Assembly: GCA_009885085.1 (NCBI GenBank)
Contig: VFLK01000033.1
Location: 7,135-71,134, forward strand
From: Minisyncoccota bacterium
Lineage (GTDB): Bacteria; Patescibacteriota; Microgenomatia; UBA1400; PJMF01
DNA: 64,000 bases
Reading direction: 5' to 3'
A program made the position numbers and the translations under genes. The notes under the pieces are model-generated. The model did not search any database, was not told the origin of the DNA, and saw only the letters and a program-made list of their open reading frames with translations. This document shows positions 1-64,000 of the stretch, piece by piece (the first letter of the stretch is position 1; the number at the start of each line of letters is the position of its first letter).

Positions 1-135
1 AAAGATCGCTAAAAAAACGAATAAATATTTTTACGATACCATGTTACAATACTATGACAAACATTATAAAGACGCTTATCCGTCATTTATAAGAACCATT
101 ATTAAATATATTCTTGTCATCAAAAAAGGAGCACT

Positions 136-588
136 ATGAGCCACCAAAACGGATTTGCTGTTCAGCAATTAAGAACTCAAAACTTAGTAAAAGGAGTTGA
201 ATCTCTTTCAGGATTTGTTGCAGCTGTTATTGCAAACATGTTAATTCCTCAATTGTTAATTAAATATGTTTATGACCCAACAACTTTAACTGTAGCTCCT
301 CCAATCTTTGAATTCTTACCATTAGTAACTTACGGATTAGCACTTTTGTATTTCGTATTCGCTATGGTTGGAAATTTTATGAGAGAAAGAAATGCTAGAT
401 CTATGCAAAAAGAGATGTTACTTTCATCATGTTGCACAGATGGATCATGCGCTAATTGTAAAGATGAAGAAATTTCTGAAACAGAATTAAAAGAACTTGA
501 AAAAATTGTTGACAAAGCATTAAAGCCAACAAAAAAAGCTACCAAAAAAGTCGCAGCTAAGAAAAGTCCAGCTAAGAAAACCAAATAA
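136..588 (+). CDS. small hypothetical membrane protein with a Cys-rich motif (CCTDGSCANC) and a lysine-rich histone-H1-like C-terminal tail
   Basis: 150-aa ORF with hydrophobic segments, then C-x-C cluster and KK(A/P)-rich tail; no family recognised. Confidence 0.45.
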   Translation: MSHQNGFAVQQLRTQNLVKGVESLSGFVAAVIANMLIPQLLIKYVYDPTTLTVAPPIFEFLPLVTYGLALLYFVFAMVGNFMRERNARSMQKEMLLSSCCTDGSCANCKDEEISETELKELEKIVDKALKPTKKATKKVAAKKSPAKKTK

Positions 589-616
589 TTTTCTTTTACT
601 ACATAAATAATTTATA

Positions 617-643
617 ATAGACTTGTTGCGAAACAAGTCTATT
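617..643 (+). terminator. perfect 11-bp inverted repeat hairpin (atagacttgtt-gcgaa-aacaagtctat) downstream of the 136..588 ORF
   Basis: stem-loop read directly; lacks a clean U-tract so terminator function is uncertain. Confidence 0.3.
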
Positions 644-822
644 AGGTTCTATGCGAAATAAGCTTTGTAGCAATTTTGACATATATTTGAGTAATTTTGA
701 AGGCACTTGCGTGCGATAGTAGCTTTGTCTACTTGAGTATGCAAGTAACACGCAAAATTGCCAAATAGATGTTAAAATGCTGTGAATGTTATTTCGCAAA
801 GAACCTAAAAATTAAAGGTCAC

Positions 823-1914
823 ATGAAAATTGGAATTGATTGCCGACTGGCCGGTTCAAAGCACGCAGGAATTGGTCGATACACAGAAAGTTTGATTCTT
901 AATTTATTAGATCTTCACTCAAAAAATGAATGGGTTTTATTTTTTTACGATAAAAACCAGGCCAAAGAAGTACTTAAAAATCACATCACTGACAAAAACG
1001 TAAAAATTATTATTGCTCCTGTAAGTCATTATTCTATAAAAGAACAAATCAAACTTCCTAAAATATTTAAATCGGCAAATTTAGACCTGCTTCATGTTCC
1101 TCATTTTAATATTCCAATTTTTTATAAAGGAAAATTAATTGTAACAATTCATGATTTGCTATGGCATGAATATAAAGGTGGAACTGCAACTACTCTAAGC
1201 CCAGTAAAATATTTTTTAAAATATTTTTTCTATAAAGTGATTACAAAAATTGCAGTAAGTAGAGCAATAAAAATAATTGTTCCGGCTCAAACAATTATGA
1301 ATACTGTTGCAAAATTTTATCCCTCAACCTTATCAAAAATTATTGTTATTAAAGAAGGTGGAAAAATTTGGAATAAAAAAATTGCACCTTCAAAAAAACT
1401 TAAAAAAACTCTTCTGTATGTCGGATCCTTATATCCTCATAAAAATATAAAAATAGTGTTGCGATCTTTAATTCATTTACAAGACTATAAATTATTAATT
1501 GTAGGCTCAAGAAATATTTTTAGGGATAAAGTAGAAACATTCATTAAATATGAAAACATTGAAAACAGAGTAACTTTTTTAGGTTTCTTAAATGATGAAA
1601 AACTATCAAAACTTTACACTCAAGTTACGGCTTTAGTTCAACCTTCACTTTCTGAGGGTTTTGGATTAACTGGAGTCGAAGCTATGGCACTTGGAACTCC
1701 AATTCTAGCCTCAAATATTCCAATATTCCAAGAAATATATCAAGATGTAGCCTATTACTTTAGTCCACATTCTGAATCATCTTTTTCAAGTGCTATTCAC
1801 GAACTCGAACGAGATGATAAGCAACGTATTAAAGCTGGAATAAAATTATCAAAAACTTATAGTTGGAAAAAAATGGCCCTAAAAACACTAGAGGTTTATA
1901 GTGACATTGAATAA
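823..1914 (+). CDS. glycosyltransferase family 1 (GT4-type)
   Basis: N-terminus MKIGIDCRLAGSKHAGIGRY and C-terminal EGFGLTGVEAMALGTPILASN are typical of GT4/GT1 retaining glycosyltransferases; start placed at the internal ATG 823 rather than the ORF-track 769. Confidence 0.8.
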   Translation: MKIGIDCRLAGSKHAGIGRYTESLILNLLDLHSKNEWVLFFYDKNQAKEVLKNHITDKNVKIIIAPVSHYSIKEQIKLPKIFKSANLDLLHVPHFNIPIFYKGKLIVTIHDLLWHEYKGGTATTLSPVKYFLKYFFYKVITKIAVSRAIKIIVPAQTIMNTVAKFYPSTLSKIIVIKEGGKIWNKKIAPSKKLKKTLLYVGSLYPHKNIKIVLRSLIHLQDYKLLIVGSRNIFRDKVETFIKYENIENRVTFLGFLNDEKLSKLYTQVTALVQPSLSEGFGLTGVEAMALGTPILASNIPIFQEIYQDVAYYFSPHSESSFSSAIHELERDDKQRIKAGIKLSKTYSWKKMALKTLEVYSDIE

Positions 1915-3127
1915 ATCTATTACACCAAAGATTGCCCTCGTTTACGATAGAGTTAACACTTCTTATGGAGGAGCTGAGCACGTTCTCAAAGCAATTGGAG
2001 AAATTTTCCCAGAGGCTCCGCTTTTCACTTCAGTCCATTCAAAGGAAATCGCCACCTGGGCAAATAAATTCAAAATATACGCAAGCTTTTTGCAAAAAAT
2101 TAAGTTTTTTAGGAAAAGACATCAATTATTAGCATCCTTAATGCCAACGGCATTTGAATCACTGAAACTTGATGATTATGACATTGTCATTTCAATTTCC
2201 AGTGCCGAAGCCAAAGGTGTTTTAACGAAACCCAATCAACTCCATATTTGCTACATGCTCACGCCAACAAGATATATTCATTCTCACAGAAAAAAATATT
2301 TATCATCTAAAAAAATTTTGCGTTGGCCGATAGTAAACCAACTAGCTAACACAATGCTTAATTATTTAAAATGGTGGGACAAGGCAGCAGTTTATAGACC
2401 AGACATGATCATTCCGATTTCAAATTTAATCAAAAATAGAATTAAAGAATTTTATGCAATCGATTCGGAAGCTGTGATTTATCCTCCCGCTAACGTTGCC
2501 CCAAGAAAAGCTACTCTAAAAACCGCCCACCCAAAAAAAATCGATTTTCCTTTCTACCTTAGCATTTCTAGATTGGTTGACTATAAAAGAGTCGATTTAA
2601 GCATTAAACCAGCTCTCAAACTTGATAAAAACTTGGTTGTTGTAGGAACTGGAGTTCAGGAAAATGAGCTAAAAGAGATTGCTCAAAACCAGTGGACTGA
2701 AAAACTAACTGGAGAAACGATTGATGCATTATTAAAAAGAGCAAAAAAACAAAAAACAAAAATTATCTTTACCAAAGATTTGTCTGAATTAGACGTAAAT
2801 TTTCTATTAACAAACTGTAAAGCAGTAATTATGCCGGGAGAAGAGGATTTTGGAATAACTGGACTTGAGGCAAGTATTTTTGGCAAACCTGTGATAGTAT
2901 TTTATATTAGTGGTGTTTCTGAGCTGCTTGAAAATGGGATTGATTCTATTTTTATTAAGGAAGAAACAGAAGCAGAGGTGATAAGAGCAATAAATAAATT
3001 GGAAAGCACAAACTTTAATACTCGTCTCATCTTATCAAAAGCAAAATATCACAGCGTAGAGAAATTTAAGAAACAATTTGAAAAAAAAGTACTTGATAGT
3101 TGGAAACACTTTAATTTAAACAGCTGA
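1901..3127 (+). CDS. glycosyltransferase family 1 (GT4-type), second copy
   Basis: IALVYDRVNTSYGGAEHV N-terminus and EEDFGITGLEASIFGKPVI motif; GTG start overlaps the upstream gene. Confidence 0.7.
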   Translation: MTLNKSITPKIALVYDRVNTSYGGAEHVLKAIGEIFPEAPLFTSVHSKEIATWANKFKIYASFLQKIKFFRKRHQLLASLMPTAFESLKLDDYDIVISISSAEAKGVLTKPNQLHICYMLTPTRYIHSHRKKYLSSKKILRWPIVNQLANTMLNYLKWWDKAAVYRPDMIIPISNLIKNRIKEFYAIDSEAVIYPPANVAPRKATLKTAHPKKIDFPFYLSISRLVDYKRVDLSIKPALKLDKNLVVVGTGVQENELKEIAQNQWTEKLTGETIDALLKRAKKQKTKIIFTKDLSELDVNFLLTNCKAVIMPGEEDFGITGLEASIFGKPVIVFYISGVSELLENGIDSIFIKEETEAEVIRAINKLESTNFNTRLILSKAKYHSVEKFKKQFEKKVLDSWKHFNLNS

Positions 3128-3136
3128 AAGGACCTT

Positions 3137-4240
3137 ATGTCTAACCTAGATCATGTATATGCCGTAATTCTAGCCGGTGGTGGCGGAACAAGACTTTGGC
3201 CAAAATCTAGAATTAATACTCCTAAGCAATTCTTAAAACTGCTTGGAAAAGAAACAATGATTCAGATCACAGCCTCAAGGATCACCAATCTTGTACCTTG
3301 GAAAAGAGTGATTGTTGTTACAAACGAACTCTATAAAGATGAAGTTCGTAAACAACTCCCTCAAGTCCCAAGCGAAAACATCATTTCAGAACCAACCAAA
3401 AGAGACACTGCTTTGGCAATGCTCGTTGGTACACTTTATGCAAAATCTAAAGATCCAGAAGCAGTGATTATTAACTTAGCCTCAGATCATGTTGTGCCCA
3501 ACCATGTTGAATTTACCAGAGTAATGAAGCTGGCAGCAAAAACTGCTCAAGAGAATGACTATTTAGTTACGGTGGGAATCTCTCCAACTAGACCTTCCAC
3601 CGGGTTTGGATACATAAGAACTGGTAATGACTTAGAGAAATTAGATCGAGGTCTTTCTCTATTTAAAGTCGATAGTTTTACCGAAAAACCAAATGAAGCA
3701 ACCGCAAGAGGTTTTATATCTACCGGAAAATACTACTGGAATGCAAATATGTATGTTTGGTCGGCAACAGTTTTGGAAAGAGCTTTTCAAACTCACATGC
3801 ATACTATGTACGAGTTAACCAGTAAACTTTCTAGTTTAAACTCAAAAGATTTTCACGCTTCACTTAAAGCAATTTACGATCAAGCTGAATCAATATCTAT
3901 TGATTACGCAATTTCTGAAAAGGCCACCAACCTTGTATTAATTCCTGGAGATTTTGGCTGGGATGATGTTGGCGACTGGAAAGTTGTCTACGATCTAGAA
4001 AAAAAGGATTCTAAAGGCAATGTTGTAATCGGAGACCATGAGCCAAAGAATGTGATCATGGTAGATTCCAATAACAACTTGATTCATACAAACGGAAGAC
4101 TGATTAGTTTGGTGGGTGTAGAAGACCTGATAATTATTGACACAGAAGAAATTCTGATGATAATGCCTAAATCAAAGAGTCAAGACATTAAAAAAATAGT
4201 TAATAAATTAGAGGAAGAGAAAAAAGAGGAATATTTATAA
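3137..4240 (+). CDS. mannose-1-phosphate guanylyltransferase-like sugar nucleotidyltransferase
   Basis: AVILAGGGGTRLWPKSR...PKQF nucleotidyltransferase signature, ManC/CpsB-like length. Confidence 0.8.
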   Translation: MSNLDHVYAVILAGGGGTRLWPKSRINTPKQFLKLLGKETMIQITASRITNLVPWKRVIVVTNELYKDEVRKQLPQVPSENIISEPTKRDTALAMLVGTLYAKSKDPEAVIINLASDHVVPNHVEFTRVMKLAAKTAQENDYLVTVGISPTRPSTGFGYIRTGNDLEKLDRGLSLFKVDSFTEKPNEATARGFISTGKYYWNANMYVWSATVLERAFQTHMHTMYELTSKLSSLNSKDFHASLKAIYDQAESISIDYAISEKATNLVLIPGDFGWDDVGDWKVVYDLEKKDSKGNVVIGDHEPKNVIMVDSNNNLIHTNGRLISLVGVEDLIIIDTEEILMIMPKSKSQDIKKIVNKLEEEKKEEYL

Positions 4241-4242
4241 TC

Positions 4243-4863
4243 ATGAATTACGCCCAACAAAAAAGAATACTTGATGTAGCGTCAGCCTTAGTTCTTTGCA
4301 TAGTATTTTTACCAATTTGGTTTATTGTTCCTATCATGATTTATCTTGATTCAGGATTGCCAATAATTTTTAAACATAAAAGACTCGGACTTAATGGCAA
4401 AGAGTTTTATCTATATAAATTTAGATCCATGGTTCCAGATGCCGATGACATTCTCCATAAACGTAATAAAAGAATGTTAGCTAGATTTAGAAAAGGAGAC
4501 TGGAAAATTAAAAATGATCCAAGAATTACTAAACTTGGTAAAGCATTAAGGTCATTAACAATTGATGAATTTCCACAAATTTATAACGTACTTAAAGGTG
4601 AGATGAGTATGATTGGACCAAGAGCTTATGTGGAAAAAGAGTTTAATGAGCAAACCAAAAAATACCCAGAAACTAAAAAATATAAGGCTATTATTCTTTC
4701 TGTTAAACCAGGAATTACTGGTCCTTGGCAAACTTCAGGTAGAAATGAAATTCCTTTTAATATTCGTGCAAAAATGGATGCTGACTATGCAAGCAAGAAA
4801 TCAATTCGTCGAGATTTGCTCATAATGTTAAAAACACCCAAGGCAATGATTTCAAAGTGGTAA
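4243..4863 (+). CDS. bacterial sugar transferase (undecaprenyl-phosphate sugar-1-phosphate transferase, WbaP/PglC C-terminal-domain type)
   Basis: single N-terminal TM helix, KFRSM and PQIYNVLKGEMSMIGPRA motifs. Confidence 0.85.
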   Translation: MNYAQQKRILDVASALVLCIVFLPIWFIVPIMIYLDSGLPIIFKHKRLGLNGKEFYLYKFRSMVPDADDILHKRNKRMLARFRKGDWKIKNDPRITKLGKALRSLTIDEFPQIYNVLKGEMSMIGPRAYVEKEFNEQTKKYPETKKYKAIILSVKPGITGPWQTSGRNEIPFNIRAKMDADYASKKSIRRDLLIMLKTPKAMISKW

Positions 4864-4894
4864 TCTATACCAATTTTTTGCTATACTACCAATT

Positions 4895-6922
4895 ATGCTA
4901 AATAAGAATGTTGTTCAAGACACAGCTGAAAATGCATCTAACTCAAAAATAGGGCCTGTTGATGTTGCTAAAAAAGAAACCATAAAAATTGAGGCCAAAG
5001 CGGCCATGAAAAAAACAAGTTTTAAATCGAAAGTTTCTGCATACTTTGCTAATCATCCAAAAATGAAACCAATCTTAATATCAGTCGGAATATTTTTTCT
5101 GCTATTAATTTCTGTCACTTCAGTTCTAGGATTCAAAACTTACAAAACCGTTGTTGAGATTAAAGACAAAGCAAACGTTCTCCAAGTCAAAGCAATGGAA
5201 ACATACGATCTGTTTAAAGCTCAAAATCTCCCAGCAGTTCAAGAAAATCTCAACCAAATTGATAAAGAGCTAGCAGAAACAAAAGATATGTACTCGCAGT
5301 TAGCTTTTTACTCCTACGTGCCTTTTGCTAAAAACTACTACAATGATGGACTTCATGGATTTAATGCCGCTCAATCAGGACTTTCGGCAGGGAAAAAATC
5401 AGTTGAAGCGATTATACCATATGCTGATGTTTTGGGATTTTCAGGTGAAGGAACATTCACAGGTGGCACCACAGAAGACAGATTGAAAGTGATTCTAGAA
5501 ACCTTAGATAAAATTTCTCCAATTCTTGATGACATAGCAAATAACTTAAAAACTGTTGAATCAGAATTAGCATTAATCAATCCTCAAAGATATCCAGAAA
5601 CTCTAAAAGAATTTGAAGTTAGATCAAACATTGTCAAAGCCCAAGAATTAAGTTCAGGAGCTGTTTTGGCACTAACCGAATACAGACCAGTTATTGAAGA
5701 ATTACCAAGCGTAGCTGGAGCAGGGGGCGTAAGAAAAAAATACTTAATATTATTTCAAAATGACAATGAGCTAAGACCAACTGGTGGATTCTTAACTGCC
5801 TATGCTGTGATTAATGTTGAAAATGGAAAAGTCGAGGCAGAATCATCTAACGATATTTATGAACTCGATCAATTGTTTTCCAAAAAAATCCCTATCCCTG
5901 CAGAGCTCGGTAGATATTTAACCACAGAAAAATATTGGCACTTAAGAGATATGAATGTTTCTCCTGATTTAAAATTATCGATGGATGTGTTCTTCGAAAA
6001 TTACTCAACTGTGCCAAATCAAGCAAAGGAAGTAGATGGAATTATTACAATAGATACTCATTTCTTGACCAATCTAATGAAAGTCTTAGGACCAGTTGAA
6101 GTCCCAGGATATGGAACTTTCAGCGCAGAAAATGATCCAAGATGTGACTGTCCTCAGATAATCTACGTTCTTTCCGAAATTATTACCCGTCCAACTCCTT
6201 ATTTAAGAAACGATAGAAAAGGAATACTTGGTCCGCTGATGAGATCATTACTTACCAAAGCTTACACCGCCCCTAAGCAAACATGGCCAGAATTATTTCA
6301 AACAGGTTTTGATAGTATCCAGAACAGACACGCTCAATTTTACTTTATTGACGAAAAAGCTCAAGCTGCCGCTGAACTTGCTAATGTAGCTGGAAGAATG
6401 AATCCTCCAAGTGATGGCTCAGATTTCTTAGCAATCATTAATTCAAATTTGGGTGGTGCAAAATCTAATTTATTTATTGATTATGATGTTGTTCAAACTG
6501 TTTCAGCTCCTGAAAACGGAATGCTAGAAAAAACCGTTGAAATTACTTACAGAAATACTCATAAAGCAGACAACTGCAATCTTGAAGCAGGAAAGTTATG
6601 TTTAAATTCAACTTTGAGAGACTGGACAAGACTTTATGTTCCAGAAGGCTCTGAGTTGCTCACTTCACAAGGTTTCTTGGAAGATGCTAAAACTTACACA
6701 GAAAATGGTTTTACAGTCATCGATGGCTTCTTCACGCTTGAACCAATGGCAACAGCGAAATTGAAGTTTATCTATAAAGTTCCATATGCTGATAATGTAA
6801 ATTATAAAGTCGAAATATGGAAACAAGGCGGAATAGAACAATTTGAAACTCTGATGGATGTTACTGGCGGACAAGAAAAAATTACTGTCCAAAGGGACAC
6901 CACCTACGAGACTTTCTTTTAA
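4895..6922 (+). CDS. large membrane-anchored extracytoplasmic protein of unknown function (possibly DUF4012-like, cell-envelope polysaccharide associated)
   Basis: 675 aa, one TM helix near residues 60-80 and the rest predicted outside; sits in the polysaccharide cluster; family assignment is tentative. Confidence 0.4.
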   Translation: MLNKNVVQDTAENASNSKIGPVDVAKKETIKIEAKAAMKKTSFKSKVSAYFANHPKMKPILISVGIFFLLLISVTSVLGFKTYKTVVEIKDKANVLQVKAMETYDLFKAQNLPAVQENLNQIDKELAETKDMYSQLAFYSYVPFAKNYYNDGLHGFNAAQSGLSAGKKSVEAIIPYADVLGFSGEGTFTGGTTEDRLKVILETLDKISPILDDIANNLKTVESELALINPQRYPETLKEFEVRSNIVKAQELSSGAVLALTEYRPVIEELPSVAGAGGVRKKYLILFQNDNELRPTGGFLTAYAVINVENGKVEAESSNDIYELDQLFSKKIPIPAELGRYLTTEKYWHLRDMNVSPDLKLSMDVFFENYSTVPNQAKEVDGIITIDTHFLTNLMKVLGPVEVPGYGTFSAENDPRCDCPQIIYVLSEIITRPTPYLRNDRKGILGPLMRSLLTKAYTAPKQTWPELFQTGFDSIQNRHAQFYFIDEKAQAAAELANVAGRMNPPSDGSDFLAIINSNLGGAKSNLFIDYDVVQTVSAPENGMLEKTVEITYRNTHKADNCNLEAGKLCLNSTLRDWTRLYVPEGSELLTSQGFLEDAKTYTENGFTVIDGFFTLEPMATAKLKFIYKVPYADNVNYKVEIWKQGGIEQFETLMDVTGGQEKITVQRDTTYETFF

Positions 6923-7023
6923 GATCAACGCTAACTTGAAAATTACAATTCCTGCAGAAACTTAAGATAAAACCTGTTATATATTTAGTTGCAGGCTCGG
7001 TCAAATATTATCGACCTAAAAAT

Positions 7024-7566
7024 ATGAAATCAAACACCTTCTCTACAAAGGGCATTGTTTTAAAAAGAGTCAACGTTGGCGAAACTGACCGAATAATAAA
7101 CTTACTCACTCAAGAATATGGCAAAATGACTTGTGTGGCCAAAGGAGTGAGAAAACTTAAATCAAGTAATCGGGCATACTTGGAACCAGGGAACTTAATT
7201 AAAGCTTTCATGATTCAAACTAAATCGCTTCCATTGTTAACTCAGGCAACACTCATCGATGACTGCTCAAGAATGAAACAAACATTGGGATCTTTTCGAC
7301 AACTATCGCAAATGTTAGAAATATTTGAAAAACTTTTTGTCGAACAAGAACTTGAACCAGAGATATTTGCGAAAGCGCTGGAATTGAGGAAAAAAATATC
7401 TTCTAGCACAGCCTCTGGCTCTTATATAAAAGAAGCATTAACTGAAATAATTACTGGCTTAGGATTTCAAGACCCCAAAGATTCGAAGTATCTGACAATT
7501 ACTGACTATATTTCGGCCCTTTCGGACAGAAAAATGAAGAGCTTTGATTATCTTAATGTTAAATAA
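7024..7566 (+). CDS. recO: short DNA repair protein RecO-like
   Basis: N-terminus GIVLKRVNVGETDRIINLLTQEYGKMTCVAKGVRKLKSS matches the RecO OB-fold N-domain; only 180 aa. Confidence 0.55.
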   Translation: MKSNTFSTKGIVLKRVNVGETDRIINLLTQEYGKMTCVAKGVRKLKSSNRAYLEPGNLIKAFMIQTKSLPLLTQATLIDDCSRMKQTLGSFRQLSQMLEIFEKLFVEQELEPEIFAKALELRKKISSSTASGSYIKEALTEIITGLGFQDPKDSKYLTITDYISALSDRKMKSFDYLNVK

Positions 7567-7639
7567 TTGAATATAAAAACCTGACACAAGGTGAATCGCT
7601 CTAGCGAGAGAAGGTAGCCTGGGCTATAATAACTTTCAT

Positions 7640-9070
7640 ATGCCTGAAGAAAACAATAAATTGAAATCACAACCAACACTTGAAGAAATTGTAAGTCTAT
7701 CTAAAAGACGCGGATTTGTATTCCAAACATCAGCAATTTATGGTGGACTTGCCAATTCATATGACTACGGGCCACTTGGAGTAGAACTTCTTAGAAATAT
7801 TAAAAACGAGTGGTGGCGAGAATTTATCAACAAACGAGCAGACATGGTGGGAATTGATTCCCAAATCTTGCTTCATCCAAAAACTTGGGTTGCTTCGGGA
7901 CATGTAGGTTCCTTTAGTGATCCTTTAGTCGATGATGTAGTTACCAAAAAACGCTACCGAGCCGATCATTTAATTGAAGAATGGGTTGAACGACAACTCA
8001 AAAAAGGGAAAGAGGAATGGAACGGATTTGTTGTTGAAAATTTAAGTCTTGAAGAAATGGCAAAATTTATTAGTGACAATCAAATCTTGAGTCCTGACGG
8101 AAATAAAATTACTGAACCAAAATCTTTCAATCTTCTTTTTGAAACTGAGATTGGCACCATTGCCGGCGAAAAAACAATCATTTATTTGCGTGGAGAAACC
8201 GCCCAAGGAATATTCACAAATTTTAGTCAAGTTTTAGATTCTACTAGAGTTCAACTACCTTTCGGCATTGGTCAGATAGGGAAAAGCTTTAGAAATGAAA
8301 TTACCACCGGGCAATTTATCTTTAGAACGCTCGAGCTTGAGCAAGCAGAAATTGAATACTTTTTTAATCCAAATAATCAAGATTGGCATGAACTCATGGA
8401 AACTTGGAAACAGCAAATGATGAGTTTTGCAGTAAATACACTGGGTATAAAAACTGAGAATTTAAGATGGCGAAGGCATTCAGATAGCGAAAGAAGTTTT
8501 TATAGCAAAGACACCTATGATTTAGATTACAACTTCTCATTTGGTTGGAAAGAACTTTGGGGAGTTGCCTACAGAACTGACTATGATTTGAAACAACACA
8601 TGGAATTTTCAGGTCAATCACTCGAATATAGAGATCCATTCTCTGGCGAAGTTTTTGTACCACACGTTATGGAACCGGCACTCGGTATTGGCAGAGCTCT
8701 CTTGATGGTATTAACCGATGCTTATTACAAGGATGAAGAAAAAAATCGTATAGTTCTAAAACTTAAGCCATCTTTGGCTCCATATAAAGCCGCAATTTTT
8801 CCATTAGTTAAAAATAAACCAGAAATTGTTTCCCAAGCTCAAGAATTATTTAATTTGCTTGGTCAGAAGTTCTCCTGTACTTGGGATGCAAGAGGAAATA
8901 TTGGCAAAAGATACTTAACTCAAGATGAAATTGGTACTCCATTCTGTATCACAGTTGATTATCAAACTTTAGAAGACAAAACAGTGACTATTAGAGATAG
9001 AGATACTACCGAACAGACTAGAATGCCAATTGAGAAACTTGAAAGCTATATTGAATCCATGATAAAGTAA
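7640..9070 (+). CDS. glyQS: glycyl-tRNA synthetase (class II, dimeric GlyQS type)
   Basis: RRGFVFQTSAIYGGLANSYDYGPLGVELLRNIKNEWW N-terminus is diagnostic of GlyRS. Confidence 0.85.
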   Translation: MPEENNKLKSQPTLEEIVSLSKRRGFVFQTSAIYGGLANSYDYGPLGVELLRNIKNEWWREFINKRADMVGIDSQILLHPKTWVASGHVGSFSDPLVDDVVTKKRYRADHLIEEWVERQLKKGKEEWNGFVVENLSLEEMAKFISDNQILSPDGNKITEPKSFNLLFETEIGTIAGEKTIIYLRGETAQGIFTNFSQVLDSTRVQLPFGIGQIGKSFRNEITTGQFIFRTLELEQAEIEYFFNPNNQDWHELMETWKQQMMSFAVNTLGIKTENLRWRRHSDSERSFYSKDTYDLDYNFSFGWKELWGVAYRTDYDLKQHMEFSGQSLEYRDPFSGEVFVPHVMEPALGIGRALLMVLTDAYYKDEEKNRIVLKLKPSLAPYKAAIFPLVKNKPEIVSQAQELFNLLGQKFSCTWDARGNIGKRYLTQDEIGTPFCITVDYQTLEDKTVTIRDRDTTEQTRMPIEKLESYIESMIK

Positions 9071-9076
9071 GGTTCT

Positions 9077-9889
9077 ATGAAAAATCTGAAAATCCCTAAT
9101 AAAAAAGTTCTTACGATTATTGGTGTGATTTTATTAGTTGTTGGCATAGGATTATTTGTTAAATCTCGATCAAAAGACACTGTTGTCGCTGAGGCTCCAA
9201 AGCTTAAAAAGACTAAAATTACCGAACCATTAAATATTATTGACGTCAGCGAAAGACCATATGTTGTAATTTCGCCAAATACAGATGGCAAAAACATTAC
9301 CGTGGCGGTCAACACTATAAAGAAGGATGCGTCAGCAGTTGATTACGAACTTGAATACCAGGCTGGTTCTTTATTGCAGGGTGTTTTTGGTTCAATTGAT
9401 CTAACTAAACTTCCAGCAAGTACAAAACAGCTTTTGGGCAGTTGCAGCGCCGGTGGTGCCTGTACATATCATGAAGATGTAAAGGGCGGTCACTTAACTA
9501 CTAGATTTAACGGCAAAGAAAATTATGCATTAAAATCTGAGTGGAAATATATTGAAAATAAGACAGGTGAAGATTCTCTGAGTTCTACAGATGCTAAATT
9601 TCAAATTAATTCAAAGGAACTCAAAGCTGCAAAACTAGCGGTTGTTTTTAATACTCCTGGATATCCAGAAAAGCTTGATGGAACTATTAATTCCGATCCT
9701 TATTCATTACAAACCATTCCAGTAGTTTCTGGTAAAGCTACTCTAACCATGAGATCCAAAGAAGAAGGCAAGTTGGTAATCTTAGGCTGGAACGGTACCA
9801 AGTGGACAGAGTTTGCCGGCGAAGTTGATGGTAAATCCATTACAGCTGAAGTAGATTTAATGGAACTTTATGTTGTTGTCAGTAAATAA
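9077..9889 (+). CDS. hypothetical membrane-anchored/secreted protein
   Basis: N-terminal TM or signal-anchor (VLTIIGVILLVVGIGLFV); no family recognised. Confidence 0.4.
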   Translation: MKNLKIPNKKVLTIIGVILLVVGIGLFVKSRSKDTVVAEAPKLKKTKITEPLNIIDVSERPYVVISPNTDGKNITVAVNTIKKDASAVDYELEYQAGSLLQGVFGSIDLTKLPASTKQLLGSCSAGGACTYHEDVKGGHLTTRFNGKENYALKSEWKYIENKTGEDSLSSTDAKFQINSKELKAAKLAVVFNTPGYPEKLDGTINSDPYSLQTIPVVSGKATLTMRSKEEGKLVILGWNGTKWTEFAGEVDGKSITAEVDLMELYVVVSK

Positions 9890-9911
9890 ATTGGCGGCAA
9901 CTAAATTTGGA

Positions 9912-10814
9912 TCAGAATTTAAATTCTTCTTTAATAAAATTTCTAAGATCTTCTTTAAGTTCAGACTTGCTGTTGGCGACTACCAAGTTTGCCTTTAACC
10001 AACCCAAAACATTGCCACCATCTAGATAGACTCCAGTTGGCGTATAGATACAAACGTTGTTCTTTTGAGCTAATGTCGTAGCAGAATCGGTAATGTAGTA
10101 TTCTCCACTATTAGCGTTTGGTTTCTGATCAGCAATAATATCAAAAATCTCTGGTGTAAAAATATATTTACTAATGTTAGCTAAATTTGATGGGGCAGTT
10201 CCAGGTTCTGGTTTTTCTACCAAATTATTCAAGTACGTAAATCCATTTTCTTTTTTGACAACTGCAATACCGTACTTATGCAACTCATTCTCAGGCTTTG
10301 CAATGCAGGTAACGAGTCCTTTTGAGTTGGAACTGTTGTATAACTCGATCATTGCCTTAGTTTCATTTTTTCCATCAGCATTAAATATAAAATCATCCCC
10401 CATGTAAACCAAAAAAGATTCTTCGTTCTCCACATGTTTTTTTGCTAGCTCAACAGGAATAGCCGTTCCATATCTGTCTGTTAATTTCTGAGTAATAAAT
10501 CTAAATTGGATTTTTTCACCAAACTCATTTTGACCATGCAAAGACAATTTGTCTTTATATTCCTCATACTTTCCCATTTTAATTAAATGCTCTTTTATTG
10601 ATTGAAATTCAGTGTAATAATTCTCGACCAATCTGCCTTCACTTTCCTTGACGACAAAGATGATTTCCTCGATCCCAGCAGCAATACAATCTTCAACGAT
10701 GTAATCAATAATAGGACGATTTAATATCGGTAACATTTCCTTTTGGATAGTTTTTGTAATTGGCAAGAATCTTGTTCCAAAACCTGCGCAAGTTATAACT
10801 GCTTTTTTTATCAT
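9912..10814 (-). CDS. galU: UTP-glucose-1-phosphate uridylyltransferase
   Basis: KAVITCAGFGTRFLPITKTIQKEMLPI signature. Confidence 0.85.
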   Translation of the reverse strand: MIKKAVITCAGFGTRFLPITKTIQKEMLPILNRPIIDYIVEDCIAAGIEEIIFVVKESEGRLVENYYTEFQSIKEHLIKMGKYEEYKDKLSLHGQNEFGEKIQFRFITQKLTDRYGTAIPVELAKKHVENEESFLVYMGDDFIFNADGKNETKAMIELYNSSNSKGLVTCIAKPENELHKYGIAVVKKENGFTYLNNLVEKPEPGTAPSNLANISKYIFTPEIFDIIADQKPNANSGEYYITDSATTLAQKNNVCIYTPTGVYLDGGNVLGWLKANLVVANSKSELKEDLRNFIKEEFKF

Positions 10815-11082
10815 AATGTGCGTAAGTATACCTCAAGGATAGAACTTTAACCACTAAAAATATACAGAAATTCGCACAATGATCCTACTTGCTGGACATT
10901 AGTAACTGTGATAATTTAATGAAGCTGTGGAATGTAGTGAAAATCTACAACTGTGCCGCAACGGTGTATTTTGATATTTTTCAAAATAAGTCCGATCTTC
11001 AGCAAATATTTTATTGACGAGCATCAAAATTGTGATTATTTATTTAGCCTTTGTACTAATAAAATAAACACCCGAAAAAATG

Positions 11083-11108
11083 CTCCCTTAATTGGGAGTT
11101 TTTATTTT
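11083..11108 (+). terminator. rho-independent terminator-like hairpin ctccc-ttaatt-gggag followed by TTTTTATTTT
   Basis: read directly; sits in the intergenic region with no + strand gene upstream, so it may end a short sRNA or be bidirectional for galU. Confidence 0.4.
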
Positions 11109-11195
11109 CTTCAGTAATCTAGCGGCACAGAATTTCCAGAAGCAAAAGCAATTGAACAGATTGCCTGTAAAAATATATTCTTGGAAAGGAATAGT

Positions 11196-11915
11196 ATGCT
11201 AGAAAAAACTGAATCACTCGATATGTATCACCAGTTTAATGGAGAAAATCCGCTAGGATCTTTCAAAATTGAAGATGTTCTTCAAATAACTGGATTAAAT
11301 ACTTTTCTTGATGAAATGAATGCTTTATTTAAAGAATCAAGTCCTTTTCTCAATCAAGTGTCCCTTTTGTTTACTCACTATAGAAGACAGCTTGCATCCT
11401 TGCGTATTGAGATGCTAAATAATTTAGCCGCAAAACAATTACTTCAAGATTTTGGAGTAGCGGGCATTGGAATAGATGATAAGGGAAATGCTGACTCTCT
11501 GATCACTCAACAAATATTATCAGTCCATGGTAAATTAGTTGTTAATTTAGAAACAACTTCCATAGAACTTCCAAGTTCTGTGGCTAAATTCACCACGTTC
11601 ATTGTCGCTGTTCAAAAAGAAATAATTCGGATTTTAGTAGATTCACAAAAATCTATTTCTGCTGAAATAGAAGCAAAAGAAACTGAAGAAACAAAAGTAG
11701 ATAATCATCTATCTAGTCATACAAATACACACCATCGTTTGGCATCTGAATCGATCCAAGTTTCAAGACAAGCTCAAGAAAAAAGAAAAAAAGCAACACA
11801 TATTGAAAAAGAAAGTGCACACAATCAATTAAAAACTTTATTTTCTTATCTAAAAAACATCTTTAATCCAGTTGCTATGGGAACTCGAGAATTCATGTCA
11901 ATGACTGCGCAATAG
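11196..11915 (+). CDS. hypothetical protein
   Basis: ORF 11181..11915; the second ATG at 11196 has a GGAAAGGA Shine-Dalgarno-like sequence; no family recognised. Confidence 0.45.
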   Translation: MLEKTESLDMYHQFNGENPLGSFKIEDVLQITGLNTFLDEMNALFKESSPFLNQVSLLFTHYRRQLASLRIEMLNNLAAKQLLQDFGVAGIGIDDKGNADSLITQQILSVHGKLVVNLETTSIELPSSVAKFTTFIVAVQKEIIRILVDSQKSISAEIEAKETEETKVDNHLSSHTNTHHRLASESIQVSRQAQEKRKKATHIEKESAHNQLKTLFSYLKNIFNPVAMGTREFMSMTAQ

Positions 11916-11947
11916 AACTTAAGTAAATTATAATACTCTGTTTGTTT

Positions 11948-11977
11948 AAAAAAACTCCCAACTGGGAGTTTTTTTAA
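11948..11977. terminator. bidirectional intrinsic terminator (A-run, ctccca-ac-tgggag, T-run)
   Basis: hairpin flanked by AAAAAAA and TTTTTTT; same gggagttttt core as the 11083 hairpin. Confidence 0.6.
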
Positions 11978-12094
11978 CTTCTATAGGCCTCACTATTTAG
12001 CTTGTTTCGGTTATTCTTAGTCTTTACAACTTACTTGAAGTGTTAGATACTTTCATCCAGATAGTGGGAAAGATTGGTAAATAAGCCTTAGAAT

Positions 12095-12529
12095 ATGTTT
12101 ATAGGAAAATTTTATCACAGTTTAGAGGAGAAAGGCAGAATTTCTTTACCACAGAAATTCAGACGAGAAAGCAACTCCTGGATAGTAACCAGGGGACTAG
12201 ACGGAGGACTCTTTATATTCAAAGAAGAAGACTTCGAAAAAGAAATTGCTAAATTCGAGTCACGCACATTCACAAAGAAAAATAACCGCGACTTTATAAG
12301 ATTGATGACTAATGAAGCACAGGCAATCAAGCCAGACAAAACAGGTCGAGTACAACTGCCCGAGTACTTGATAGAGTTTGCCAAATTAAAAAAATCTATC
12401 GTCGTTGTTGGAAGTCTTTCCCGTCTAGAAGTATGGGATAGGGATCTATACCACAACTACATAGATGGCATCGAAGACAAAACTGAGGAAATTGCCGAGC
12501 AACTAGAAGAAGGAACTACGATGATTTAG
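12095..12529 (+). CDS. mraZ: transcriptional regulator MraZ
   Basis: MFIGKFYHSLEEKGRISLPQKFR N-terminus; first gene of the dcw cluster. Confidence 0.85.
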   Translation: MFIGKFYHSLEEKGRISLPQKFRRESNSWIVTRGLDGGLFIFKEEDFEKEIAKFESRTFTKKNNRDFIRLMTNEAQAIKPDKTGRVQLPEYLIEFAKLKKSIVVVGSLSRLEVWDRDLYHNYIDGIEDKTEEIAEQLEEGTTMI

Positions 12530-12534
12530 TTTTT

Positions 12535-12599
12535 AAATAAATGTCATAAATGCGAACATTCAGGACTTGTTCCTGCGAGAGCATTTAAGATGTTTATTT
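12535..12599 (+). promoter_or_regulatory. long imperfect nested stem-loop between mraZ and rsmH
   Basis: arms aaataaatgtcataaatgc / gcatttaagatgtttattt (17/19) with an inner hairpin cagga-cttgt-tcctg. Confidence 0.3.
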
Positions 12600-12628
12600 A
12601 AAAAAACTAAATCAAAATAAAAGATACT

Positions 12629-13564
12629 ATGACAGAAAACGCACACATCACAGTTTTACTAGAGGAAGCTACAGAAGCCCTTCTCGTTAAAAAAGATCAT
12701 TGGTACATTGACGCAACTTTCGGCAAGGGTGGACACACTCAAAAGATCTTAAATGCAGGTGGAAAAGTCATTGCTTTCGACATGGATAAGGATGCAATCT
12801 CAGCAGGCAATGAATTATTTGCTTCAGCAATAAAACCTGGCAACTTAATCTTAATCAGAGAAAACTTTGCTCAAATTTCACCAGTCATTCAGTCACTAAA
12901 GGAAGATGGACAAATAAACCAAATCGATGGAGTACTATTCGATTTTGGAACAAGTACCGAGCAATTAAAATCTGAAGACCGAGGTTTTAGTTTCGAGGGA
13001 GACGGACCATTAGATATGAGAATGGACGATCGATTAGGTGTCCAAGCCAAAGATTTGCTCGCACTAATTCCAGCTGACCAACTCGAAGAGCTTTTCAGAG
13101 ATTTGGGAGGCGAAACAGATGCAAGAAGAATTGCTAGGACTATCAAAAGCAGTCCAGTTCCGATCACTACAACGAGACAATTAAGCGACCTAATTTTAAA
13201 AATTAGTGGCAAACAAAGAGGAAAACTTCATCCAGCAACAAAAGTTTTCCAAGCACTGCGAATTGCGGTTAATACAGAGCTAGAAAATATAATGATGGGC
13301 TTGCCTCAAGCATTAGAAGTACTAGCTAAAAAAGGCAGAATTGTAACTATAGCTTTTCATGAGGGCGAAGACAGAGAAGTTAAAACTACATTCAAATTAT
13401 GGGAAGAAGAAAATAAGGGTGAAAGTCTTACTAAAAAACCTGTAGTTCCAACTGCAGAAGAAATTAAAAATAATCCTAGATCCAGAAGCGCAAAAATGAG
13501 GATCTTCGAAAAAAATACTTCGGATCAACAAATATTGGACCAACAAACAAATGAAATTGAATAA
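12629..13564 (+). CDS. rsmH: 16S rRNA (cytosine1402-N4)-methyltransferase RsmH (MraW)
   Basis: HITVLLEEA...IDATFGKGGHT signature and position after mraZ. Confidence 0.85.
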   Translation: MTENAHITVLLEEATEALLVKKDHWYIDATFGKGGHTQKILNAGGKVIAFDMDKDAISAGNELFASAIKPGNLILIRENFAQISPVIQSLKEDGQINQIDGVLFDFGTSTEQLKSEDRGFSFEGDGPLDMRMDDRLGVQAKDLLALIPADQLEELFRDLGGETDARRIARTIKSSPVPITTTRQLSDLILKISGKQRGKLHPATKVFQALRIAVNTELENIMMGLPQALEVLAKKGRIVTIAFHEGEDREVKTTFKLWEEENKGESLTKKPVVPTAEEIKNNPRSRSAKMRIFEKNTSDQQILDQQTNEIE

Positions 13565-13838
13565 AACAAAACTCTACTACATAACTTTAATAACTATTCT
13601 TGGAATAAAAGTTGTAATGACTATTTTTGAAGGAGGCCTTTCATCTCACCACGGAGTTAAAATTGCTCAACTTAAACTTCAAAAAAATAATTTAATGCAG
13701 GAACAATTAAAGTTGACAACGAAGTTATCTCAAAAAAATTCTATTTCACATGTAATAAGTGATCAAGATCTTGCTCAATTTCATAGCATTGGTGATACTA
13801 TAATCATCACGACTAATAATGAAGTTGCTTCAAGATAA
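13551..13838 (+). CDS. ftsL: cell division protein FtsL-like (small bitopic coiled-coil protein)
   Basis: 95 aa, N-terminal TM helix, located between rsmH and ftsI. Confidence 0.55.
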   Translation: MKLNKTKLYYITLITILGIKVVMTIFEGGLSSHHGVKIAQLKLQKNNLMQEQLKLTTKLSQKNSISHVISDQDLAQFHSIGDTIIITTNNEVASR

Positions 13839-15608
13839 ATGATTCGAATATCAAAAAATAGATCCGTAAATCCCGAAATTTCAGAAACTAGAGGAAAAGT
13901 AGTTTTGATAATGATATATGTGGGATTTATAGCAATTATTTCCAGACTATTTTTCTGGCAAATTATTAAGAGCGATACGCTTCAACAGGAAGCAGAAGAT
14001 CAATATAGACGCTCCGAAACGCTTACTGGAAACAGAGGCAGTATTTTTACTTCAGAAGGATTTGCGCTGGCCACCAATAGCAGAGTTTATACCTTATTTG
14101 CCCAACCTCACCTAATTGAGGACGATCCAGCAAATATTTCCAAACTTCTTTTACCTTACTTATTAAATGAACTAGATGAATATAAAGATGCCAGTGATAG
14201 CGCATCCAAAGAAGAAATTGCCGATAATTTTGAGTCTCAAATTCAAACTAGACTGGAAAAAAAAGATAGCAAATGGATTAGTTTAAAAGCTAACATTTCC
14301 GAGGATACAAAAAATCAAATAGAAAACCTTAACATCTTTGCCTTAGGTTTTGATCCTCATTTAAAAAGATATTATCCAGAAGCATCCATGGCAGCACATT
14401 TAACTGGCTTTGTAGGAAAAGATGAAAATGGAACTGACATTGGTTACTTTGGAATTGAGGGAGCTCTAGAAAAAGAGTTAAAAGCTAGATCTACTCAGAA
14501 TACAGTGATAACAGATGCGCTCGGTCTGCAATTAAGTGGACATAATTCAATTAATGACAGCCTTATCGATGGGCGTAACGTGACCACGACAATTAGAAGA
14601 GACATGCAATATCTTATTGAAGAAGAAATTGAATCAGCAGTAAAAAAATATGGAGCTAGATCTGGCGAAGTTATAGTTATGGATCCAAAAACTGGAAAAA
14701 TTTTAGGATTAGCAGCATATCCTGATTATTCTCAGGCAGAATTTTATAAAACTGATCCGCAATTTCACAAAAACCCAAGTCTTAGTAATTTATATGAACC
14801 GGGCAGTACATTTAAGGCTGTGACAGTGTCTGCAGGAATAGAAGAAGGTTTAATCACTCCTGACACGATATGCACCAACTGTGATGCGCCTAGAAGGTTC
14901 GGACAGTACACCATTAAAACTTGGAATGATGTCTATAATCCAGAAATTACGATGACAGATGCTCTGGCAAAATCTGATAATATTGCCATGATTTTTGTAG
15001 CCGAGAAATTAGGAATTGATAAATTTAAAGATTATCTTCATAAATTTGGAGTTGGAGAAGAATTGAAAATTGACTTACAAGAAGATAGATCAACACCTTT
15101 CCCAGATCAATGGGGCGATGTTAAACTCGCCACTACTTCATTTGGACAAGGTTTAGTCGTAAATACCATGCAAGTTTTGAGAGTTTTTGCAACTATTGCC
15201 AATGGCGGAGTAATGATGAGACCAACAATTATTGATAACGTAAAAAATCCAACTACGGGTGAAGTTATTGTTAATCAGCCGATCGAAGAGCGAACAGTCA
15301 TCTCGAAAAAAACTGCCGATGCTGTCACCAAAATGTTAATTTCTGCTGCCGAACATGGAGAAGCCCAATGGATTGCTTCCAAGACTTATGTCACTGCCGG
15401 AAAGACTGGAACTTCTCAAGTTGTTACCGAAAATGGCTATGACAATGATAAAACTATCGCTAGCTTCGTAGGATTTACTCCTCCAGAAAATCCAAAATTT
15501 GTTATGATTACAAAGTTAGTGGAACCTACAGTCTCTCCATGGGCCGCAGAAACAGCTGCTCCTCTCTGGTATAAGATTGCAAATAAACTAAACTTACTTT
15601 TAAACTAG
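13839..15608 (+). CDS. ftsI: penicillin-binding protein / peptidoglycan D,D-transpeptidase FtsI
   Basis: STFK, SDN and KTGT motifs present. Confidence 0.85.
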   Translation: MIRISKNRSVNPEISETRGKVVLIMIYVGFIAIISRLFFWQIIKSDTLQQEAEDQYRRSETLTGNRGSIFTSEGFALATNSRVYTLFAQPHLIEDDPANISKLLLPYLLNELDEYKDASDSASKEEIADNFESQIQTRLEKKDSKWISLKANISEDTKNQIENLNIFALGFDPHLKRYYPEASMAAHLTGFVGKDENGTDIGYFGIEGALEKELKARSTQNTVITDALGLQLSGHNSINDSLIDGRNVTTTIRRDMQYLIEEEIESAVKKYGARSGEVIVMDPKTGKILGLAAYPDYSQAEFYKTDPQFHKNPSLSNLYEPGSTFKAVTVSAGIEEGLITPDTICTNCDAPRRFGQYTIKTWNDVYNPEITMTDALAKSDNIAMIFVAEKLGIDKFKDYLHKFGVGEELKIDLQEDRSTPFPDQWGDVKLATTSFGQGLVVNTMQVLRVFATIANGGVMMRPTIIDNVKNPTTGEVIVNQPIEERTVISKKTADAVTKMLISAAEHGEAQWIASKTYVTAGKTGTSQVVTENGYDNDKTIASFVGFTPPENPKFVMITKLVEPTVSPWAAETAAPLWYKIANKLNLLLN

Positions 15609-15628
15609 GTTCTATATATAATAAGACT

Positions 15629-16897
15629 ATGATTAAAAACATTATCTACAAATTAAAAAGACCTTATCATTTTATTAAAACTGGTCTGCTTAATGGATTA
15701 GTTGCAGAAATCAAATATAAATTCCCAGCCAAAAAACTCAAGATTATTACTATCACAGGCACAGATGGAAAAACAACATCCTCAACTCTTTTGTATCATG
15801 TTTTAAAAACAGCAAATAAAAAAGTTGGCTTACTTTCAACAGTGGCAGCCTATATGGGTAAAAAATCAATCGATACCGGCTTTCATGTCACTTCTCCTCA
15901 ACCATCAGATTTACAAAAGTTTATGAGACAAATGGTAGACAAAAACTACGAATATTTAGTACTAGAAGTAACCTCTCATGGTAACTATCAGTTCAGAAAT
16001 TGGGGAATTAAACCTGTGATTTCTGGATTAACTAATATTGCCAACGAACATTTAGATTATCACCTTAATTATGAAGAATATCTAAATGCTAAATCTGGAA
16101 TATTGTCAAAAGCACCAGTAGCCGTTATCAATGCTGACGATCGCTCTTATCCAATTCTGATAAAAAAATTATCAAATACAAATCTAATCACCTATTCCAA
16201 ACAAACTCCACTAGATCCAAAGGTACAGTCAATTATCGAGAAAGTTTTCCCTGAAGATTACAATCAAATGAATGCAAAATTAGTTTATGCACTTGCGAAA
16301 TCTTTAAATGTCAGTGATTCTGATTATATTGCAGGCTTAAAAACTTTTACTGGTGTCCCAGGAAGAATGGAAATTGTCAAAAATACTTCGGTAAATAGCA
16401 CCAGTAAAAATGTCAACATAATTGTCGATTTTGCACACACGCCTCAAGGTCTTCGATCTGTGTTACGAACTATCAAAGAAAAGATCGAAAAAAATGGCTC
16501 AAAAGGAAGATTAATTGCAGTTTTTGGATGTGCCGGTAGAAGAGATAAAGGCAAGCGTCCAGAAATGGGCAAGATTGGTGTCGAAGTTGCAGATCTTTCT
16601 ATTTTTACTGCCGAAGATCCTCGAAACGAAGATATTTGGTCAATTATTAGACAGATGAAAGAGCAACTAACAACGGGGCACAATAAAATAATTTCAATTG
16701 CTGAACGCGGGGAGGCAATCGAGTATGCTCTCACCAAACTAGCAAAACCAGGAGACACTGTTGTGGTGCTTGGAAAAGGGCACGAAGAAAGCATGAATTA
16801 TAACGGAGTAGAATATCCATGGAACGACATAAAGGCTATTGAGCAAATACTAAAAGGCGAACATCCAAGAGTAAGAGGTAATAGTGAAAATGCATAA
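15629..16897 (+). CDS. murE: Mur ligase, most likely UDP-MurNAc-L-Ala-D-Glu:diamino acid ligase MurE (short form)
   Basis: ITITGTDGKTTSS P-loop, DFAHTP motif (MurE-like rather than the MurF DSYNANP) and position after ftsI. Confidence 0.6.
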   Translation: MIKNIIYKLKRPYHFIKTGLLNGLVAEIKYKFPAKKLKIITITGTDGKTTSSTLLYHVLKTANKKVGLLSTVAAYMGKKSIDTGFHVTSPQPSDLQKFMRQMVDKNYEYLVLEVTSHGNYQFRNWGIKPVISGLTNIANEHLDYHLNYEEYLNAKSGILSKAPVAVINADDRSYPILIKKLSNTNLITYSKQTPLDPKVQSIIEKVFPEDYNQMNAKLVYALAKSLNVSDSDYIAGLKTFTGVPGRMEIVKNTSVNSTSKNVNIIVDFAHTPQGLRSVLRTIKEKIEKNGSKGRLIAVFGCAGRRDKGKRPEMGKIGVEVADLSIFTAEDPRNEDIWSIIRQMKEQLTTGHNKIISIAERGEAIEYALTKLAKPGDTVVVLGKGHEESMNYNGVEYPWNDIKAIEQILKGEHPRVRGNSENA

Positions 16898-17870
16898 AGT
16901 TGTTAGCTTAGGAGGTGGAACTGGAACTTTTCCAGTTGTTACTGCGCTAAAAGCTCTTAGAACAGATATTTCTGCCGTCATCTCAGTTTCTGATTCAGGC
17001 GGATCAACCGGAAGAATTAGAGATGAGTTCGGTTTTCAACCAGTTGGTGATTTAAGACAATCATTGGCAGCACTCGCGAATAAAGAACGACAAGAATGGA
17101 TTCAAAAAATTCTGCTTTATAGATTTTCAAAAGGATCTGGTTTAAAAGGTCATAACTTGGGCAACCTAATTTTAACTGCATTACAAGATATGACTGACAA
17201 TACCACTGAATCTCTAGAAATTGCAGAAAAAATATTTCATTTGGATGGTGCAGTAATCCCAGTTACAGCAAGTAATGTTAACCTAAAAATTCACTACGCT
17301 GATGGCACATCTGTTATCGGAGAACACATCTTAGATCATCAAGAAGAAAATCCTAAAAAAATTGAAAAAATAAGTTTAACTCCAGAATGCAAATTAAATC
17401 CACCAGCTCAAAAAGCATACTTAAATGCTGATTTAATAATCATTGGCCCTGGAGATCATTACGCCAGTATACTTTCAACATTAGTTGTTGATGGTACAAA
17501 AAAAGCCTTTAAAGAATCAAAAGCAAAAATAATGTACATCTCCAACTTGATGACAAGAAGAACCCAAACTCATGGAATGACTATTTCGAATCATCTAGAT
17601 CAAATTGAAGATGCAATTGGTAAAAAAGTTGATTTTATTCTAATTAATGATTCAACAATTCCAGAAAAAATTCTTGATATTTATGCCAAAGAAGAAGAAT
17701 TTCCAGTCAAAGATGACCTTAACGGAGATAAAAGAATAATTCGAGCAGAGTTGTTATTAGATAAAATTGTTTTTAAAAATGAAGATGACAACGTTTATAG
17801 ATCATATCTAAGACATGATGCAAAAAAACTTGAGTCAGTCTTGAAAAAAGTATTAAAACAACAAAGTTAA
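16884..17870 (+). CDS. YvcK/CofD-family protein (UPF0052, gluconeogenesis factor-like)
   Basis: VVSLGGGTGTFPVVTAL...VISVSDSGGSTGRIRDEFGFQPVGDLRQSLAAL matches the YvcK/CofD signature. Confidence 0.7.
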   Translation: MKMHKVVSLGGGTGTFPVVTALKALRTDISAVISVSDSGGSTGRIRDEFGFQPVGDLRQSLAALANKERQEWIQKILLYRFSKGSGLKGHNLGNLILTALQDMTDNTTESLEIAEKIFHLDGAVIPVTASNVNLKIHYADGTSVIGEHILDHQEENPKKIEKISLTPECKLNPPAQKAYLNADLIIIGPGDHYASILSTLVVDGTKKAFKESKAKIMYISNLMTRRTQTHGMTISNHLDQIEDAIGKKVDFILINDSTIPEKILDIYAKEEEFPVKDDLNGDKRIIRAELLLDKIVFKNEDDNVYRSYLRHDAKKLESVLKKVLKQQS

Positions 17871-17872
17871 TA

Positions 17873-19294
17873 ATGAAAATTCTTGAATTCAAAAGTTTTT
17901 TTCTTGTAGGAATCAAAGGTGTCGCCATGACGGCTATGGCACAACTCCTCACAGATGCTCAAAAAGAAGTATCTGGAAGTGATGTTGAAGAAGATTTTGT
18001 GACAAAAGATATTCTAAAAAAATTAGACTTAAAAATAATGGTTGGTTTTAATTCTGAAATTCCAGATGATGTTGATTGTGTAATTTATACTGCCGCTCAT
18101 GAAGGAAAATTTAATCCTCAAGTGATCGGTGCTGAAAAAAGAAAAATCAAAACTTACTCCCATGCAGAAGCTCAAGCTGAGTTTTTTAATTTAAAAAAAG
18201 GTATCGCCGTATGTGGCGTAGGTGGTAAATCCACAGTCTCTGCTATGATTAGCTGGATTCTTACAAAATCAGGCGCGGAACCTTCATTTGCAGTTGGAGT
18301 AGGTAATATTCCCGGACTTGATAAAACTGCTCAATGGGATACAGATACAGATATATTTGTAGCAGAAGCTGACGAATACGTGACTGATCCAAGTGCACCT
18401 CAAAGAAATGAAGAAATTACTCCCAGGTTCTCATTTTTAGAACCTTTTATCACAGTATGCACCAACCTAAAATTTGATCATCCAGACGTTTATAAAAATT
18501 TTGAGCATACTAAAGAAGTCTTTTTCAAGTTCTTTAATCAAATTGACAGCAATGGTTTTTTGATTATAAATTACAAAGATCTTGAGCATAAACCAACAAC
18601 TTCGGCAGAAACTACGCTCACATTTGGCGAAAATCCTAAGGCCGATTTCAGTTATAAAGCAGTTGAAAAAAATATTGAGCCTGGAACTAATGTCGGATTA
18701 TTAACATATAAAAATCTTGAATACAAAATTATTTTAAAAGTTCCTGGTTCGTATAATTTAGAAAATGCTGTGGCTGCCATCGCTGCCTGCAGCACAGTAG
18801 ACATACCAATTTTTGAATCTCTAAATGCGTTAGAATCATTTAATTCTACTCAAAGAAGATTTGAATTAATTGGTACCAAAAATGGGGTTACTTATTACGA
18901 TGATTATGCACACCATCCAAATGAAGTCAAATCTGTCATCGAAGCTTTAAATAAATGGTATCCAGACTCTAGAAAAATAGTTGTGTTCCAACCTCACACA
19001 TATTCCAGAACCAAAAATCTTTTGACAGAATTTATAGACTCATTCGAAGTAAGTGACAGTAAAACTGAGATATTATTACTAGATATTTTTTCATCTGCCA
19101 GAGAAAAATATGATTCCACAATTAGCAGTAATGATATTGTAAAGGGTGTTCAATCCAAGTTTAAAAATATCAAAATTTCTAATCTAGAGACGATTCACAA
19201 CCTAAGCGTGTACTTTGAAAATAATTTAAATCCTGGCGATGTTGTGCTAACAATTGGAGCTGGAGACATATATAAGGTGCATATCTTGATATAA
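17873..19294 (+). CDS. murC: UDP-N-acetylmuramate-L-alanine ligase MurC
   Basis: GIKGVAMTAMAQLL...VSGSD N-domain, GVGGKST P-loop, DDYAHHPNEV motif. Confidence 0.75.
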   Translation: MKILEFKSFFLVGIKGVAMTAMAQLLTDAQKEVSGSDVEEDFVTKDILKKLDLKIMVGFNSEIPDDVDCVIYTAAHEGKFNPQVIGAEKRKIKTYSHAEAQAEFFNLKKGIAVCGVGGKSTVSAMISWILTKSGAEPSFAVGVGNIPGLDKTAQWDTDTDIFVAEADEYVTDPSAPQRNEEITPRFSFLEPFITVCTNLKFDHPDVYKNFEHTKEVFFKFFNQIDSNGFLIINYKDLEHKPTTSAETTLTFGENPKADFSYKAVEKNIEPGTNVGLLTYKNLEYKIILKVPGSYNLENAVAAIAACSTVDIPIFESLNALESFNSTQRRFELIGTKNGVTYYDDYAHHPNEVKSVIEALNKWYPDSRKIVVFQPHTYSRTKNLLTEFIDSFEVSDSKTEILLLDIFSSAREKYDSTISSNDIVKGVQSKFKNIKISNLETIHNLSVYFENNLNPGDVVLTIGAGDIYKVHILI

Positions 19295-19301
19295 TTACAT
19301 T

Positions 19302-20417
19302 ATGGATAATTTATATACTAAGCTAAAAGCCGAATTTCCAAATCTAGAATTTAATCAAGAAGTTCTTTTGGCAAATTACACCACTGTAAAAATTGGTGGA
19401 CCAGCCGAAGTATTCTGCGAGACAAAAACGTCCCAAGAATTTGTAAAGTTAGTTGAATTTGCAGTCAAAAATAATATCCCACAGACTGTTCTTGGTTGGG
19501 GAGCAAACACTTTAATTTCCGACGAGGGCATACGAGGACTGGTCATAAAAAACAGCGCCAAAAATATTACTGTTCTTGAAGACGAAATGACACCACCGGC
19601 TGATGAAAAAACTTCCAACGCCGATGATCAAGAGATTGAATCCAGATGGCATTCAAACAAAGACAAAGGCAGCTTTAAATACGAATTTTCCGATCTTGAT
19701 TATGATGAGTCAGAATTTCCTATAGTTTTTGTAGAAATTGATTCGGGAGTTTCACTTCCATTTGCAATAAATTCATTAATAGATCAAGGTATAACAGGCC
19801 TGCAATGGTATTCTAGAATTCCTGCAACTCTTGGTGGCGCCATTTATAATAATGTTCATGGAGGCACTCATTTTATCTCTGAAGTAGTTGAATCAGTGAC
19901 AGTTGTCGACGAAAAAGGCGATCTAAAAGTGATCGGAAAATCGCAACTCAATGCTGGGTATGACGTTTCCAGATTTCACAGCAACAATGAGATTATAATT
20001 TCAATCAAACTCAAGCTTCACCTTGGAGACAAAGAAAAAGCCAAAAATGTCGCTAGAGAATGGGCCACCAGAAAGGCAGTCCAACCACAAAAATCTCTTG
20101 GATGCGTTTTTCAAAATATATCCAATGAACAAAAAGAAGAGCTTAAATTTCCTACAACTAGCGTTGGATACATTGTCGAACATATTTTGAATAAAAAGAA
20201 TTTTCAAGTTGGAGATGCCAAGGTCTCTGACAAGCATGCCGCTTTTATCGAAAATGTAGGTCAAGCAACAGCCAGAGATTATTTAGAAATTATTAAAATA
20301 ATCATTGAAGAAACGAAAAATAAAACAGGTATTACTCTCAAACCTGAAATATTTTTCCTTGGATTTAAAAAGCAAGACTTAGAAGGAATTGTAGATTTAA
20401 GAGGAATTGTAGCTTAA
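19302..20417 (+). CDS. murB: UDP-N-acetylenolpyruvoylglucosamine reductase MurB, with an acidic insertion
   Basis: NYTTVKIGGPAEVF...VLGWGANTLISDEGIRGLVIK FAD-binding N-domain; about 50-aa D/E-rich insert near residues 95-145. Confidence 0.8.
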   Translation: MDNLYTKLKAEFPNLEFNQEVLLANYTTVKIGGPAEVFCETKTSQEFVKLVEFAVKNNIPQTVLGWGANTLISDEGIRGLVIKNSAKNITVLEDEMTPPADEKTSNADDQEIESRWHSNKDKGSFKYEFSDLDYDESEFPIVFVEIDSGVSLPFAINSLIDQGITGLQWYSRIPATLGGAIYNNVHGGTHFISEVVESVTVVDEKGDLKVIGKSQLNAGYDVSRFHSNNEIIISIKLKLHLGDKEKAKNVAREWATRKAVQPQKSLGCVFQNISNEQKEELKFPTTSVGYIVEHILNKKNFQVGDAKVSDKHAAFIENVGQATARDYLEIIKIIIEETKNKTGITLKPEIFFLGFKKQDLEGIVDLRGIVA

Positions 20418-20429
20418 GAAAGATTTGAT

Positions 20430-21746
20430 ATGACTGAATTTCACGTTACTGGAGGAACTCCTCTTCATGGATCAGTTAGAATTGGTGGTGCTAAGAATGC
20501 GTCATATAAATTGATGATAGCTTCTTTGCTCGCCGATACAGAATCAAGATTACTAAATTTCTCAAAAATAAGTGATGTGGAATTGGTTGCAGAAATAATT
20601 TCATATCTAGGAGCAGGTGTAAGTAAGGCAGGAGAAAGAGCAATTTTTATTGATCCAAAAGGTCTAAATTCATTTCAAATAGATAAAAATCATGGTGAGC
20701 AAGGCAGATTCTCAACCATGTTTATTCCAGCACTACTTACAAAATTTGGAGAAGCTAGAGTTCCAGCACCCGGTGGTGACAAAATTGGCGCACGCCCACT
20801 CGATAGACACTTTGAAGGACTTGAGGCTCTTGGCGCAACGGTAACTTTGGAAGATGGAATGTACGTTGCCAAAACTAAAGGCTTGGTCGGCAATACTTAC
20901 AAATTTTCAAAAAATAGCCATACGGGTACCGAAACTTTAATAATGGCAGCGGTCAAGGCAAAAGGAAAAACTATCTTAGAAAACGCTGCTCTAGAACCAG
21001 AGATTGATGACTTGATTTCTTACTTAAATGAAATGGGTGCAAAAGTTACAAGACTACCAAATAGAGTCATCGAAATTGAAGGAGTTGAGAAATTAACTGG
21101 AGCAATCCACAAAATTATCCCCGATAGAAACGAAGCTGTCAGTTATGCTTGCGCTGCGATTGCAACGCAGGGCGATGTCACGATTGAAAATGCTAGACCA
21201 GAACACCTTACAGAATTCTTAAAAAAACTTGACGAAATTGGAGCTGGTTTTGAAGTTGGAAATTATGGAATGAGATTTTATTACAAAGGTCCTCTCAAAG
21301 CCACAAATATTACCACTTCTATCGAGCCTGGCTTTATGACTGATTGGCAACCACTGATGGCAACTGTCCTAACTCAGTGTGAAGGCACAAGTATTCTTCA
21401 TGAAACAATCATGGCAAACAGATTTCAATATGTTGAAGAACTAGCTCAAATGGGGGCAAAAATTGAAAAGTTCAACCCTGAAGTTTCAAATCCAGAAGAA
21501 ACTTATAACTTTGATACTAAAGATGATAAAGAAGAGTACAGGCATGCAATCAAAATTCATGGCAAAACTCCGCTAACTGCTGGAGAATTTGAAGTCAAAG
21601 ACTTAAGACATGGCGCAACTTTAATATTAGCTGCTATGGCTGCAAAAGGAACTACAATTATTAGAAACATTGAACACGTTGATAGAGGATATGAGTCACT
21701 TGACGAAAGATTGAAATCAATGGGTGCAAAGATCGTCAGAAAGTAA
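20430..21746 (+). CDS. murA: UDP-N-acetylglucosamine 1-carboxyvinyltransferase MurA
   Basis: FHVTGGTPLHGSVRIGGAKNASYKLMIASLLA N-terminus. Confidence 0.9.
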   Translation: MTEFHVTGGTPLHGSVRIGGAKNASYKLMIASLLADTESRLLNFSKISDVELVAEIISYLGAGVSKAGERAIFIDPKGLNSFQIDKNHGEQGRFSTMFIPALLTKFGEARVPAPGGDKIGARPLDRHFEGLEALGATVTLEDGMYVAKTKGLVGNTYKFSKNSHTGTETLIMAAVKAKGKTILENAALEPEIDDLISYLNEMGAKVTRLPNRVIEIEGVEKLTGAIHKIIPDRNEAVSYACAAIATQGDVTIENARPEHLTEFLKKLDEIGAGFEVGNYGMRFYYKGPLKATNITTSIEPGFMTDWQPLMATVLTQCEGTSILHETIMANRFQYVEELAQMGAKIEKFNPEVSNPEETYNFDTKDDKEEYRHAIKIHGKTPLTAGEFEVKDLRHGATLILAAMAAKGTTIIRNIEHVDRGYESLDERLKSMGAKIVRK

Positions 21747-21760
21747 TAGAATTAACCAAT

Positions 21761-22804
21761 ATGAATTCCCTTGCACTACTTTTAAGTATTCTTATTCTAT
21801 CTTTTATCGTAACTAGCATTGCAATTATTCCATTCATCAATCTTCTCTACAAAATAAAATTTCAACGCGCTCAACAAGAATCTAGAGACACTTTTGGAGT
21901 GTTAACACCGATATTTAATAAATTCCATAAATCAAAAGCCGGAGTTCCAGTCGGTGGTGGATTACTAGTTATCGCTGTAGTTACTGTTCTATTTATAGTG
22001 TTATTTCCCTTGATTGAATATTCCGGAGTTGATCTCACTAGCAACTACGCAAAAATTCATTCCGAAATAAACATTATTTTCTTTACATTTTTGTCGTTTG
22101 GACTTTTAGGTCTTTATGATGATATTAAGAAGTTCTTCAATTTCAAAATAAAAGGTCTTTTTGGTCTAAGAATGAAACACAAATTTATTTTTGAAATTAT
22201 TCTTTCCTCTGCGGTTGCTGTAATGTTATATTCTCATCTTGGAATCTCCATTCTTCATGTACCATTTATTGGAACCTTTGATTTAGGCATATTTTTTATT
22301 CCTTTCGCAACATTTACAATTGTTTCTTTTGCAAATGCGGTTAACATCTCAGATGGATTAGACGGTTTAGCTGCAGGCTCACTGATGATTTCTTTATTTG
22401 GATTATGGTTTTTATCTTCAGCTATTCTCGACGTGCCAGTATCAATTTTCTTGGCTCTTTTTATTGGCTCACTTATTTCATTTTTATATTTTAACGTTTT
22501 CCCAGCAAGAATTTTTATGGGTGATGTGGGCTCTTTAGCCTTTGGCGCAACTTTAGCAGTAGTTGGATTGCTTTTGGGCAAGGTAATTGCTTTAGTTGTA
22601 ATTAGCTTTATCTTTGTCCTTGAAATTTCAACTTCGCTACTCCAACTTCTCTCAAAAAAGTTTTTAAAGAGAAAGATATTTCCAGCAGCACCAATTCATT
22701 TAAGTTTGCAAAAATTAGGCTGGGAAGAACCAAAAATTGTTCAAAGAGCTTGGTTGTTACAAATAATGCTAACCATATTTGGTGTTTGGCTAGCTGTTCT
22801 CTAA
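21761..22804 (+). CDS. mraY: phospho-N-acetylmuramoyl-pentapeptide transferase MraY
   Basis: NAVNISDGLDGLAAG motif, polytopic membrane protein. Confidence 0.9.
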   Translation: MNSLALLLSILILSFIVTSIAIIPFINLLYKIKFQRAQQESRDTFGVLTPIFNKFHKSKAGVPVGGGLLVIAVVTVLFIVLFPLIEYSGVDLTSNYAKIHSEINIIFFTFLSFGLLGLYDDIKKFFNFKIKGLFGLRMKHKFIFEIILSSAVAVMLYSHLGISILHVPFIGTFDLGIFFIPFATFTIVSFANAVNISDGLDGLAAGSLMISLFGLWFLSSAILDVPVSIFLALFIGSLISFLYFNVFPARIFMGDVGSLAFGATLAVVGLLLGKVIALVVISFIFVLEISTSLLQLLSKKFLKRKIFPAAPIHLSLQKLGWEEPKIVQRAWLLQIMLTIFGVWLAVL

Positions 22805-22806
22805 GC

Positions 22807-22850
22807 CAGGAACTCATGCACGGCAAATCAGGAACTCATGCACAGTAAAT
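22807..22850. repeat. tandem 22-bp duplication (caggaactcatgcacggcaaat / caggaactcatgcacagtaaat) spanning the annotated ftsW start codon
   Basis: two adjacent near-identical 22-mers read directly; only the second copy's ATG (22838) is in frame with ftsW. Confidence 0.8.
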
Positions 22851-23920
22851 TAGAATCTCCGCCCAAAAATTACCTTGTTTTGTTCGTGGTAACCTTAATA
22901 ATGAGCTTGCTTGGCTTATTATTCGTTTTCGAAGCTTCTACAGCTGAGAGCTTTTTACTATTTGGCAACCAATATCATTTTTTAATACAACATGGCATTG
23001 GACTAGTTTTTGGTTTAATTGTACTTGGTATTGCGACCATGATTCCCTCTCAATTTTGGATCAAGAGCTCTTTAATTTGGTATATTTTGGGCCTGAGTTT
23101 ATTACTGCTAGTTTTTGTCCCTGGGTTAGGAATTGAGCTAAACGGGGCAAGGAGATGGATATCAATTGGTAGTGCAAGATTTCAATCGATAGAGTTTTTT
23201 AAATTTGGATTAATTGCCTTTTTTGCAAATTGGCTTAGCAAACATCAAAAATTTCCACCTTTTTTATTTTTGACAGGTTTACCAGCACTACTAGTTATTT
23301 TGCAGCCAGATCTTGGCTCACTTTTACTTCTGTTAGCAATAGCAGGTAGCATGTATTTTGTTGCTGGAGGAGATATAAAAAAGATTTTGGGATTATTATC
23401 AATCGGTATTCCAATACTAATTATGATAATTATTTTTTCTCCATACAGATTGAAACGCCTAACTACATTTATAAATCCAGAATCAGATCCGCTTGGTGCT
23501 AGTTTTCACATTAGGCAAATTACTTTGGCATTGGGTCGAGGTGGCTGGACTGGACAAGGAATTGGCAACTCAAACCAAAAATATTCCTATATTCCAGAAG
23601 CTAGCACCGACTCAATTTTTTCTATAATTGCTGAAGAAATTGGATTTCTAGGATCATTAGCAATTTTTAGTTTGTTTATAATTTACTTTTACAATGCAAA
23701 TAAAATAGTTTCTGACTCGAAAAAAACTAAATCTATTAAATTGCTAGGCTTTGGAATTATAATCTGGATAGGGATACAAGTAATACTTAATTTGAGCGCT
23801 GTTGTAGGATTGGTACCTCTCACTGGAGTACCACTTCCATTTTTCTCATATGGAAGATCAGCTCTAGTAATGTTACTCTTTGCGACAGGTATCTTAATAA
23901 GAATTGGTAAAGAAACGTAA
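22838..23920 (+). CDS. ftsW: SEDS-family peptidoglycan glycosyltransferase FtsW
   Basis: multi-TM, PDLGSLLLLLAIAGSMYFVAGG motif, position between mraY and murG. Confidence 0.8.
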   Translation: MHSKLESPPKNYLVLFVVTLIMSLLGLLFVFEASTAESFLLFGNQYHFLIQHGIGLVFGLIVLGIATMIPSQFWIKSSLIWYILGLSLLLLVFVPGLGIELNGARRWISIGSARFQSIEFFKFGLIAFFANWLSKHQKFPPFLFLTGLPALLVILQPDLGSLLLLLAIAGSMYFVAGGDIKKILGLLSIGIPILIMIIIFSPYRLKRLTTFINPESDPLGASFHIRQITLALGRGGWTGQGIGNSNQKYSYIPEASTDSIFSIIAEEIGFLGSLAIFSLFIIYFYNANKIVSDSKKTKSIKLLGFGIIIWIGIQVILNLSAVVGLVPLTGVPLPFFSYGRSALVMLLFATGILIRIGKET

Positions 23921-23934
23921 ATTAAAGGCATTAA

Positions 23935-25062
23935 ATGAAAATATTAATCACTGGGGGACACCTAACACCAGCACTAGCTTTCATCGATTTTATTAACAAA
24001 AATCATCCAGAAGACAAAATCATTTTTCTTGGCAGGACTCACACACAAAATAAAACTAAGCAAGAATCTAGAGAAAAACAAGAAACTGCAAAAAAAGGTG
24101 TTCTTTTTATTCCATTCAAATCAATTAAACTTTCAAGAAATAACATTTTTGAAAAATTAAAAGTCGCGCCTTTATTAATTGCCTCTACGCTTAGAGCAAT
24201 AGTTATTCTTGGCAAAAATAAACCGAATATATTTGTTTCATTTGGAGGTTATCTGGCAGTTCCGGTTACATTTGCTGCATGGATTATGAGGGTGCCAATA
24301 GTAACTCACGAACAAACAAGAACGGCTGGAATTGCTAATAGATTAATCTCAAAGTTTGCAGATAAAATCGCAGTTTCATATGAAGATACCATTAAATATT
24401 TTCCTGCTAACAGAACATTATTTACTGGAAACTTAATTAGAAAAAATGTACTAAATACAAATAACTCCAGACCAAAATGGATTGAGAAAAAACTAAAAAA
24501 TCCTGTGCTTTATGTAACTGGAGGCAGTCAAGGATCTGAGGTAATTAATCACACTATTTCGCAAATCATAAAAGTATTAACTAGAGACTGGACTGTAATA
24601 CATCAATGTGGAAACTCAACCAAATCAAGAAATTACAAAAAAGAATTAACTCAAGAAAAAGATCACCTTCCGATGAGTAATAGAAATAATTATTATATTA
24701 GAGAATGGCTCAATGAAGAAGAACTTTCATGGATCTATTCAAATACTAAAATCATTGTTTCAAGGGCTGGTGCTAATACCACAGAAGAAATTGCTATAAA
24801 AGGAATTCCATCTGTTTTAATTCCACTACCATTTTCACACAATGATGAACAATTAAAAAATGCTCAAGCACTATCTAACAAAAGCCAAGCGATTTTATTA
24901 GAACAGAAATTTTTAAATCCAAAAACCTTGCTTGAAAGCATAGAACTAATCAATAAATACAGTAAAAAGTTTTCTAGAAATCTGGAAATGGTTTCTAAGT
25001 CACTTAATTCTGAAATCAAATTATATGAGCTGGTAAAAAAGGTTGTTGATAAAAATGCTTAA
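23935..25062 (+). CDS. murG: UDP-GlcNAc:lipid I N-acetylglucosaminyltransferase MurG
   Basis: MKILITGGHLTPALAF N-terminus and YVTGGSQGS motif. Confidence 0.85.
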   Translation: MKILITGGHLTPALAFIDFINKNHPEDKIIFLGRTHTQNKTKQESREKQETAKKGVLFIPFKSIKLSRNNIFEKLKVAPLLIASTLRAIVILGKNKPNIFVSFGGYLAVPVTFAAWIMRVPIVTHEQTRTAGIANRLISKFADKIAVSYEDTIKYFPANRTLFTGNLIRKNVLNTNNSRPKWIEKKLKNPVLYVTGGSQGSEVINHTISQIIKVLTRDWTVIHQCGNSTKSRNYKKELTQEKDHLPMSNRNNYYIREWLNEEELSWIYSNTKIIVSRAGANTTEEIAIKGIPSVLIPLPFSHNDEQLKNAQALSNKSQAILLEQKFLNPKTLLESIELINKYSKKFSRNLEMVSKSLNSEIKLYELVKKVVDKNA

Positions 25063-25726
25063 ATTAAAAAAGATATTTTTTTTAGTTTTTTGGCCAATTA
25101 CGATATTTTTTTTGTTTATATTTGTATTTAAAATTGGTGTGATTAATTGCCAAGTTGCTGAAAATAATTGCAGCCAAGAACTTTATCAAAAACTCGAAGT
25201 CCTAAAAGGGAAATCTTTGTTCTTTGTAAATATTGATGAGGAACTAGCTAACAATGAAATTAGTACCGAAACTATTCTTCTTCAAAATTACCAAAAAACA
25301 TTTCCCGGAACTATATTACTTGAGTTTTCTGAAGAAAAAGTAGCATATCAACTAATTACAGAAGAGAATCAGTTATTTATTAGTGAGTTTGGAAACGTTT
25401 TACCAAGCAATCAAAACGTTAATGGTCTGCCACAAGTGAGTTGGAATTCAACATTAAGCGACGAATCACATTCTAAAATAATAAAAATCTTGGACAGCGT
25501 CAAAGGCACAAATTTTACTATTAATAATATTTCCAGATTAAATAACCAAGAAATTAGAATTGATATTAAAGATAATCCTCAAATAATAATTGATGAAGAC
25601 TCAATAGACTCAAAAGTTGGTATACTAGTTACACTACTAAACTCACGAGAAATAAAAGAATACGAAGAGCCTATTAAAGAGATTGATCTGCGTTTTAATT
25701 TACCAGTACTACGCACAGCTCAATAA
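25043..25726 (+). CDS. ftsQ: cell division protein FtsQ/DivIB-like (bitopic, POTRA-type)
   Basis: N-terminal TM helix then extracytoplasmic domain; position between murG and ftsA. Confidence 0.55.
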   Translation: MLIKMLKLKKIFFLVFWPITIFFLFIFVFKIGVINCQVAENNCSQELYQKLEVLKGKSLFFVNIDEELANNEISTETILLQNYQKTFPGTILLEFSEEKVAYQLITEENQLFISEFGNVLPSNQNVNGLPQVSWNSTLSDESHSKIIKILDSVKGTNFTINNISRLNNQEIRIDIKDNPQIIIDEDSIDSKVGILVTLLNSREIKEYEEPIKEIDLRFNLPVLRTAQ

Positions 25727-25728
25727 AT

Positions 25729-27060
25729 TTGATATTCTATAGAAACTATATGCCACAAAACAGAATTGTTACCGCCATTGATGTTGGAACTGACAAGTGT
25801 GTTAGTCTGATTGCATCAATTGAAGAAGCAACGCAAACACTCAGAGTTATGGGTGTTTCCGCAGTCCCATCAAGAGGAATGAAACGCAGTCAAATAATTG
25901 ATCTAGAAAAAGTGCTCGAAACAATTACTGAAAGCCTTGATGGAGCAGAAAGAATGGCAGGACTTGATGTAAAAAGTGCATATGTTTCAATTTCTGGAAC
26001 TCACATATCATCTCAAAATTCAAAAGGTGTAGTGGCCGTTGCCTCTCCAAATAAAGAAATAATACCTGAGGATGTAGATCGAGTTATTGAAGCTGCAAGA
26101 GCTGTTTCATTGTCGTCTGACAGAGAAATTATTCACGTAATTCCAAAAGATTTTAGAGTTGATTCGCAAACTGGTATTAAAGATCCAATTGGAATGACAG
26201 GCGTCAGGCTTGAATCTGAAGCTCATATCATTACTGGTTTATCAACATCACTTAGAAATATGGAAAAGTGCATTAATGATCTCGGTCTAAACGTTGATGC
26301 ATTTATTTTTTCAGGCCTAGCATCTGCCGATGTAGTCATTTCTGAAACTGAAAAAGAACTTGGAGTGGCAGTCGTAGATATTGGAGCAGGCTCAACTTCA
26401 CTTTGTGTTTATGTTGATGGATCACTAGAATATTCTGCATCTCTTCCCGTTGGAGCAAGACATATTACTCAAGATATTGCTTTGGGTTGTAAAATTAGTC
26501 TAGACACCGCTGAAAAACTTAAAATTGCTCTCTCAAAAGAAGCTTTTAAACCTTTGGCTCCGATCTCAGGTGAATCAAAACAAGATTTTAGTGCAAGAAA
26601 GAAAAAGGCTGATCAACTGAAATTGTCAGATTTTGATAGTACCTCAACAGAAACAGAAACATTGTCAAAAATGGAAGTTGTCGAAAAAATTATGCTTCCA
26701 AGAATGCAAGAGATTTTTTCTCTGATTGGTGATCATCTTAAAAAAGAAAACTTATTCCCACTTATTCCTGCTGGAATAGTAATTACAGGTGGTGGTGCCG
26801 AAACAACAAAGATTGTTGAAGTTGCTAAGCGCGAATTAAATCTTTCTGCCAGAATTGGAAAACCAGTAGAACTCGAAGGCCTGACATCAGATATTAAAAA
26901 ACCTGGATTCGCAACCAGCATCGGACTGCTTCAATATGGCAAGAGAGAAGGTGGCGGCACAGTTGCCAGAAGTTTTAACTTTGGATCAATTTTTAAAGGA
27001 TTTTCTCTAGGTTCATTTACTAAAATGTTCAGTAAACTCTTCAAGTCTTTAATGCCCTAA
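25729..27060 (+). CDS. ftsA: cell division protein FtsA
   Basis: IVTAIDVGTDKCVSLIAS actin-fold N-terminus; alternative start at 25750. Confidence 0.85.
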   Translation: MIFYRNYMPQNRIVTAIDVGTDKCVSLIASIEEATQTLRVMGVSAVPSRGMKRSQIIDLEKVLETITESLDGAERMAGLDVKSAYVSISGTHISSQNSKGVVAVASPNKEIIPEDVDRVIEAARAVSLSSDREIIHVIPKDFRVDSQTGIKDPIGMTGVRLESEAHIITGLSTSLRNMEKCINDLGLNVDAFIFSGLASADVVISETEKELGVAVVDIGAGSTSLCVYVDGSLEYSASLPVGARHITQDIALGCKISLDTAEKLKIALSKEAFKPLAPISGESKQDFSARKKKADQLKLSDFDSTSTETETLSKMEVVEKIMLPRMQEIFSLIGDHLKKENLFPLIPAGIVITGGGAETTKIVEVAKRELNLSARIGKPVELEGLTSDIKKPGFATSIGLLQYGKREGGGTVARSFNFGSIFKGFSLGSFTKMFSKLFKSLMP

Positions 27061-27138
27061 ATTGCACTTGATGTTCGCTTCAACTTAGTGATACACTTTG
27101 TCATTAAGAGTACTAGTCTATACAATCGAGATTATCAT

Positions 27139-28482
27139 ATGGCACTTGTTAAACCCACAAACACAACTTTCGCAAAAATTAAAGTTATCGGTGTCGGTGG
27201 TGGTGGTGGAAATGCTGTTAACTCGATGATCGACTCTGAACAAATACATGGCGTTGAGTTTATTGCAGTTAATACTGATGCTCAGGCACTTCTAACTTCC
27301 AAAGCAGAAACTAAACTACAAATTGGCACAAATTTTACCAAGGGTTTGGGATCTGGAGCAGACCCTGAAGTTGGTAGAACTGCTGCCGAAGAATCATACG
27401 ACAAACTCAAAGATTTGCTTTTCGATACTGACATGGTTTTTATTACCGCTGGCATGGGTGGTGGCACTGGAACTGGTGCTTCATCGATAATCGCTGAGAT
27501 TGCACGTGAAGCCGGTGCATTAACTGTTGCTGTCGTTACAAAACCATTTGCATTTGAAGGTAAAAAAAGAATGGCAACAGCTGAAGAAGGTGTCGCCAGT
27601 CTTAAAGACACCGTCGATACATTGATTATCATTCCCAACCAAAGATTGATGGATGTGGTTGATAAAAAAATGACCTTTCTTGATGCTTTTAGGTTGGCTG
27701 ATAATGTTCTTGGCCAAGGTGTCCAAGGAATTTCCGATCTAATCACAGTTCCAGGACTTATTAATGTAGATTTCGCTGATGTTAAAACCATTATGTCTGA
27801 ATCTGGCTCGGCTTTAATGGGTATTGGAGAAGCTAGTGGAGAAAATAGAGCTGCAACTGCAGCAAGAATGGCAATCGCCTCGCCACTATTGGAAATTTCT
27901 ATAGATGGAGCCAAAGGCATCCTCTACAACATTATTGGTGGACCTGACATGGCCATGAGTGAAGTTTCAGATGCTTCGACAATTATTGCCAACGCTGCAG
28001 ATCCTGAAGCAAATATAATCTTTGGAGCTACGATCGACGAAACGATGGGGACAAAGATCAAAATTAGTGTGATCGCCACCGGGTTTGATAGTGATGATTT
28101 AAAATTACCTTCAAATAGACCTCTATTTGGCGCATATGGCAGAGACTCAAGAAATAGATTTAAACAGGAAGCAGAAGAGAAAAAAGAACCAGCTGCTTTA
28201 AAATATGACAGAACTCCAACCGGATTTACTCAACCTCTTTCGACAGCCCAAATTTCATCAACCAAAAATGATGAAGTTACTGAGCCTTTTGTAAAATCTC
28301 AAGCTTTTGGAGACAGAGTAAACAATAACACTGGCTTTAGAGCAGTCAATCCTTTGATTGAAAAATCTGATGATGACTCTGATACTAAATCAAAACCAGA
28401 AGAAAAAAAGAAGTCTATCTTAAGCGCATTTGAGGATGAGTTCGAAATTCCAGCTTTTTTAAGAAGAAATAAAAAAAGCTAA
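27139..28482 (+). CDS. ftsZ: cell division GTPase FtsZ
   Basis: [15 protein letters not shown] and GGGTGTGA tubulin signature, conserved C-terminal EIPAFLRR peptide; start chosen at the internal ATG (the ORF-track 27088 start is also possible). Confidence 0.9.
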
Positions 28483-28494
28483 TTTTAATCTTTT

Positions 28495-28586
28495 TATGAT
28501 TTGTTGTAACGTTAATTAGTTTCGCTAGATTTAGCGAATAATTGTAAATCAACGCTCCACAAGATTAACTTATACAACAAATCATA
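28495..28586. repeat. 14-bp perfect inverted repeat (tatgatttgttgta ... tacaacaaatcata) with 64-nt spacer containing an inner hairpin, downstream of ftsZ
   Basis: read directly. Confidence 0.6.
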
Positions 28587-28652
28587 AAATTTATTAACTC
28601 TATTTCTCACAAAAAAAATCTGAAATGTTCTATAATAAATAGAATTAGAGTG

Positions 28653-28726
28653 CGGGTATAGTTCATCGGTAGAATGCTAGCTTCCCAAGCTGGATAGAGG
28701 AGTTCGACTCTCCTTACCCGCTCCAA
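28653..28726 (+). tRNA. tRNA-Gly (anticodon CCC), CCA encoded
   Basis: manual cloverleaf: acceptor gcgggta/tacccgc, D-arm gttc/gaat, anticodon stem ctagc/gctgg, loop ttCCCaa, T-arm aggag-ttcgact-ctcct, discriminator t, CCA; TATAAT at about 28632 upstream. Confidence 0.85.
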
Positions 28727-28777
28727 ATGTTCAAAGTTCATAAGAAAATTACTAGGAAATTACATAAAATAACAATT

Positions 28778-29167
28778 ATGTACAAAAAACTATTAAAACT
28801 TGCCGCATGGAAAAAGATACTTATTGCTGTGGTTTTAGGGCTAATTACATTTGTTGGTTGGTTCGTATACGAAATTACTACTGATGAACCACCTAATTTC
28901 TTTCCCTTAAATGATGTCCAAGCAGAGTATAGAGGAAATAATGTTCAATGGAAAGAAGACCACAGTAATTCTAACTTTTTTAGCATAACAATTGGAAAAA
29001 GTAATATTGACCTGGAATCTTATATAGGTAAAAAAGTCAAAAACCTGTTTGAGCACCTAATAATATGGCGACTCCTACAGGCACTGATATGGAAAGATTG
29101 TCATAAAAGACTAGGCCAGTTCTGGCCAATCCAATTTCTCCTGCAACAACCAAACCAAAACAAGTGA
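28778..29167 (+). CDS. small hypothetical membrane-anchored protein immediately 3' of tRNA-Gly
   Basis: ORF 28727..29167 abuts the tRNA; internal ATG 28778 followed by TM helix ILIAVVLGLITFVGWFVY; no family recognised. Confidence 0.35.
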   Translation: MYKKLLKLAAWKKILIAVVLGLITFVGWFVYEITTDEPPNFFPLNDVQAEYRGNNVQWKEDHSNSNFFSITIGKSNIDLESYIGKKVKNLFEHLIIWRLLQALIWKDCHKRLGQFWPIQFLLQQPNQNK

Positions 29168-29317
29168 TCAGAAATATGACCAATTTTATTGTTGGGCTTA
29201 TCATTGTTTCTCTCCCATCTCCCGACCAAGGATCTGAGGTTTCTTGAAGATTAAATCGACTCTTCTACAGAATTTGTAAAATGTCGATTCACTCTCCAAG
29301 ATATTTGCATTATACAT

Positions 29318-29357
29318 CAATGATAAATAGGAAATCGTTATTTATCATTGTTATAAT
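29318..29357 (+). promoter_or_regulatory. perfect 12-bp palindrome (caatgataaata-N8-tatttatcattg) abutting a TATAAT -10 box; candidate operator and promoter of the downstream four-gene operon
   Basis: palindrome 29318..29350 and TATAAT 29352..29357 read directly; about 160-nt leader to the 29518 start. Confidence 0.4.
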
Positions 29358-29517
29358 CAAAAAATGCCAACCTCAATCTAAGTTTTTATCCAACTTCCTC
29401 ACCAATTCCAGCTTTCCAAAATGAGCTGACAAAATATAAAATCTCCAAGGATACTATCCAATATTCACTTTACACATCTTATTTACTTCCAGTCATAAAA
29501 AGTGTAGTTTTAAATAT

Positions 29518-31893
29518 ATGATATTAAATGATGCTAGAAATGTTGACCATCAATGGAATAGAAATTCAACAAAACAAGAAATTCTTGCTTCTGAAAAAGA
29601 TGATGCAGATATTATTGGCAATATATTGGAATTTACAGCAGATACAAAAATATTTTTAGCACACCTACGATATTCAAACGAAGAAGTTCTAAAAAAAATT
29701 GGCATCAAAACAAAAGACCAAATAGATGCTTGGACATCCTTCGTATATTCATCTATAGAATTATTTCACGGCCTAGCTACAAAAGGAAAAGGTGAATGGG
29801 GTATGACTTGGGGTTTAACAGCAAAAGATCCCAAAGATATTGAAAAGCTTCAAAATAAAGTCATAAACAGTATTGTTTATGAAACACTCAGAGATGTACA
29901 GCCTGGAAAAGAAAAACCAGCTATAAAATATGAGTACAAAACTAATAAAGATGGTAGCTTAAAGTCGGTTGAACCACTAGCTGACTCAAGACGTGACCCC
30001 ATTACCTTTCGCGTACTCAGAGGTGGGCCACCCCCACTAGATTTTATAGATATAAACATATCGATGAGTACAATTATTTCCTCAAATGCAAATACTGATA
30101 ACAAAGATATTAATCCGTTGGACATAATTCCCTGGAAAGGAATTATGGATGGCAACGAAAAAATACTTGAAATGCTTAAAACAATAACCGGTATCAAAAT
30201 TGGACCACCAAGATATCTTAAGGACTGGCATGAAGAGCCAGACGACGATGAAAATCATAAAACTGACAGAACAGGAGAATTTTTCAAACCTGATGTTTTG
30301 ATTGGCAAAGGTGATAAAAATTGGCGACTAACAAAATTTGGCAATGACGCAAGAATCATGATGTTGGCTGAGTATGGTGATAAGTTTGGAAGATCTGCTG
30401 CTATTAATGTTTCATTTGCTCAGCATGCCTCTGGAGATGGATTGGAGTTAATGGGCAGCGAATCAGCAAAAAAAGAAGACATGAAATCTGCCTATGACCA
30501 GACTCTTAAAAAACCAGAAATAAGAGAACTTTTAGACGAAAATGGCAAAGCAGAATCAGTCGAGGCACTTGAGTTAATTGGAGAATTTGAACCTCAAGTA
30601 TTGCCTTTCCATACACTCTTGTCTGCTAAATTTGGTCGGTTTGGGTTGGGTGACATGAGACAACAAATTGAGAGAAGAATTGCGGCAACCCAGTTTCAAA
30701 GTAAAGTCATGGCAAAATTTGGAGCAAGAGTTGATGCTATAAGAATACAAGTTGGAATTAAGTTAGACCCTGAGTTGACGGAGGCTTCCAGAAAAACAGT
30801 CAAACAAATCAAGGGAAAAGGTGTTGAAAAAATGAATGGATCTCTTTTAAATGCTATGGCACATCATCTGCATGCGGGCGAATCATGCGGCGTAATGATA
30901 CAACCAATAGAAGGTAGAACAACTCTCGTAACTGTGGGCAATAAGGTTTGGGAAAAATGGGAAAATGTCTGTGATAAATTTTCAAATGATGATCAAATAG
31001 ATAGGTTAAGAGCCTATCCAAGTATGAAAAATGGCATAAAAGTTATTAGGGATAGATTAAAAAACCTTCAATGGCTTCCAGATAGCAACGAACTTGATGA
31101 CTCAGAAACAAGCATGTGGCTAAATGAAAATATTCCAATAATAAAAAATATATTTTCTTTTGACAATGAACTTAGAAATCAGATTGAGCCGATCAGAAAT
31201 TCTGTAACAAACAGTGTAAATGAAATAACTGATGTTGATTCATTTTTAAAGAAAGTAAGAAATAAAAGCGGCGGTGTAGTCACAAATAAAAATGCCGAGT
31301 GGGACCTGAGTAGCATGACAAACAAAATGAACTTAATTATTACAAAAGCAAAAATGAATCCTAATACTCCTTTTTCAAAACTTATAATCCAAATTGATGA
31401 GACATTTAAAAATAGCAGTCAAAATGAATATCAAACAGAAGAATTTAGTAATAAAATTAAATCTCTAAACATCGCTGGAAAATTTTATCCGCTTAGAACT
31501 TTTTCACTAAATGTAAACCATGATCCAACAAGATCAAAAATAAATACAATTTTTCTTGCATGTGACCAACAAAAACTAGATGGTTTTGACTGGATACTTT
31601 CGGACACCGAACACAATGAAGAAGGATTTATCAAATCATTTGAAGCTGAGTTTGAAGACACTGCTAGTAGTATGGGAAACGTAGGTGATTTCTTTATTGA
31701 AGCTGGCAAAGACCCAAACCTAACTGCTCCTGCAATAAGTAGAGATTTGGGATTTCTAGCAGTCGTAGAAGGATGGGCAGTAAATCACACACCTAACACT
31801 GCTGCTGCAGCAAGGTCACAAATTTTTCGATCAGGGTTGCTTGAACCAGCAGACTCTGTTGGAACCGCCGTAGTCTTTCAAACAGCAACCTAA
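29518..31893 (+). CDS. large hypothetical protein (791 aa), first gene of the tRNA-Gly-adjacent operon; no TM, no P-loop, no recognisable domain
   Basis: long uninterrupted ORF; HHLHAGESCG His/Cys cluster; ends at a single TAA that is in frame with the next ORF. Confidence 0.6.
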   Translation: MILNDARNVDHQWNRNSTKQEILASEKDDADIIGNILEFTADTKIFLAHLRYSNEEVLKKIGIKTKDQIDAWTSFVYSSIELFHGLATKGKGEWGMTWGLTAKDPKDIEKLQNKVINSIVYETLRDVQPGKEKPAIKYEYKTNKDGSLKSVEPLADSRRDPITFRVLRGGPPPLDFIDINISMSTIISSNANTDNKDINPLDIIPWKGIMDGNEKILEMLKTITGIKIGPPRYLKDWHEEPDDDENHKTDRTGEFFKPDVLIGKGDKNWRLTKFGNDARIMMLAEYGDKFGRSAAINVSFAQHASGDGLELMGSESAKKEDMKSAYDQTLKKPEIRELLDENGKAESVEALELIGEFEPQVLPFHTLLSAKFGRFGLGDMRQQIERRIAATQFQSKVMAKFGARVDAIRIQVGIKLDPELTEASRKTVKQIKGKGVEKMNGSLLNAMAHHLHAGESCGVMIQPIEGRTTLVTVGNKVWEKWENVCDKFSNDDQIDRLRAYPSMKNGIKVIRDRLKNLQWLPDSNELDDSETSMWLNENIPIIKNIFSFDNELRNQIEPIRNSVTNSVNEITDVDSFLKKVRNKSGGVVTNKNAEWDLSSMTNKMNLIITKAKMNPNTPFSKLIIQIDETFKNSSQNEYQTEEFSNKIKSLNIAGKFYPLRTFSLNVNHDPTRSKINTIFLACDQQKLDGFDWILSDTEHNEEGFIKSFEAEFEDTASSMGNVGDFFIEAGKDPNLTAPAISRDLGFLAVVEGWAVNHTPNTAAAARSQIFRSGLLEPADSVGTAVVFQTAT

Positions 31894-31899
31894 GCTGGA

Positions 31900-32613
31900 G
31901 TGCCAGGACTTGGTGCAATGGGAAACAGCATGGCCATCGCTGACACCAGAGAAACATCTGGACTCAAGGAATCACTTGATCATCCTGCAAAAATGATGGA
32001 TGTATTATTGCCATGGTTGAGAGGAAATGAAAATGTAAAAACTGCTTTTAAAAATTTTCTTGGAGTAAACTTAGACATAGGTAACGAAAAAACAAAAGAA
32101 GAAAAGAATAATCGCAAAAAATTATCACTCTTTCAAAAAATGCTTTCTGAAGATGATTTTGCCTGTTTTAACGACAATAACTCAGAAAAAATTGTTAGAA
32201 GAAATGATTTAAGAATCTGGGGACCAAAAAGAGATGAAGAAAAAAGATTAACAGCTAGTGATTTAAGCGTCAGATATAAACATCATCTAGAGGGAGAACT
32301 TTTATTTGATATGTGGAATCAATTTATAGATGCAGTTGATCAAAATAAAGTAAAAATTGATGATAGAACAAAAGAATCTATCAAAAAATTTAACGGAACG
32401 GGTTTTAAAGAAATGTGGGGAGCAATGATAAAGTTTAGAGCTTTAGACATGCAACATCAAACCGCAAAAGCAAATCTGATCATGAGACTGTGGTTAAATC
32501 CCCATGATCACGATGAGTCTTCGTGGGAAATTTATGTAAGACAATTTAACACTGCAAGAGAATCCTATCGAAACATGGAAAAGGTATTTTCAGTTTTTGG
32601 GAAAGAATACTAA
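31900..32613 (+). CDS. hypothetical protein (237 aa), in the same frame as the upstream ORF and separated from it by one TAA plus two codons; possible C-terminal extension or split gene
   Basis: GTG 31900 (or ATG 31918) start; no convincing spaced SD; frame identity with 29518..31893 computed from coordinates. Confidence 0.5.
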   Translation: MPGLGAMGNSMAIADTRETSGLKESLDHPAKMMDVLLPWLRGNENVKTAFKNFLGVNLDIGNEKTKEEKNNRKKLSLFQKMLSEDDFACFNDNNSEKIVRRNDLRIWGPKRDEEKRLTASDLSVRYKHHLEGELLFDMWNQFIDAVDQNKVKIDDRTKESIKKFNGTGFKEMWGAMIKFRALDMQHQTAKANLIMRLWLNPHDHDESSWEIYVRQFNTARESYRNMEKVFSVFGKEY

Positions 32614-32615
32614 TC

Positions 32616-34739
32616 ATGATTTACGAACCTGATGGCTCATTATCTAACCTAACACTTCCAAGAGATGAAGTGTTAATTGCAATCTATGAAAAACAGAATG
32701 AAGCTTTATTCCTAATTCTTGGAGCTGACAAACCACCAATATTCACTAAAGAATTTGCCGCCAAAGAGTTAGCAATTCAACCACAAGAAACTCCAGGATT
32801 ACTAAAAAGAATTTGGTTTGAAAAGGATGAAAAAAATAAGACGTATAAATTGTGCGGTGTAGGGAAGTGGGGAGGTCAAAATTCAAAACTTGCAGAAATA
32901 TCTATAAATCTTGATATGGAAGAAGCAAATCGACTAATGAGTCTAGCTTCTAATAATAGAATTGAAGAGATAAACTCCTTATCAAATAATTCTGAATTAG
33001 CAAAAACCCCAAAAATTGAAAATTACAGAAAAATGCTAGAAGAAGCTGAAAAAATATTTTTTGCAATGCTAACAGATTATTCTGGAAAAATTGTAGTTGA
33101 TGAAACTGAAAGTGAAAAAAGTAAAAAAAGCTCTGAAGTAAAAAAGGATACGGCGCCTTTAGACACAATTGATGTTCAAATCATGCCAACTGAGAAAACT
33201 GATAAAAAAGATCTACTAAACAAATTAGCTGAAACTATGGAGCTTCGGGTGTTATTTTTAAATAGAAATAACAACGAAATTTCTTACGCTGATATATCCG
33301 AAGTTATAAAATTATTAGTAAATCCAGAAAATGTTGAAAAATATTTTAATAATTTAGGAATTGGCTCAGATGTCATTAGTGAAAAGGAACATTTTGAAAA
33401 TGAACTAAAAAAAATGACGAATGAGTATGCCAGCGGAAAAGTTAAAAACTTGCAAACAATTTTGGAAACAAGAAAACAAAATCAGCTCCAAACAATTTCG
33501 CAGATGATTAATACAATTGTTGAACAAATACCAATGCTTGCTAAAAGTCCAAAAACTTTTGACATTATAAAAAATGCTATGGATCTTGATAATGACTTAG
33601 CCGAGCAACTTGTCAAAGAATATAACGAAACTTCCACAATATCATTTGAAACTGTTTTCGATAATCTCGAAGGTGCAACTGAGTTATTTGAAGCAAAAGT
33701 ATTAGAAATAATTCTAGCAGATTATGAGGATCAAATTAATTCGCTAAAAATTGAATTTAATAAAATAATAGCTTCGCAGACAATCTCAAGGTGTATTGAG
33801 TGGGCCCAACCTCCTTTTTCTACTCCAGTTGATTCAAATATTCAACTCAACGTAGATCCTACTTTATTAGATCAAGCAATTAAATTTTCGTTTAGTCCAG
33901 AAAAGTGGGATATTAATTTAGTTACTTATGCACTAAATAACACTAGACATTCAGATGGCGAAATTGGAAGTAAAATACCAGGCAATAATATTTCAGGACT
34001 ACGAAAAACTAGAGAGAAATTAGATGACTATTTAAAACAGATGGTTGAAAAAAGTAATACGGAAAGTTTTGGTGCTCAATTTAAAGCCTGGATGAAAAAA
34101 TACAGCGATGGAAATATTAACCCAGATTATTACTTATTAAGTTTTACCTCGGTTTTAAAAACACCTTGGAAAAAACTTGAAGAAGAAATCTGGAAAAAAA
34201 CAATGGCCGAGTGGTTAAAATCAAATAAAGAAAAACTAAAAGCCATTGTTACTAACGAACTTAGTAAAAAAGGTGGCGCAATAGATGAAATCAAAAGTCA
34301 TGATAAAGCGATAGCAAAATCAACTGAAATATGGTTTAAATGGCGTCATGAATTGAAAAAAATATTACAAGAAAAATCACTAAATGCTCAAACGGATGTT
34401 GATATTCTAGTTGACTGGTCGCTAAAACAACAATACCCTGACGATAGAATGAAAACAAAAACAAATGAAGTTGCAATTGATTGGGATAAGGACAAAGAAC
34501 TGATAGAAAAACTTAAAGTTGATCATCTAAGAATTTGGAATATAATTTTTCACACCAGAAATATTGCCAAAAGTCTCAACTTAGGTATAGACACAAATGT
34601 TGTTCAATGGCTAAAAAGAATTTCTTTTCAAGCAAAAATGAGCAATCATTATGGATCAGATACTTTTCTCACAAGCGAAGGTGTGGAGTGGAGAGAAAAT
34701 ATTGAGGCCAAAGCCAAAGAAACAACTTCACAAAAATGA
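32616..34739 (+). CDS. large hypothetical protein (707 aa), K/E-rich and probably mostly alpha-helical, no TM or P-loop
   Basis: starts 2 nt after the upstream stop; stop overlaps the next start (ATGA). Confidence 0.6.
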   Translation: MIYEPDGSLSNLTLPRDEVLIAIYEKQNEALFLILGADKPPIFTKEFAAKELAIQPQETPGLLKRIWFEKDEKNKTYKLCGVGKWGGQNSKLAEISINLDMEEANRLMSLASNNRIEEINSLSNNSELAKTPKIENYRKMLEEAEKIFFAMLTDYSGKIVVDETESEKSKKSSEVKKDTAPLDTIDVQIMPTEKTDKKDLLNKLAETMELRVLFLNRNNNEISYADISEVIKLLVNPENVEKYFNNLGIGSDVISEKEHFENELKKMTNEYASGKVKNLQTILETRKQNQLQTISQMINTIVEQIPMLAKSPKTFDIIKNAMDLDNDLAEQLVKEYNETSTISFETVFDNLEGATELFEAKVLEIILADYEDQINSLKIEFNKIIASQTISRCIEWAQPPFSTPVDSNIQLNVDPTLLDQAIKFSFSPEKWDINLVTYALNNTRHSDGEIGSKIPGNNISGLRKTREKLDDYLKQMVEKSNTESFGAQFKAWMKKYSDGNINPDYYLLSFTSVLKTPWKKLEEEIWKKTMAEWLKSNKEKLKAIVTNELSKKGGAIDEIKSHDKAIAKSTEIWFKWRHELKKILQEKSLNAQTDVDILVDWSLKQQYPDDRMKTKTNEVAIDWDKDKELIEKLKVDHLRIWNIIFHTRNIAKSLNLGIDTNVVQWLKRISFQAKMSNHYGSDTFLTSEGVEWRENIEAKAKETTSQK

Positions 34740-37207
34740 TAAGTCGAGAAACAAGCAAACCACAATCCCGCAACGATTTTCTATCGATTCCTGGTCTTGA
34801 TGAAAGAGCACAAGCAACAATTTTTGCCAAAGAAATAGAATTATTGCCTCCAAGAATGCGAAATTATATTGCTATTTTGATGCGAGAAAATAGCAGAGCT
34901 GGCATATTTAAAAAAAGACAATCTGAAGAAAATCTTACAGCACTACTTGAGCCAGCTAGAGAACTGATTAGTTTGTTACATATAACTGAAAATATGCCAG
35001 AGGTTGTGGAAAACCTCCATATCAGGTGGGCAAAAATTATTGAAACTCAACCATATAATGAAAAAACAAGACGAAGAGATATAAGAGAAATATGGTTAGA
35101 TATAATTGAAAAAGGTGTTAAAACCGCGCAAACAACATTTATCTGCAGAGAAATTAGAGACCGAATGATCTCCAGAAGCTATCTCGATAAACCCAGTCAG
35201 GCAATTTCCAAATTTGATACAGAAATACTAAATAAATTAGCTGCCTGGTGCTATGAAGCCCAAGGAGATAAATATAAAGTTGAAAATGGTTACCAGCTAT
35301 TTAAAGAAGATTTGGGAAAAATACTAGAAATTTCACAAGATACTGGCATATCGGCAGAAAATTATTTTAATCACAGAGACAAATCCATAATGCCATGGTT
35401 TTTTATGCTGTTGGTTGGTGATAATTCTGAATTTAGTAAATTCATGTATGAAAAAATAGGCAATAAAGAATCAATGAGACCACACATAAACCTTGGAGTG
35501 ACAGGTATTGATATAGCATTAGGCGAGAATGGACTTGAAGAAAGACCAGACGATCTTTACAAACGTCTTGCTGATCTTTTATATCCTGACGGCTATCCAG
35601 AAGGAATTAAAGGAAAAATTAAAAATTCAGAACAAAGAAGTATTTTTATTGAGAAAGGCAGCGAACTTAAGTGTAAAGTAGCAGACCCAGGTTCAGACTC
35701 ATATGAAAGAGCTTATATCAAAAAGGAAATTGAAATCCTAAAAACTGATTTCCAAGATGATGGCATAGAAATGCACGACAATTTTGGCTATGAAAAACCA
35801 GCTCTTTTTATGTCCTTAGATATTAATTTAATGTCTGATCTCATGGGAATAACTGGTAGCTGGACCAAGTGGCTTGAAGCAATGGCCCATATTAGAGAAC
35901 AAGAAACAACTTGCAACATACCAATTTCTCCAGATGAAGCATTAACTTTGATGAACTGGGATTTAGAGTCTGATTTAAAAAATAAAATCCTCACAAAAGC
36001 AATGCTGATTGCTCATTTCAATAGAGCTGCTGGCTTAGAACAACATCACGGCTATGGAGGAAATAAAAATATTTATAATGATCAATTTTGGGCTAGACTA
36101 GCTTACAATTTATCATTGCCAGAAAATAAAGATGGAGCTCACACTTTGACTCCAGAAATATTAGCTAAAATTTCAGAATCTTCTCAGGACGAAGAAGAAA
36201 TGGCGCAAAAACTTGGATTCTTACTCTCTGGCAGAGTTACTACAATTAATCTCAGTGTGATGGGTGCAAATAGAACTGGAAAAGATGAACAAGCAAGTAC
36301 GATGGAAAGTTCTTCGTATGCAGTCACAGAATCTTGCAGAGCTTATGGCCTTTATGAGCAAGGAAAAGATCCTAAGCCAACAGTTGCTTCTGGACATTCC
36401 ATGGGTGCTCAAATTTTAGAAAGAGCTTTGTTACTTTTGCCTCAAAGTGTAAGAAATTGGGTTGACTTTCTTTCCGTAACTGGAGTCTATACAAGTGAAA
36501 TGAGTGCAATGTCTTTTCTTAAAAAAGGAATGAATAAACTTCACCCATTATTAATTAAACTTGTAACAAATAAGAACATTACTAAACAACAGTTGGGGAA
36601 ATTTATGTCAGGCGCTGGAGAAATCTTACCAATTAAAAAAATAATACTAAAAGGCGCCACCTATTCTCAAGCCAGAACACCAATGGATTTCAAGATTGGA
36701 TTACCAATTGCAGCGGCGCATGAAATAAGTTTGAATTCAGCTCCAGAATATTTATTAGGACAAATGGGAGCAATTGATAACAGCAAAGATAGACATTCAT
36801 TTGATGAACTTGCGTCAACAATATCTACATTTGGTAAAGACATGGTAACAAGAACGGTTGGACGAATTGATTCTGTCCTACATCCTGGAAAATCAATGAG
36901 GGCTCTAAAAAATTCAGACAAAAATATTAGAATAAAAGATTTTGATAAAATGACTATTCCTGAAATGGTTAAGTGGGTAAATGAGACTGAAGTGAATACT
37001 GGTGAACCAATTGAAGTTATCCTGGCTAAAGTTCCACACTACATACAAACGACTGAACTAGGTAGATGGTTGATTAGATTGCAACACATGAAAAAACTAA
37101 AATTACATACTTATGGATATAGAAAAAAAGGTGAAAATTCAGAAGCAACTCAAAATATCAGCAATACAACAAGATCAATTACCGAATTATTTATGGGGAG
37201 AAATTAA
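34736..37207 (+). CDS. large hypothetical protein (823 aa) with a GHSMG (GxSxG nucleophile-elbow-like) motif; candidate serine hydrolase or acyltransferase domain
   Basis: ATGA overlap with the upstream gene; GHSMG encoded at 36392..36406 in frame. Confidence 0.55.
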   Translation: MISRETSKPQSRNDFLSIPGLDERAQATIFAKEIELLPPRMRNYIAILMRENSRAGIFKKRQSEENLTALLEPARELISLLHITENMPEVVENLHIRWAKIIETQPYNEKTRRRDIREIWLDIIEKGVKTAQTTFICREIRDRMISRSYLDKPSQAISKFDTEILNKLAAWCYEAQGDKYKVENGYQLFKEDLGKILEISQDTGISAENYFNHRDKSIMPWFFMLLVGDNSEFSKFMYEKIGNKESMRPHINLGVTGIDIALGENGLEERPDDLYKRLADLLYPDGYPEGIKGKIKNSEQRSIFIEKGSELKCKVADPGSDSYERAYIKKEIEILKTDFQDDGIEMHDNFGYEKPALFMSLDINLMSDLMGITGSWTKWLEAMAHIREQETTCNIPISPDEALTLMNWDLESDLKNKILTKAMLIAHFNRAAGLEQHHGYGGNKNIYNDQFWARLAYNLSLPENKDGAHTLTPEILAKISESSQDEEEMAQKLGFLLSGRVTTINLSVMGANRTGKDEQASTMESSSYAVTESCRAYGLYEQGKDPKPTVASGHSMGAQILERALLLLPQSVRNWVDFLSVTGVYTSEMSAMSFLKKGMNKLHPLLIKLVTNKNITKQQLGKFMSGAGEILPIKKIILKGATYSQARTPMDFKIGLPIAAAHEISLNSAPEYLLGQMGAIDNSKDRHSFDELASTISTFGKDMVTRTVGRIDSVLHPGKSMRALKNSDKNIRIKDFDKMTIPEMVKWVNETEVNTGEPIEVILAKVPHYIQTTELGRWLIRLQHMKKLKLHTYGYRKKGENSEATQNISNTTRSITELFMGRN

Positions 37208-37225
37208 GAGTTAATTATCTATTTG

Positions 37226-37234
37226 TGATATAAT
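37226..37234 (+). promoter_or_regulatory. extended -10 promoter element TGaTATAAT for the ileS leader
   Basis: read directly; TSS would fall near 37241. Confidence 0.4.
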
Positions 37235-37240
37235 ATTCCA

Positions 37241-37575
37241 AAATCCGCTTGAGTTCTGCCACATAATGTGGATATCACAGAACAAGGTGAGGGAAGAACA
37301 TTTTGATGTTTTGTTAATTAGCTCAAAAAAAAGCCTGATAACAAAACAAAAAATAACTAGATCTCTCCGGGTAAGCCCGTAATTGCTGCAAACAAGAGAT
37401 TTGGTTTTTAAATCGCAACTTTTTATGCCCAAAGCATAATAAATTGCATTTCTTCCAAATAAATAGAGGTGGTACCGCCACACTCAACATAAAGTTGAAT
37501 TGAAGGCCCTCTTATAACTAGTTTAAATCGTGCGTCGTGCGTATGAAATGAGCTAGTTATAAGTGGGCTTTTTTG
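37241..37575 (+). ncRNA. T-box riboswitch leader of ileS
   Basis: AUC specifier followed by A at 37274..37277; T-box consensus match AAAUAGAGGUGGUACCGCC at 37461..37479; antiterminator pairing AGAGG/CCUCU and GCC/GGC; 15-bp terminator stem 37507..37521 / 37553..37567 followed by CTTTTTT, overlapping the antiterminator 3' strand. Confidence 0.7.
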
Positions 37576-37597
37576 TAGCAAGAATAACAAAGGAAAC

Positions 37598-40495
37598 ATG
37601 CCTAAACTAAAAGAAATGCCTCTCAGACCAAATTTAGCTGAACTCGAAGAATCAGTTCTTGAATATTGGCAAAAAAATAAATCTTTCGAAAAATCTGTCG
37701 AAATGAGAGATAAAAGTAAGTCCTATGTTTTTTATGATGGACCTCCATTTGCCACTGGTTTGCCACATTATGGTCATCTGCTTGGCAGTACTTCCAAAGA
37801 CGTGGTGCCTAGATACTGGACCATGAAGGGCTATCGAGTTGAGAGAGTCTGGGGCTGGGATTGTCACGGTCTTCCAATCGAGAACATGATAGAGAAACAA
37901 CTGGATATCAAAGGCGGTAAAAAGGGGATTGAAGCTCTTGGAATCGATAAATTTAATCAGGCATGTCATACCGAGGTTTTACGTTTAGATGGTGCATGGA
38001 AAACGATCATCGATCGCCTGGGTCGTTGGGTCGATTTTGAAAATAATTATAAAACCATGGACACAACCTACATGGAATCAGTTTGGTGGGGTTTTAAACA
38101 ATTAGTTGATAAAGATTTAGTTTATCAAGGCAAAAAAATTGTGATGTACTGTCCACGTTGCTCGACACCATTGTCAAACTTCGAGATCGCCATGGACAAC
38201 TCATACGAAGATGTAGAGGATTTTTCAGTCTATATTAAATTTAAAATAGTAGAAAAAGACCTGACTTCAAAAAATAGCAATGAATATCTCATAGCCTGGA
38301 CCACAACACCTTGGACTCTTCCAGGAAATGTCGGTTTAGCAGTCAATTCAAAAGCAGATTATGTTCAGGTTGAATACGTTTCACAGGAAACAAAAGAAAC
38401 CGAACTACTTTGGGTAGCCAAAGATTTAGTTGAAAAAGTTTTTGAAAACAAAGAATACACCGTTCAAAAAACCGTTAAAGGCAGTGAATTAGTAGGCAAA
38501 CACTATCAACCACTTTTTGATTACATAAATTCAGATACAGACGGCGCAAAAAATAAACCAAATGCCTGGTCAGTTTTAGATGCTAATTTTGTCAGTATGG
38601 AAGATGGTACTGGAATCGTTCACACCGCGGCAATTTTTGGAGAAGATGACTATGCTCTGGCTCTCGAAAAAGATTTGCCATTAATTCCAACTCTTAGTGA
38701 TGAAGGAAAATTCTTACCTTTTGTAGAAATAGTTGCTGGTAAATTTTACAAAAGTGCAGAAAAACCAATCAACGCAGATCTAACCAAACGTGGGCTCATG
38801 TTTAAAGAAGGTAAAATTACTCACTCATATCCATTCTGTTATCGTTGCTCAACACCACTTTATTACAATGCAGTTCCAGCCTGGTATATCAATGTTCAAA
38901 AACTAAAAAATGAGTTACTTAAGCAAAATGAAAAAATGAATTGGTACCCTGAGTATCTGAAGGAAGGCCGTTTTGGTAAAGGCCTGGAAACTGCACCGGA
39001 TTGGAATATTTCCAGATCTAGGTATTGGGGTACTCCTATGCCAGTCTGGATTTCTAATGATGAGCTAAAAGGAGAAACCAAAGTCGGTGGCTATAAAAAA
39101 CTTAGAGTTATCGAATCAGTAGCAGAACTAAAAAAATGGGCAGTCGATCCAAAGCAAGTGGAAAATTTAACCGATCTTCATCGAGAATTTTTAGATAATT
39201 TAGAAGTTTGGATTGATGATGACAAAACAATTAAGGGAAGTAGAATACCTGAGGTTTTTGACTGTTGGGTTGAGTCAGGTTCAATGCCGTTTGCTTCAAA
39301 ACATTATCCATTTGAAAATAAAGAAGAGTTTGAAAGTACATATCCCGCTCAATTCGTCAGTGAATATATTGCCCAAACCAGAGCTTGGTTCTATACCATG
39401 CACGTTATCTCAGTTGGAATTTTTGGTAAAAATGCAGTTGAAAATACATTGACGACTGGGACCATTTTGGCAGAAGACGGCAATAAAATGAGTAAGTCAA
39501 AGAAAAACTACCCAGATCCAATGCTACTGATAAATGAGTATGGAGTTGATAGTTTAAGACTTTATCTCATGAGTTCAACTGTGATGAAATCTGAAAACTT
39601 GAATTTTAGCGAACGAGAAGTATCTGATATTCGTAAAAAAGTTTTCTTGATCTGGTGGAATATGTTTGCTTTCTACAAGTTATACGCAAAAAAAGACTCT
39701 AAAGTTTCTTTAACCGAAGTTCCAACCTCTGATGATGTGATGGACAAATGGGTCTTGAGCAGACTCAATACCTTAATTAAAGATGTGACTGAGTATATGG
39801 ATGACTACAATCTCATCAAAGCAAGTCGAGAACTAATGAATTTTGTAGATGAATTGTCTACCTGGTATCTTAGAAGAAGTCGAGATCGCTTGCGTAACTC
39901 TTCAAGCCCATCTTTAACTGTGTTCGGATATGTTTTAGTCAAGCTATCACAATTATTTGCTCCAATAACTCCATTTTTTAGTGAAACTATGTGGCACAAT
40001 TTAGTTGATGACAAAACCAGTGTGCATCATACAGATTGGCCAATTGTTGATGAAAATTTAATTCATAAAACACTTGAAGACAAAATGGATAATGTAAGAA
40101 AAGTAGTTGAAAAAACTCTTTCACTTAGAAGTGAGGCAGGAATCAAGGTTCGTCAACCATTAGCAAAAATTACATGTTTCGTGACCGGAGACTCACCTAA
40201 AGAAAATTTGTTGGAAGTTCTTGCTGACGAAGTTAATGTCAAAAAAGTAGAGTGGAAAAGAACAACTGAAACTTTGCGAGTAATTCTAGATACAGATCTT
40301 ACTGACGAATTAAAATCCGAAGGTGATGCAAGAGAACTGATGAGAAATATTCAAAAATTAAGAAAAAAAGCTGGCCTTCAAGTAAATGACGCTATAACTG
40401 TAGAAGTTCCAGAGTGGCCAAAGAAATGGGAAACTGAAATTGAAAAAAAGACAGGATCCAAACTTGTCAAAGGAAATGAGCTGAAAATAGTTTAG
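37598..40495 (+). CDS. ileS: isoleucyl-tRNA synthetase
   Basis: PPFATGLPHYGHLLG (HIGH) ... WDCHGLPIE and KMSKS (GNKMSKSKKN) motifs, 965 aa. Confidence 0.9.
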   Translation: MPKLKEMPLRPNLAELEESVLEYWQKNKSFEKSVEMRDKSKSYVFYDGPPFATGLPHYGHLLGSTSKDVVPRYWTMKGYRVERVWGWDCHGLPIENMIEKQLDIKGGKKGIEALGIDKFNQACHTEVLRLDGAWKTIIDRLGRWVDFENNYKTMDTTYMESVWWGFKQLVDKDLVYQGKKIVMYCPRCSTPLSNFEIAMDNSYEDVEDFSVYIKFKIVEKDLTSKNSNEYLIAWTTTPWTLPGNVGLAVNSKADYVQVEYVSQETKETELLWVAKDLVEKVFENKEYTVQKTVKGSELVGKHYQPLFDYINSDTDGAKNKPNAWSVLDANFVSMEDGTGIVHTAAIFGEDDYALALEKDLPLIPTLSDEGKFLPFVEIVAGKFYKSAEKPINADLTKRGLMFKEGKITHSYPFCYRCSTPLYYNAVPAWYINVQKLKNELLKQNEKMNWYPEYLKEGRFGKGLETAPDWNISRSRYWGTPMPVWISNDELKGETKVGGYKKLRVIESVAELKKWAVDPKQVENLTDLHREFLDNLEVWIDDDKTIKGSRIPEVFDCWVESGSMPFASKHYPFENKEEFESTYPAQFVSEYIAQTRAWFYTMHVISVGIFGKNAVENTLTTGTILAEDGNKMSKSKKNYPDPMLLINEYGVDSLRLYLMSSTVMKSENLNFSEREVSDIRKKVFLIWWNMFAFYKLYAKKDSKVSLTEVPTSDDVMDKWVLSRLNTLIKDVTEYMDDYNLIKASRELMNFVDELSTWYLRRSRDRLRNSSSPSLTVFGYVLVKLSQLFAPITPFFSETMWHNLVDDKTSVHHTDWPIVDENLIHKTLEDKMDNVRKVVEKTLSLRSEAGIKVRQPLAKITCFVTGDSPKENLLEVLADEVNVKKVEWKRTTETLRVILDTDLTDELKSEGDARELMRNIQKLRKKAGLQVNDAITVEVPEWPKKWETEIEKKTGSKLVKGNELKIV

Positions 40496-40509
40496 TATAT
40501 TATTGGCTT

Positions 40510-41574
40510 ATGAAATACTGGTTGATTCCTTTAGTAATCTTGATTCTCAGTTTGCTCAGCATTCTGACTTTATCTAGTATTGCCCCAGCGCTTGCGCCTA
40601 AGCAATTAATCTTTTTTATGGTCGGGTTTAGCGTATTTTTCTTAATATCAAAAATTCAATTTAGAAGACTCTTAAAGTTAGGACTAATTTTTTACATCAT
40701 TAATATTGGCCTGCTTGTTGCAGTTTTGCTGTTAGCACCGATTACTAGAGGATCGACTCGTTGGATTGATATCGGAGGTCTTTTCACAATCCAACCGTCA
40801 CAACTTGCTATTCTAGCAACCAGTCTGTTTTTGATTAATTTCTTTAAAAAAAGGTCACTGACCAACATTAAAAACTTGTTTCTATTTTTACTTTATACTG
40901 CAATTCCAGGAGTGCTTATTTTGATTGAGCCAGATTTGGGGACTACAATTGTTTACTTAATATCAATTGCAGTCATTATTTTTCTTTCAAGAACAAAATT
41001 TCGTCATATCGCACCATTGATACTTATAGGAATTGCTGGCATTATTTTTTCCTGGTATTTTGTTTTTCAGCCTTATCAAAAATCTAGAGTTACCTCTTTC
41101 ATTTCACCAGCTGAAGATCAAGATGCTAGCTACAATGCTCAACAGTCATTAATTGCCGCTGGATCTGGAAAACTTACCGGAAAAGGCTTAGGACAAGGGA
41201 TTCAATCTCATCTTCGATTTCTTCCAGAAAGACAAACAGATTTTGTATTCGCTTCGTTCGCAGAAGAATTTGGCTTCGTTGGATCAGCTCTACTAATTTC
41301 CTTATATTTTGTCCTCATAACCGCCATGATATCTACCGCTGAAAAATCACATGAAAAGACTGAAAAATATTTTTGTTATGTGGTTGCAATAATGACCACT
41401 TTTCAGATTGGAGTTAACATTGGAATGAATATTGGAATTTTACCAATTACAGGCATAACATTACCATTTATTTCCTATGGTGGGAGCTCAATTCTTTCAC
41501 TTATTGGTATGCTTGGAATTGTCCAATCGATTCGTATTCACCAGAAGCAAAAAGTAAGCCTACATTTGTCTTAG
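40510..41574 (+). CDS. SEDS-family protein (RodA/FtsW paralogue)
   Basis: multi-TM, IEPDLGTTIVYL motif; second SEDS gene in the window, outside the dcw cluster. Confidence 0.75.
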   Translation: MKYWLIPLVILILSLLSILTLSSIAPALAPKQLIFFMVGFSVFFLISKIQFRRLLKLGLIFYIINIGLLVAVLLLAPITRGSTRWIDIGGLFTIQPSQLAILATSLFLINFFKKRSLTNIKNLFLFLLYTAIPGVLILIEPDLGTTIVYLISIAVIIFLSRTKFRHIAPLILIGIAGIIFSWYFVFQPYQKSRVTSFISPAEDQDASYNAQQSLIAAGSGKLTGKGLGQGIQSHLRFLPERQTDFVFASFAEEFGFVGSALLISLYFVLITAMISTAEKSHEKTEKYFCYVVAIMTTFQIGVNIGMNIGILPITGITLPFISYGGSSILSLIGMLGIVQSIRIHQKQKVSLHLS

Positions 41575-41826
41575 TCCTAGATTGTTAATTTATCTTATAA
41601 CTGCAGCCTTTTAATTTGAGTTTAAATTTACATGATTTATCTTGACTTTTACATCTACATGTAGTAAACTATAGGACATATAGTCACGTAATTATTCGTG
41701 GCTATTTGTTGTGCAATTTGTTTCCTAACAAATGCGTTAGAACTAATAAATTCACGACAGCACATTAACAATAAAGGCAAGGATAAATTAATCGGAAGTG
41801 GTTGAAGGTTGTAGATTACGATCTAT

Positions 41827-41876
41827 GTTTCCCTCCCTTCTGGACAGAATAATTTCTGTTTAGTGGAGAGGGAAAC
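41827..41876. repeat. 9-bp inverted repeat hairpin (gtttccctc ... gagggaaac) upstream of the GC-richer lipoprotein gene
   Basis: read directly. Confidence 0.5.
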
Positions 41877-42025
41877 AAATGAAGAAATTCCAAAAAAAAT
41901 AACAAAGAAAAGAGGAAATAAAAAAAATATAACCGTAAGAAGGCTAATGACTTCATGTCTGCCTGGCATATTCAACCTTTCCAGCAACTGCAGAGTTGGT
42001 AAGGACTTCAATAAGGAAAAAGAAA

Positions 42026-42517
42026 ATGAACACAAAGAAACTCTTGTTCTTTTTGGCGCTTTTGGTCATCTTGACCGCATGCGCTCCCGTTATCTCTGCT
42101 GAGCACCAACAGAATCTTCAAGTCTGGGACGGCTATTACGTCTTTGAGTTAGGTGTCGATGCATGCCCAAACACAATGACTATTGCAGTCGGAGATAAAA
42201 AAGTTGATGCTATCCTAATCGCAGGATTTCCAGAAGGATTTGCTGTTAATACGGGGAATGTCAGCTATCGCGTAACAGATGGTGTGCTGACTACTCATGA
42301 TAACGATACCGAAGAAGATTTCCCGCTCGAACAGGGATACGTGATCACCGAGAAAAATACCGGTATCATGAACTGCAACGGAAGCAATGGGGTCTGGCAT
42401 TACGACATTGGTCAACTGAAAGTTGAGATTGTGTTTAATCACAATAAGAATATATATTCTTTATCTCAACCCCTCCCTTTCGCCCCGCTAGTATTTATCG
42501 ATGTATATCGATACTGA
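42026..42517 (+). CDS. putative lipoprotein (signal peptide LLFFLALLVILTAC with lipobox), encoded in a locally GC-richer segment
   Basis: ORF 41996..42517 with internal ATG before a classic lipoprotein signal; noticeably higher G+C than flanks by eye. Confidence 0.55.
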   Translation: MNTKKLLFFLALLVILTACAPVISAEHQQNLQVWDGYYVFELGVDACPNTMTIAVGDKKVDAILIAGFPEGFAVNTGNVSYRVTDGVLTTHDNDTEEDFPLEQGYVITEKNTGIMNCNGSNGVWHYDIGQLKVEIVFNHNKNIYSLSQPLPFAPLVFIDVYRY

Positions 42518-42656
42518 TGAGTCCTAAAGGACGAAATACTAATTTAAATATTTTGTTACTGTGTCTTGAAGGAGTACGGTGCGCACACCTCCTTCGCCAA
42601 ATCTGGTGTTTCGTGATATAATCATTATTCAGTTTATTTAGCAAAATAGGGAAGAT

Positions 42657-42974
42657 ATGTCATACGCAATAATTCAATTAGTCGGCAAACAATTTAGAGT
42701 AGAAGAAGGTAAGACTTTTACTACTGACAGAATTACAGATAAAGAAATTGGAGACTCATTTAAAGTCACCGATGTTCTTTTAGTTGCAGACGAAAAATCA
42801 AGTACAGTTGGTACACCAATCGTTAAAGGAGCTGAAGTAACTCTTAAGCTTATCGAAAACGGTAGAGGTGAGAAATTAAGAGTCGTTAAATACAAATCAA
42901 AGTCTAGATATAGAAAAATAACTGGTCACAAACAACACGAAAGTACACTCGAGGTAGTGAAGATAAAAGCATAA
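42657..42974 (+). CDS. rplU: 50S ribosomal protein L21
   Basis: MSYAIIQLVGKQFRVEEGK N-terminus. Confidence 0.9.
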   Translation: MSYAIIQLVGKQFRVEEGKTFTTDRITDKEIGDSFKVTDVLLVADEKSSTVGTPIVKGAEVTLKLIENGRGEKLRVVKYKSKSRYRKITGHKQHESTLEVVKIKA

Positions 42975-43022
42975 GCTTTCTTTAATTTTGATGTAGTTTT
43001 ACTAGCACCTTTAAAATCATCT

Positions 43023-44186
43023 ATGCAAAAATACTACGTTCAACTCGGCAACACTCCAGAATTATCAATTCAAGAACTCGGCGCAATTTTAGGATCTAAA
43101 AATGTCCTAAGAGTTGCCTCTCATCTTGGTTTTGTAGAACTTAAAGATGACAAAGCTGCAGTCGAATTAATAGATTCTTTGGGTGGATCAGTAAAAATCA
43201 TCAAAGAAATCTCCAAAATTGAAGATCCTTCAGTTGAGAATATCATCGAGATGGTATCCGAGCATTTACTTCAAAAAGAAGATAAAAAAATTCATTTTGG
43301 TTTTTCTGAATATGGTCGCGATCATTTACCAAAAATTGATTATTTTCAAATTAAATCTAAACTTGAAAGAAGCGGCAAATCCGCAAGATTTGTTGAGGGC
43401 TCTAGATTAGGATTATCCGCTGCACTCTTAATTCATAAAAAAAGAATCGTTGAAATTTACATTGTCCAAACTGCTGATGGCGTATTTATGGGCGAAACAT
43501 TAGCTACCCAAAATATTGATCTCTGGACACTTAAAGATAGAAGCAAGCCATACTTTGACAAGAAAAAAGGTATGTTGCCACCAAAAGTTGCTAAGATGAT
43601 GCTAAATCTTGCCTTGGGTGATAATCCACCAGTTGCAGGTAGAAAAAATGTTCTCTTAGATCCATTTGTTGGAACCGGTACTGTTTTAATCGAGGCATTA
43701 CTAGAAAAGAAGGTTGACGTTATTGGCTCTGATATTGATCCTCTTTCTGTTCAGGGTACAAAGCAGAATATTGAATGGCTTAAAACTGAGTTCAAAATTA
43801 CTAACGATTGTAAAGTCATGATGTTTGATGCTACAAGAATTCCAATCCAAAATAGCGAAATTCAATACATTGTTACCGAACCTTTTTTGGGAAAACCAAG
43901 ACCTAATCCAAGTAAATTGCCTTTAATCTTCAAAGGATTACTAAAAATGTATTTAGGTGCTTTTAAACACTGGACTACTTTCTTAGCAGACGGAGCATCC
44001 GTTGTAATTGTATTCCCATTAGTAAGTTTTAAAACTAAAAATGATAAATTGATCGAGTATAATCTAGATAAGTTGATTGACAAATTAACTTCCCTCGGGT
44101 ACACTACTTTATCTAAACCCGTTTTATATCATCGCCCAAACGCAGTGGTTCAAAGACAGATTTATAGATTTAGGTTCAATAAATAA
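43023..44186 (+). CDS. putative SAM-dependent RNA methyltransferase (THUMP/Trm11-RlmL-like, N2-guanine or N6-adenine class)
   Basis: LLDPFVGTGTVLIEA motif I and VTEPFLG (D/N-P-P-Y/F-like) motif IV; inserted between rplU and rpmA. Confidence 0.5.
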   Translation: MQKYYVQLGNTPELSIQELGAILGSKNVLRVASHLGFVELKDDKAAVELIDSLGGSVKIIKEISKIEDPSVENIIEMVSEHLLQKEDKKIHFGFSEYGRDHLPKIDYFQIKSKLERSGKSARFVEGSRLGLSAALLIHKKRIVEIYIVQTADGVFMGETLATQNIDLWTLKDRSKPYFDKKKGMLPPKVAKMMLNLALGDNPPVAGRKNVLLDPFVGTGTVLIEALLEKKVDVIGSDIDPLSVQGTKQNIEWLKTEFKITNDCKVMMFDATRIPIQNSEIQYIVTEPFLGKPRPNPSKLPLIFKGLLKMYLGAFKHWTTFLADGASVVIVFPLVSFKTKNDKLIEYNLDKLIDKLTSLGYTTLSKPVLYHRPNAVVQRQIYRFRFNK

Positions 44187-44198
44187 GGAAAATAAACA

Positions 44199-44456
44199 AT
44201 GTCACACGTCAAAGCAGGTGGTAAAGTCGCACAACAAGCACAAGGCAAACGCCACGGTAAAAGACTCGGTCTTAAGAAATTTGGTGGCGAAAAAGTTATC
44301 GTCGGAAATATCATTTTAAGACAAAGAGGTGCAAAATATAAACCTGGAAAAGGTGTTGGTATGGGCAAAGACCACACAATTTTCGCTATGATTGACGGCG
44401 CAGTTAAATTTTCCAAAAAGTTTGGTCGCACAGTCGCCAACGTGATAAATTCTTAA
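44199..44456 (+). CDS. rpmA: 50S ribosomal protein L27
   Basis: [44 protein letters not shown] conserved core. Confidence 0.9.
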
Positions 44457-44514
44457 TATATACATCTAGAATTTACACTCTCATGTTTCACGCAATTTCT
44501 GGTATACTTTCAGT

Positions 44515-45378
44515 ATGAAAGCTCAAGAAGTTAAGTTAATCCAGACTGAAGTTCTCCAAACCAATCCTTTTCAACCTAGGGATAAAATTCATAAAGAAGA
44601 TCTTGAAGATCTAGTTAAATCAATAAAAATTCATGGAATCATCGAGCCATTAGTAGTTGCTCACACGCCCGCTGGTTACCAAATAATTGCTGGTGAACGA
44701 CGTTGGAGAGCCGCTCAAATAGCTGGACTCAAAGAAGTTCCAGTTCTTATCAAAGAAACCACACCAAAAGGCATGCTTGAAATGGCCATAGTCGAAAATC
44801 TACAACGCGTTAACTTGACCGCCATCGAAAGAGCCCAATCTTTCCAAAGACTTAACCAAAATTTCAATCTAAATGTTGGAGAAATAGCCGAGAGATTAGG
44901 CAAATCTTCATCTTATGTCAGCAACTCGCTAAAATTGTTAGATCTCCCAGACGCTATCAAGGATGGAATGCTTGGTAAACAGATCTCTGAAGGCCACGCA
45001 CGCGCTATTTCAGGTATTCAAGATGTGAATACTATGTTGCAAGTTTACAAACAAGTTCTCAAGGAAAACGCATCAGTCAGAAGGGCAGAAGAGCTGGCAA
45101 GATTAGCCAAAAGTAAAACAGGTCAAACTAGAGTTTTCAAACCACATACTGTGGTTTATCAAATTGACGACAAAGAAATTGAAGTATTCGAAAATAAAAT
45201 TAAGAGATATCTAGGCGCCAAAGCAAAACTCAAACTTCACAGAACTGCAAAACAGACCAAAGTCAGCTTTATCATTAAAGGTGACGTTGAAGATACACAA
45301 AAAGGTTTAGAAAAAATTATTGATATGCTTGACAGAGCTATTAAAGATAAAAAATTAGAAAAAGAAGTTAATAGTTAA
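44515..45378 (+). CDS. parB: ParB/Spo0J-family DNA-binding protein (no adjacent parA)
   Basis: GIIEPLVVAHTPAGYQIIAGERRWRAAQIAGLKEVPV ParB box. Confidence 0.8.
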   Translation: MKAQEVKLIQTEVLQTNPFQPRDKIHKEDLEDLVKSIKIHGIIEPLVVAHTPAGYQIIAGERRWRAAQIAGLKEVPVLIKETTPKGMLEMAIVENLQRVNLTAIERAQSFQRLNQNFNLNVGEIAERLGKSSSYVSNSLKLLDLPDAIKDGMLGKQISEGHARAISGIQDVNTMLQVYKQVLKENASVRRAEELARLAKSKTGQTRVFKPHTVVYQIDDKEIEVFENKIKRYLGAKAKLKLHRTAKQTKVSFIIKGDVEDTQKGLEKIIDMLDRAIKDKKLEKEVNS

Positions 45379-45943
45379 CTCTATCAATCTTTCCAATTTG
45401 GTTCATTGGCCAATATCTAAAAAATGCCTTGCCTACGATTTCTGATTTATCTACTGGACCCCAAACTCTAGAATCACTTGAATGAGAACGATTGTCCCCC
45501 AAAGCGAAATATTCATTTGGACCGATCGTCACAGTTCTTCCGCTAATAAATTTTCCTTCAATAGTTTCATAATCACTTGGAAGATAGGGCTCATTTAGCT
45601 TAGTTCCATTTACATATACATTTTTATCATGAACTGCAACAGTTTCGCCTGGAACGGCAATAATGCGCTTAATAAAATCGCAACCCGTTCCTGTTGGACA
45701 ACCAGCTTCTGGAGGAGCATGAAAGACAATTACATCGCCTCTTTTTGGTTCCCCAGTACGATAACTAATTTTATCTGTAAGTACGTAATCACCAGACTTA
45801 AATGTAGGCACCATTGAAGATCCATTGACCTGATGAGGTTGCATAAAAAATAAGTAAATTATCAAGAAAAAAGATAGTCCGATGACTGCAGTCTCAATCA
45901 GATCCAAAAAAAAGCCACTAACAGATTTCACGATACTATTCAT
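45368..45943 (-). CDS. lepB: signal peptidase I
   Basis: GSSMVPT catalytic Ser box, GDNRSHSSDSRVWGPV box. Confidence 0.85.
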   Translation of the reverse strand: MNSIVKSVSGFFLDLIETAVIGLSFFLIIYLFFMQPHQVNGSSMVPTFKSGDYVLTDKISYRTGEPKRGDVIVFHAPPEAGCPTGTGCDFIKRIIAVPGETVAVHDKNVYVNGTKLNEPYLPSDYETIEGKFISGRTVTIGPNEYFALGDNRSHSSDSRVWGPVDKSEIVGKAFFRYWPMNQIGKIDRVNY

Positions 45944-46017
45944 ATGGTTGGATTATGAGGACTAAAGGCCTTAGTTTCAAGGACTAAAGTCTGACTTATT
46001 TATAGTAGAATAAATGT

Positions 46018-47238
46018 ATGGGATATACAAAAAATACTGTATCTGGATTTAGTTGGCAAACCATTCTAAAAGCTCTTACCGCTGTAATTACACTTGCTAA
46101 AATCATGGTGATTGCCAGAATTTTAAGTCCACAAGACTTTGGACTCTTTTCTTTGATCGCTATCGCCCTAGGACTTGCTGAATCAACGACACAAACAGGC
46201 GTCAATATTACTATTTTACAATCAAAAAGATCAATTGGATATTTTATTGATACCGCCTGGGTAATTGCAATTACAAGAGGTCTAATTATCGGAATCATCA
46301 TGGTATTAATGGGTTTTGGAATGAGTAATTACTATGATGAACCGAGACTTAGAATTCTTATTTCAATAGCAGCATTGATTCCAATTGTAAAAGGCTTTAT
46401 TAACCCTAGCATTATTTCCTTACATAAAAATTTAGAGTTTTTAAAAGATAGCGCCTACAAATTATCCTTATTAGCAGTGGAAGCAGTATTTGCTGTCATC
46501 TTTGCCGTAATCTTCAAAGATGTAATCGCATTAATATTTTCCATGCTGGCAGCAGGAATATTTGAAGTACTAATATCATTCTTGCTCTTCAAAGAAAAAC
46601 CAAGATTTGAGTTCATTCCCAGCAGAGCCAAAGTAATCTTTTCGAATACCAAAGGCCTAAGTATCTCGGCAGCGCTTTCATATTTGAATGAAAATATAGA
46701 TGACTTTCTATTAGGAAAAATTGTTGGTACTCATGATCTTGGACTGTATCATAATGCCTATAGTTTGGGTCACAAAGCTAATTATGAGTTTGCAAAATCA
46801 ATTAATCACAGCACTCTACCAATTTTTTCCAAAATTGCAGACGATAAAGAAAGGTTAAAAAGAGCCTTTTTCAGATCTATGGCAGTCACAATTATAATTG
46901 TGACTGGAATATCTCTTCCACTTTTCATTGCTCCAGAATTCATAGTTAATTTAATCTTGGGAGAAAAATGGCTTCAGATAGTTCCAAATTTATATCTTTT
47001 TGTCATTGCTGGAATTCTTCAAAGTATCTCAATAATTTTTTACACAGTTTTTTATGCAAAAAAGAGATATACAGCATTAAATATCCACCTTGCTTTTACG
47101 TTATTAATTCTAGTAGCAATGATACAAATTCTAAGCAAACATAGCGGTATTATGGGAGCTGGACAAGCTCTAGTAATAAGTAGAGCAGTAACCTTGCCTT
47201 TACTTATCTACGAAACTATAAAAATATTTAGAAAATAA
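46018..47238 (+). CDS. polysaccharide biosynthesis protein / oligosaccharide flippase (Wzx-like, MOP superfamily)
   Basis: 406 aa, about 12 hydrophobic segments, typical flippase architecture. Confidence 0.55.
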   Translation: MGYTKNTVSGFSWQTILKALTAVITLAKIMVIARILSPQDFGLFSLIAIALGLAESTTQTGVNITILQSKRSIGYFIDTAWVIAITRGLIIGIIMVLMGFGMSNYYDEPRLRILISIAALIPIVKGFINPSIISLHKNLEFLKDSAYKLSLLAVEAVFAVIFAVIFKDVIALIFSMLAAGIFEVLISFLLFKEKPRFEFIPSRAKVIFSNTKGLSISAALSYLNENIDDFLLGKIVGTHDLGLYHNAYSLGHKANYEFAKSINHSTLPIFSKIADDKERLKRAFFRSMAVTIIIVTGISLPLFIAPEFIVNLILGEKWLQIVPNLYLFVIAGILQSISIIFYTVFYAKKRYTALNIHLAFTLLILVAMIQILSKHSGIMGAGQALVISRAVTLPLLIYETIKIFRK

Positions 47239-47241
47239 CAA

Positions 47242-48057
47242 ATGGATAAAATAATTTCACTCACAATTGTAATTATTACCCACAGAAATGACGCTAGATT
47301 TATTTCTACTTTAAAATCTGCACAAATTGCTCAAAATATAATAGTCGTGGACAACAAGAGTAATAATGATTGGGAAAAATTAAAAAGAGATTTTAATTTT
47401 GAATTAATTTCACGTGAAAAAGAGATTTCAAATTTTGCAAAAGCTAGGAATGAAGTCTTAAAAGTTGTTCAAACAGAGTGGGTATTTTTTCTTGATAGCG
47501 ATGAAACTCTGGGCGCCTCAACTGCGATCATTCAATCCAATCATGACAAAATTTCAAACATTATCAACCAAAACTTATTTGATGGTGTATCTATTATAAG
47601 AAGAGATATTTTTCTGGGCAAAGAGCTTATGTTTGGTGAAGCTGGAAATACGATCATTATAAGAATGTTTAAAGTAAAAAATGGTAAGTTCAAAAGAAAT
47701 GTTCATGAAATTGCTCAAATAAATGGAAGGTTAGGAGGATCAGAAATAATTGTTTCACACTTTTCACACACTGATATATCTGAATTCATGAGTTCTATTG
47801 CCACATATTCTCAAATGGCTTCTCTAAATGAACTAGTCAGCAAAGAAAATAATAAAGAAGGCAAGGTAGTCAACATACTAAAAATGATCTTTTTTCCACC
47901 GCTCAAATTTCTTCAAAATTATTTTTTAAAACTTGGATTTCTAGACGGATACAGAGGTCTAGTTTATGCAACTATAATGAGTTTACATTCATTATTTGTA
48001 AGAGTTTTTTATTTTGAAAACAATAATGTGGAAATTAATAATGAACCCAAGGCTTAG
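47242..48057 (+). CDS. glycosyltransferase family 2
   Basis: ISLTIVIITHRND...VVDNKSNND and D-x-D-like FLDSDE motif. Confidence 0.6.
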   Translation: MDKIISLTIVIITHRNDARFISTLKSAQIAQNIIVVDNKSNNDWEKLKRDFNFELISREKEISNFAKARNEVLKVVQTEWVFFLDSDETLGASTAIIQSNHDKISNIINQNLFDGVSIIRRDIFLGKELMFGEAGNTIIIRMFKVKNGKFKRNVHEIAQINGRLGGSEIIVSHFSHTDISEFMSSIATYSQMASLNELVSKENNKEGKVVNILKMIFFPPLKFLQNYFLKLGFLDGYRGLVYATIMSLHSLFVRVFYFENNNVEINNEPKA

Positions 48058-49270
48058 AAAAATTCTACTATGGACTTTTGTTGGACTACTAGCTCTGGGC
48101 CAGTTTCAAAGAATTGAGCTGGGAGGAAGTTTCACGGGAATCAACGTGTATTTTCACGATATTTTCATTTTTATCTGGCTGGTTGGTTTCGTATTAACAG
48201 AAAAAATTAATTTAAAATTTAGTAAAACTTCCTTAAAGAAAATTGTGTCTAGTTTTAAAATTGAATCAATTTTTATAGGAATTAGTATTACTGGAATTGC
48301 TCTTAATGTTCTAATCAATAATGATTGGGTTTCTCTATTGTATGTGCTTAGATTTGGCTCCTACATTTTGTTTTTTCTTTCATTAAGATATCTGGTAACA
48401 AAAAAACAGATAAGAGCATCAGACATTAGATTTAAGTTTTTTGGAGCTGGAGCCATTATTCTATTCCTGGGATTTTTGCAACTCATACTGATCAAAGACA
48501 CAAGATTTCTAGCAATACTCGGATGGGATGACCATTTCAATAGATTGATTAGCACCATTTTTGATCCTGGATTTACGGGACTTATTTTTGTAATTACTCT
48601 TATGTTTTTTTACTCACTTTCCAAAATCGATCATAACTTCAAAATTTTTGAAGGCAAACTTATCAATTCAATTATAAGTTTATGGTTTTTAGTAGGAATT
48701 GCATTAACATTTTCGAGAGCCTCATATCTGGCATTATTCGTTGCGTTATTATCACTGGGAGTTTTAAATAGGAAGGTAATTGCTACTTCAATTTTCAAAA
48801 TAGTATTTTTTGTGTTTATTATTTTATTGATACCCAAGCCCGGTGGTGAAGGCGTAGACTTATCTAGAACCTCAACAATTACCGCTAGAAGATCTGCTAT
48901 TGCGTATCAACTAGACTCTGTAACACCAAAAACTTTGCTTATTGGGAATGGCTTATTTTCAAAACAAAATAGATTGGCACAAAATGGACTGGCGCAAAAT
49001 AGATTAGAAACAAATGAGTTTATCCCAAGCCACTCCAGAATGCCTGACAATTTCTTAGTTAATCTTTTACTTTCCACAGGTCAAATTGGCACGGCCATAG
49101 CAATTTTTATTATATTTAAATGGGTAATTAAAATCTCTAAACAAGATCCTGAGCTCGGTTCAGCGATAATTGCTACATTAGTTCACGCGCAATTCAGTAA
49201 TTCAATATTTCAACCGTTTATATTGCTAATGTTATTAGGTGGAATTGCTAGTTTAAAATCTAAAGCTTAA
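48014..49270 (+). CDS. O-antigen ligase/polymerase-like polytopic membrane protein
   Basis: 418 aa, many TM helices with a large loop near the C-terminus, downstream of flippase and GT2. Confidence 0.5.
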   Translation: MKTIMWKLIMNPRLRKILLWTFVGLLALGQFQRIELGGSFTGINVYFHDIFIFIWLVGFVLTEKINLKFSKTSLKKIVSSFKIESIFIGISITGIALNVLINNDWVSLLYVLRFGSYILFFLSLRYLVTKKQIRASDIRFKFFGAGAIILFLGFLQLILIKDTRFLAILGWDDHFNRLISTIFDPGFTGLIFVITLMFFYSLSKIDHNFKIFEGKLINSIISLWFLVGIALTFSRASYLALFVALLSLGVLNRKVIATSIFKIVFFVFIILLIPKPGGEGVDLSRTSTITARRSAIAYQLDSVTPKTLLIGNGLFSKQNRLAQNGLAQNRLETNEFIPSHSRMPDNFLVNLLLSTGQIGTAIAIFIIFKWVIKISKQDPELGSAIIATLVHAQFSNSIFQPFILLMLLGGIASLKSKA

Positions 49271-49297
49271 AGTTATAAACTAGATCAATTTTTGTTG
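49228..49297. repeat. 70-bp direct repeat, copy 1 (3' end of the ligase-like gene plus downstream)
   Basis: about 64/70 identical to 49630..49699. Confidence 0.8.
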
Positions 49298-49361
49298 ACA
49301 AAGGTAATGATAACAGTGTATATTCAAGTCTTATTAAAATTATTTATTTAAGGAACTTAAT

Positions 49362-49631
49362 ATGCAAAAGGAAGTGGAAGAAGAAGACTATGAAACAAAA
49401 AGCGATAATGAAAAAAGAAAAGAAGAAAAAAAGAGCGATTTTTTTATTAAATTTGATGAACGGAATCCTAAAGAAAAACAAAGGGTTTCACAGCAAATAG
49501 GGTTTAAATTTAGTGGAAAAGAAAAAAGAAGAAAAGGGATAAGGTTAGATCAGAATATAGAAACACAGCAACTGAATGACGATGGCGACTCAATAGTTCA
49601 TGAAACCGATGATCATGATATCAGTTATTAA
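49362..49631 (+). CDS. small highly charged (K/E/D-rich) hypothetical protein lying between the 70-bp direct repeats
   Basis: 89-aa ORF; stop codon abuts repeat copy 2. Confidence 0.35.
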   Translation: MQKEVEEEDYETKSDNEKRKEEKKSDFFIKFDERNPKEKQRVSQQIGFKFSGKEKRRKGIRLDQNIETQQLNDDGDSIVHETDDHDISY

Positions 49632-49699
49632 TGTTATCAGGTGAAATTGCTAGCTAAAAATCTAAAGCTTAAAGCTATAAACTAGATCAATTTTTGTAG
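49630..49699. repeat. 70-bp direct repeat, copy 2 (supplies the last about 12 codons of the minus-strand gene 49662..50456)
   Basis: aligned by eye with copy 1. Confidence 0.8.
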
Positions 49700-50456
49700 A
49701 GTTTTTAGCTTTGTCCTCAGCATGCACTTCAATTTTATTTTCCCCCTCAACTAGAAGAATGCTGTGCTCAAATAGACCCTCGTCATTTGGAAATACAACT
49801 CGATTATTTATATAAATTTTAGCACCGACATCTGTTTTTCCCTTGAGATTTATTGATTGTTTTGCCCTGGACTCAAATGACGTGCCGTCAGCAGGTTCTA
49901 AGATTTCTAAACTTGGTGCTTGAGTGTCCAATAAAGTATTGTAATCTCTAGTTGCGGCCGACTCATTTTCAGCCTTATCAACGCTGTACGCTGCAATTAT
50001 ATTTTCACCTTCATCTAAAATTATTCCAATTTCGAATGATCCATCTTCATTGATTTTTATCGAGTCATCTTTTCTTCCATTGAGAACCAAAATTAAATCG
50101 CTTTCTGGTTCTCCAAAACCTGTAACCTTTATATTGGCGCTACTTGTTGCAGCGGGTGGAGCTGAAAGAATTGGAACCTGAGGAGCTATCATATCTGCTT
50201 GTTGAAAAGGAGTAGAGGAATCAAAAAAATCTCCCGTCAATTTAAAAAAACCTGGAATAATAATAAAAACAAAGGCAAGTAACACCACGATTGCAATGAC
50301 AACTATCGTAATGGTTTGATGTACCACCTTCTTTTTTTCACTATTCATCCTACGAGAATAAACTCCAGATGGAGTATTCTTATAGCTTGAGGTATTTAAA
50401 ATTCTTGATATAGGGTTAATTCTGCGTCTGATTTTTGACATGCCTAAAGTATACAT
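49662..50456 (-). CDS. hypothetical membrane-anchored protein with two repeated beta-rich (Ig-like) segments
   Basis: N-terminal TM helix (ITIVVIAIVVLLAFVFIIIPGFF), internal repeat (...GENIIAAYSVDKAENES / ...GENKIEVHAEDKAKNST). Confidence 0.45.
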   Translation of the reverse strand: MYTLGMSKIRRRINPISRILNTSSYKNTPSGVYSRRMNSEKKKVVHQTITIVVIAIVVLLAFVFIIIPGFFKLTGDFFDSSTPFQQADMIAPQVPILSAPPAATSSANIKVTGFGEPESDLILVLNGRKDDSIKINEDGSFEIGIILDEGENIIAAYSVDKAENESAATRDYNTLLDTQAPSLEILEPADGTSFESRAKQSINLKGKTDVGAKIYINNRVVFPNDEGLFEHSILLVEGENKIEVHAEDKAKNSTKIDLVYSFKL

Positions 50457-50578
50457 CTATTGTTTGGAGTAAGGCAACTTGTGCTCTAAGATAGCTTCTT
50501 CAACTTGTACCCCCAGGCACCTTCTCTTGCTTTGAAATGGCCAAGGCCTGATGCTCTTGCTTTACAACTCGCCATGTT

Positions 50579-50654
50579 TGGAGCCGAAGGTGGGAGTCGA
50601 ACCCACGACCTATGGTTTACGATACCAGTGCTCTACCAACTGAGCTACTTCGGC
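50579..50654 (-). tRNA. tRNA-Thr (anticodon CGT), CCA encoded
   Basis: manual cloverleaf on the reverse complement: acceptor gccgaag/cttcggc, D-arm gctc/gagc, anticodon loop atCGTaa, T-arm gtggg-ttcgact-cccac, discriminator t, CCA. Confidence 0.85.
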
Positions 50655-50668
50655 GAATATAATCCGCA

Positions 50669-51394
50669 CTATAGCCTAGATTTTATCACTGGAAGCTTGA
50701 GTTCTGTTAACGGAAATATTAAATTTGGATCAGTTCCAATTACTTGTTTATTAAGCTCATATATTTCTGACCAGATCATAGGATCTGAATAATTTTCAAA
50801 AGCTATTTTCCAAACAGAATCTCCTGGCTTAACAATATAAGATTCTGTATCTGCCCAATCACGATCGTCGCTCTTGATTCCGTCAGAATTCAAAATCTTT
50901 TTGTTTATAATATTTAAATTGGCATTTATTAAAATTACTTGTCCAATTTGAAGATATTGACCATGCTTAAAATTATTTAGTTTTTCTATTTCAAGATATC
51001 TACTTCCACTTCCAAAAAATTTTTCTGCAATCTTCCAAGAAGAGTCGCCTAGCTGAGCTACATAACTTGAAGCATCCTCAGTTTGCATTTCATCGACTTT
51101 TTCAGCGACCTTATCATAAACTTTATCTTCCTGAATCGTGTTTGCTTTATTAATTTTTTCGATTGATGATTCAAAAGAATCAAAACCTACTTGAGTGCTG
51201 GCAGCTTCGTTTGTAATTTTTCCTTGTGATCTTTGCTTTATTAAAGAATTTAAAAGCAAATTAAACGCAATCATAATCACAATTAGAAAACCAAGTAAAA
51301 ATATTATTAGGGTAGATTTATCCTTAATAAATTTGATAAGATTTTTGAGGTTCAATTCTGTCATATTAATGCAAATATAACAGAGTAAGTACAA
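50669..51394 (-). CDS. LysM-domain membrane protein (two LysM-like repeats)
   Basis: GDSVWKIA...YELN and GDSSWKIA...LEIEKLN LysM-like segments; likely true start at 51364 (MTELN...) before a TM helix. Confidence 0.55.
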   Translation of the reverse strand: MYLLCYICINMTELNLKNLIKFIKDKSTLIIFLLGFLIVIMIAFNLLLNSLIKQRSQGKITNEAASTQVGFDSFESSIEKINKANTIQEDKVYDKVAEKVDEMQTEDASSYVAQLGDSSWKIAEKFFGSGSRYLEIEKLNNFKHGQYLQIGQVILINANLNIINKKILNSDGIKSDDRDWADTESYIVKPGDSVWKIAFENYSDPMIWSEIYELNKQVIGTDPNLIFPLTELKLPVIKSRL

Positions 51395-51450
51395 CTACCA
51401 CAAGGTGTATTTTTCTAGTACAATCGCATTCAGTCTTTGAAAGGGCACAA

Positions 51451-52359
51451 ATGAAAAAAAAGCTAAGCATCTACTCACTTTACATTGTTATAGCGGCAAT
51501 TCTTTGGGGAGTTGATGGAATATTAAGACGTAATCTTTTTATTTTACCTCCAATTATTATTGTTTTTTATGAACATTTAATTGGTTTACTAATTATCACA
51601 CCTTTAATTCCTTCACTTTTAAAAAAAGAAAAATTAACAAGAAACGAATGGCTTTCAATTATTTTAGTAAGTCTACTCAGTGGTTTACTTGGAACTTTGT
51701 GGTTCACAACAGCACTGGCAAAAACTAACTTTATTTCTTTTTCAGTAGTGTTTTTGCTCCAAAAATTGCAACCAATTTTTACAATCACCACGGCTAGTAT
51801 TTTTCTAAAAGAAAAAGTCAACAAAAAATATATTTCCTGGGCATTACTAGCATTTATAAGTGCATATTTTGTGACATTTAAAAATGGCATTATTAATTTT
51901 CAAACTGGCGAAGGCACAATTACGGCAGCGTTATTTGCGCTTGCAGCTGCCTTTGCATGGGGAAGTTCAACAACATTTTCTAGATATACCTTAGTCAATC
52001 ATTCTAATACTTTAATTACTGGCCTAAGATTTTTCTTTACAACCCTGTTTGCATTAGTTGCAGTATTTCTACTAAAACTTGATTCTCAATTAATGGTGAT
52101 TAATTTTCAACAGCTTTCACAACTAACAACTATTGCTCTCTCAACTGGACTAGTTGCTCTTTGGATATATTACAAAGGCTTGAAGCACACCCAAGCAAAA
52201 ATTTCGACAATACTTGAGCTGGCTTTTCCTATGACCGCTGTTTTTATAGACGTGGTAATTTATAAAAATATTCTTTCGATTAGCCAATATTTGGCAGCTG
52301 GAGTTTTGATTTTTGCAATTTATAAAATTTCCAACTTGAATAAAGAAATTTCTAAATAG
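51451..52359 (+). CDS. DMT/EamA-like polytopic transporter
   Basis: 302 aa, about 10 TM helices in two halves. Confidence 0.45.
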   Translation: MKKKLSIYSLYIVIAAILWGVDGILRRNLFILPPIIIVFYEHLIGLLIITPLIPSLLKKEKLTRNEWLSIILVSLLSGLLGTLWFTTALAKTNFISFSVVFLLQKLQPIFTITTASIFLKEKVNKKYISWALLAFISAYFVTFKNGIINFQTGEGTITAALFALAAAFAWGSSTTFSRYTLVNHSNTLITGLRFFFTTLFALVAVFLLKLDSQLMVINFQQLSQLTTIALSTGLVALWIYYKGLKHTQAKISTILELAFPMTAVFIDVVIYKNILSISQYLAAGVLIFAIYKISNLNKEISK

Positions 52360-52729
52360 AATTGTTTGCAATTTCAATGTCTTTTTTGATTTGAAAAACT
52401 AAAGAATTTACATCTGTAAAAATCATTGCCCCACGGATAAATTTTAATATAGAAACCGTTATTTCTTTGCCATAAATATCTGCATGAAAATCTAGAATAT
52501 GTAGTTCCAAAGAATTTTTAGTTTCATTGGCGATTGTTTTTGGACCATAAAAAAGCACGGCCAAATATTTTTTTTCAGGAGCATCCTCAATAGTTACCTC
52601 AGCAGAGTAGACACCTGTGTCCCATTCGGAATTAAATAGATTTTGATCAAGATTGGCGGTAGGAATCCCAATTTTTCTGCCTAACTTAAGTCCCTCAATA
52701 ACTTTACCTTTAAAAATTTGATTTTTCAT
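52352..52729 (-). CDS. monofunctional riboflavin kinase domain protein
   Basis: GKVIEGLKLGRKIGIPTANL matches the riboflavin kinase (RibF C-domain) signature. Confidence 0.6.
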   Translation of the reverse strand: MKNQIFKGKVIEGLKLGRKIGIPTANLDQNLFNSEWDTGVYSAEVTIEDAPEKKYLAVLFYGPKTIANETKNSLELHILDFHADIYGKEITVSILKFIRGAMIFTDVNSLVFQIKKDIEIANNSI

Positions 52730-52761
52730 ATAATATTTTAGTTGTTCTATAATACATTATT

Positions 52762-53079
52762 ATGTCATCAAAATTTGCTGAAAAAATATATGCTCAGCTT
52801 CGAAAAGTTCCCAAAGGGAAAGTTACTACCTACAAAGAGTTAGCAAAAAGTATTGGGTCTAATGTATATCGAGCTGTGGGTAGTGCGCTTCGTGATAATC
52901 CATATGCTCCTCAAGTTCCTTGCCATAGAGTTGTTAGCTCAAATGGGAAGATTGGTGGTTTTAAAGGTTTCAAGACTGGCAAAACAATTGATGATAAAAT
53001 AAAAATGCTTAATGATGAGGGAGTGGAAATCAAATCAGGTAAATTAATAAATTTTGATAAGAAAATATTTAGGTTTTAA
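52762..53079 (+). CDS. methylated-DNA-protein-cysteine methyltransferase (MGMT/Ogt) C-terminal domain only
   Basis: VPCHRVVSSNGKIGGF active-site PCHR motif; 105 aa. Confidence 0.75.
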   Translation: MSSKFAEKIYAQLRKVPKGKVTTYKELAKSIGSNVYRAVGSALRDNPYAPQVPCHRVVSSNGKIGGFKGFKTGKTIDDKIKMLNDEGVEIKSGKLINFDKKIFRF

Positions 53080-53082
53080 ATT

Positions 53083-53505
53083 ATGCATTCATCAGAAACA
53101 AAAATCACACAACCCATTACGTTTGAGGATCAAAAAAAGTTATTTGAAAAAACAGATCCAAAAGATGATCTACAAAAATTTGTAGCTTATGATGCGACGT
53201 ACCACGAAGAAATGATTCACAGTATCCACAAAGATAGTGAACTATTATGGGTAAGAACAGCCCAATTTCTTAAGCTTGCTTTTATACTTGATAGCTATAT
53301 AGATGAGTATGCAGCTGAAATTTCTAAAGAACAGCAAGGATCAATAGAAAGATTTCTAAAATTCGTTGTGAATCCAACCTTTGTTCAAAGAATTAGAACT
53401 GAAAAATCAGATATTGAAGAGGCATTACTAGTTTTAGAAGCACTGGGCATAGATGTTAGCATACAAAGAAAACAACTTGAAGAAACTTGGCCAAAAATAA
53501 TTTAA
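53083..53505 (+). CDS. hypothetical protein
   Basis: 140-aa ORF, no family recognised. Confidence 0.35.
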   Translation: MHSSETKITQPITFEDQKKLFEKTDPKDDLQKFVAYDATYHEEMIHSIHKDSELLWVRTAQFLKLAFILDSYIDEYAAEISKEQQGSIERFLKFVVNPTFVQRIRTEKSDIEEALLVLEALGIDVSIQRKQLEETWPKII

Positions 53506-53647
53506 TTATTAAATAATTAACTGGAAACAAAAACATGCTAGAAATTTACACTAATGATATAGGTCATGAGTTAGAACTTCAAGCTTTAATGAAAACAGCG
53601 CAACTAGAAAAACTTATTATTAAATGGATTATTGATAAAAGGTAAGC

Positions 53648-54079
53648 ATGCGCAAGGGCATCGATTATATAGGCAACACTACTGTTTATTTTTGTCATGA
53701 TGGTAAAGGTAATTTTTTATTAAGTAAACGCAGTGAGAAAGCTAGAGATGAACAAGGCACCTGGGATCCAGGTGGTGGCGCAATTGAATTTGGAGATAGT
53801 GTTATTGAAACTCTTTACCGTGAAATTAAGGAAGAGTATTTTGCGGATGTGTTAGAGCAGGAATTTCTTGGATATATGGATGTGCATCGAGAATCAAAAG
53901 GTAAAAAAACTCATTGGATCGCACTGGTTTTTAAAGTATTGGTTAATAGAGAACAGGTGAAAAATGGTGAACCAAATAAATTTGATGAAATCGGTTGGTT
54001 TAAGTTAGATAACTTACCTAGCCCACTTCACTCTCAATTTCCTTATGCGTTGAAGGAATTTGCTCACAAACTAAAATAA
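53648..54079 (+). CDS. NUDIX hydrolase
   Basis: Nudix box GGGAIEFGDSVIETLYREIKEEY. Confidence 0.75.
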   Translation: MRKGIDYIGNTTVYFCHDGKGNFLLSKRSEKARDEQGTWDPGGGAIEFGDSVIETLYREIKEEYFADVLEQEFLGYMDVHRESKGKKTHWIALVFKVLVNREQVKNGEPNKFDEIGWFKLDNLPSPLHSQFPYALKEFAHKLK

Positions 54080-54140
54080 TATATTTGCATGCTATTCACT
54101 TATAAAAATATAGTGATTAGAAGATGAAAACAAACCTATT

Positions 54141-54395
54141 TTGGTTTATAATATAGGAATGAAATATCCCATACCAAAGACTTTATATAAATACTTTTGG
54201 GGCGACAATTTAGATGAACTTTGCTGGCAAGACCATCAAAAATACATTACTCAGACACTGTTAGAAAAAGGAGATAGAGAAGCAACTAGTTGGCTTTTGA
54301 GCATGTCTGATAAATCCCAATTATTAAAGCAACTTCCAGAATTAAAGCTAAGTATTAAATCAAAAAACTTCTGGCAGATATATTTATCAGCATGA
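54141..54395 (+). CDS. small hypothetical protein, 4-nt overlap with the downstream nucleotidyltransferase (candidate antitoxin partner)
   Basis: 84-aa ORF; operon arrangement only. Confidence 0.3.
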   Translation: MVYNIGMKYPIPKTLYKYFWGDNLDELCWQDHQKYITQTLLEKGDREATSWLLSMSDKSQLLKQLPELKLSIKSKNFWQIYLSA

Positions 54396-55021
54396 AAATA
54401 TACGCCCAAACTTTACCCATTAGAACCAAATGCATAGTTGAAATTTTTCAGAAAGAAAAACCCGATTTTTTAAATGACTTTTATTTGTCTGGCGGAACAG
54501 CATTAGCTTTACAACTAGGTCACAGAGAATCAGAAGATTTAGATTTTTTTAGTAAAGATTTCTTTAATCCTAGTAGATTACAACTTAAGCTTGAAAAATA
54601 TGGAAAACTAAATGACTTGGAGTTATCAGAAGGGACTTTAAATACTTATTTAAACGGAGCAAAACTTCAATTTTTAGAATATCCCTATGCATTGGTTAAA
54701 AATCATTTTGATTGGCAAGGAATAAAACTAAGCTCAATAGAAGATATTGCCTGTACCAAACTGCATACTATCAGCATGAGAGGAAGTAAAAAAGATTTTG
54801 TTGACTTGTTCTTTATTTTACAAAGTTTTTCATTAGATGATCTTTTTAAAATGTTGAAAAGAAAATATGTAATCTCTGATTTTAGTCAAACTCATATTTT
54901 GAAATCACTAGTTTACTTTGAAGACGCAAATTCTCAACCAATGCCTAGAATGCACAAACTAGTAAGTTGGGATGAAATTAAAGAGACAATCATCAAAAAA
55001 GTTAAAGACTTGGTGCTTTAG
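54392..55021 (+). CDS. AbiEii-like nucleotidyltransferase (type IV TA toxin family)
   Basis: LSGGTALALQLGHRESEDLDFF resembles the GGTAL...R.SEDLDF N-terminal motif of AbiEii/DUF1814 proteins. Confidence 0.5.
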   Translation: MKIYAQTLPIRTKCIVEIFQKEKPDFLNDFYLSGGTALALQLGHRESEDLDFFSKDFFNPSRLQLKLEKYGKLNDLELSEGTLNTYLNGAKLQFLEYPYALVKNHFDWQGIKLSSIEDIACTKLHTISMRGSKKDFVDLFFILQSFSLDDLFKMLKRKYVISDFSQTHILKSLVYFEDANSQPMPRMHKLVSWDEIKETIIKKVKDLVL

Positions 55022-55030
55022 CAAAAAAAA

Positions 55031-55056
55031 GAACCCCTGAGGGTTCCTTTTTTATA
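55031..55056 (+). terminator. intrinsic terminator gaaccc-ctga-gggttc followed by TTTTTTAT
   Basis: read directly downstream of 54392..55021. Confidence 0.6.
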
Positions 55057-55060
55057 TTTT

Positions 55061-55078
55061 GCGAGCTCGATCGGACTC
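55061..55078. repeat. 18-nt exact direct copy of the 3' end (acceptor and T-arm) of tRNA-Asp; att-like
   Basis: gcgagctcgatcggactc identical to 55274..55291. Confidence 0.75.
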
Positions 55079-55094
55079 ACGATTCGCTACTATT

Positions 55095-55272
55095 TTTATC
55101 TACTGAAGGAAGCTCACAAGGTGAATTGCGAAGCAAGAGAAGGTGCCCTGGGGTACATGCACTAGGGTGACTCGCGCAGTGCGCTCGTGCGCCCGTCGCG
55201 AACAAGGCCACGACCACAATGTGAACTCAATATAAATAAAATAAACGCCTATCAGGCGTTTATTTTATTTAT
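55095..55272 (+). ncRNA. candidate small structured RNA or element remnant: GC-rich 190-bp segment between the tRNA-Asp partial copy and tRNA-Asp, ending in a bidirectional terminator
   Basis: G+C much higher than genome by eye; 5' part shares a roughly 45-nt motif with 7577..7621; terminator aaacgcct-atc-aggcgttt flanked by A and T runs at 55245..55272. Confidence 0.3.
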
Positions 55273-55274
55273 AG

Positions 55275-55347
55275 CGAGCTCGATCGGACTCGAACCGACG
55301 ATCTTCTCCGTGACAGGGAGACATGTTAACCACTACACCACGAGCCC
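55275..55347 (-). tRNA. tRNA-Asp (anticodon GTC), no encoded CCA
   Basis: manual cloverleaf on the reverse complement: acceptor gggctcg/cgagctc (one G-U), anticodon stem tctcc/ggaga, loop ctGTCac, T-arm gtcgg-ttcgagt-ccgat. Confidence 0.8.
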
Positions 55348-55454
55348 ATTTTCTTAAATTTTACTTTTGTCGAAACTCAATTATACTTCAAACTACTTAC
55401 TTTACCAAGACTTAACTCTATAGTAAGATACAACTGTACAAAAAAGGAGAAAAT

Positions 55455-56042
55455 ATGTCACTTATACCAGCACTATTAATCGCAGGGGTAGTAATCGCAG
55501 CTTATGTAATCTCGATATACAACTCTCTACAAATTCTAAAAACTCAAATTGTAGCCAGTATTCAAGAAATCGGTAACCAGCTTAAACGTCAAGCATCTTT
55601 AATTCCAAACCTTCAAGCCTCTGTTAAAGGCTTGATGAAACAAGAAAAAACTATTTTCAAAATGCTTACTGATGCTAGAAAAAACATCGAAACAGCTCAA
55701 GAATCTGGAAAAGTTGCTGATATCGAAAAAGCAATTCAAAGTGTTCAATCTTTGGTTCCACAAATTTCAATTGCCATCGAAGATAATCCAGAATTAAAAA
55801 GCAATGAAGCTGTTTCAAAACTTATGAATGAACTAACAGACACTGCTGATAAACTAATGTACTCAAGAAGATCAGTTATTGATCTTTCACAGGCATATAA
55901 TCAAAAATTAGTTGTCTTCCCATCTTCATTAGTTGCTAATATCTTTGGCTTCAAGGAAGAAAAAGGCCTCGCAACTGCTATGACAGGAAGTCATATCGAA
56001 GTCAGTGCCGCCGAAATGGAAGACGTAAAAGTTGACCTATAA
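55455..56042 (+). CDS. lemA: LemA-family protein
   Basis: N-terminal TM helix and SIYNSLQ...LKRQASLIPNL LemA signature; upstream of htpX as commonly seen. Confidence 0.65.
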   Translation: MSLIPALLIAGVVIAAYVISIYNSLQILKTQIVASIQEIGNQLKRQASLIPNLQASVKGLMKQEKTIFKMLTDARKNIETAQESGKVADIEKAIQSVQSLVPQISIAIEDNPELKSNEAVSKLMNELTDTADKLMYSRRSVIDLSQAYNQKLVVFPSSLVANIFGFKEEKGLATAMTGSHIEVSAAEMEDVKVDL

Positions 56043-56066
56043 ACCAGCGTTTTAGAAAATACTCAA

Positions 56067-56975
56067 ATGACACACTATCAATTGATAGAAAGTAACAAGA
56101 GAAAATCAATCTTTGTTATCTTCTTCTTCATCGTCTTTATACTTTCAGCGGCCTATCTTATGGCCTATGGTCTAGGATATAGCATGGATATCGTTGGAAT
56201 AGCTCTCATTTTCTCGGGAGTGATGTCATTTACTTCATATTGGTATTCCGACAAAATAATCTTAGGAATTTCTGGAGCTCATGAGGCAAGTAGAGAAAAG
56301 TATTTTGACTTTTATACTGTTGCCGAAAACTTAGCTGCCTCCAAGCAAATGCCCAAACCTAAACTTTATGTCATGGAAGACACCGCAATGAATGCTTTCG
56401 CCACCGGTAGAGATCCGGAGCATGCAGTTATTTGTGCCACCACCGGGCTCCTCGCACAGCTAAACAGATCGGAACTAGAAGGTGTGATTGGTCACGAACT
56501 TTCTCATATCAGCAACTACGACATTAGACTAATGTCGATCGTGACAATTTTAGTTGGTTTTATTGCCTTACTTTCAGATTGGATGCTGAGAATGACTTTC
56601 TGGGGTAAAAAAAGAAGCAGTGATAGAGAAGGTGGCCAACTCCAAATTATTATTTTTGCAATTGGTTTAATTTTAGCAATTCTGTCTCCTTTAATTGCCA
56701 AACTCATTCAGTTAGCAATTTCCAGAAAAAGAGAGTTTTTAGCCGATTCATCCTCTGTCGGTTTTACAAAAAATCCTCAGGGTTTGATTAACGCTCTTCA
56801 AAAAATTTCACAAGACAAAGAGCCTCTGGAAGCAGCAAATAAGGCAACCGCTCATCTTTATATTAGTAATCCATTAAAAAATCTGCCAAAAGGTTTATTC
56901 ACTAATATGTTTGCCACACATCCACCAATTGAGGAAAGATTGATCGCACTAAGAGCAGTGGTCGGATCTAAATAA
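56067..56975 (+). CDS. htpX: zinc metalloprotease HtpX (M48)
   Basis: HEXXH as GHELSHI, polytopic N-terminus. Confidence 0.8.
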   Translation: MTHYQLIESNKRKSIFVIFFFIVFILSAAYLMAYGLGYSMDIVGIALIFSGVMSFTSYWYSDKIILGISGAHEASREKYFDFYTVAENLAASKQMPKPKLYVMEDTAMNAFATGRDPEHAVICATTGLLAQLNRSELEGVIGHELSHISNYDIRLMSIVTILVGFIALLSDWMLRMTFWGKKRSSDREGGQLQIIIFAIGLILAILSPLIAKLIQLAISRKREFLADSSSVGFTKNPQGLINALQKISQDKEPLEAANKATAHLYISNPLKNLPKGLFTNMFATHPPIEERLIALRAVVGSK

Positions 56976-56995
56976 TCAGGTACAATAAGAAAGTC

Positions 56996-57301
56996 ATGTC
57001 AAATAAGATTACAACAGCTCAGATCAAGCATATTGCAGATCTAGCTTCTATTCCCATTTCTGAAAAAGAAGAAAACAGCCTCAGAGACGCCTTTGAGGAA
57101 ACACTTGACGTTATCTCAGAACTTCAATCGGTAGATGTAACTGGAGTTGAACCAACTCACCAAGTCACTGGATTTGAAAATGTTTTACGTGAAGATATTG
57201 TCAACGAAGAAAATATGTTTTCACAGGCCGATGCATTGAAAAATTCCAAACATACATATGATGGTTATTTTGTTGTACCGCGGATTATAGATGAAAAATA
57301 A
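56996..57301 (+). CDS. gatC: Asp/Glu-tRNA amidotransferase subunit C
   Basis: about 100 aa, precedes gatA; KHIADLASIPISEKE start. Confidence 0.7.
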   Translation: MSNKITTAQIKHIADLASIPISEKEENSLRDAFEETLDVISELQSVDVTGVEPTHQVTGFENVLREDIVNEENMFSQADALKNSKHTYDGYFVVPRIIDEK

Positions 57302-58679
57302 AATGAACCATAAACTAACTCTCAAACAAACCCTTGATAAATTAAAAGGCAACGAACTAACTCTTGATGAGCTTTATTCAGACATTAACCAGAGCATCAG
57401 CGAGCAAAATAAAGAGTTAAATGTCTATCTAACTCTAGACGAAAAATCACTAGAAAAAGCAAAAGCGGCAGCAACCTCACCTTTGATGGGAGTTCCAATT
57501 GCCGTTAAAGATAACTACTGCACAAAAGATCTAAGAACCACAGCCTCATCTCTAGTGCTTGAGGATTTTATCCCAACTTACGAATCAACAGTTAGCAAAA
57601 AATTAAAAAAGGCCGGTGGTGTCGTAATTGGCAAAACCAACATGGACGCTTGGGCTCATGGCTCATCAACAGAAACCTCACAATATGGTCGTACACTTAA
57701 TCCTAGAAACACAGATTACTTGCCCGGTGGTTCTTCCGGTGGTAGCGCCGCAGCCGTTGCTGCAAATATGTGCATTGCTGCTTTAGGAACTGAAACTGCA
57801 GGATCTATCAGACAACCAGCCGCTTGGTGCGGAGTAGTAGGTTTAAAACCAACTTATGGTCGTTGTAGTAGATATGGAATCGTTGCAATGTGTTCATCCA
57901 CTGACTCACCAGGTCCAATTACAAAAACGGTAGAAGACTCTGCGATTCTATTAAATTATATTGCTGGACACGATCCACTAGAAGGCACTACAGCTACTCT
58001 TGAAGTCCCAGATTTTACAAAATCCCTTGATAAGGGTGTGGAAGGTATGAAAATTGGCTATCTTTATAAAGATTTAAAAGGCTTAGAAGAAATTAGATCA
58101 ATCTTTTCTGAGCAAATGGAAGTCTTCAAAAAACTTGGTGCAACCGTAGACGTCGTTGATGCTATGGATCCAAAACATGGAGTGAGTATTTATACTATCG
58201 TTCAGCGAGGTGAAGTTAGTAGTAATTTAGGAAGATATGACGGCATTAGATATGGGAACGACAGATCATTTTTTGGTGATGAAGCCAAAAGAAGAGTCAT
58301 GTTAGGCACTTATACCTTGTCCAAAGGATATGCTGATCAATACTACAATACTGCTCAAAAAGTCAGAACTTTGTATATTAAGGATTATGAACGTCTATTC
58401 AAAGAATATGATGTTTTAGTTGCTCCAACTTCTCCTTGGTACGCCAAAAAAATTGGCGCAACTGAGGGTGCTGCTATGTTTGGAGAGCTTGAGGATTTGT
58501 TAATCGAAGCTAGTTCGCTCAGCGGTTTGCCGGGTATTTCAATTCCTTGTTACAAAGATGAAAAAACAAATTTATATTTGGGTATGAATATCATTGCCCC
58601 TATGTATCGCGAAGATTTAGTCATACAGGTAGCTGACGCATACGAAAAAGCTACCAAATGGAACTCTTGGAGAAAATAA
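57291..58679 (+). CDS. gatA: Asp/Glu-tRNA amidotransferase subunit A (amidase)
   Basis: GVPIAVKDNYCTKD amidase signature, GGSSGGSAAAVA. Confidence 0.9.
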   Translation: MKNKMNHKLTLKQTLDKLKGNELTLDELYSDINQSISEQNKELNVYLTLDEKSLEKAKAAATSPLMGVPIAVKDNYCTKDLRTTASSLVLEDFIPTYESTVSKKLKKAGGVVIGKTNMDAWAHGSSTETSQYGRTLNPRNTDYLPGGSSGGSAAAVAANMCIAALGTETAGSIRQPAAWCGVVGLKPTYGRCSRYGIVAMCSSTDSPGPITKTVEDSAILLNYIAGHDPLEGTTATLEVPDFTKSLDKGVEGMKIGYLYKDLKGLEEIRSIFSEQMEVFKKLGATVDVVDAMDPKHGVSIYTIVQRGEVSSNLGRYDGIRYGNDRSFFGDEAKRRVMLGTYTLSKGYADQYYNTAQKVRTLYIKDYERLFKEYDVLVAPTSPWYAKKIGATEGAAMFGELEDLLIEASSLSGLPGISIPCYKDEKTNLYLGMNIIAPMYREDLVIQVADAYEKATKWNSWRK

Positions 58680-58680
58680 T

Positions 58681-60090
58681 ATGAAAACCGATAACACAAA
58701 TAAAAATAAATATTCTTTGGTTTGTGGTCTAGAAATTCACGCCGAGCTTAAGACGAACTCTAAGTTGTTTTGTGGCTGTAAAAATGACCCATTTGGAGCT
58801 GAGAAACCAAATATCTACACTTGTCCAACTTGTTTAGGTATGCCCGGAGGTTCGCCAGTAGCTAACAAAAAAGCCATTGAGTGGACAATTAAAGTTGGTT
58901 TGGCACTTGGCTGTAAAATCAATTTATTCTCTAAATTTGATCGAAAGAATTATTTTTACCCAGATCTGCCAAAATCTTACCAAATTAGCCAATATGATCT
59001 GCCTTTTTGTTATGATGGTGTTTTAGAAACCTCTTTTGGTCCAGTGGGAATTACCAGAATTCATCTAGAAGAAGATACTGGGAAGCTATTACACAAAACT
59101 ATAGAGAAGGTGAATTCCGCAGGAAGAGAAGCTGGCCTGGGCCATGGAAAACAAGTAAGTCTAATAGATTTCAATAGAAGTAGCGTTCCTTTGATGGAAA
59201 TAGTGACTGAGCCAGATATACATAGCGCTGAACAGGCCAAAGAATACGCCAAAGAAATTCGAAAAATTCTTAAATATTTAGACGTCGCTGACTGCGACAT
59301 GGATCAAGGTGGTATGAGACTTGAGGCCAACATTTCTTTGGCTCCAATCGATAAAAATAATCCAAGTTCAAAACTTAGCAAACTCCCAAATTATAAAGTT
59401 GAAGTGAAAAACATCAACTCTTTTAGATTTATGGAACAAGCTATTGATTTTGAAATGGGCAGACAGGCTGAGATTCTTAATGATGGTAAAGTTCCTACTC
59501 AGGAAACTAGAGGTTGGAACTCTGTGAAATCCATTACTTTTTCGCAGCGTACTAAAGAAGATTCTGAAGACTACAGATACTTCCCAGATCCAGATCTACC
59601 ACCAATTAGATATTCACGTGAAAATATAGAGGCTATGAGAGCTGAGTTACCTGAGCTTCCAGCTCAGAAATCGAAGCGTTGGGCAACAGAATACGGTGTA
59701 GAAGAAAGATATTCCAAACAACTGATTTCACATGAAATATTTGCTAATTGGCTTGAAGAATCGTTCAAAATTTGTGTAAAAGAAAAAATTGAGCCAAATA
59801 AATTTGCTGGAGCATTAATCAATAAGAATATTAGAGTTTCACATGTAATGTCGTCAATTATCGCTGTTGAAGAATTCAAAAAATTGTCTCAAACTGATGA
59901 AGTAGCTGACGATGAAATTATCTCAGTTATCACAGATGTTATATCTCAAAATAATGATGCTGTTATTAAATTCAAATCAGGAGACACTAAAGTAATTGGA
60001 TTTTTCATTGGTCAAACTATGAGAAAACTTGGTAAGAAAGTTGATAACAAAAAACTTGGAGAGCTGCTACTAAATGAACTTAAAAAATAA
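58681..60090 (+). CDS. gatB: Asp/Glu-tRNA amidotransferase subunit B
   Basis: YSLVCGLEIHAELKTNSKLFCGC N-terminus. Confidence 0.9.
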   Translation: MKTDNTNKNKYSLVCGLEIHAELKTNSKLFCGCKNDPFGAEKPNIYTCPTCLGMPGGSPVANKKAIEWTIKVGLALGCKINLFSKFDRKNYFYPDLPKSYQISQYDLPFCYDGVLETSFGPVGITRIHLEEDTGKLLHKTIEKVNSAGREAGLGHGKQVSLIDFNRSSVPLMEIVTEPDIHSAEQAKEYAKEIRKILKYLDVADCDMDQGGMRLEANISLAPIDKNNPSSKLSKLPNYKVEVKNINSFRFMEQAIDFEMGRQAEILNDGKVPTQETRGWNSVKSITFSQRTKEDSEDYRYFPDPDLPPIRYSRENIEAMRAELPELPAQKSKRWATEYGVEERYSKQLISHEIFANWLEESFKICVKEKIEPNKFAGALINKNIRVSHVMSSIIAVEEFKKLSQTDEVADDEIISVITDVISQNNDAVIKFKSGDTKVIGFFIGQTMRKLGKKVDNKKLGELLLNELKK

Positions 60091-63000
60091 ATTTGTCCAT
60101 CTACATGTTCACACAGAATATTCTTTGTTAGATGGTTTATGCAAGTTACCTGACCTCATTAATCAAGTTCAAGAAAATGGTCAACATGCTATAGCTGTTA
60201 CTGATCATGGTGCGATGTATGGTGCTTTGCATTTTTATAACGCTTGTAGAAAAGCTGAAATTAAACCAATTGTTGGTGTCGAAATCTATCTAGCCAAGAA
60301 CTCAATGAAGGACAAGCAGTCTAAAATGGGCTCAGATCAATTTCATTTGACTCTTTTGGCCAAAAGTTTTAAAGGCTACCAGAACATTAATAGATTGGTA
60401 ACGATCGCCAACTTTGAAGGTTTCTCATATAAGCCACGTATCGACGAAGAAACTCTTTTTAAATATTCTGAAGATATTATTTGTTTGAGTGGCTGTATGA
60501 GTAGTATGTTTAACAGACTGCTTCGTGACGGTAAACTTGAAGAAGCTGAAGCAAAATTCAAACTCTATAAGGAAAAGTTTCCAGGCAGATTCTATGTCGA
60601 AATTCAAAAACATCCTCAAATCCATGAGCTCGACAGTCTAACAAAATTGCAAGTAGAAATGGCTCGAAAACTAGATTTGCCATTAGTGGCTACCAACGAT
60701 GTTCACTATGTGCGCCAAGAAGATTCGATTGCTCAAGACGCGCTACTTTGCGTTCAAACGAGAAAACTAATCGACGATACCAAACGCATGACCATGATGG
60801 ATTCACCGGACTTCTATTTAAGATCTACCGAAGAAATGATTGAACTATTCAAAGATTATCCTGACGCAATTGAGAATACTGTAAAAATTGCTGATGAGTG
60901 CAACTTAGAAATTCCAACAGGTCAATTAATTTTTCCTGAATATCCGATTCCAAAAGGAGAAACTTTGGCTTCGGTCCTCAAAGATATGGCTTATAAAGGG
61001 GCAAAGAAAAAGTTTGGCAAAGTCACTCCCGAAATTGAAAAAAGACTTGATTACGAATTAAAAATTATTAATGACAAAGGCTATGCCGCTTATTTTTTGA
61101 TTACCCAAGATTTTGTTAACTGGTCAAAAGAAAATGGCATCACTGTAGGTCCAGGAAGAGGTTCTGCCGCTGGCTCTCTTGTTTCATATTGTATTGGAAT
61201 TACGACTATTGATCCTCTGTTTCACGGTCTAGCATTTGAGCGTTTTCTAAATCCTCAACGTCCAACTCCTCCTGATATTGATCTAGATTTTGCTGACACT
61301 AAACGCGATCAAGTTATTAAATATGTTTCTGATAAATATGGTAACGACCACGTGGCTCACGTGATTACTTTTGGAAAAATGGAAGCTAGAGTTTCTATCA
61401 GAGATATTGGCAGAGTTCTTGGTATGCCATATGAAGATCCTGATAAAATTGCTAAATTAATTCCCAACGATCCTGGCAAAAAAACCTCATTAAAAAAGGC
61501 GATCGAAACTGTTCCTGAACTAGCTGAATACTACAAACAACCTAAGTTCAAAAAATTGATTGATTTAGCTATGAAAGTTGAAGGCTCAATTCGTCATTCA
61601 TCCGTTCATGCAGCCGCAATTATCATTACTGATAAACCACTGCCGGATTATGTTGCGATCCAAAAAGATTCAAAGTCAGGAAAAACGATCACCCAATACG
61701 ATATGTATGCTCTTGACTGTAATATTGATGATGATGCAATTGGCTTACTTAAATTTGACTTTTTGGGACTAAGAAACTTGAGTATTATTAATAGCGCGCT
61801 TCAATTGATTGAAGCAAATAAAAAGATAAAACTAGACATCGATAAATTACCTTTGGACGATAAAAAAACTTACAAACTTTTATCATCTGGCGACACATTT
61901 GGAGTCTTTCAACTTGAATCTGCCGGCATGAGACGTGTAGCTAGAACTTTGAAACCAAATAAATTTTCTGATATTACAGCTATGGTGGCTTTGTATCGTC
62001 CTGGTCCAATGGATCTTATTCCAACTTTTATTGAAGGCAAACACAATCCTAAATCCATTAAATATCCTGATGAATCTTTGAAACCAATACTTGAAGAAAC
62101 ATATGGAGTCATGGTTTACCAAGAGCAGATTTTATTAATGGCAAATTTAATGGCAGGCTATACCTTAGGTGAAGCTGACATTTTACGTCGTGCTATCGGT
62201 AAAAAAAAGAAAAAACTCCTAGACGAAAATAAACGAAGATTTATCGACCAATCTGTTGTCAAAGGTTATAAAATTGAAGTTGCAGAAAAAGTCTGGGGCT
62301 TTATTGAAGCTTTTGCTAACTACGGTTTTAACAAAGCTCATGCGGCAAGTTACGCCATGATTGCTTATCAAACTGCATATCTTAAAGCAAACTATCCAGT
62401 TGAGTACATGACTGCATTAATGAGTGTTGAATCTGCTTCTCATTCGATTAATCGTGATATTAAAATTTCAGTTGGAGTTGAATCACTCAAGAAAATGGGC
62501 ATCAACATTTATCCTCCAGAAATCAATAAATCTACAGATGACTTCATAATTGAAAAAGACAAAAAATCATTAGAGGGTTTGGCTATTAGATTCGGCTTAA
62601 ACGCCATTAAACATGTTGGTTCCAAAGCAATTGAAAACATCATGGAAATTAAAAAAGCAGCTGGAGAATTCACTTCGTTAACTCAATTTATAAATAAATC
62701 AGATAGTAGAAAAGTCAATAAAACCACATTAGAGGTGCTGATTAAAGCAGGTGTGATGGATAGGTTTGGCAACCGAGCTAGCATGCTTGAAGGATTAGAA
62801 AAAATTCGTGCCACCGCTTCTCAATTGCAATCAGATGTTGATGGCCAAGACTCACTATTTGGCGATGTCTCTTCTGCCGATGAAACACTTGAGGACACTT
62901 TTCCAGAACTTCCAGAATATCCTCAGCAAGAACTACTTTCATTTGAAAAAGAACTCTTAGGACTATACCTAACAGACCATCCATTGGCCCATCAACTCAA

Positions 63001-63538
63001 GGCAGTTTCCAAAGATGCCACGAAAAAAATTGAAGATCTTGACGCCACTATTCATAATGAGAAAGTATTCTTATTTGGCGGAATCCTAACCAATGTCAGA
63101 AATATTTCTACTAAAAAATCAGGCAAACCTATGGCTTTTGCAAAACTTGAAGATGAAACTGGATCTATTGATGTTGTAATTTTCCCTAAAACATTTGAAC
63201 AGTACTCAAATGTCATTCATGACGATGCAGTGCTCTTGGTGAAAGCAAAAGTTGATGAAAGAGACGGCGAACTCCAGCTTTTGGTAGAAAAAATAAGCGT
63301 TCCTTCAGAAGAGGACATGTTCCATGAGGGCTCATCACTTCACAAAGAAATTTTTGTACCTAGAAAAACTTCCAAAGAAACCTTACAAAAACTTGGCGAA
63401 CTTTTAAAAGCTCATAAAGGTTCTCAAACTGTAATTGTGTTAATTCCTAATGGTGCTAAACCTCAAAAAATGTTGCTTCCATATGGCGTTGCGTGGGATG
63501 AGGAACTTGAAAAAAAGATCGCAGCTTTACTAAATTAG
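60074..63538 (+). CDS. dnaE: DNA polymerase III alpha subunit
   Basis: PHP domain FVHLHVHTEYSLLDG, 1154 aa. Confidence 0.9.
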   Translation: MNLKNKFVHLHVHTEYSLLDGLCKLPDLINQVQENGQHAIAVTDHGAMYGALHFYNACRKAEIKPIVGVEIYLAKNSMKDKQSKMGSDQFHLTLLAKSFKGYQNINRLVTIANFEGFSYKPRIDEETLFKYSEDIICLSGCMSSMFNRLLRDGKLEEAEAKFKLYKEKFPGRFYVEIQKHPQIHELDSLTKLQVEMARKLDLPLVATNDVHYVRQEDSIAQDALLCVQTRKLIDDTKRMTMMDSPDFYLRSTEEMIELFKDYPDAIENTVKIADECNLEIPTGQLIFPEYPIPKGETLASVLKDMAYKGAKKKFGKVTPEIEKRLDYELKIINDKGYAAYFLITQDFVNWSKENGITVGPGRGSAAGSLVSYCIGITTIDPLFHGLAFERFLNPQRPTPPDIDLDFADTKRDQVIKYVSDKYGNDHVAHVITFGKMEARVSIRDIGRVLGMPYEDPDKIAKLIPNDPGKKTSLKKAIETVPELAEYYKQPKFKKLIDLAMKVEGSIRHSSVHAAAIIITDKPLPDYVAIQKDSKSGKTITQYDMYALDCNIDDDAIGLLKFDFLGLRNLSIINSALQLIEANKKIKLDIDKLPLDDKKTYKLLSSGDTFGVFQLESAGMRRVARTLKPNKFSDITAMVALYRPGPMDLIPTFIEGKHNPKSIKYPDESLKPILEETYGVMVYQEQILLMANLMAGYTLGEADILRRAIGKKKKKLLDENKRRFIDQSVVKGYKIEVAEKVWGFIEAFANYGFNKAHAASYAMIAYQTAYLKANYPVEYMTALMSVESASHSINRDIKISVGVESLKKMGINIYPPEINKSTDDFIIEKDKKSLEGLAIRFGLNAIKHVGSKAIENIMEIKKAAGEFTSLTQFINKSDSRKVNKTTLEVLIKAGVMDRFGNRASMLEGLEKIRATASQLQSDVDGQDSLFGDVSSADETLEDTFPELPEYPQQELLSFEKELLGLYLTDHPLAHQLKAVSKDATKKIEDLDATIHNEKVFLFGGILTNVRNISTKKSGKPMAFAKLEDETGSIDVVIFPKTFEQYSNVIHDDAVLLVKAKVDERDGELQLLVEKISVPSEEDMFHEGSSLHKEIFVPRKTSKETLQKLGELLKAHKGSQTVIVLIPNGAKPQKMLLPYGVAWDEELEKKIAALLN

Positions 63539-63577
63539 AGATTACATTTACTCAAAATAACGCTATAATACTCTTCC

Positions 63578-64000
63578 ATGAGCATCCATGGAAAAATTAC
63601 CCCAAATAAAAATACTAAGTTTGTCTTCGTTTCTGGCGGAGTCCTTTCAGGTCTTGGAAAAGGCATCACTGCCGCTTCCTTAGGACTCTTACTTAAAAAC
63701 CGTGGTTATAGCATAACAAACATTAAATGCGAAAACTATTTAAACATTGATTCTGGCAATATTAACCCAATAGAACATGGAGACGTATTTCTTTGTGAAG
63801 ATGGCCTCGAGGCAGACCTTGATTTAGGCTCATACGAGCGTTTCTTGGGCGAAGAAGTTGGTCATAAAAACTTTGTGACTTTGGGACAAATCTATTCAAC
63901 TGTAATTGAAAAAACTAAAAATCTGGCCTACAACGGCGCAACTGTTGATGCATGGCTCTACATTCCTCAGGAAGCTATAAAACGCATCAGAGAAGCAGGA
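63578..64000 (+). CDS. pyrG: CTP synthase, 5' portion (runs off the window)
   Basis: translated by hand: MSIHGKITPNKNTKFVFVSGGVLSGLGKGITAASLG...DLDLGSYERFLG matches the PyrG N-terminal synthetase domain; absent from the ORF track because no stop falls inside the window. Confidence 0.8.
   Translation, partial: MSIHGKITPNKNTKFVFVSGGVLSGLGKGITAASLGLLLKNRGYSITNIKCENYLNIDSGNINPIEHGDVFLCEDGLEADLDLGSYERFLGEEVGHKNFVTLGQIYSTVIEKTKNLAYNGATVDAWLYIPQEAIKRIREAG

What the first reader, a model, noticed from the sequence alone, without database searches (positions are those of the whole stretch)
55061..55291. tRNA-Asp 3' end duplicated 195 bp away, bracketing a GC-rich segment: remnant attL/attR or small element
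The last 18 nt of tRNA-Asp(GTC) (gcgagctcgatcggactc, the 3' acceptor and T-arm) recur exactly at 55061..55078. This is the signature left by integrase-mediated insertion into a tRNA 3' end. The intervening about 190 bp is strikingly GC-rich for this genome, contains a short Arg-rich ORF-like stretch and ends in a strong bidirectional terminator. It is far too small for an intact element, so it is either a deletion remnant or a tiny non-autonomous element or sRNA carried at the att site. The accessory-looking genes just beyond the partial copy (MGMT fragment, Nudix, AbiEii-like TA at 52.7-55.0 kb) may be the decayed cargo.
Basis: partly seen in the sequence, partly recalled or inferred. Interest (0 to 1): 0.6.

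Follow-up and report, generated by a model that had tools for sequence, protein, structure and literature searches.

The report
Small structured insert behind tRNA genes
The repeat is real, and the GC-rich piece between its two copies belongs to an uncatalogued family of roughly 200-base structured cassettes that sit directly behind many different tRNA genes in Patescibacteria, each ending in a 17-18-base copy of its own tRNA's tail, which points to a tRNA-targeting insertion mechanism that I could not find described.

Summary
The 18-mer GCGAGCTCGATCGGACTC occurs exactly twice, at 55061-78 and 55274-91. The second copy is positions 57-74 of tRNA-Asp(GTC) on the minus strand. The 195 bp between the copies are not a random deletion scar. 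They hold a 19-bp A/T-flanked palindromic hairpin, a short leader, and a conserved GC-rich core I call M1 (55205..55079).

M1 has no Rfam, phage, plasmid or viral match. It recurs in other Patescibacteria, always directly 3' of a tRNA gene and a hairpin, and it nearly always ends ...AGCGAAUCGU(R) followed by a 17-18-nt copy of that same tRNA from position 57/58 to 74. It sits beside eight tRNA species. One 1.19-Mb contig carries module-bearing cassettes (M1 or a second core, M2) at nine tRNA genes.

One helix of M1 covaries strongly. A relative with the same flanking genes (AbiEi/AbiEii, tRNA-Asp, LemA) lacks the whole cassette, so it is an insertion/deletion polymorphism and the AbiE pair is not its cargo. 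No integrase, TnpB or recurrent partner gene was found.

Best reading: a miniature, non-autonomous, tRNA-tail-targeting cassette moved by an unknown enzyme acting in trans. A guide-RNA-like role is not excluded.

The parts
55274..55347 (-). tRNA-Asp(GTC) gene. CCA is not encoded (...GAGCUCGC|UAUAAA).
   Evidence: ARAGORN; Rfam tRNA, 64.2 bits.
55274..55291 (-). Proximal repeat copy: tRNA positions G57-C74 (3' half of the T-loop, T-stem 3' strand, acceptor 3' strand, G73, C74).
   Evidence: Exact 18-mer; tRNA alignment.
55231..55273 (.). 19-bp perfect palindromic hairpin with A-tract and T-tract arms (bidirectional terminator-like), immediately 3' of the tRNA. It is part of the cassette.
   Evidence: Fold; sequence. 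Every M1-bearing tRNA has such a hairpin, while most M1-free tRNA-Asp genes in 75 related loci do not. It is absent from the empty site L111.
55206..55230 (-). Variable leader between hairpin and core (UUGAGUUCACAUUGUGGUCGUGGCCUU). It includes GAGUUC, which can pair with the distal copy's GAGCUC.
   Evidence: Alignments. The leader-to-tail and leader-to-core pairing tests were inconclusive.
55079..55205 (-). M1 core, given in tRNA-sense orientation (the functional strand is not established). It runs GUUCGCGAC, then variable hairpin P2 (55194..55165), then UAGUGCAUGU, then a window-specific insertion, then UGAGCUUCC, then ...AAAAUAGUAGCGAAUCGU.
   Evidence: Covariance-model hit at 55078-55205, 72.7 bits, E 6e-15; motif coordinates; P2 covariation.
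55117..55154 (-). 38-nt insertion found only in this copy of M1. It contains a 27-nt motif (55131-55157 on the plus strand) that recurs inverted at 50506-50532, downstream of tRNA-Thr.
   Evidence: Alignment.
55061..55078 (-). Distal repeat copy (the 'tail'): an 18-nt copy of tRNA-Asp G57-C74, abutting the M1 end ...AAUCGU. It is followed by a native-looking flank, GC|AAAA.
   Evidence: The junction rule ...CGU(R)|A58 holds in all M1 copies that retain an exact tail copy; the decayed and partial copies do not test it.
55025..55056 (.). Second hairpin terminator, shared with the convergent AbiEii gene (54392-55021). It marks the outer flank of the cassette.
   Evidence: Terminator scan; fold.

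Best explanation
The 213-bp unit at 55061-55273 is one copy of a family of miniature cassettes that insert at the 3' end of tRNA genes in Patescibacteria. Read in the tRNA's direction, a cassette is: a long A/T-flanked palindromic hairpin, a 25-45-nt variable leader, a conserved structured core (M1 here; other cores, M2 and M3, exist elsewhere), and then a 17-18-nt copy of the same tRNA from T-loop position 57/58 to C74.

Shown: the architecture; its recurrence at eight tRNA species for M1 and nine for M1 plus M2; the constant junction; covariation in the core; and presence/absence among relatives with identical flanking genes.

Inferred: the cassette arrived by insertion at the tRNA tail. Either a staggered cut at 57/58 and 74/75 was filled in to duplicate 17-18 bp, or recombination occurred with a cassette that carries its own copy of the tail. 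Either way the tRNA stays intact and gains a terminator, and the original tail with its native flank is displaced. M1 would be the end of the element that folds, as RNA or as single-stranded DNA, and is recognised by an enzyme encoded elsewhere. The cassette has no gene, so it is non-autonomous. Selection on M1 would explain why its roughly 60-nt core is nearly invariant while hairpin and leader sequences differ completely between copies in one genome.
For: Exact tRNA-derived 18-mer, with 0 expected by chance. M1 homologues lie next to tRNA-Asp in L002 (three copies), L008, L012 and L030. They also lie next to Gln-CTG, Gln-TTG, Cys, Ser-GGA, Ser-TGA, Gly-GCC and Arg-TCG in metagenome loci. One 1.19-Mb contig has module-bearing cassettes at nine tRNA genes. 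The tail matches its own tRNA over at least 14 nt in 12 M1 or M2 cassettes, and the junction in these is ...CGU(R)|A58 (M1) or ...GGGU(A)|A58 (M2). The P2 helix is 84% paired with 21 double-change cells, and 0 of 500 shuffles reach the observed score. Distribution is sporadic: 5 of 81 LemA-syntenic loci carry M1, and the closest relative L001 (95% LemA identity) lacks it. L111 is an empty site with the same genes on both sides. The hairpin is present with every M1 but absent from most M1-free tRNA-Asp genes. Tandem arrays exist, such as tRNA-hairpin-M2-tail-hairpin-M1-tail. The sequence after the distal copy resembles native tRNA-Asp flanks (GC|AAR) in the window, L002 and L012.
Against: No enzyme candidate was found. 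There is no integrase, transposase or TnpB in the window, in the islands of L002 or L097, or recurrently near cassettes. There are no terminal inverted repeats. I know of no transposase that makes a 17-18-bp target duplication (own knowledge). Hairpins and leaders differ completely between copies in one genome, so the copies are old, and no recent movement is shown beyond presence/absence. No free or circular form was seen, and there was no copy in viral, phage or plasmid collections. Two imperfect tails differ from their tRNA by adjacent double substitutions (L012, L098). That fits an imported tail better than a simple target duplication, so the insertion chemistry is unresolved.
Confidence: 0.45

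Rival explanations
1. Guide-RNA-like module. M1 is a protein-binding scaffold, and the 17-18-nt tail is a guide that matches the tRNA gene immediately 3' of the universally conserved T-loop motif GGTTCR, which would serve as a PAM/TAM-like motif. A nuclease, transposase or recombinase encoded elsewhere would be directed to tRNA-gene tails, as in homing of type V-K CRISPR-associated transposons or TnpB retention of IS200/605 elements. This could coexist with the cassette being mobile.
For: A conserved scaffold is followed at its 3' end by a fixed-length variable segment identical to an adjacent DNA target. The segment tracks tRNA differences between species: tRNA-Gln(CTG) in L086, L094 and L099, and tRNA-Asp in the window, L002 and L008. 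Tails stay perfect although leaders and hairpins have diverged completely. The precedent of tRNA-directed 'delocalized crRNAs' is in PMC11656645. Tandem G.A motifs (GAGC...GCGA) recur in M1, as seen by eye in the alignments.
Against: No effector gene lies next to any copy or in the window. Three unrelated scaffolds (M1, M2, M3) share the same junction register, which suggests the register is set by an insertion mechanism and not by each scaffold. The restored tRNA gene beside each cassette would itself be a perfect target. Transcription and strand are unknown, and there is no thermodynamic strand preference.
Confidence: 0.2
2. Host small RNA gene linked to tRNA genes. One version is a transcript from the opposite strand whose 5' end is complementary to the tRNA's last 17-18 nt and which ends at the shared bidirectional terminator (an anti-tRNA RNA). 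Another is a sense RNA carrying a tRNA-like tail. The repeat would be functional sequence and not a scar.
For: The hairpin with both A- and T-tracts always lies exactly where an opposite-strand transcript would terminate. The core is strongly conserved and has a covarying helix. Tails are maintained. An A.C mismatch conserved in P2 on the tRNA-sense strand would be a G.U pair on the other strand.
Against: Distribution is sporadic among close relatives, and an empty site with intact flanks exists. There are multiple tandem copies and decayed copies. No consistent promoter was seen on either strand (and by eye). G.A tandems favour the sense strand and the G.U pair favours the other, so strand evidence conflicts.
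Confidence: 0.12
3. Classical remnant. A tyrosine-integrase island once sat in tRNA-Asp, nearly all of it was deleted, and attL, attR and some arm DNA remain.
For: The direct repeat of the tRNA tail with an intact tRNA is the hallmark of such islands (Islander abstract PMC4383910; Ms6, PMC1762012; tycheposons). The tRNA-Thr to tRNA-Asp interval varies from 1.2 to 4.6 kb among relatives. Other loci show larger insertions at the same tRNAs, with decayed tRNA ends (L097, L002, L008).
Against: The same 'remnant' with the same internal structure sits at eight tRNA species and in several species. It shows compensatory changes, which a dead scar would not keep. Identity begins at 57/58 and does not cover the whole 7-nt T-loop, whereas the 26-bp Ms6 core spans the whole T-arm. 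No integrase fragment was found anywhere.
Confidence: 0.1
4. A degenerate tmRNA-like or tRNA-like pseudogene, or another known RNA family.
For: By eye, the motif order recalls the 5' 100 nt of E. coli tmRNA (GUUCGCGACGGG, GUGCAUG, AAAUAGUAGCGAA). The tmRNA sequence was recalled from memory.
Against: No Rfam hit at E<=10. ARAGORN finds no tmRNA. Local alignment to tmRNA is no better than shuffled controls, with 23 to 263 of 500 shuffles scoring as high. There is no conserved tag reading frame.
Confidence: 0.02

Closest known systems
Genomic islands and prophages integrated in tRNA genes by tyrosine integrases (Islander-type islands; mycobacteriophage Ms6, whose attP core lies in the tRNA-Ala T-loop)
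   Same: An intact tRNA gene plus a displaced direct copy of its 3' end bound the inserted DNA. The junction falls in the T-loop region. Serial insertions make tandem arrays.
   Different: No integrase. The insert is only about 195 bp with no gene. One module family occurs at eight or more tRNA species, whereas integrases are tRNA-specific. Identity is a fixed 17-18 nt starting mid-T-loop, versus the 26-bp Ms6 core that spans the whole T-arm.
Tycheposons and tRNA-seeded additive islands of Prochlorococcus (bioRxiv 10.1101/2020.12.28.424599)
   Same: A streamlined genome. tRNA genes seed variable regions. Partial tRNA copies and degenerate elements accumulate next to the tRNA. The window's variable tRNA-Thr to tRNA-Asp interval fits this picture.
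   Different: Tycheposons carry tRNA-specific tyrosine recombinases and cargo genes. In what I read, no conserved structured non-coding core accompanied by the cognate tRNA tail is described.
Guide RNAs whose spacer matches a tRNA gene: 'delocalized crRNA' of type V-K and I-F CRISPR-associated transposons; TnpB omega-RNA of IS200/605
   Same: A scaffold followed by a short segment identical to the chromosomal homing site near a tRNA gene. For TnpB (own knowledge), the guide is simply the DNA flanking the element's end.
   Different: No cas12k, tnsB, tniQ or tnpB anywhere near. The cassette abuts the tRNA and does not lie tens of bp downstream. Scaffolds are unrelated to known ones (no Rfam hit). 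Transcription is unproven.
Casposons and CRISPR spacer integration (Cas1-type integrases)
   Same: Long, fixed-length target duplications. Family-2 casposons use tRNA-gene 3' ends, and arrays grow at one end (own knowledge).
   Different: There are no terminal inverted repeats and no cas1. The insert is non-coding. This comparison rests on memory and was not tested.
Cis-mobilisable or miniature non-autonomous elements (CIMEs, MITEs, palindrome-associated elements)
   Same: Gene-less, about 200 bp, multi-copy, hairpin-containing, presumably moved in trans.
   Different: No inverted terminal repeats. Strict association with tRNA tails. The copies share only the core, not their whole length.

Membership tests
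tRNA-integrated island bounded by attL/attR (tyrosine integrase) | Direct repeat made of the tRNA 3' segment, with an intact tRNA at one end | tested here: met
   Exact 18-mer at 55061-78 and 55274-91. The tRNA is intact at 64.2 bits.
tRNA-integrated island bounded by attL/attR (tyrosine integrase) | Integrase gene, or a recognisable fragment, inside or beside the bounded segment | tested here: not met
   The 195 bp hold no conserved ORF. Pfam finds no integrase in window neighbours or in the L002 and L097 islands.
tRNA-integrated island bounded by attL/attR (tyrosine integrase) | Element family tied to one tRNA species through its integrase and core | tested here: not met
   M1 lies next to Asp, Gln-CTG, Gln-TTG, Cys, Ser-GGA, Ser-TGA, Gly-GCC and Arg-TCG.
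tRNA-integrated island bounded by attL/attR (tyrosine integrase) | Identity block spans the crossover region (the whole symmetric T-arm or T-loop for T-loop integrases) | tested here: not met
   Identity starts at position 57 or 58. The 4-5 nt before it (..UCGU(R)) do not match the T-loop 5' half. Compare the Ms6 26-bp core.
Mobile insertion in general | Presence/absence between relatives that share both flanks | tested here: met
   L111 has DUF6922-AbiEii-tRNA-Asp-LemA-HtpX with no hairpin, M1 or duplicate. L001 also lacks it.
Transposon or MITE | Terminal inverted repeats and a fixed target-site duplication | tested here: inconclusive
   No inverted repeats at the cassette ends (AUAAA... versus ...AAUCGU). 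The duplication length is constant at 17-18 nt, but it may be an imported copy.
Curated RNA families (Rfam 15), including tmRNA, ribozymes and T-box | Covariance-model match | tested here: not met
   No hit at E<=10 on 55040-55245. Only tRNAs in related loci.
Structured nucleic acid (RNA or single-stranded DNA) | Helix kept by compensatory changes | tested here: met
   P2 base: AU:10/GC:8, CG:8/GC:6 and so on. 0 of 500 shuffles reach the observed score, and slid controls collapse.
Guide RNA of an RNA-guided enzyme (omega-RNA, crRNA) | Conserved scaffold plus a variable segment identical to a DNA target that lies next to a constant motif | tested here: met
   M1 plus a 17-18-nt tRNA-specific tail. 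In the tRNA gene the target follows GGTTCR. This motif is present in nearly all tRNAs, so the criterion is weak.
Guide RNA of an RNA-guided enzyme (omega-RNA, crRNA) | Cognate effector gene adjacent or in the same element | tested here: not met
   No such gene beside any copy and no recurrent neighbour family. The rest of the genome could not be searched.
Guide RNA of an RNA-guided enzyme (omega-RNA, crRNA) | Transcribed as one RNA containing scaffold and guide | not testable with these tools
   No expression data. Promoter scans are uninformative in this AT-rich DNA.

The most novel reading that the evidence does not exclude
M1 (and likewise M2 and M3) plus its 17-18-nt tail is a natural programmable RNA. 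It would direct an enzyme encoded elsewhere in the genome to the DNA just 3' of the T-loop motif of a chosen tRNA gene, and the cassette would copy itself there, each new copy acquiring the tail of its new target. That would be an RNA-guided, or RNA-catalysed, tRNA-gene-targeting insertion system in Patescibacteria with no recognisable CRISPR, TnpB or integrase component.
Probability: 0.2. Interest if true: 0.9.

Novelty: new variant of a known kind. Interest (0 to 1): 0.68.

Why it matters
tRNA-gene tails are the classic landing sites of mobile DNA, and every understood case depends on a tRNA-specific integrase carried by the element. Here a gene-less unit of about 200 bp, with a conserved and covarying core, sits behind at least nine different tRNA genes in one 1.2-Mb genome, each time with the right tRNA tail. 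If it is mobile, some enzyme recognises a feature common to all tRNA genes (the T-loop) and preserves the tRNA, which I could not find described. If it is a guide or regulatory RNA, it is a new class tied to tRNA genes in a phylum whose non-coding RNA content is largely unexplored. Practically, such cassettes will be mistaken for decayed prophage att sites by island-finding software and will inflate counts of 'partial tRNAs' in these genomes.

Tried and rejected
1. Known RNA family. Rfam at gathering and at E<=10 on the window, on the 206-nt stretch alone and on five related loci gave only tRNAs and sub-threshold noise.
2. tmRNA or two-piece tmRNA. The motif resemblance recalled from memory was not significant against shuffles. 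ARAGORN found no tmRNA, and there is no conserved tag frame.
3. Phage or plasmid origin. Three IMG/VR pattern scans gave only chance hits. blastn against phage and plasmid collections found nothing.
4. Integrase, TnpB or another partner protein. Pfam on window ORFs and on island ORFs, plus all-against-all clustering of 415 ORFs from cassette-bearing loci, gave no recurrent family beyond synteny.
5. Strand assignment by folding energy gave no preference, -366 versus -365 kcal/mol summed over 17 copies.
6. An acceptor-like helix between leader and tail. It is strong in the window and L099 but not general. Leader pairing with the GUGCAUGUGAGC motif has mean z -0.86, which is suggestive only.
7. 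The 'X' peptide (ELERNWVEPLY...), as a clue to an integrase spanning attP, has no homologue in the 5.8-billion-protein set.
8. Exact-protein look-ups for the window's own LemA and AbiEii found no record.

Full report
**1. The observation**

GCGAGCTCGATCGGACTC occurs exactly twice in the window, at 55061-55078 and 55274-55291. No further match appears with up to two mismatches, and none in shuffled sequence. ARAGORN and Rfam place tRNA-Asp(GTC) on the minus strand at 55274-55347. The second copy is therefore the tRNA from T-loop G57 to C74. The two copies are direct repeats, with 195 bp between them.

That interval reaches 54-60% G+C in a genome region of about 25-35%. Next to the tRNA it holds a 19-bp perfect palindrome with A- and T-tract arms (55231-55273). 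A second terminator follows the distal copy and also ends the convergent AbiEii gene. The description is accurate except for the 'Arg-rich ORF', which has no support.

**2. What lies between the copies**

Rfam finds nothing there, even at E<=10 on the 206-nt stretch alone. The window comes from a Patescibacteria genome. The adjacent LemA gene retrieved 80 syntenic loci from GTDB representative genomes, most of them with tRNA-Asp upstream of LemA.

In four of those loci (L002, L008, L012, L030) the GC-rich segment has clear homologues. Shared blocks, read in the tRNA's direction, are:
- GUUCGCG(A/C)C
- a variable hairpin
- UAGUGCAUGYGAGC
- an optional small hairpin
- AAAUAGYAGCGA(A/G)UCGU

I call this core M1. 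In the window it is 55205..55079, with a 38-nt insertion seen in no other copy (55154..55117). A covariance model built from 17 distinct copies finds M1 in only 5 of 81 LemA-type loci. The nearest relative (L001, 95% LemA identity) lacks it.

**3. The decisive comparative result**

A pattern scan of metagenome contigs returned 16 loci. In every one, M1 lies immediately 3' of a tRNA gene or a decayed tRNA end, on the same strand and after a palindromic hairpin. In most, it is followed by a copy of that tRNA's own 3' end.

- The tRNAs are Asp, Gln(CTG), Gln(TTG), Cys, Ser(GGA), Ser(TGA), Gly(GCC) and, for a truncated copy, Arg(TCG).
- A second, unrelated core (M2, ending ...GCCUGACGAGGGU) does the same at Ser(TGA), Ser(CGA) and Gly(GCC).
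- A third core (M3) follows tRNA-Asp in L041.
- One 1.19-Mb contig carries module-bearing cassettes at nine tRNA genes.
- Across 126 distinct tRNA genes in the held loci, 15 have a copy of at least 14 nt of their tail downstream. Every M1 junction among these reads ...CGU(R)|A58 and every M2 junction ...GGGU(A)|A58.
- The copy runs from position 57 or 58 to C74, which is 17-18 nt, regardless of tRNA type.
- It follows species differences in the tRNA. For example, the three tRNA-Gln(CTG) loci L086, L094 and L099 each match their own gene.

**4. Structure**

The hairpin I call P2 changes sequence completely between subtypes but stays a hairpin. On the model-based alignment, 84% of cells pair and 21 cells carry changes on both sides. 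No shuffle out of 500 reaches the observed score, and sliding the partners by 1-3 columns destroys the signal.

The other conserved blocks hardly vary, so their pairings cannot be tested. Summed folding energies of the two strands are equal. Wobble and mismatch evidence conflicts: a conserved A.C on the tRNA-sense strand would be G.U on the other strand, while recurrent GAGC...GCGA tandem G.A motifs favour the sense strand. M1 is therefore a structured nucleic acid, but whether it acts as RNA (and on which strand) or as single-stranded DNA is open.

**5. Insertion or resident gene?**

Several results point to insertion.
- Distribution is sporadic among close relatives.
- L002 has three copies in 3.5 kb.
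- Tandem arrays of different cores occur behind one tRNA.
- The hairpin accompanies every cassette, yet most cassette-free tRNA-Asp genes in the 75 other loci have no such hairpin.
- L111 is an empty site. This ENA contig has the order DUF6922-AbiEii-tRNA-Asp-LemA-HtpX-GatC at 70-75% amino-acid identity, with 78 nt of plain AT-rich spacer between AbiEii and the tRNA. It has no hairpin, no M1 and no duplicate.

The AbiE pair is therefore an old neighbour of this tRNA and not cargo of the 195-bp unit. It also lies outside the repeats.

Against recent mobility, hairpins and leaders of different copies in one genome share no sequence, while the M1 cores are nearly identical. The copies are old, and the core, and apparently the tail, are held by selection.

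**6. Mechanism**

No integrase, transposase, TnpB or Cas gene is present in the window, in the islands between copies in L002, or in the 3.9-kb insert of L097. No protein family recurs near cassettes.

A classical tRNA-specific tyrosine integrase fits poorly.
- One module family serves many tRNAs.
- The identity block begins mid-T-loop, whereas the Ms6 core of 26 bp spans the whole T-arm.
- Three unrelated cores share one junction register. This suggests that the register (57/58 and 74/75) is set by a common machinery that reads the T-loop, a feature shared by all tRNA genes.

I consider two chemistries. The first is a staggered cut filled in to give a 17-18-bp duplication. The second is recombination with a cassette that brings its own tail. 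Adjacent double substitutions between tail and tRNA in L012 and L098 lean to the second. The pan-tRNA range leans to the first. I cannot decide between them.

A guide-RNA reading (scaffold plus 17-18-nt guide next to GGTTCR) has a precedent in the tRNA-directed delocalized crRNAs of CRISPR-associated transposons. It is compatible with mobility, but it lacks an effector and any evidence of transcription.

**7. Comparison with what is known**

The closest described systems are:
- tRNA-integrated islands and T-loop integrases;
- the tRNA-seeded additive islands of Prochlorococcus with scattered partial tRNAs;
- guide RNAs that home to tRNA genes.

The cassette shares the tRNA-tail duplication with the first two and the scaffold-plus-match layout with the third. 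It fails the defining tests of each: integrase, tRNA specificity, and adjacent effector.

Seven full-text searches found no description of such cassettes. The library is incomplete, so prior description cannot be excluded.

**8. Verdict**

- The feature is a member of an uncatalogued family of structured, gene-less cassettes attached to tRNA-gene tails in Patescibacteria.
- I rate it a new variant of a known kind (tRNA-targeted insertions), with about 20% probability that it is something categorically new, namely RNA-programmed targeting of tRNA genes.

Noticed in passing
window 50506-50532 (-) and 55131-55157 (+): A 27-nt motif, AAGCAAGAGAAGGTGCC(C)TGGGG(G)TACA, occurs twice in inverted orientation (25 of 27 identical). 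One copy lies about 50 nt downstream of tRNA-Thr(CGT), in a GC-richer 100-nt stretch. The other lies inside the window-specific insertion in M1. Together they bracket the variable tRNA-Thr to tRNA-Asp interval. The motif was not found in any other held locus.
   Followed up: partly
L084 1940-2038 (-), L084 3940-4027 (+), L098 13632-13716 (+): A second cassette core, M2 (CUUGUGCCCGAUCAAGCGAAYUC...UUUGAGCCUGACGAGGGU), sits behind tRNA-Ser(TGA), Ser(CGA) and Gly(GCC), each followed by the cognate 17-nt tRNA tail. Its 5' end (GAGGGAU, GGGGAU, GGGGC) is complementary to the start of each tail, so it covaries with tRNA identity in all three cases. No Rfam hit.
   Followed up: partly
L041 3620-3745 (-) (CP011212.1, labelled TM6): A third core type follows tRNA-Asp plus hairpin. 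It starts GUUCGCGCC and ends ...CCCGUAGGGU|GAUCCCGAU, followed by a tail copy carrying a 4-nt deletion.
   Followed up: no
L002 480-602, 2730-2852, 1525-1699 (inverted); L008 3107-3248; L052 1906-2040, 2707-2804; L012 2193-2274: A conserved 120-nt element, 'X', starts with a diverged tRNA-Asp 3' end (GCGAACTAGAGC). On the strand opposite the tRNA it reads as a conserved peptide, ELERNWVEPLYxSLExIVEVMxNWFTPE..., with a stop codon but no start codon. In L002 and L008 it occupies the place of the tRNA in front of hairpin-M1-tail units. No protein homologue was found.
   Followed up: partly
L097 4780-8930: tRNA-Ser(GGA) is followed by 3.9 kb of cargo (a cytidine-deaminase-fold protein and four proteins without Pfam hits). 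Next comes a scrambled tRNA-Ser 3' end (GGUUCUAACUUGGUACACACACCUCCGC), then hairpin, M1 and a decayed tail. An older cassette appears to have been pushed outward by a later insertion.
   Followed up: partly
window 29518-37207 (+): Four consecutive large ORFs (791, 237, 707 and 823 aa) begin about 800 bp downstream of tRNA-Gly(CCC). They have no Pfam domain apart from a sub-threshold BrxC/D-like stretch. This may be an uncharacterised defence or mobile module.
   Followed up: partly
window 10911-11009 (+): An AdoCbl-II (cobalamin) riboswitch aptamer lies above Rfam's gathering score (41.7 bits), upstream of the ORF at 11181-11915.
   Followed up: no
L111, L113, L116 compared with window 54141-55021: The DUF6922-AbiEii toxin-antitoxin pair is found next to tRNA-Asp in two orientations (L111 and L116). 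It also occurs in an unrelated context next to a malic enzyme gene (L113), so the pair itself moves between sites.
   Followed up: partly
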